Shown: positions 1-24,604 of the stretch, one piece after another
How the letters are laid out: each line of letters starts with the position of its first letter
Numbering within the stretch: position 1 is the first letter of the stretch
IMG/VR virus record: IMGVR_UViG_3300020707_000020
Location: 1-24,604 of that record
DNA length: 24,604 nt
Strand: one strand, 5' to 3'
Origin: a virus
Taxonomy: Duplodnaviria > Caudoviricetes
Notes under the pieces: generated by a model
The model's database searches: none
What the model was told of the DNA's origin: nothing
What the model saw: only the letters and a program-made list of their open reading frames with translations
Made by a program: the position numbers and the translations under genes

Positions 1-483
1 GTAGCCATCACATTGTGCTACTGCACTACCATTTTTGTATATAAGAACTAAAACTCTTGTTGCTCCAGTAGAAGCTGCAATACTAATATTTCCAGAAATT
101 TTGTAATACCCAGCCACAGTAGGTGTAAAACGATAATTGGTTGTTGAATCAAAATTGTTATTAGTATCAAAAACTTTAGTATTTAATGTGACTTTTGTAA
201 AGGTTGTTGTAGTTAAAGATTGATTGACATTTAAATATGCTTTAAACGCTGGCATATTACCGCTAATCATTACTGTGCCATTAGCAGTCGGAATTGTTGC
301 AGTTGAAAGTAAACCGCTATTGATTGTGACATTGTTTAATGTGACATTACCAAGCGTGGTAACAGTGTTTCCTAAACCAACGGTAGTATTCCCAATGGTT
401 ACTGGCGTATTAAAGTCAGCATCTAGGTTACTTAAAGGTATGCTCGTTGTAGCATTACCAAAGACAAACGGAACTCCAGCCAT
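1..483 (-). CDS. Tail fibre/virion protein with C-terminal C1q-like domain (partial, runs off the left edge)
   Basis: Not in the ORF track because it has no stop in the window. ATG at 483 directly follows the stop of 484..2505. It reads MAGVPFVFGNATTSIPLSNLDADFN...MPAFKAYLNVNQSLTTTTFTKVTLNTKVFDTNNNFDSTTNYRFTPTVAGYYKISGNI. AF-x-AY...FD...FD...RFTPTVAGYY is the C1q/TNF-like jelly-roll signature. Confidence 0.8.
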   Translation of the reverse strand, partial: MAGVPFVFGNATTSIPLSNLDADFNTPVTIGNTTVGLGNTVTTLGNVTLNNVTINSGLLSTATIPTANGTVMISGNMPAFKAYLNVNQSLTTTTFTKVTLNTKVFDTNNNFDSTTNYRFTPTVAGYYKISGNISIAASTGATRVLVLIYKNGSAVAQCDGY

Positions 484-2505
484 TTAGAACCTCACTCTCA
501 ATTCATGTTCAAATTCAAATGTATTGACCACAAAACCTGCTGAGTTTGAAGTTTGTGTCAACCCTAAATATTTACCCCATTGTTGCGCATCTGACTTGTA
601 CAGTTCATACCCTGTACCACCTACCCAAGATATTACAGTAGAACTGTTGTTAATCCAAGGGATGGTAGTGTTAGATGTGTTATACCAAGTAATGTAATTT
701 CCAAGCGTGTAAACAGGACTAGCGCCCGATTCAGAATCTACTGTGACATTTATTTCTACGCCCGAAGTGACCGTAGCCTCAATAGCAAATTTGAGGGCTT
801 GCTTGGTCCGAATTGGATCGCCCATTGGATTTAATGCAGTCTGAATACGACTGGTAATTGCCGATTGCGAATCCTGATACAAACGATATAAACGATCATT
901 TCGCACACCGTACATATTGATAATCCCACTTACAGGCACGGAAACGACATATAACATATCGTCACCTTGGCTAGTAATAAACCATTTTTTCTCAAAAAAC
1001 ACCGCTTGAATGTACCGATATGACTTGGTAAATTCAGCATCGTAGTACCTAAAATTAAACGCAGCGCACAAAATGTTGTTTAAAAGCACCTGTCCAGCAG
1101 TAGTTTCTTCGGTGGCAAAGTCAATATTCGGAAACATTCCGTCAAGCGAATCAGATATTTTGCTAGTGGTAGATCCTACAAGGGCATATACCCCGTAGTT
1201 ATTCATAAATAATACTGATCTAAAATAAGGAAAAATAGCATACGCTAACTTAGTCCCTACTGATGCGCTTACATTGGTATTAGTAAATAAAGTAGTACCG
1301 CTAGTAGTAACCCTGACATCCGAAAATACATTGATGGAATCATCACCAAAAATATACAAAAAGTTATTAGCAGAAAGAAGTTGCTGTATGTTGCCATGAA
1401 GTGTGCTGTCCGTTAATGTTACAGATCCCGCAGAAACGCTTGTAAAGTCACTATACGATCCCGCAGCGCTGTAGTAGATAGTTCGCCCTTGGGCAATCCA
1501 AACACGACCTGAAAAGCTCTCTATTGCGACATTTTTTTGAGTGTTAATAAGCGCAGTTAAAACAGCGCCCGATCCACCACCACCTGATACCGTTGCCGTA
1601 ATGTTGGCAGAATTAGTGTATCCCGTACCATTGTTGGTCATAATGACCTGAGTAACGGCATTGCCAGATACAATTGGTGTGCCTGTTGCTCCTGTGCCAC
1701 CTCCACCCAAAATAGTCACAATTGTATTGGCAGGATCGGTATAGCCAGAACCACCAGAAATTACATTGACATAAACTGTGCCAGTAGCAAAGCTAGTAAT
1801 CCCCGCTATTGCAGAAGCGCCTGATCCACCGCCACCACTAAAAGTAACGGATAAATTAGCTCCGTTGGTGTATCCTGAACCACCATTTACCAAAGAAACA
1901 TAATTAACCGTATTGCTACCGCTAGTTAAACTAGCTACCGCATTAGCTTGAACACCGCCAGTTTGGTCATATCCTGAAATAACTACAGTAGGAGCAGTAG
2001 TATATCCAGTGCCGTTATTGGTAACACCAATAACCCCTACTGATCCAACGCTAATAACCGCATTACCATCCCAAGTAAAATATCCCTTGTCTGGGTCAAG
2101 AATAAGCATCCTATCGTTGTACCACTGAGTGGTGTTAATAGGATAAAGTTCAGAAACACCAACAGTAGAAAAAGTCCCCGCTGGCGCTACATTTCCTGTG
2201 GTGTTATTAGAAATATTAAAATATTGGGCTGATCCATCTGCTAAAAATCCCACTACATAATCTGAAACGCCCAAATTACATGAAGTAAGATAAACAACCT
2301 CATTAGAAAATGAAACAGCTACATTAAAATTATCTTCAACCGCAACGCTATTAGGAGTAATTTTAATGTTGCCAGATCCAATTGGTTGAGCATTTTCAAT
2401 CCAAGAAAATTCATTTTCATCAATTGCAGTGCGGTTTGCTTTAGTGTTAAGACCTTTAAAAGCCTTAACAACCTGATATGACTTTTTCTGTTCGGCTGCT
2501 GCCAT
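484..2505 (-). CDS. Tail hub/tubular protein B-like virion protein (P22 gp10/T7 gp12 position) with inserted Gly-rich repeats
   Basis: 673 aa and beta-rich. It lies after the adaptor gene and before the fibre. The propeller-like segment FSGRVWIAQGRTIYYSAAG resembles tail hub proteins. It has four internal GxGYT repeats. Confidence 0.65.
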   Translation of the reverse strand: MAAAEQKKSYQVVKAFKGLNTKANRTAIDENEFSWIENAQPIGSGNIKITPNSVAVEDNFNVAVSFSNEVVYLTSCNLGVSDYVVGFLADGSAQYFNISNNTTGNVAPAGTFSTVGVSELYPINTTQWYNDRMLILDPDKGYFTWDGNAVISVGSVGVIGVTNNGTGYTTAPTVVISGYDQTGGVQANAVASLTSGSNTVNYVSLVNGGSGYTNGANLSVTFSGGGGSGASAIAGITSFATGTVYVNVISGGSGYTDPANTIVTILGGGGTGATGTPIVSGNAVTQVIMTNNGTGYTNSANITATVSGGGGSGAVLTALINTQKNVAIESFSGRVWIAQGRTIYYSAAGSYSDFTSVSAGSVTLTDSTLHGNIQQLLSANNFLYIFGDDSINVFSDVRVTTSGTTLFTNTNVSASVGTKLAYAIFPYFRSVLFMNNYGVYALVGSTTSKISDSLDGMFPNIDFATEETTAGQVLLNNILCAAFNFRYYDAEFTKSYRYIQAVFFEKKWFITSQGDDMLYVVSVPVSGIINMYGVRNDRLYRLYQDSQSAITSRIQTALNPMGDPIRTKQALKFAIEATVTSGVEINVTVDSESGASPVYTLGNYITWYNTSNTTIPWINNSSTVISWVGGTGYELYKSDAQQWGKYLGLTQTSNSAGFVVNTFEFEHELRVRF
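1543..2040 (-). repeat. Four ~40-aa intragenic repeats (V..V.V.NxGxGYT....V..xGGGGxGA.A)
   Basis: The units are NNGTGYTTAPTV, NGGSGYTNGANL, SGGSGYTDPANT and NNGTGYTNSANI, each followed by a Gly-rich turn. Confidence 0.85.
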
Positions 2506-2507
2506 GA

Positions 2508-3425
2508 TTAGTAAGGACTACTGTAAACGCTAGGAATCCTACGAGTAAAGGTGCTGTTAATGACACTTGCGCCTTGCTTGCTGTATTCCTGCTTGTAAAT
2601 CTCAGCTTCACCGTAACTTTGTTCATAGTATTTAGCTAAATAAGCAGCGTAGAACTTAACCATAGTGCTATACGGATCGTTAATGACATCCGTTACTGCT
2701 GGCGTGTTTAATGACAATGGATTAGGCAAGACTACGCAATCAATCTCAATTTGATAAATTTGATCTGGTACTGGTCCTAAATAGATCTGTCCTTGACCAT
2801 AGATACTAAAAGCCAATGGTCTGCCAATATAGTTTTGCCAAAATCTTAATCGTGCATTGAAGTCACTCCAAGCTAAGTAATCCATCGGTACACGAGTATT
2901 ACCCCAGTACAGATTGATGTTGATAATGTCTAAGACTGTGTTTCCAGAGCTTGGTGACAATGGGGATGACCCCATTAACTGTGTCAAAGCTGCATAGCTA
3001 ATGTTCTCGCAATTACCCACATAAGTCAATTGGGCTGACCCGTCTGCAAAGGGAGCTGTTGGAGGGTAATTGCTGTAATTGTTTGTGCCACTAGCAGGGT
3101 AAGCGGGAGCAGTAGATCCTGAAGTTCCCGCAGTAGTGTATTGATAAATAAAAATATTTGAAAATACAAAACTGTTTAAAGTAACGGCTGTATTAGCTAC
3201 CCATGCGGTAGGATTTGATGGCGTTACACCACCAATGGTTGCTGTGGGTGCGACTTGACATGGAGTTTGCGTAATAACAATTTCACGCAAGCATCCAGTA
3301 TCTCTGACAGCTCTTTCTCTGGCAGAGTTAATGTAATCGGTTAACTGCGAATCGCTATAGAAATTCCCGTTAGCATCATGCAGTAACCTACGGACTTCCG
3401 TAATGTACGAATTAAGCGTTGCCAT
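2508..3425 (-). CDS. Head-tail adaptor / tail tubular protein A-like
   Basis: The N-terminus MATLNSYITEVRRLLHD...YSDSQLTDYINSA, the internal GRPLAFSIY...IYLGPVPDQIYQIEI and the helical C-terminus are typical of podovirus adaptors. The position downstream of the capsid gene fits. Confidence 0.65.
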   Translation of the reverse strand: MATLNSYITEVRRLLHDANGNFYSDSQLTDYINSARERAVRDTGCLREIVITQTPCQVAPTATIGGVTPSNPTAWVANTAVTLNSFVFSNIFIYQYTTAGTSGSTAPAYPASGTNNYSNYPPTAPFADGSAQLTYVGNCENISYAALTQLMGSSPLSPSSGNTVLDIININLYWGNTRVPMDYLAWSDFNARLRFWQNYIGRPLAFSIYGQGQIYLGPVPDQIYQIEIDCVVLPNPLSLNTPAVTDVINDPYSTMVKFYAAYLAKYYEQSYGEAEIYKQEYSKQGASVINSTFTRRIPSVYSSPY

Positions 3426-3439
3426 TTATTGACCATAAC

Positions 3440-3778
3440 TCATGCTACCGCTTGAAGGACTTTTCCCCCGCCCTTCCTAGAGGTTGGGAGGGGTACTCTT
3501 TCCACCAACGGGGATAACGATTGGTTCTTGCTTGGGGGTTGGGTAGAAATCTCCCACTGGGATAAAAGCTCCATGCCTTTTTCCAAGTCATTTTGAGAGA
3601 TGATCCACCCTAACCTTGCCAAATAAGGCTCTTTGTTGTCATCTCCATAACCAAAAATGTGACGAGCTACTTCTTGTGGAATCTCTACAGTTTCATCTTT
3701 AGGAAAACTATAGAACACTCCCGCAAAGCCATCTTTTAGCTTTTTGTCAGAACGATTGGTTACGAAGATATTTGACAT
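3440..3778 (-). CDS. Hypothetical protein in the head module
   Basis: 112-aa ORF abutting the upstream stop, co-oriented in the late operon. Confidence 0.7.
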   Translation of the reverse strand: MSNIFVTNRSDKKLKDGFAGVFYSFPKDETVEIPQEVARHIFGYGDDNKEPYLARLGWIISQNDLEKGMELLSQWEISTQPPSKNQSLSPLVERVPLPTSRKGGGKVLQAVA

Positions 3779-4252
3779 TTAGAAACTCACGACATCGCCA
3801 AATACAGCAATGGTTGCAGTGTTAGCGACATTACCGCTACCAGTGTTCACATTGACATATAGAGCTTGGGTTGTAAAACCAGTAATAGCAGAACTGCTGT
3901 TATACGGACTAGCAATTGTAAGGTCTTGGTAAATACCAGCGCCTGTCAAATTGGTTAGCGTTGTATTTGCTACTACAGCGTTAGAAATGTTGCCGTCAGA
4001 GCTAGTAGTTACAGAAATAACCACATTTGAGATATTCCCAATTGGATTATTTACAGTAATTCTACGAACAATAACGCCACCAGATCCAACGGTTGCATTA
4101 GCATTAGTTAAGCCACCACCTAACAACGGCAGGGTAATACCAGTAACGGTAGCGTTCCCTGTCGTGTTAAATGCTGTAGCTTGCTTAACAGCAATACGAC
4201 CATTCCCGAATGAATCAAGGTAAAACTGTGATACTGAATCAGGATTAGCCAT
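3779..4252 (-). CDS. Putative capsid decoration/minor virion protein
   Basis: 157 aa, rich in T/N/S/V/G, beta-like. It has an AAGGGG SD and lies two genes after the major capsid gene. Confidence 0.6.
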   Translation of the reverse strand: MANPDSVSQFYLDSFGNGRIAVKQATAFNTTGNATVTGITLPLLGGGLTNANATVGSGGVIVRRITVNNPIGNISNVVISVTTSSDGNISNAVVANTTLTNLTGAGIYQDLTIASPYNSSSAITGFTTQALYVNVNTGSGNVANTATIAVFGDVVSF

Positions 4253-4262
4253 TTATCGCCCC

Positions 4263-4604
4263 TTAACTGTTAAAAGTGCCAGATACAGGAGAACCACCAT
4301 TTACAGTCACTAATTGCACTGTAGCGTTAGTAGTTGCCAATAACTGCACGTTCACACCGTCAGAAATTACCATGCCACCTGAGTTAATCGGATACACATT
4401 TGACCATGTAGCCACATTAGAAGTAGAGTTGTAACTGGTAACAGTCTGAATAACCACATTGGTTGCGCCAACTACTAGATAAGTTCCAGCAGGTACGACA
4501 TTTCCAAGGGTGGTTGCAGCGATGTTTGAAGCGTTTTGAAAATACGAACTTGGCGTATTTGCATAAGTACCTGCAATGAGGATTTTATTTAAACCGAGTG
4601 CCAT
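4263..4604 (-). CDS. Putative capsid decoration/minor virion protein
   Basis: 113 aa, rich in T/N/S/V. It has a strong AAGGAG SD immediately after the major capsid gene. Confidence 0.6.
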   Translation of the reverse strand: MALGLNKILIAGTYANTPSSYFQNASNIAATTLGNVVPAGTYLVVGATNVVIQTVTSYNSTSNVATWSNVYPINSGGMVISDGVNVQLLATTNATVQLVTVNGGSPVSGTFNS

Positions 4605-4616
4605 GACTAATTCTCC

Positions 4617-5627
4617 TTAGATTGAAATAGAGTTATAGCCAGATACTCTGGTCATTGACTTAGGCTTGGTGCTTACTAATTCAGCAATCATCAAGACAGC
4701 GCCAACATAACCAATCTGCCAGTTAGGTAGAGTGGACTCAAATCCAGTAAATACAAACGAACCTTGATCGTGAATGTACAAGCTCAAGTAGTTTGAGTTA
4801 ATGAAATATACAGTACCTTCTGGGCAGTATGGGTCTGGATAGATTGGAACACCAGCTACCATCAAAGCACGGAAAGCTGCTTGAGGACCGTTGCTATCAC
4901 CATCAAAACCATGTCCTGGCGTAATTACATATTGCTCTTGACCAACATAATCTTGGGCTAAGAGTGTCCATGTACCAAATCCGCAAACACCAAAAGTAGG
5001 AACTTCTGCACCGTTTTTAACAGTACCAGAAATATACTGAAGAATATTCTGACGGGTTGGATTTACTGAACCTGCGTTGTAAACCTTAGACTTCCACCAT
5101 GTGTAGGTAGTACGGTTGATGTTACCGTAGGTAGTCATGTTTGTACCATCATCAATAGCGCCTGGCAAGCCAATGAACTGTTGAGTGTTGGTGTAGTTGT
5201 TGTACAAGGCAGTAGCCATTGCATCCATCATTACATTGGTCGCATCGTTCATGCGTGCTTCGATCAATGGAATAATGGCGTAATCTTGCTGTACTGCACC
5301 TTCCATACCGAGAAACGGTACTGGAGCAATCATTAGCTTCAGATTAAATTCAGCATTGAAAGCACCCTGTTGTACTGAAGGCTGGTTAAAAGAACCAGAA
5401 TAATCAGACCACTGAGCGTTAACAAACTGCGCACCTTGTACTGGTACGGTTACTTGGGATACACCGCCTGAAGCCTGTTGACTATTTGCAATCAACGCAG
5501 CCATCAATGGTGTGCTGTTATAAAGCTGTACTACCAGCTTGGGGATAAACGCTCTACGAGTTACATAAGTAAGCTCATTGTATTGGCTTGATCCTGATGC
5601 TGGGACTATTCCGCCACCTATTGGCAT
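4617..5627 (-). CDS. Major capsid protein (HK97-fold expected)
   Basis: 336 aa with a GGAG SD, located after portal and scaffold. It contains the spine-helix-like LIEARMNDATNVMMDAMATALY and the capsid-like motif GVPIYPDPYCPEGTVYFIN. Confidence 0.85.
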   Translation of the reverse strand: MPIGGGIVPASGSSQYNELTYVTRRAFIPKLVVQLYNSTPLMAALIANSQQASGGVSQVTVPVQGAQFVNAQWSDYSGSFNQPSVQQGAFNAEFNLKLMIAPVPFLGMEGAVQQDYAIIPLIEARMNDATNVMMDAMATALYNNYTNTQQFIGLPGAIDDGTNMTTYGNINRTTYTWWKSKVYNAGSVNPTRQNILQYISGTVKNGAEVPTFGVCGFGTWTLLAQDYVGQEQYVITPGHGFDGDSNGPQAAFRALMVAGVPIYPDPYCPEGTVYFINSNYLSLYIHDQGSFVFTGFESTLPNWQIGYVGAVLMIAELVSTKPKSMTRVSGYNSISI

Positions 5628-5669
5628 AATAATTCTCCGTTAAAAGTAAATATCCCCATTTACTGCTGT

Positions 5670-6194
5670 TTAAATACCTATTGGTCTTGTGTTTTTACGC
5701 AAGTCCTTTAGTGCTTGTGCTGCTTCTTCCCTTGCGCCCATTTGTGGATTTTTCCAATACTTAGAAAGGTCAAACTTGTTTAAGGCGCTTGGCGTATAAC
5801 CCATTGCTGAGTTAGGTGTTGGTTCTGCTGCTTGGCGCATCCAATCAAAATACTCTGCTGCTGTTTCGTGATTGGTCATGCCTTTATCAAGCATGAGTTT
5901 TTCGATTTCTTCAATTTCTTTGGTAGGGCGATTTAATCTTGCTCTACGCTTATTGAGTTCTTCTACGGCATCACGCTCACGCATTTTTGCTTCCAAATTC
6001 ATTACCCGTGTTTCGGCTGCGGATACTTTAGTATTTGTAAAGTCCTCAATGTCGAGTTCAGGAATGGACATTTCAGGCTTAACCTGTTTTGTCATGCGTA
6101 AAAATTGTTTTCTTGTAGCAGGATTATCAGCTAATTGGCGAGCCAACATAGCTAATTCATCACGCTGTTCTAGTGAAAGATCTTCTAAACTCAT
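5670..6194 (-). CDS. Putative capsid scaffolding protein
   Basis: 174 aa, charged helical/coiled-coil, directly upstream of the capsid gene, with an AAGGGGA SD. Confidence 0.6.
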   Translation of the reverse strand: MSLEDLSLEQRDELAMLARQLADNPATRKQFLRMTKQVKPEMSIPELDIEDFTNTKVSAAETRVMNLEAKMRERDAVEELNKRRARLNRPTKEIEEIEKLMLDKGMTNHETAAEYFDWMRQAAEPTPNSAMGYTPSALNKFDLSKYWKNPQMGAREEAAQALKDLRKNTRPIGI

Positions 6195-6212
6195 CTTCTA
6201 TCCCCTTATTCG

Positions 6213-6398
6213 TTAGATGACTTTTTTGGTATCGCCTGGCTTAGACATAGACATCATGTTTTTGTAGCCAGCTTTTGGTGCAGATGATAAGCCACCAAAC
6301 TCTGAATAGCGTGGAGTATTGATAACTTGACCATTTTTCTGATTATTGTCAGTAGGTCTGCGTGGCATTGATGAACCACGAGGTTTAAAGAGTTCCAT
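6213..6398 (-). CDS. Small basic hypothetical protein
   Basis: 61 aa with an AAGGA SD, tightly packed in the operon. Confidence 0.7.
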   Translation of the reverse strand: MELFKPRGSSMPRRPTDNNQKNGQVINTPRYSEFGGLSSAPKAGYKNMMSMSKPGDTKKVI

Positions 6399-6407
6399 AG
6401 TAATTCC

Positions 6408-6908
6408 TTACATTTGTGGAGTTGCGGAAGGCATACCGCCTGGCATACCACCTGGCATTGCTGGAGGTGGTGTTGGGGCAGACATACCTGGGATTTGCGG
6501 AGCTTGTTGCATTGCTTTTCCTTCAGCCGTTGCTCCACCAGCTTGAGGTAATGTTTGTAGCATCTGCATAATTTCAGCAGGTTGCAATTCATTTGTTTTT
6601 GATTTTTTAGGACCAATTACACCTGTCATTGTGCGAATAGCGCCTAAAATCTTTTGACCTTCTTCTGTTTCGCTACCAAGAGCTGGTAAGGCTTGTTCTA
6701 ACAAATCCATTGCCATTGCTAAGTTAATCATAGCTGCTTCACGATTACCCATCTTTGGTTCTGGGGTACTCATTGGTGAAGCCATTGGAGGCGCAGAAGT
6801 ATCAGACATCCCCGTTACGCCTTCTGGGGCGGGTGGAATACCAGCAGGTGTTGCGCCATCCCGTTGGGATTTAATCATCTGCATTAACTGATCTGAGGGT
6901 ACGCCCAT
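6408..6908 (-). CDS. Pro/Met/Gly-rich hypothetical head-assembly protein
   Basis: 166 aa with low-complexity termini around a helical core; AGGA SD. Confidence 0.7.
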   Translation of the reverse strand: MGVPSDQLMQMIKSQRDGATPAGIPPAPEGVTGMSDTSAPPMASPMSTPEPKMGNREAAMINLAMAMDLLEQALPALGSETEEGQKILGAIRTMTGVIGPKKSKTNELQPAEIMQMLQTLPQAGGATAEGKAMQQAPQIPGMSAPTPPPAMPGGMPGGMPSATPQM

Positions 6909-6934
6909 AGCATTTTCCTATTAAGTTTCTCTGT

Positions 6935-6962
6935 ATCGTAATCTTAATCTATTGAATGTCAA
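6935..6962 (-). promoter_or_regulatory. Sigma70-like promoter for scaffold/capsid genes
   Basis: The minus strand reads TTGACA-N16-TACGAT, ending 27 nt upstream of the ATG at 6908. Confidence 0.6.
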
Positions 6963-7049
6963 GTGGGGGGAATTATTTAGTTTCCCTCCCCCTCTAGGAC
7001 TTATTCGGTCAACCCGAAGTAACTTCAGAGGGTTTTAGCCCTCATCCGA

Positions 7050-7091
7050 TTACTTGCGTGCTTTACGACCTTTGCGAGATTTGCGTGCCAT
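7050..7091 (-). CDS. 13-aa basic micro-peptide MARKSRKGRKARK
   Basis: CAGGAGAAATTCAC-ATG (SD with normal spacing), a TAA stop, and strict (xRK)4 periodicity. Confidence 0.7.
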   Translation of the reverse strand: MARKSRKGRKARK

Positions 7092-7171
7092 GTGAATTTC
7101 TCCTGATAGCATACGGTCACCTATTTATAGGGTAAGGCAGCCACAACCCTTTCCTCGTGAAGGAAGAAACC

Positions 7172-7213
7172 TTATCTGCGTGACTTGCGTGCTTTTTTAT
7201 GTGACTTGCGCAT
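7172..7213 (-). CDS. 13-aa basic micro-peptide MRKSHKKARKSRR
   Basis: TTGGAGATTAAA-ATG SD and a TAA stop. It has the same length as, and similar sequence to, 7050..7091. Confidence 0.7.
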   Translation of the reverse strand: MRKSHKKARKSRR

Positions 7214-7231
7214 TTTAATCTCCAAGTTAAG

Positions 7232-7396
7232 CTATCCCCTAACTGAACGACCTAGATCCCTTGTTTTAGCAGATCTATCCAAACTCTTTACACCTTGTAC
7301 ACGATACTGCAAACTTGGGCTTTTTTCACCTCTTTTAAGAGATTCAGTAGTCACCCTTGGTTGATCTGCTTTCGGTTGTACATTGCCTGTTGCCAT
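7232..7396 (-). CDS. 54-aa basic hypothetical protein (MATGNVQPKADQPRVTTESLKRGEK...GRSVRG)
   Basis: The start overlaps the portal stop (TAATG), with GAGGTGG upstream. It is below the ORF-track length cutoff. Confidence 0.7.
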   Translation of the reverse strand: MATGNVQPKADQPRVTTESLKRGEKSPSLQYRVQGVKSLDRSAKTRDLGRSVRG

Positions 7397-9018
7397 TAGC
7401 CCACCTCTGGTTCTTTTTTACCTTTAGGACTAGGAGGTGGTTGCTTCTGTTCCCCACCGCCTTCTTTTTCCTTCCGCTTCAACTTATCTTTCAACAATTG
7501 TTTCATCGGTGGCTCTAATAAGTCAAGTAAAGATTCTTTATCAATTGCACCCGCTTTAAACAAATTAAACGCAAGTGTTTTAAGATCTTCAGTAAATATT
7601 GGGCTGTTAGAGTGAGCATCTACTTTTACTACAAAATCCTTAGTAAATTGCTCGGCAATAAATGGTACTTCTTCTGTATCCCTAAAATGCGTGTTGTCAT
7701 ACACTTGCATGAGCTTAAGATACAGTGTTGCAACCTTTTCCAAGCTATCTTCAACAATCAAAGCCCGTTTTTTAGCTCTTGAAGAACCTAATCTGGCTAA
7801 TTGACTTGCATGACCCTGACTTCTTACGCCTGATTCGCCTTTACCAGAAAGAACATTAGATATTCCTGATACTTCAGCAAACATATTGTCAATTTCATGG
7901 ATCACCTCAAATAAATCAGGTGGCATATTTGGCGCAAGGCGATCTGCCTTTGCATTAGGCATATCTGAAGATAAAAGACCACCAGCACGGTTTAATGCAA
8001 AGTTCTTTTCATCCAAAATGCCTGTAAAGCCCGTCAACGCTGTTGGTGGGTTCACTTGTTTAGATAACAAGTCCAAAATCTCTGTCATGCGAGTATTGCG
8101 TAGCTCTTGAAGCAACAATAACTGTTGTACTTCAGATGCACCCCAGAAATAGTCATATAAAGGGTTAGGGCAGATCTGTACAAATGGACATTCCCCTTTA
8201 AGGAACACGGATGCGCCAGGTCTGTCATACACAATAATGTTTGGAGCTGCCATTGTGACTACTTGATAATCCTCAGTGTCATCGTTCCATACCCACAGCT
8301 CAGTCATCTCAACGGTATCTTCAGCTACTCTAGCCTTGTAACGGTTCATGCCGTACAAGTCCATATTCACATTACCGTAGATGGTAGGGTTGGTTTGGCT
8401 CATCACAATACGGTTTACAGCTTCTGGAATGTCCGATTCCGATACTTTTGTACCTGTAGAAATCCTTGAAACAATGCTTTCACGCTTTGGATGGGAATAC
8501 AGACGGGCGTAGAGTTCGCTTTTCGTAATGTAGTATGTTTGAACAATCGCCTCTTGCCTGTCTGTATAGGGTGTGTCCTCCCGCAATACACCAATAGCGG
8601 ATGGCTCAATCATGTACGGATGTATTCCGTTCTTGTAAACGAGCTTAACAAAGGTGGTGTTGTACACCAACGCCCATGTTAAAGCTGTTGAAAACACCTG
8701 ATCCGCATTAGAGTTAAGCCATTCGTCATTCAAGGCTTGGGTTAATGCAGGTGATTTACGATGTTCGTTAGTGTGAACAGATGCGCCTAGAGCAATAGAG
8801 AACCGTGTGGTTTCAGCAGAATACAGAAAGCTAGTGAGCTGATCTAGGTGTGGGTGAATCTTATTAAAGTAAGCGGGTGCTTCTTCAGGACCAGCTCCAA
8901 ATAAATAATACGCTCGGAGTGTCGTGTAGTCACCCCTTCTTTCTTCCTTGGACACCATACACTTGTTGATGATGTCTAAGTAAAAATCCTCACGACTTTC
9001 TCCGCTAGGTATTTTCAT
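7396..9018 (-). CDS. Portal protein
   Basis: 540 aa, located between terminase and capsid. It has podovirus portal-like segments (CPFVQICPNPLYDYFWGASEV; EVSGISNVLSGKGESGVRS; helical C-terminus). Confidence 0.85.
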   Translation of the reverse strand: MKIPSGESREDFYLDIINKCMVSKEERRGDYTTLRAYYLFGAGPEEAPAYFNKIHPHLDQLTSFLYSAETTRFSIALGASVHTNEHRKSPALTQALNDEWLNSNADQVFSTALTWALVYNTTFVKLVYKNGIHPYMIEPSAIGVLREDTPYTDRQEAIVQTYYITKSELYARLYSHPKRESIVSRISTGTKVSESDIPEAVNRIVMSQTNPTIYGNVNMDLYGMNRYKARVAEDTVEMTELWVWNDDTEDYQVVTMAAPNIIVYDRPGASVFLKGECPFVQICPNPLYDYFWGASEVQQLLLLQELRNTRMTEILDLLSKQVNPPTALTGFTGILDEKNFALNRAGGLLSSDMPNAKADRLAPNMPPDLFEVIHEIDNMFAEVSGISNVLSGKGESGVRSQGHASQLARLGSSRAKKRALIVEDSLEKVATLYLKLMQVYDNTHFRDTEEVPFIAEQFTKDFVVKVDAHSNSPIFTEDLKTLAFNLFKAGAIDKESLLDLLEPPMKQLLKDKLKRKEKEGGGEQKQPPPSPKGKKEPEVG

Positions 9019-9596
9019 TTTTTAATCTGTAAGTTTTGTGGATCTCTTAGTGTACCCCCAGGAAGCGTAACTGGTCCAGTTTTAATACCCGCTTGGCTTG
9101 GAGCAAAATTAGTAGGCTCTGCTTCTTTGCCAAGTGATGGTCCTACTGGCTGAGAGAATCTTCCCGCTAGGATGGATTGCATATTCATTCCTTGCATACC
9201 GCCACCCCAGACCGCTGCATCGCCTGGTCTTGCTTCTCTTGGACCTTCTTGTGGCGCTTGTGGCGCTGTTGGTTTAATTCGATCTTTGTTAACACCTTTT
9301 TTACGGGTGGCGAACTTTTCGGCATCTGCGTATTCTTTTTCGGTGAACTTGTTTTTCTTGGCGAGGAAGCCTTCTTGGTGCTCGCCTTCACGGGTGCTTT
9401 TAATGTCTGACATTCCAAATTCGATGGCAAGTTGTTTAGTGGACTTATCGGTAAATCTGGTTTTTGCACTAACGAGGTTAGGTGCTTGCAAAAATACGAC
9501 CATAACTTCTTCATGGCAACCTTTCATGGGGCATTTAGCCTCCCGTGATTCAAAATACCCGTGTACTGCACAGTGAAAATCGTTAACTACCGCCAT
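9015..9596 (-). CDS. Hypothetical protein with N-terminal Zn-ribbon-like motif
   Basis: FHCAVHGYFE...KCPMKGC (CxxH...CxxxxC). The stop overlaps the portal ATG (ATGA). Confidence 0.7.
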   Translation of the reverse strand: MAVVNDFHCAVHGYFESREAKCPMKGCHEEVMVVFLQAPNLVSAKTRFTDKSTKQLAIEFGMSDIKSTREGEHQEGFLAKKNKFTEKEYADAEKFATRKKGVNKDRIKPTAPQAPQEGPREARPGDAAVWGGGMQGMNMQSILAGRFSQPVGPSLGKEAEPTNFAPSQAGIKTGPVTLPGGTLRDPQNLQIKK

Positions 9597-9598
9597 TG

Positions 9599-9994
9599 TT
9601 ATCTCCCCTTCAATTGTTCGTCAAGCGTTAATTCTGAATAATCATATCTATTGCTAATCCCGACCTTAATCTTAATCTCTCCATTCACCACTTGCAAGCC
9701 CGTACTACGATGTAGTGTTGGGCGTGCTTCTTTACGATATTGAACAAATTTAGAGGTATCTCGGTTTTGCATGATTGCTACTTCACCGTTTAGCCACTCG
9801 TTATAGGCTTTTGACACCCTACGCTGTACATATTCGGTTAAAGGTTCGGTTTCATTCAAGAAAACATCCTTCAAATGTGACAAAGAGATCCCCGCAAGGT
9901 CTGCAAACAAAGGCATGGAGATTCCCCGATCTTTATCTTGCAAAAAGCGCATCATCACTCGTCTGAGTTCGCTTCTAGGCATGGTGGCTCTCAT
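9599..9994 (-). CDS. Putative HTH DNA-binding protein
   Basis: GISMPLFADLAGISLSHLKDVF resembles a Cro/XRE helix-turn-helix. It has an ATGA overlap with terL. Confidence 0.55.
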   Translation of the reverse strand: MRATMPRSELRRVMMRFLQDKDRGISMPLFADLAGISLSHLKDVFLNETEPLTEYVQRRVSKAYNEWLNGEVAIMQNRDTSKFVQYRKEARPTLHRSTGLQVVNGEIKIKVGISNRYDYSELTLDEQLKGR

Positions 9995-11754
9995 GTACCG
10001 TAAACCCCAATCTTTTTCAGATAATCACTGACATTTCTTCCGACTGTGAGTTGTTCGGGGGAAAAGTCATCCTGTACCCTAGAAACTTGTCTGGTAATTT
10101 TCTGCGCAATAAGCCTGGGCTGCACCTGTTCGGCAAAGGCTGCGCAAGCTAGGGCGCAAGCAATAACCCTATCGTCTTTGTTTCTGCCAGAGGCTTCAAT
10201 TGATCCGCCATCTCGAATGGTGGTTTTCATTTCTTCAAGGGTGTCCATATCCCACAAGTCCAACATACCTCTTTCAAAGTAGTCTTTCATGTAAGTGAGC
10301 ATACGCTCTTTGGTAGCTGCCGTAGTCATCCAACCAATAGAATTGCTCATGCCACCAAGGGTATCGTTTCTGCGCCAGATGTAGTTTTGCATATTGCCGT
10401 ACACATCCATGAGGTCTTTTCCTAAAGCAGTGCCCATCGCAGCAGCTTGGCGCTTGAGGTTTCGCAGTTCATTGATGACAGCTTGCCCTGGACCATTGAT
10501 CTCCAAGTTTAATGTGGAGTTCTTATACGCACCCGCTAAGTGAGAGATCACCCAAGCAAACTGGTAAGTGTTTAATTCAGAAGTGGCAAATGAAGCCACC
10601 TGCTCAAGCCCATCTGCATATACCCGCAACACCTGAATACAAAACCGATCAGCCCAATCACTAGATCCATAAGCGGGATCAGCACCGATAACATAATAAG
10701 CAGTATCCACAGGTTCTTCCCAAATCTTGAGTGTGGCAAGGCGTTCTGTAGATTTAAGCACCTCGGTATCTTGGAAATTAACGCCAAAGCTGTAGCGGTA
10801 ATAATCGCAACTAACTTTCTTGAGCTTCTTGACAGCATCGGTACACCTCGCATTGGAGAAGAACGATGTTCCCGTCATCACAAAGGCGTAGTCCTCGGTA
10901 GGCGGAAACTCCTGATACATCAGGCTATCATCTTTGATCCCTTCGTACAACTTCCACCGCCACCACGCTATCTGGCGAGAATTGATCTCTACCCCATAGA
11001 GTTTCTTAATGTCCCGTACCCATTCCTTTTCTTCACCAGTGAGCTTGCCATCCCAATACACCTTGTAGGTCTGACCTTCAGGATCTAGGCTATACATCTC
11101 ATTACGCCACCATCCACAAAAGATTGCCCGTTGGGTTTTAGCCCGTTTAGCAGTGGTGTACATATCGTGAAACATATTAAAACCACGAGCTGTAGATTCA
11201 AAGGTGTAAAGCCGATCAGGGTTGGTTTCCGCAAGGGAAGCTAACAGGGAAGCTAATCCTTCTTCGTCACCCCACGAGCTTGTTTCTGTGCCATGAAGGA
11301 AGGTGATACCTTTCCCACGACCCAAAGATCCTTTCGCTCTAAGCCCAGCGACTTGATAAAATAATCGACTGCGATTCTTGAGGGCAAGGGCGTTCCTGTT
11401 GTGAGTAAGGATCGGGATTTTGTACTCTTTGGGTAAACCATCCATGTACATTGCGAGGGTGCTTCTGAACATATCTCGATTTTCTTCGGTGTCTGTTGTG
11501 AGCGTTCCTTGCAACCCTGGGTGGGTGAAGTGCCAATAAAGGTCAAGTGCGAGGGAGATTGTGGTGATTCCAAGTTGCCTTCCTTTCAGAATGACAAAAA
11601 AATGGCATCCATCTGCCAATCCTTTAGCCATTTCGTTCATTACATAGGTCTGAGAACCCATGAGGTTATCGAGCTTGCGTAAGCCTTGCTCTTTTGTTTC
11701 AATTTTGAGTTGATTACAAAAATGATAGAAATGCTTGAGGTTAAACTGGCTCAT
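9991..11754 (-). CDS. terL: Terminase large subunit
   Basis: Walker A LKGRQLGITT, Walker B-like FLHGTE, coupling motif ESTARG, and RNase H-like nuclease motifs IGADPAYG and DDRVIA. The start was moved to ATG 11754, which overlaps the upstream stop (ATGA). Confidence 0.93.
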   Translation of the reverse strand: MSQFNLKHFYHFCNQLKIETKEQGLRKLDNLMGSQTYVMNEMAKGLADGCHFFVILKGRQLGITTISLALDLYWHFTHPGLQGTLTTDTEENRDMFRSTLAMYMDGLPKEYKIPILTHNRNALALKNRSRLFYQVAGLRAKGSLGRGKGITFLHGTETSSWGDEEGLASLLASLAETNPDRLYTFESTARGFNMFHDMYTTAKRAKTQRAIFCGWWRNEMYSLDPEGQTYKVYWDGKLTGEEKEWVRDIKKLYGVEINSRQIAWWRWKLYEGIKDDSLMYQEFPPTEDYAFVMTGTSFFSNARCTDAVKKLKKVSCDYYRYSFGVNFQDTEVLKSTERLATLKIWEEPVDTAYYVIGADPAYGSSDWADRFCIQVLRVYADGLEQVASFATSELNTYQFAWVISHLAGAYKNSTLNLEINGPGQAVINELRNLKRQAAAMGTALGKDLMDVYGNMQNYIWRRNDTLGGMSNSIGWMTTAATKERMLTYMKDYFERGMLDLWDMDTLEEMKTTIRDGGSIEASGRNKDDRVIACALACAAFAEQVQPRLIAQKITRQVSRVQDDFSPEQLTVGRNVSDYLKKIGVYGT

Positions 11755-12470
11755 GTAATGATCCAAGGCAATTTACCGTCAAACTTCTCCAAAATGCGCT
11801 TGTTGCCTTCAATAAAGAACTCAGGCTGTACTCCACAGCTCCCACCCATCCGAAAATGAAAGGTGTGCTTATTTGTGGAGGCAAACTTGGGAACAATACG
11901 GGTAGCTGCCTGATAGAACTGGCGATCTACCGTAGGATCGGGGCGATTTAGCAAAATAGCGAGTTGTTTTAGGTATTCTGTTTTCATACCCCACATACAC
12001 CAGTCCACAAAGCGATGCCCTGGGATATTCCAGGTATCGTGTAGCTCTCCGAGGGCTTCGCAGTTGTCATCAAACAAAAAGTTGCCCTCCTTATCGTGAA
12101 CTGATCTAAGGCTATAAGCCCAATCATAGCCCTCATCAATTCTATCCATGATACTTTTTACATGGTCAGGGGAATACCAATCATCATCATTACAAAAGAA
12201 AGTAACATCCTCGGTAATCAATTGAGGCGCAGCAGCGAGCCAGCGTTGCCCCGCATACCCATTGCCACCGATCTTGCCATCCCAGTAGCAGATCTTTACG
12301 CAACCATTGGCGTAAAGCCTTCTGAGTTCGACAAAGGTATTAAAGTCCCCGTCACACAAAATGTAATGCGTTGGGGTTATCCCTTGTTGTCTTGCAATAG
12401 ATTTAAGGCAGTTTGCTAACTCTGTTGGGCGCTTACCATTGGTTACGGTCACTACGGCACAAGTTTTCAA
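11751..12470 (-). CDS. GT-A fold (GT2-like) glycosyltransferase
   Basis: It has the N-terminal AVVTVT...LANCLKSIARQ, YILCDG and the DxD motif FFCNDDDWYSPDHV. Confidence 0.75.
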   Translation of the reverse strand: MKTCAVVTVTNGKRPTELANCLKSIARQQGITPTHYILCDGDFNTFVELRRLYANGCVKICYWDGKIGGNGYAGQRWLAAAPQLITEDVTFFCNDDDWYSPDHVKSIMDRIDEGYDWAYSLRSVHDKEGNFLFDDNCEALGELHDTWNIPGHRFVDWCMWGMKTEYLKQLAILLNRPDPTVDRQFYQAATRIVPKFASTNKHTFHFRMGGSCGVQPEFFIEGNKRILEKFDGKLPWIIT

Positions 12471-12706
12471 TTGTGTTTATCCAATCTCTTTGTTTCAAAG
12501 TTAGGTAAGTCCCAATAAGCCACCTTTAAACGGGCTACATGGTTCTTAGCAAGGCTAATTAAGCCGTCATAGGTCATTGCACTAAACCTCTCCCGCCACT
12601 CGGCTGCCAAGGCGATCTTCTGCTTCTTGGTCTTGCAAGAAAGCGCCCTCATCATCTCGGTCTTGAACATCAGGCGCTCTTTAGCTAAACGCTCAATGTC
12701 TTGCAT
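12467..12706 (-). CDS. Hypothetical protein
   Basis: The start MQDIERL was chosen from the upstream GAGGATGGGG SD. It is coupled to both neighbours. Confidence 0.6.
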   Translation of the reverse strand: MQDIERLAKERLMFKTEMMRALSCKTKKQKIALAAEWRERFSAMTYDGLISLAKNHVARLKVAYWDLPNFETKRLDKHN

Positions 12707-12929
12707 CCCCATCCTCTGGACCATCTAGCAATGATTTGAGGTATAGGATTTCCTTCTCAGCTTTGAGTAAAAGTTTGGATGATTCACCATGAACACGCAT
12801 TAACTCATGGAAAATGGCATCTTTCTCCATCCGCCAGATCCGATCCATGTACATCTTCTTTGCCTGATCGTCTGCTTTAGAGATATATTGCTCTACGGTT
12901 TCCATCTTGTTGTTTATTCCGTTCTCCAT
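12693..12929 (-). CDS. Hypothetical helical protein
   Basis: 78 aa with an AAGGAG SD, overlapping its neighbours. Confidence 0.6.
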   Translation of the reverse strand: MENGINNKMETVEQYISKADDQAKKMYMDRIWRMEKDAIFHELMRVHGESSKLLLKAEKEILYLKSLLDGPEDGDARH

Positions 12930-13129
12930 ACTCGCACTCCTTCTTTGTCTTTTCTAGCGATGAACTTCTTATTTAACTGCTTGCCTGTACGGTAGTTTGC
13001 ATTACAGACAATTTGAATCTTCCCCTGTGGGATAAAGAAACTTTCCCCACATTCCATAACCTTATATGGGTACACATTGCGCTTTTTCTCAGGGGGTATG
13101 GGAATATTTTTTTCTACTTCAATAGTCAT
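12914..13129 (-). CDS. Small conserved-type phage protein (IEKNIPIP...YPY..ME.GESF), putative DNA-binding
   Basis: AAGGAGAATAGC-ATG at 13129; first gene of the leftward operon. Confidence 0.7.
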   Translation of the reverse strand: MTIEVEKNIPIPPEKKRNVYPYKVMECGESFFIPQGKIQIVCNANYRTGKQLNKKFIARKDKEGVRVWRTE

Positions 13130-13153
13130 GCTATTCTCCTTATAACTTAACTC

Positions 13154-13183
13154 ATCATACACTACCATGATACACACATACAA
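13154..13183 (-). promoter_or_regulatory. Possible sigma70-like promoter of the leftward late operon
   Basis: The minus strand reads TTGTAT-N18-TATGAT. It overlaps the start of the divergent gene at 13167. Confidence 0.4.
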
Positions 13184-13883
13184 TGAATATCATCTAGGGG
13201 ATAACCTAGTTCATCTTAATTACTTAAGGCGGGTTTGCAAAGAGAACCCCGACCTTGAGTTCACCCACCACTGTAATCCGATGCACCACAGTCAACTAAC
13301 CCCGTTGCTTGAGGATGTTCCTATTAGCTTGCAAGGGTTAAGTATTCCGCCTGGCACAGTAAACGCTTGGATTGGTAGGGATAATTACTTTTACAACCAT
13401 CCCCTACAGCATGATTGGGTTAACTTTCATCTGGAATGGTTTGACCACCTATCTAACCTTCTTGAATTACCCTCCCCTATGGCTTGCAGAGAGGATCTAC
13501 TCTTTGAGTACCCCGCCTTAAACGCCCCCATTCCCATTGAATTTGATTACCTCATCATTAACGCCCTCCCACAATCAGGGCAATTGCCAGACTTTGATGC
13601 TCAATTCTTCAAGAATCGGGTACGCAATCTTCTAAATGAGGGGTTTTCTGTCATCACAACGAACCCTACAGGCATGGGTTTATCCACTTTAGAGATGGGT
13701 TTAGATGTTACAGGCATCGGAAGCCTATCCAAATACTGCAAACACATAGAAGGCGTTGCTACTGGTCCGATGTGGACAACCTTTAATATATTCAATAAAG
13801 ACAAGGTGTTAAGCCGTAAGTTCTATTGCTCTCATCAAAGCGTGAACTTAACCGACAACACAACCACGCTCAATAAACTGTAA
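13167..13883 (+). CDS. Hypothetical protein, possibly a GT-B fold glycosyltransferase
   Basis: 238-aa ORF. The N-terminal HLGDNLVHL resembles the (G/H)LGD start of GT9-like enzymes, and the C-terminal GVATGPMW resembles G-x-D-S/T-GPMH. No clear SD. Confidence 0.55.
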   Translation: MIHTYNEYHLGDNLVHLNYLRRVCKENPDLEFTHHCNPMHHSQLTPLLEDVPISLQGLSIPPGTVNAWIGRDNYFYNHPLQHDWVNFHLEWFDHLSNLLELPSPMACREDLLFEYPALNAPIPIEFDYLIINALPQSGQLPDFDAQFFKNRVRNLLNEGFSVITTNPTGMGLSTLEMGLDVTGIGSLSKYCKHIEGVATGPMWTTFNIFNKDKVLSRKFYCSHQSVNLTDNTTTLNKL

Positions 13884-14138
13884 TTTTTTTTGGGGTGGAC
13901 TCGGAAGGGGGTGCACACCTCACCGTACTCATGCCCAACTCAAAGGGCAAACAGTCATCGTGCAATCGTTTAATCTATCCCGATCCCAAATGATCTAACC
14001 AGGCTCTAGGTTATATCTATGGGCATCTCAGAGCGTACCCGTACCCCTATTTAGAATTGATAAGAGCGCACGATGTGCAAACCTACCCGCCTTTAATCTT
14101 ACCCTACGCCTTATCTATATATCTACTTACTAAGATCC

Positions 14139-14289
14139 TAGATGATCTATAGACAATAGATGATAGCTATATACACTATATAGACTATAGACAATCTAAA
14201 TATAGATATTATAGATATGCGACATCTTACCATAGCTATAGACTATTGACAATAAAACAACAATTAAAAAATACAATGGTATAGTCTAA
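14139..14289. repeat. Cluster of short CTATAGAC/TATAGA repeats
   Basis: CTATAGAC occurs at 14147, 14185 and 14236 (CTATAGACAAT exact twice). Variants occur at 14167, 14178, 14201, 14210 and 14243, TAGATGAT at 14139 and 14157, and an inverted TATAGTCTA at 14280. Confidence 0.75.
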
Positions 14290-14301
14290 TCAATCTATGC
14301 T

Positions 14302-14307
14302 TATAAT
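14302..14307 (+). promoter_or_regulatory. Consensus -10 box upstream of ardC
   Basis: Perfect TATAAT 56 nt upstream of ardC; the -35 match at canonical spacing is poor. Confidence 0.45.
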
Positions 14308-14362
14308 CATATCTATGCAGTAAAGCATTACACTTAAAACCTAACTACTAAGAGGATATACC

Positions 14363-15238
14363 ATGCAAAATACTACAAGCCGTATCAGCGTATATGACAG
14401 CGTTACTAATAAGATCATCTCTCAACTTGAGAGCGGGATAGCACCTTGGATCAAGCCTTGGAAATCTGGTCAAGCTGGCGGAGCTGATCGCAATATCGTA
14501 TCTAAAAAAGAGTATTCAGGCGTTAACCGTTTAATTCTAGGTATGAGCGGTTACAGCTCACCTATTTGGGGATCATTCAAACAATGGCAGGAATTAGGCG
14601 GGAATGTCAGAAAAGGTGAAAAGGGTACGCAAGTAGTTTTCTATTCACAAGTGACTAAAGGTGAGATAAAGCCAACTGATCTGAACCCTGATAAATCTAC
14701 CTATGCACTTCTCAAGTCTTATTATGTTTTTAACTTGGATCAGATTGATGGATTAGAAATAAGCAAACCAGAGCCAGTAATCTCCACCTTTAATCCAGTA
14801 CCCGCTTTAGATGATCGCATTATTAAGACTGGCGCTCAGATCTCTCATGGCGGAGGCAGGGCATTTTATCGCCCTGGTACTGACAGCATTACCTTACCAG
14901 CTAGAGATCTATTCCTAAGTGAAAGCCACTACTATGCGACTGTATTGCATGAGTTAACTCATTGGTCAGGCGCTGAGCATCGTTTAGATCGTACAAAAGG
15001 CAAACGGTTTGCTGATACAGCGTACGCATTTGAGGAGCTGGTTGCTGAAATGGGCGCTGCATTTTTATGCGCTGATTATGGTATCCAGGGTGAGCTGCAG
15101 CACGCTGACTACATCGGCAATTGGCTACAGTGCCTTAAAAATGACAATAAAGCAATTTTTAACGCTGCAGCATTGGCACAAAAGGCAGCCGATTACATAA
15201 ACAATCTAGATGCACTGACTAACCAGGCAGCAGCTTAA
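14363..15238 (+). CDS. ardC: ArdC-family ssDNA-binding antirestriction protein with zincin-like metallopeptidase domain
   Basis: VTNKIISQLESGIAPWIKPW, YSGVNRLIL, WGSFKQWQELGGNVRKGEKG, YYVFNLDQIDGL, HELTHW (HExxH) and YAFEELVAEMGAAFLC. Confidence 0.92.
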   Translation: MQNTTSRISVYDSVTNKIISQLESGIAPWIKPWKSGQAGGADRNIVSKKEYSGVNRLILGMSGYSSPIWGSFKQWQELGGNVRKGEKGTQVVFYSQVTKGEIKPTDLNPDKSTYALLKSYYVFNLDQIDGLEISKPEPVISTFNPVPALDDRIIKTGAQISHGGGRAFYRPGTDSITLPARDLFLSESHYYATVLHELTHWSGAEHRLDRTKGKRFADTAYAFEELVAEMGAAFLCADYGIQGELQHADYIGNWLQCLKNDNKAIFNAAALAQKAADYINNLDALTNQAAA

Positions 15239-15240
15239 AC

Positions 15241-15289
15241 AGTGATACCTAGTAAGCGCTTAGTGATAGGCGCTTACTGGATTGTCATT
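15241..15289 (+). other. Long interrupted RNA hairpin with GNRA loop (candidate RNase III site or stabiliser)
   Basis: CTAGTAAGCGCTTA-GTGA-TAGGCGCTTACTGG forms 14 bp including 2 G-U pairs. It is extended by AGTGATA/TGTCATT. There is no U-tract. Confidence 0.65.
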
Positions 15290-15321
15290 AGACAGTCAAA
15301 ACCTAACTAATTGGAGGATTT

Positions 15322-15522
15322 ATGGATCAAGTAAGAGCCGATATAAAACTATCAACTGGCAGGATAGTAAAACATACTAGGCAGGAAAATGGATCACAAC
15401 TTGCAACACCTACACCAGGATGCTATGAAATGACTAACCAGGAATGGATAGAGTATTGCAAGATCATCAATGGGGGATATATTCCACGATACCCCATGCA
15501 AGGAGAGGATCTAACAGCATGA
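15322..15522 (+). CDS. Hypothetical early protein
   Basis: 66 aa with a GGAGG SD preceded by AACCTAACTA. Confidence 0.75.
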   Translation: MDQVRADIKLSTGRIVKHTRQENGSQLATPTPGCYEMTNQEWIEYCKIINGGYIPRYPMQGEDLTA

Positions 15523-15695
15523 GCCTACTATCTGAGATGCAAAAACATGGTTTAGCAGATTGTGAGTTCAATCGCCAATTTTTTACACTTGATGAGCTGT
15601 ATAAATCATATTGCTATAGAGCTGCTAAACAAGGGTTTCAGGCGTTATCGTTTAATTCGTGGCGATACTGTCATAAAGCAAATATCACGCTGTAG
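15519..15695 (+). CDS. Hypothetical early protein (MSLLSEMQKHG...)
   Basis: 58 aa with a GAGGA SD and an ATGA overlap with the previous gene. Confidence 0.7.
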   Translation: MSLLSEMQKHGLADCEFNRQFFTLDELYKSYCYRAAKQGFQALSFNSWRYCHKANITL

Positions 15696-15824
15696 AGCGA
15701 TTAAAGGGTTTAGTGGTATTAGGTATCACTTACCCTTATTTATCGCCTTGGCGCTTGTTTTAAAGTGTTTTAAATTGATTTTATGTATTTGTCTTACCTA
15801 ACCTAACTAATTTTCGAGGTATTT

Positions 15825-15983
15825 ATGAGAAATAATGATATTTATACAATTGATCGCAAAATCTTTATAAAGAAGAAATATTCCCTCATGCGTGTGCAAG
15901 GGGTAATCAGTAAAGATCAGTTAATTGACTTAGTAGCTGTATTTGGTGGTTTGCTACTGGTTTGGTTATTGTTGGCTTTGTAA
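15825..15983 (+). CDS. 52-aa protein with C-terminal transmembrane helix
   Basis: GAGGT SD preceded by AACCTAACTA. It reads MRNNDIYTIDRKIFIKKKYSLMRVQGVISKDQLIDLVAVFGGLLLVWLLLAL. Confidence 0.7.
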   Translation: MRNNDIYTIDRKIFIKKKYSLMRVQGVISKDQLIDLVAVFGGLLLVWLLLAL

Positions 15984-15984
15984 G

Positions 15985-16284
15985 AACCCCAAAACCCCAA
16001 TGAACCCCGAGAGAATAAGAACCTTACCCGCCTTACGGTGGGGGATCTCTTTTCAGAGAGTGGTTATCGTTTATCGGTGGCACTTAACTAAAGCGGTGCT
16101 GTCCAGTAACGGTCCGCCAGATGGTAGCTGCCTTGTTTATCCCTATCCATCACCACAATGTTTAGGAGGGCTGGGTTATAGCCCCGTAGTAGTTCGCTTT
16201 AATCGTGATTTTGATGGTGTTGGTCTTAAATCGTTATGAGAACCCAATTCATAACAGACCCAAAACCACGACTAAAACAAACTT
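15985..16284 (-). ncRNA. Candidate ~300-nt structured non-coding RNA, antisense to the early region
   Basis: It has a 23-bp helix (16191-16213/16261-16283) with 4 G-U pairs on the minus strand, nested stems, GAAA and GTAA tetraloop hairpins, and an upstream promoter. The 3' boundary is uncertain. Confidence 0.6.
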
Positions 16285-16290
16285 AATCGG

Positions 16291-16319
16291 ATTAGATCAT
16301 ACTTTTTAAAGGAGTGCAA
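16291..16319 (-). promoter_or_regulatory. Leftward sigma70-like promoter for the candidate ncRNA
   Basis: The minus strand reads TTGCAC-N17-TCTAAT with TGn before the -10. The predicted start at ~16284 coincides with the first base of the long helix. Confidence 0.55.
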
Positions 16320-16322
16320 TAG

Positions 16323-16918
16323 ATGCGTGTTTTAGTAGCGTGCGAGTTTAGCGGAACAGTAAGAGATGCGTTTATAAGAGCAGGTCATACCGCTTTATCT
16401 TGCGATCTTATGCCAACTGATAAACCAGGACCACACTATCAAGGTGATGTTATGGACATCATTGGGGGGGGTGGGATTTGATGATAGCTCACCCGCCTTG
16501 CACGCATTTGGCAGTATCAGGTGCTAGGCATTTTGAAAAGAAAAGGGCAGATGGAAGGCAGCAGGAGGGAATTGATTTCTTTATGGCATTAGCTAGAGCA
16601 GCCATTCCCCGTTACGCAATAGAGAACCCTATAGGAATTATGAGCAATATTTGGAGAAAACCCGATCAAATTATTCAACCTTGGCAATATGGGCATAGTG
16701 TTACAAAATCCACTTGCTTGTGGCTTAAAGGGCTGCCAGCTCTTACGCCTACGGATATAGTCGATAAAGGGGTAACTTGGACAGCCAAAAGCGGTAAAAG
16801 AATGTCGCAGTGGTATTACGACAGTAGTTGTTTAAATCCTAAAGAAAGGGAAAAGATGAGAAACAAAACATTTCAAGGTATAGCAGATGCTATGGCACAA
16901 CAATGGGGGATTTTATGA
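16323..16918 (+). pseudogene. Phage C5-cytosine DNA methyltransferase-like gene, frameshifted at a G8 tract (16464-16471)
   Basis: AAGGAG SD, then MRVLVACEFSGTVRDAF...GDVMDII, which stops at 16481. The downstream frame has WDLMIAHPPCTHL (PC motif IV) and AIENP (motif VI). One extra G joins them into 198 aa. Confidence 0.75.
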
Positions 16919-17073
16919 GTAAAGCAGATAAAGATGCGCAGAAGTGGCAAGAGATGAACCAGGCAGCTCAGTACCGAGAATGGATCAGAGCAACGGAAAC
17001 AGGTACGCCTTATTACATCAATCCTCAAGGCGATGTAGTGACTGAAGATAAAAAAACAACACCTAATAAATAA
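16915..17073 (+). CDS. 52-aa hypothetical protein
   Basis: GGGGGA SD and ATGA overlap; reads MSKADKDAQKWQEMNQ...TTPNK. Confidence 0.65.
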   Translation: MSKADKDAQKWQEMNQAAQYREWIRATETGTPYYINPQGDVVTEDKKTTPNK

Positions 17074-17074
17074 A

Positions 17075-17103
17075 TTGCACTAATCGTAGTAATGTAGTAA
17101 TGT
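17075..17103 (+). promoter_or_regulatory. Sigma70-like promoter for the recombination module
   Basis: TTGCAC-N17-TAATGT, with the same -35 hexamer as the leftward promoter at 16319. Confidence 0.5.
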
Positions 17104-17149
17104 TCTATCTGTAGTAACTGAAACCCTAACTATTTAATAAGGAATAATC

Positions 17150-17362
17150 ATGGAATATTGCGTTAATTGCAAACACCTAGACCACTCGACACTTTCGTGT
17201 GCGAAAAGCTCAACAATAAGCCTAGTAACAGGCAAAGCGCTATACAGTAGCGCATATCTATATCGTCAAGACGAGCATTATTGCGGTAAAGATGGCAAAT
17301 GGTTTGAATTTATGGAAACTGAAGATCTTGACGATCTCTCAGCAATCCCTTTTGGTAAATAA
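17150..17362 (+). CDS. Small Cys-rich (putative Zn-binding) protein with acidic IPF tail
   Basis: CVNCKH...C...C, ending EDLDDLSAIPFGK; TAAGGA SD. Confidence 0.75.
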   Translation: MEYCVNCKHLDHSTLSCAKSSTISLVTGKALYSSAYLYRQDEHYCGKDGKWFEFMETEDLDDLSAIPFGK

Positions 17363-17382
17363 CCTATCTAATGGAGTTAATC

Positions 17383-17652
17383 ATGGCAAAAACACCAAGC
17401 AGTAAGAATAAACCTAAGACACCTTTTCCAGTGAAGGCAGTTGATAAGAAGATCAATGATGCTTACACCAAAAAAGAAGTAGATCGTCTTAAAAACCTAG
17501 TCGCAAGGCAAGATGACCTTATAGCTCAGATGCTAGATGAGTTAAAACAAGAGCAGATCAAAACTGGCATGCTAGGTCAAGAGTTAGAAGATCTAGAAGA
17601 TGAGATCGACAGTTGGAAAGAGATTGTTAAAACCATTATGGAGGTGGTATGA
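17383..17652 (+). CDS. Coiled-coil hypothetical protein
   Basis: The start was moved to ATG 17383 based on the GGAG SD. Confidence 0.7.
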   Translation: MAKTPSSKNKPKTPFPVKAVDKKINDAYTKKEVDRLKNLVARQDDLIAQMLDELKQEQIKTGMLGQELEDLEDEIDSWKEIVKTIMEVV

Positions 17653-18548
17653 ACGATCAAGCAGATTTTGCACCAGAGATAAGGCGTTCCGCCATATGGT
17701 CAGGTGACAGTCGTAAGGTCGCTAATGGCAAGATGGTAGATGTCATCTTAGAGAAGCAAGGTAAGAAGGAGCTAAAAGACCTCTCAGGCGTGGAAGCAGT
17801 GCAGATGGGTCATGTCATGCAACCTTTGATTGGAAAGCTGGCTCAAGATCGTTTAAAGATGGAGTTAAAAGATGCTGATTACTCGATTACCCATTCAAAG
17901 CATACTTGGTTTAAATCTCATTTTGATTTCATTAGTGCTGATGGTGGTGTGCTTGTTGAAGCTAAAAACTACAACGCAGCAGTTCGCTCTAAGTTTGATC
18001 CCGACACTAATCGGATTCCTGATGCTGATTACGCACAACTTGTCCACGAAGCTGCTTGCCACAATGTTAATCGGATCTTTTTGGCTGTTTTATTTGGTGG
18101 TCAAGAGTTTCATACCTTTGAATTTACTATTTCAGACCAAGAAAAAGATGATCTCATACAGAAAATGGCTACAGTTTGGGGTCATTGCCAAGCGGGTACG
18201 CTTCCGCCAGCAGAAACCATTGAGCAAACTAAGATCATTTACCCGTCATCCTCTACTGCGGTGGTTACGGCTACACAGCAAGTTGAGTTGGCTATCGCTC
18301 AGTTACGGGATGTCAAGAATCAGATTAAACACCTTGAAGCTACTGAGGAGCAGATTGAAGTGGCTGTCCGAAATCTTATGGGAGAGTGCCAAGAGATTAG
18401 AACAGTGGATGGACAGACATTAGTTTCTTGGAAGTCCTCTAAAAGCTCTAAGAAGTTCTCAGCATCACTGTTTCAGAGTGCCATGCCTGATATTTATGAG
18501 CAGTTTGTAGTCGAGCAGCCAGGTTCTCGGAGGTTCTTAGTCAAATGA
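17649..18548 (+). CDS. YqaJ-like viral recombinase exonuclease (lambda-exo family)
   Basis: It has the PD-(D/E)xK-type motif SHFDFISADGGVLVEAKN, IPDADYAQLVH, and LAVLFGGQEF. It is adjacent to a RecT-like gene. Confidence 0.85.
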   Translation: MNDQADFAPEIRRSAIWSGDSRKVANGKMVDVILEKQGKKELKDLSGVEAVQMGHVMQPLIGKLAQDRLKMELKDADYSITHSKHTWFKSHFDFISADGGVLVEAKNYNAAVRSKFDPDTNRIPDADYAQLVHEAACHNVNRIFLAVLFGGQEFHTFEFTISDQEKDDLIQKMATVWGHCQAGTLPPAETIEQTKIIYPSSSTAVVTATQQVELAIAQLRDVKNQIKHLEATEEQIEVAVRNLMGECQEIRTVDGQTLVSWKSSKSSKKFSASLFQSAMPDIYEQFVVEQPGSRRFLVK

Positions 18549-18760
18549 CAAAACCAAAAACATTTAAACAAATAATGAATAAGTTAGTTTATCAAGAACA
18601 AGTTATTTCTGGCACAGAGGAGGAAATAAATGATATGGAGATGGACATACATGATTTGAAAGTGGAAAACGCAAGATTAAAAGATGCTTTAGTTAAATAT
18701 GCCCACAAAATCATTTATTTACAATCAATTATTAAGGGGTTCAAAGATGACCAACATTGA
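18545..18760 (+). CDS. Coiled-coil hypothetical protein
   Basis: 71 aa with an ATGA overlap. Confidence 0.65.
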   Translation: MTKPKTFKQIMNKLVYQEQVISGTEEEINDMEMDIHDLKVENARLKDALVKYAHKIIYLQSIIKGFKDDQH

Positions 18761-18836
18761 TATTGCAATTTGGGTGATGGCTGCCAGCTCAGTCATTGAT
18801 ACAGTAATTACATTAGCGGAGATGATTCATGCGTGA
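18747..18836 (+). CDS. 29-aa hydrophobic peptide (MTNIDIAIWVMAASSVIDTVITLAEMIHA)
   Basis: AAGGGG SD; fills the gap between neighbouring genes and overlaps both. Confidence 0.5.
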   Translation: MTNIDIAIWVMAASSVIDTVITLAEMIHA

Positions 18837-19248
18837 TATTCCAGAATATGAATATTTGTATGCTGTAACTGTTCAAGGTTTGATATGGTCTTATCCCAAT
18901 AAAATACATGAAGGAAGGTATTTAAAACCTTGCAAAACAAGAAACGGGTATTTTCAAGTTGTTTTATCTAAAGAAGGTAAGACTAAAAAGTTTTATGTTC
19001 ATCGCCTGGTTGCACAAGTTTATCTTTTGCAAGACGAAAAAAGACTTCATGTGAATCATAAAGATGGGGATAAATTAAATAATTGGGTTAGCAATCTTGA
19101 ATGGGTAACGCCATCCGAAAATAAGCAGCACGCATTTAAGACTGGATTAACAAAGATGAAGCCTTCACAAATTGAGGCATCAAGACGCAATATTACGCAT
19201 TACAACCTAACTAAAGGAAAAAATCATGTCCAACATAATCCCGTTTGA
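18829..19248 (+). CDS. NUMOD4-HNH homing endonuclease-like protein
   Basis: RDIPEYEYLYAVTVQGLIWS (NUMOD4-like), VHRLVA, and VNHKDGDKLNNWVSNLEWVTPSEN. Confidence 0.9.
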   Translation: MRDIPEYEYLYAVTVQGLIWSYPNKIHEGRYLKPCKTRNGYFQVVLSKEGKTKKFYVHRLVAQVYLLQDEKRLHVNHKDGDKLNNWVSNLEWVTPSENKQHAFKTGLTKMKPSQIEASRRNITHYNLTKGKNHVQHNPV

Positions 19249-20050
19249 CGAGAAAGTTAAATTAGCAGAGGCGTTTGCCAAGTCCAAGTTATTTGGAATG
19301 ACTGATGCAAACCAAGTATTAGCTCTCATGGCAGTTTGTGAGGCAGAGGGTATTCATCCCGCTAAAGCAGTTCAGGAATACCATGTTATCCAAGGCAGAC
19401 CAGCATTGAAGGCTGATGCGATGCTTGCCCGTTTCCAAAATGCAGGTGGCAAAGTCGAATGGAAGGAGTACACAGATGAGCAAGTTACAGGAGTTTTTTC
19501 ACATCCCAACGGGGGTAACCTTGCGGTTACATGGACCATTGGACAAGCCACCAAAATTGGTCTTGTTAAACCAGGAAGCGGATGGCAAAAGTTTCCCAGA
19601 GCGATGCTCAGAAGCCGTTGTATTTCAGAGGGGATTAGATCAGTTTTCCCTGGATCTGTTACGGGGTTCTACTCGCCAGATGAAGTCGAAAACTTCGAAA
19701 CCCAGACCGCCAAGCCTACCGTATTAAAAGACATGGGATCAGTCATTCCTAGCGTAGTGGATCTTTCCGCTATTCCTGATGACATCCCTGATATGGCATT
19801 GCCGATGTATGTTCCTGGTAATGATGTTCCGTATGCGCATTATGTTTGTAAAGATGATTGGATTGATGGTTTCGCAGAGATGCACGCCAAGATCCATGAA
19901 TCAAGCAAGATGACACCAGAGGAAAAGTTCTCCAAGATAAAGGCATTTAGAGATGTCAATGAAGCCTATACAAAAACATTTGACGGCAATACTACAGCGA
20001 AGTTCTTATCAAAACTCCAAGCAATTAGAAAGGAAATCAACAATGGCTAA
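19226..20050 (+). CDS. RecT/Red-beta-like single-strand annealing protein
   Basis: YHVIQGRPALKADAMLA...WQKFPRAMLRSRCISEGIRSVFP...GFYSPDE; paired with the YqaJ exonuclease. Confidence 0.75.
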   Translation: MSNIIPFDEKVKLAEAFAKSKLFGMTDANQVLALMAVCEAEGIHPAKAVQEYHVIQGRPALKADAMLARFQNAGGKVEWKEYTDEQVTGVFSHPNGGNLAVTWTIGQATKIGLVKPGSGWQKFPRAMLRSRCISEGIRSVFPGSVTGFYSPDEVENFETQTAKPTVLKDMGSVIPSVVDLSAIPDDIPDMALPMYVPGNDVPYAHYVCKDDWIDGFAEMHAKIHESSKMTPEEKFSKIKAFRDVNEAYTKTFDGNTTAKFLSKLQAIRKEINNG

Positions 20051-20309
20051 TGGTCATATCGCCCAGATGGGCAAAGGTGTTCTGTTTCAGAACGAAAAGA
20101 AAACCAATGAGCGTTCACCCGACTGGAAAGGTACGCTATTGCTCTCAGAGGACTATAAAGCGGGTCAAACACTCAAGATTGCGGGATGGACTAAGCAAAC
20201 CCCTAAAGGTAGCTTAATTAGCTTATCTGAGGATAACTGGAAACCACAGAACCCTGGCGTTTATCCAAAAGAAGTGAATCGTGTCGATGATTCCGAAATT
20301 CCGTTTTAA
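20043..20309 (+). CDS. Putative phage ssDNA-binding protein
   Basis: GVLFQNEKK...SPDWKG...IAGW...ISLS with the SSB-type C-terminus DDSEIPF. AAGGA SD before ATG 20043. Confidence 0.65.
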   Translation: MANGHIAQMGKGVLFQNEKKTNERSPDWKGTLLLSEDYKAGQTLKIAGWTKQTPKGSLISLSEDNWKPQNPGVYPKEVNRVDDSEIPF

Positions 20310-20319
20310 GGAGAAAATT

Positions 20320-20466
20320 ATGAAAAAATTTGTTATTGCTTATGTAATATCTTTACTTTTTGTAACCAGCGTGTTTGCAGCCACAAAATGTGAGCGTGAC
20401 ATCAATGGTGGTGTTTGCTGCTGGGATACCAATACCGAAGGACCATTTAAACCAATTAACTGCTGA
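20320..20466 (+). CDS. Small exported Cys-rich peptide with Sec signal peptide
   Basis: AAGGAG SD; reads MKKFVIAYVISLLFVTSVFA|ATKCERDINGGVCCWDTNTEGPFKPINC. Confidence 0.75.
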   Translation: MKKFVIAYVISLLFVTSVFAATKCERDINGGVCCWDTNTEGPFKPINC

Positions 20467-20849
20467 TGATTTACATAAACTTACCTTACCCGCCATCAAT
20501 CAATAACTATTGGATTGCTAGTGGGCATCGTAGGTTTATAAGCCAACGGGGAAGGGATTTTAAGAATCATGTTGCAGAATATTGTGCGGAATGGCGTGTA
20601 CCTAAGTTTGGAGATGCTCCCATGTGGGTTGAAATCGTCTTACATCCAAGATCCAAAAAACTCATGGATATTGACAACTGTATTAAGCCCATTTTGGATG
20701 CCTTACAAGATGCTGGAGTTTTCGATGACGATTGCCAGGTACAACGGGTATCTATTACAAGAGGTGTGCCGAAAAAGGGTGGCGGTTGTGTAGTCATGCT
20801 TGATCGGATGGAGGATCACTCCGCAAGCTCAGATGCGAATTTGGCGTAA
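20466..20849 (+). CDS. rusA: RusA-family Holliday junction resolvase
   Basis: LPYPPSINNYW and DIDNCIKPILDALQDAGVFDDDCQV. Confidence 0.92.
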   Translation: MIYINLPYPPSINNYWIASGHRRFISQRGRDFKNHVAEYCAEWRVPKFGDAPMWVEIVLHPRSKKLMDIDNCIKPILDALQDAGVFDDDCQVQRVSITRGVPKKGGGCVVMLDRMEDHSASSDANLA

Positions 20850-20907
20850 ATTAGCCAGATAGTTAGGTGGGCTACGGTGAGGGTCTTTTTGAGCAGCTCA
20901 CCACTAT
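20822..20907 (+). ncRNA. Candidate small structured RNA carrying the complement (TAGTTAGGT) of the early-gene leader motif
   Basis: Hairpins CGCA/TGCG, TTTGGC/GCCAGA, and either ATAGT-GGTGGGCT/AGCTCACC-ACTAT or GGTGAG/CTCACC. TAGTTAGGT lies at 20860-20868. Confidence 0.4.
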
Positions 20908-20921
20908 TTATGGGGATAAAT

Positions 20922-21008
20922 ATGACATTATTATTTTGGCGTAAAAAGAAGTGCTACGAAATAGTGAAAGTTTGTAAGGATTGCGTGGTTATCAAGGAGT
21001 TTGTATGA
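20922..21008 (+). CDS. 28-aa Cys-containing peptide
   Basis: GGGGA SD; reads MTLLFWRKKKCYEIVKVCKDCVVIKEFV; ATGA overlap with the next gene. Confidence 0.45.
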   Translation: MTLLFWRKKKCYEIVKVCKDCVVIKEFV

Positions 21009-21277
21009 CAGTCGCTCAGACTTCGATTAACGCTTATAAAGAACATAGGGCTAGTGGCAAAGTAGGCGCACAAGCTAAAGCCATATTGGACTTTATGAAC
21101 CTTGGTGAGAGTTATTCACGCAGAGAGCTTCATGTTTTAACTGGATTAGAGTTAAGTTCAATTTGCGGTAGGGTCAATGAATTACTAGAGATGGGGATGC
21201 TTAAGGAAGGATCTAAGCGCAAATGTATGGTTACTAAAAAGACGGTTTCACCTGTTATTAAGGATTCGTTGTTTTAA
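21005..21277 (+). CDS. Winged-helix DNA-binding protein
   Basis: AILDFM...SRRELHVLTGLELSSICGRVNELLEMGML; AAGGAG SD before ATG 21005. Confidence 0.75.
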   Translation: MTVAQTSINAYKEHRASGKVGAQAKAILDFMNLGESYSRRELHVLTGLELSSICGRVNELLEMGMLKEGSKRKCMVTKKTVSPVIKDSLF

Positions 21278-21894
21278 TGAAAAATTGCGCAAAAGAAGAT
21301 TTGATTGCGTTTGAGAAAGCGGTAGCATCTCATTGGGAAGCGGGAGATTTACCCTACCTCATTCACCTATCAGGCGGTAATGAGGATTTTTTGATTGACT
21401 TGTTCAAGGAGATTAAAGATGGAGATTGGATTTTCAGCACTCATCGGAATCACCATCACGCTCTATTGGCTGGAATACCCGCAAATGAGCTTATGGCAAG
21501 CATTTTGGATGGCGATTCTATGTTTATTTTCGACAATAACCGTCACTTTTTTACTTCGAGCATTTTATCTGGCACTTGCGCTATTGCAACAGGTCTGGCT
21601 TATGCTTTAAAAGAAGAAGGTAGCTCTAGTAGGGTCTGGTGTTTCTTAGGTGATGGTGCAGAAGAACAAGGACACTTCTATGAGGCGGTAATGATGGTCC
21701 AAGGACATGATCTACCTTGTACATTTATTATTGAAGATAACAACCGTAGCGTAGATTCAACGCTAGAGGAACGCTTACCTTATCAGTTTAGGTTTAGGCT
21801 GCCAGGATGCGTAATCCGCAACAACTACGATCCTACCTATCCTCATGCTGGCAACGGCACTAAAAAGCATATTGTTTTTAAGGATGTTAAATGA
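21277..21894 (+). CDS. TPP-dependent dehydrogenase E1 alpha-like subunit (short)
   Basis: HLSGGNE, FSTHRNHHHALLAG, and the TPP motif GDGAEEQG...FIIEDNN. Only 205 aa. Confidence 0.88.
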   Translation: MKNCAKEDLIAFEKAVASHWEAGDLPYLIHLSGGNEDFLIDLFKEIKDGDWIFSTHRNHHHALLAGIPANELMASILDGDSMFIFDNNRHFFTSSILSGTCAIATGLAYALKEEGSSSRVWCFLGDGAEEQGHFYEAVMMVQGHDLPCTFIIEDNNRSVDSTLEERLPYQFRFRLPGCVIRNNYDPTYPHAGNGTKKHIVFKDVK

Positions 21895-22406
21895 GCTACA
21901 AGGATGAGCTTACTAAAGCCAATACCAAATTAGCCCAAAACCCTCAAGTGCGTTTTATTGGCTATGGTCTTAAAAAAGGCAGAGCATTAGGTACGCTAAA
22001 AGAAGTGGCAGATAGTCAGATTATTGAGATGCCTGTAGCAGAGAACCTGATGATGGGGTTTGCAATAGGACTATCACTCAAGGGATACCTCCCAGTGGTC
22101 TTTATTGAGCGTATGGACTTCTTAATGAACGCAATGGATGCAATGGTCAACCATTTAGACAAAATAGCCAAAATCTCTCATGGTGAGTTCCACCCAAAAG
22201 TCATTATTCGTTGCATTGTGGGCAATACCAAGAAGCCTCTTTATACAGGCGCTACTCATACTCAAGATTTAACCGAAGGAATACGCCAAATGGTGAGCTT
22301 TCCTGTGTGGAAAATGAAAGATGAGGGTGATATTGAAGTGTTTTATGACCTTGCCAGCAAGACTTTTGATTCCGTAATGTTGGTCGAATATAAGGATTTA
22401 GCGTGA
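21891..22406 (+). CDS. TPP-dependent E1 beta/transketolase pyrimidine-binding domain (no C-terminal domain)
   Basis: IIEMPVAENLMMGFAIGLSLKGYLPVV..ERMDFLMNAMDAMVNH and GATHTQD. 171 aa. Confidence 0.88.
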   Translation: MSYKDELTKANTKLAQNPQVRFIGYGLKKGRALGTLKEVADSQIIEMPVAENLMMGFAIGLSLKGYLPVVFIERMDFLMNAMDAMVNHLDKIAKISHGEFHPKVIIRCIVGNTKKPLYTGATHTQDLTEGIRQMVSFPVWKMKDEGDIEVFYDLASKTFDSVMLVEYKDLA

Positions 22407-23497
22407 AAAGCAATAAATATAGCGATTTTAAGATCTTTCATCATCCAGAAAAGCTGATTTCTTTTGGGGCGGGGAAGGTTACTGCACCTGTGTATGTTCG
22501 GGTCAAGCCAATTAACCTTTGTAATCACGGATGTTTCTTTTGCGTGTATAGCACTGGTTTTAGAGTAAAAGACGGTGGAGAAGAAGAACACATCGTTAGC
22601 GGTATGCACGAGGACATGAAGGAAGATGACATCATCCCTAGAGATAAGATGATTGAGATCTTGCATGACCTAGCCAACATGGGTACTAAAGCTATTACAT
22701 GGAGTGGGGGTGGAGAGCCATTGATGCACCCTGATATAGCAGACTTCATGCGCTTAACATTAGCTCTCAAGATGGACCTATCCATCATCACCAATGGTCA
22801 GAACCTAGTTAAAGAAAAAGCGGAAGTCTTAGCCAAAGCCAAGTGGGTGCGTGTATCAATGGATTACACCAATGGCGAGGAAATGAAGCGGTTTAGGAAT
22901 GTGCCAGAAAAGAGTTTTGATAGCATCATCCGCAATCTAAGAGGTTTTGCGGGAATGAAAGATGCGGGATGTGATCTGGCTGTTAATTATATTGTGCATC
23001 GCAACAATTACAAAAATCTTGGGGGACTAACCCAGTTATTAAAAGATAGCGGTGTTGAAAATGTGCGTTTCAGTCCAATGTATGTACCAGACTTTTATGA
23101 ATACCATAAACCGATAGCAGAGGAAGTTAATGAACAGCTTAAAAACATTCAAAAGATATGTGATGATCGCTTTACTGTTAACAGCACTTACAACATTACT
23201 CCTGGGAGTAGTCACTCTCATACTAGAAGCTATCACAAGTGCTTCATTATGCAGACCGTACCCGTCATCGGTGCAGACCTCAATGTATATGCTTGTCATA
23301 ACAAAGCCTACGATAAGTCAGGATGTATAGGATCTATCAAAGACAGTAGCTTTCATAGGCTATGGTTTAGCCCTGAAACACAAGCCTATATGGACAAATT
23401 CAATGCTAAGACCACTTGTATGCACGAGTGTTCTAACGACAGAAAGAACATATTGATTAACGAAGTCATTAACGCTAGTACCGACAACTTTATTTAA
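22403..23497 (+). CDS. Radical SAM enzyme with SPASM/Twitch-like domain
   Basis: CNHGCFFC, SGGGEPLMHP and ITNG. The C-terminus reads CFIM...GADLNVYAC...IGSIKDSSFHRLW...CMHEC. GTG start. Confidence 0.92.
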   Translation: MKSNKYSDFKIFHHPEKLISFGAGKVTAPVYVRVKPINLCNHGCFFCVYSTGFRVKDGGEEEHIVSGMHEDMKEDDIIPRDKMIEILHDLANMGTKAITWSGGGEPLMHPDIADFMRLTLALKMDLSIITNGQNLVKEKAEVLAKAKWVRVSMDYTNGEEMKRFRNVPEKSFDSIIRNLRGFAGMKDAGCDLAVNYIVHRNNYKNLGGLTQLLKDSGVENVRFSPMYVPDFYEYHKPIAEEVNEQLKNIQKICDDRFTVNSTYNITPGSSHSHTRSYHKCFIMQTVPVIGADLNVYACHNKAYDKSGCIGSIKDSSFHRLWFSPETQAYMDKFNAKTTCMHECSNDRKNILINEVINASTDNFI

Positions 23498-23505
23498 GGA
23501 AAATC

Positions 23506-24285
23506 ATGGCAACTAAGAAGAAGGCAGTATCAAAAGAACCCGTACAACCGATTATTTTTATTGCCACCCCCATGTATGGCGGTATGTGCGCTGGCTTTTA
23601 CACTCAGTCGATATTGCAATCCATTAGCGTATTAAGCCAAGCGGGAATCCAAACTCAGTTTAGCTTTATGTTTAACGAGAGCTTGATTACTAGGGCTAGA
23701 AACGCTTTAGCGCATACTTTCTTGAAGTCCAACTCTACCCATTTGATGTTTATTGATGCAGACATCAAATTCAGACCAGAGGACATTGTGAGAATGATCC
23801 AAGCTGATAAAGACATCATCTGCGGTATCTACCCTAAAAAAGAGATCAATTGGAATAGCACCAAGCAAGCAATGGATGCAGGTGTTCCTAATGACCAGTT
23901 AAAGAGCCATACAGGAAGTTTTGTAGTTAACCTAGTTGACTATGCGGGTGAAGTTACTGTTCCCATAGATCAACCAGTAGAGATCTTTAATGGCGGTACT
24001 GGCTTTATGTTGATTAAACGCAAGGTGTTTGAGAAGCTCAAGAAAAAAGTACCTTCTTACACCAATGATGTAGGAGATCTTTCAGGTCAGTTAAATCACG
24101 CAGAGCAGATCCATGAATACTTTGCTACCTCGATTGAACCTGATAGCAATCGCTTGCTTTCAGAGGATTATCACTTTTGCCGTATTTGGAGATTAGCGGG
24201 TGGAAAAGTGTTTGCAGCGCCTTGGGCTAACTTAGGACATTTAGGAAGCTACTTGTTTGAAGGGCAACTTACTCCAGCGCCTTGA
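23506..24285 (+). CDS. GT-A fold glycosyltransferase-like phage protein
   Basis: IFIATPMYGG, ESLITRARN, the DxD motif LMFIDADIKF, GTGFMLIKRKVF and LSEDYHFC. Confidence 0.75.
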   Translation: MATKKKAVSKEPVQPIIFIATPMYGGMCAGFYTQSILQSISVLSQAGIQTQFSFMFNESLITRARNALAHTFLKSNSTHLMFIDADIKFRPEDIVRMIQADKDIICGIYPKKEINWNSTKQAMDAGVPNDQLKSHTGSFVVNLVDYAGEVTVPIDQPVEIFNGGTGFMLIKRKVFEKLKKKVPSYTNDVGDLSGQLNHAEQIHEYFATSIEPDSNRLLSEDYHFCRIWRLAGGKVFAAPWANLGHLGSYLFEGQLTPAP

Positions 24286-24469
24286 TCTTTAACCAGATAC
24301 GCTCATGTAGCCAATACAGGGCTATCTTGGTAAATAACTCTATAAACGCAATGGAGAAAGCAAGGGAGACATGACCAGTGATAATCCAAGACAAAACAAA
24401 TGTGTCAAGGCTACCTGTCATGCGCCAAGTAACTGCTTTAGCTAAAGACTTGTAATGAGAGTCGATGAT
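24269..24469 (-). CDS. DUF2061-like small membrane protein (start codon unclear)
   Basis: It reads IIDSHYKSLAKAVTWRMTGSLDTFVLSWIITGHVSLAFSIAFIELFTKIALYWLHERIW. The S-x-x-KA-x-TWR and Y-x-HER-x-W motifs match DUF2061. There is no ATG/GTG/TTG before the first motif. Confidence 0.7.
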   Translation of the reverse strand: MIDSHYKSLAKAVTWRMTGSLDTFVLSWIITGHVSLAFSIAFIELFTKIALYWLHERIWLKIKALE

Positions 24470-24470
24470 C

Positions 24471-24602
24471 CTAACCCTTTTTACTTGCTCGCTTGGATCG
24501 TTTTGATTTACGCTTTTCTGATAGCGCTATTGCTACCGCTTGTTTTTGCTTTCGACCTTCTCCTATCAGCTTGCGGATGTTTGCTGACACAGTCTTATTT
24601 GT
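24471..24602 (-). CDS. Small basic phage protein (partial, start outside the window)
   Basis: It reads TNKTVSANIRKLIGEGRKQKQAVAIALSEKRKSKRSKRASKKG*. The QAVAIALS motif is common in small phage virion-module proteins. Confidence 0.7.
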   Translation of the reverse strand, partial: TNKTVSANIRKLIGEGRKQKQAVAIALSEKRKSKRSKRASKKG

Positions 24603-24604
24603 TA

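Follow-up and report, generated by a model that had tools for sequence, protein, structure and literature searches.

Comparative analyses give good support to a new family of phage RNAs encoded across the rusA stop codon, with a predicted double-pseudoknot fold and a single-stranded seed complementary to a tag found upstream of several early genes. These are probably (at about 0.6) stable, trans-acting RNAs that repress early translation by seed-tag pairing, the direction of the effect being proposed by analogy. The class of mechanism is known; what is new is the fold and the regulon-wide re-targeting. The RNA that we analysed lies in a 24.6-kb piece (24,604 nucleotides, hereafter the window) of the genome of an uncultured tailed phage. 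A sequence-only reading of the window had proposed a candidate trans-acting RNA controlling early genes, and the covariation of seed and tag, the placement of the tags before early, uncoupled genes and the joint loss of RNA and tag support that proposal.

The window is identical to a 35.3-kb record over 13,139 of 13,139 compared bases. Its minus strand carries the structural genes, and its plus strand, from 14363 on, codes for anti-restriction, methyltransferase, RecE-like, HNH, RecT-like, SSB and RusA proteins and a modification block, identified by PHROGs matches. No tyrosine integrase (PF00589) and no HTH_3 repressor domain (PF01381) scored over the cut-off in the genomes of five relatives (35-37 kb, four of them rated at least 99% complete). 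There was no cultured relative among the GenBank phages searched, and the genome contigs searched for a prophage or host yielded only two short MAG fragments of close relatives.

Other features of the window were noted. The block downstream of the RNA (21277-24285) comprises a pair of genes that each match one half of PHROG 34187, a radical SAM gene and a glycosyltransferase-like gene; it is devoid of the tag and differs between relatives. The DNA methyltransferase (PHROG 757, 16323-16918) is in two frames, with the break just after a run of eight G (16464-16471). The split is identical in a relative (L002) and is possibly controlled by slippage. Between the divergent early and late arms, the 14110-14260 region harbours AT-rich, degenerate, origin-like repeats, and AT-repeat tracts are similarly placed in two relatives (L096 and L040).

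A predicted double-pseudoknot RNA behind rusA

Using RusA searches, 244 loci were collected at 50% identity or more; the element was found behind rusA in 219, was absent from 22 and was cut in three. All but two of the 219 parse into a single order of parts, as 35 distinct sequences: the P1 hairpin with its 8-nt loop, an optional hairpin H2, the seed, P2a, 1-3 nt, P3a, P2b, 1-2 nt, a 7-nt strand pairing with the P1 loop, 1-2 nt and P3b. P2 and P3 form an H-type pseudoknot, and its long loop pairs with the P1 loop to make a second one. Both pseudoknots were absent from the sequence-only reading, which had described two small hairpins corresponding to P1 and H2. Both hairpins are present, but they are not intergenic as it had them, since rusA extends to 20849 and the first hairpin and half of the second are thus coding; the true gap after rusA is 20850-20921. 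The coordinates are collected in Table 1.

Table 1. Predicted RNA, its parts and its target sites, in positions of the window
Feature	Positions	Strand	Evidence or predicted pairing
rusA Holliday-junction resolvase gene	20466..20849	+	PHROG 34, E 2e-30; last codons form the 5' domain of the RNA
Predicted double-pseudoknot RNA core, 81 nt	20822..20902	+	topology common to 217/219 seed-classified loci; covariation
P1 hairpin, stem 20822-25/20834-37, 8-nt loop 20826-33	20822..20837	+
H2 spacer hairpin, 6 bp, contains rusA stop 20847-49	20840..20859	+
Single-stranded seed UAGUUAGGU	20860..20868	+	8 seed columns invariant in 23/23 clade-A sequences
P2 helix 20869-73/20882-86, stem 1 of H-type pseudoknot	20869..20886	+	5/5 pairs in 47/47
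P3 helix 20876-81/20897-902, stem 2 of H-type pseudoknot	20876..20902	+	parse and covariation
3' strand of 7-bp pseudoknot helix with P1 loop (20827-33)	20888..20894	+	7/7 pairs in 47/47
Target site before anti-restriction gene 14363-15238	14339..14347	+	9 bp, -11.9 kcal/mol
Target site before ORF 15322-15522	15301..15309	+	9 bp, -12.2 kcal/mol
Target site before ORF 15825-15983	15801..15809	+	9 bp, -12.2 kcal/mol
Target site before small Cys-rich ORF 17150-17362	17125..17132	+	8 bp, -10.2 kcal/mol
Weaker one-mismatch site before ORF 17383-17652	17362..17370	+	-8.3 kcal/mol
Target site before recT-like gene 19226-20050, within end of HNH gene	19205..19213	+	9 bp, -12.2 kcal/mol

Three controls matter here because our parser demands pairing. 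Firstly, in an alignment of 23 clade-A variants made from sequence only, H2, P3 and five pseudoknot pairs were paired in 385 of 385 cells and both sides changed in 11 of 17 pairs, with none of 500 shuffles as good and slid registers giving 20-38%; these counts are inflated by the relatedness of the sequences. Secondly, a descriptor recovered the 25 expected elements, all of them, in 1,086,268 bases (36 loci, both strands), along with 17 further matches at six places, 13 of which were in AT repeats. Thirdly, a pattern fixing only the 3' domain, with no use of rusA, gave 120 loci among viral contigs. The element was behind rusA in 111 of the 112 new loci examined, the last one being cut, although this control is only partly independent because the pattern came from earlier clades and many matches are on contigs already seen. 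In the 47 distinct sequences found without use of the loop, P2 and the upstream 7-mer were fully paired in every case, compared with 5 of 47 after shuffling. The comparisons support the folding of the 81-base sequence as a conserved double pseudoknot.

The seed is the longest invariant run of the RNA in clade A. H2 is missing in clades B to E and is replaced by unrelated hairpins elsewhere, and it is therefore a spacer. The proposal of a two-state switch that exposes or sequesters the seed was not supported. The stem of the exposed state is 100% paired with compensatory changes, whereas the sequestering helix is not conserved: it is 71% paired, 21 of 500 shuffles were as high and a three-column slide reached 75%, no better than controls. 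The sequestered fold is energetically plausible in the window's own variant.

Other structural candidates were rejected. The single-sequence MFE fold (z -2.2) misses the pseudoknots and conflicts with the covariation. A small self-cleaving ribozyme (HDV-like, pistol or twister) would be expected neither from the Rfam searches, which gave no match, nor from the fold, which has no conserved unpaired core and freely varying linkers; its strand order differs from the HDV and pistol topologies. A minus-strand decoy RNA was discarded from the counts of G-U pairs, 75 of 630 helix pairs on the plus strand but only 2 on the minus strand (G-U versus A-C on the plus strand, 75 to 2), in a comparison where the parser itself favours plus-strand pairing. 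A general closing helix formed by the C-rich 5' flank with the next Shine-Dalgarno sequence (SD) was also rejected: it is not clade-specific, and although clades C and E have a strong one, it is weak in most clade-A members. Neither a conserved promoter nor a conserved terminator of its own was identified at the element when promoter-like and terminator-like sites were sought.

Individual loci displayed further variations. In L216 and L038, the C-rich 5' flank of the RNA can pair with the SD of the next gene, at -17.2 and -10.8 kcal/mol, respectively. The RNAs of L058-L061 and L120-L126 are identical to that of the window although their RusA proteins are only 78-79% identical to its RusA, which points to recombination within rusA, just ahead of the RNA. 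Three clade-D loci (L050-L052) have an extra insert of 70-100 nt with hairpins between the RNA and the next gene.

Its H-type pseudoknot, reminiscent of the T4 gene 32 operator (PMC3014915, in excerpt), raises the question of whether the tagged leaders are silenced or cleaved by a protein for which the RNA serves as guide or scaffold. This protein might be the phage SSB or RecT nucleating on the pseudoknot like T4 gp32, or a host nuclease or chaperone. Consistent with this, ssb and recT are in the same operon, and the RNA keeps its position in the loci collected independently of rusA. Nevertheless, the sequence of the scaffold is nearly free to vary, only the first A of loop 1 being constant, and that A was required by the parser. 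The genes downstream of the RNA also differ widely among relatives. These features make a protein guide quite unlikely.

Tags complementary to the seed in early leaders

The seed TAGTTAGGT is the exact reverse complement of the tag ACCTAACTA, and four exact copies of this tag are on the plus strand, all as first reported; one-mismatch copies start at 17124 and 17362. The 8-mer ACCTAACT occurs eight times, versus 0.77 expected, with eight or more in none of 100 shuffles; three copies are indeed inside late genes, as Pro-Asn codons. The 11-bp pairing with one G-U that had been proposed exists, but with 17125-17135 rather than 17124-17134, and it requires the opening of three pairs of the second hairpin, the free seed giving 8 bp there. 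The six tagged leaders form the six best seed duplexes among the 22 plus-strand leaders examined, at -8.3 to -12.2 kcal/mol, the next one being at -7.5. They precede the anti-restriction gene, small ORFs and recT, and the small Cys-rich ORF is the first of the recE-recT-ssb-rusA run.

In 229 non-redundant leaders of clade A, exact complements of the 7-mers starting at 20860 to 20862 number 43, 49 and 41, respectively, and same-sense copies are absent; every other RNA position has at most four leader complements, save for the overlapping 20859 (17). The seed is the sole segment of the RNA with a leader-enriched complement (49 complementary versus 0 same-sense copies). In a larger set, 75 of 317 early leaders but none of 76 late leaders harbour the tag; downstream of the RNA, only 1 of 50 leaders has it, and none of 19 next-gene leaders has its exact form. 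The distance from the end of the tag is 12-19 nt to the AUG in 70 of the 75 tagged early leaders and 0-9 nt to the SD in 73 of them. With translation starts called by an ATG-plus-SD rule made for this analysis, it is present at 61 of 140 starts after a gap of at least 25 nt, 10 of 37 after 5-24 nt and 2 of 122 coupled starts (p 1e-17). Thus, the tag marks starts that initiate independently, almost only those of translationally uncoupled early genes. Tagged leaders have SDs of ordinary strength (p 0.47 versus untagged) and are less structured than untagged ones (-4.1 versus -6.3 kcal/mol, p 1e-7).

This distribution bears on two other interpretations. The tag might be a protein-binding site in DNA or RNA (an operator, a promoter box or a Chi-like sequence), its reverse copy being another site or due to chance. 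A change of specificity of the protein would also make all copies covary, no bias towards G-U-compatible changes was seen among 11 near-matches at core positions (3 are wobble-compatible), and the three 8-mers in late genes are chance occurrences. However, the orientation is strict, the distance to the AUG is fixed, one site is within the HNH coding sequence, the single reverse copy is always in the unpaired slot of a covarying fold, and RNA and tag are lost jointly, making a protein site highly improbable. The RNA might also act only in cis, as a mid-transcript structure that pairs with leaders of the same mRNA, for which icaR offers a precedent (PMC3868564, in excerpt), or that gates the SD of the next gene once ribosomes have completed rusA. 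The rusA stop is within the RNA in 35 of 35 variants, and in several relatives the next gene comes with a partial tag or an anti-SD flank. Yet there is one seed per transcript for up to six sites over 6.5 kb, with terminator-like hairpins in between; next-gene leaders lack the exact tag; and the anti-SD flank pairs with its own SD no better than the flanks of other clades do. An action restricted to cis is therefore very unlikely.

Coordinated changes of seed and tag

Covariation of the seed with the leader motif across related phages had been named as the decisive observation, and we found at least six seed types, each with matching tags. De novo enriched 6-mers in leaders match the clade's own seed, as the top-ranked ones in A, C, D and D2 and among the top two in B2; the match ranks sixth in E and is partial in B. 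At least seven consecutive pairs with the own seed are possible for 49 of 229 clade-A leaders versus 1.9 expected, and for 2/11, 6/59, 3/20, 3/11, 2/36 and 1/25 leaders in B2, C, D, D2, E and B, respectively, versus at most 0.3 expected in each; clade B is thus weakly enriched. Counts for leaders of one clade against the seed of another are 0-2, with the exceptions of A leaders with the overlapping B seed (8) and of D with D2, whose seeds have seven bases in common.

We also compared the leaders orthologous to that of the small Cys-rich ORF in 34 phages that we chose as representatives, 29 of them with the RNA. In 25 of these 29, the leader pairs over 7-9 nt with the phage's own seed; in the remaining four (L051, L052, L214 and L220), two pair over 6 nt and two over 5 nt. 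The leaders of L092 and L096 differ by two bases only, matching the difference between their seeds. RecT, at 53% identity, led to a held-out phage in GenBank, MW202753.1. The fold is present there, at about 27754-27685, and its seed is changed; this seed has two exact 9-nt complements, both before genes.

This leader displays other peculiarities. In L193 and L197 it has tandem tags, the seed fitting the third copy best in the former and the first in the latter; tandem tags are a possible route to switch seeds without losing control. By eye, both early heads of the window share TATCT(AT)GYAGTA (14310-14322 and 17106-17116) just behind a -10-like hexamer, and every clade, RNA-less phages included, retains a GYAGT core at the orthologous leader. 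It may be a second conserved early signal, perhaps a transcription start.

The two RNA-less lineages have also lost the tag. In a RecE tree, RNA-less phages branch at two positions, one within the E lineage and the other next to D2. Sister-type tags occur in 0 of 15 and 0 of 38 of their leaders versus 3 of 36 and 3 of 11 in their sisters, which are small numbers. As a single-gene tree it is only a guide because the genomes are mosaic; it still implies six or more distinct seed states, each with tags to match. The model R1 detected no RNA elsewhere in G006 (complete), G007 and G008 or in 14 RNA-less loci, but it also misses the H2-bearing form of the window, so that a divergent copy is possible in RNA-less genomes; a descriptor search of these genomes gave borderline matches only. 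In the complete RNA-less genome G006, two early leaders (L362 1300-1330; L363 16005-16030) contain CTCAATCA, one wobble away from the clade-C tag.

Modes of action and relation to known RNAs

As tag and RNA change together, the RNA likely lowers the expression of early genes by base pairing. The tagged leaders, with their ordinary SDs and little structure, need no opening, which favours repression. We propose that transcription of the recE-recT-ssb-rusA message yields the RNA as its tail and that, with the stop codon inside it, the RNA would fold completely only after ribosomes have left rusA. The knot would resist exonucleases and outlive the decay of the recE-rusA message, and the RNA would thus accumulate. 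Its seed would dock on A/C-rich, unstructured leaders beside the SD and block 30S/S1 loading as GcvB does at yifK, where pairing immediately upstream of the SD represses (PMC3879156, in excerpt), and genes coupled behind each tagged start would be silenced along with it. Being made at the end of the operon that it controls, the RNA would exert a delayed negative feedback, which may time the early-to-late shift; it could also keep out phages of the same seed that arrive late. Phages need early shut-off, as exemplified by T4 RegB (PMC3014915, in excerpt). Counterpoints to repression are that the duplex of 8-9 bp is short and never covers the SD, and that two lineages do without the RNA. The weak enrichment in clade B, the four phages with pairing over 5-6 nt, the near-matches in which no wobble bias was seen and the failure to identify a conserved promoter or terminator at the element also count against it.

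Conversely, the seed might tether the knot upstream of the SD to recruit ribosomal protein S1 or the 30S subunit, making the RNA a trans-acting enhancer. The sites flank the SD without covering it, the knot is more elaborate than steric blocking requires, and S1 has affinity for pseudoknots. This is unlikely all the same: tagged leaders are already unstructured with normal SDs, the anti-restriction gene would be needed before an RNA encoded 6.5 kb downstream accumulates, and repeated seed switching better fits an immunity-type escape. A re-programmable two-part device is a tentative possibility. The 8-9-nt guide, held taut between the kissing helix and the H-type pseudoknot, would dock beside the SD, bringing the knot to the ribosome (S1/30S) or a phage protein and turning the regulon on or off. 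Seed changes would then give co-infecting phages channels of their own. The literature searched showed no pseudoknot that is delivered in trans to activate or trap initiation.

Coming back to repression by pairing, the closest parallels are c4 RNA of P1/P7 (RF01695) and P4 CI, likewise structured phage RNAs that pair near ribosome-binding sites of their own mRNA. The kinship suggested at first is not supported: Rfam searches gave no match at the element, either in the window or in the loci of eight relatives, and RF01695 has no match at E<=1 in five genomes. C4 RNA is released from its precursor by RNase P; no conserved tRNA-like closing stem was seen around the RNA variants. In both systems, a short exposed segment changes with its target between relatives, and seed changes separate P1 from P7 (PMC12197685 and PMC6906374, both in excerpt). 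In contrast with c4, the RNA described here is a predicted double pseudoknot with one seed, encoded across the rusA stop, and has about six dispersed targets rather than the icd/ant antirepressor operon of a temperate phage; the five relatives' genomes yielded no integrase or repressor.

GcvB, a host sRNA, is about 200 nt long, has its own promoter and depends on Hfq. Like sRNAs of its type, the RNA has one conserved single-stranded seed complementary to several leaders, and it shares with GcvB a G/U-rich seed, many targets and A/C-rich sites immediately upstream of the SD (PMC3879156, in excerpt). It differs in having no Rfam match and a seed rewritten at least six times together with its targets. 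Control at early starts by T4 RegB is also post-transcriptional and the gene 32 operator is also a phage H-type pseudoknot (PMC3014915, in excerpt), but RegB is a protein nuclease that cuts the SD and the gene 32 knot controls a single gene, in cis. Similarly, the 3' region of the icaR transcript of Staphylococcus aureus pairs with a translation start (PMC3868564, in excerpt), but with the SD itself, at one site and in cis, unlike the multiple sites upstream of the SD found here. A catalogue of 10,000 phage candidates reports RNAs upstream of RusA in the part available (PMC10690425). We found no description of the RNA in the literature searched, and it may be an unnamed entry in the alignments of that catalogue.

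This compact family comes with unusually complete comparative evidence: both pseudoknots covary, seed and targets have been rewritten together at least six times, and RNA and tag have been lost jointly twice. Its natural seed/target pairs represent ready-made compensatory mutants, and its scaffold of 60-80 nt with a replaceable seed could be of use in synthetic translation control. It extends C4-type logic from one operon to a regulon. How small phages with no recognizable repressor time their early genes is poorly known, and this RNA family bears on that question.
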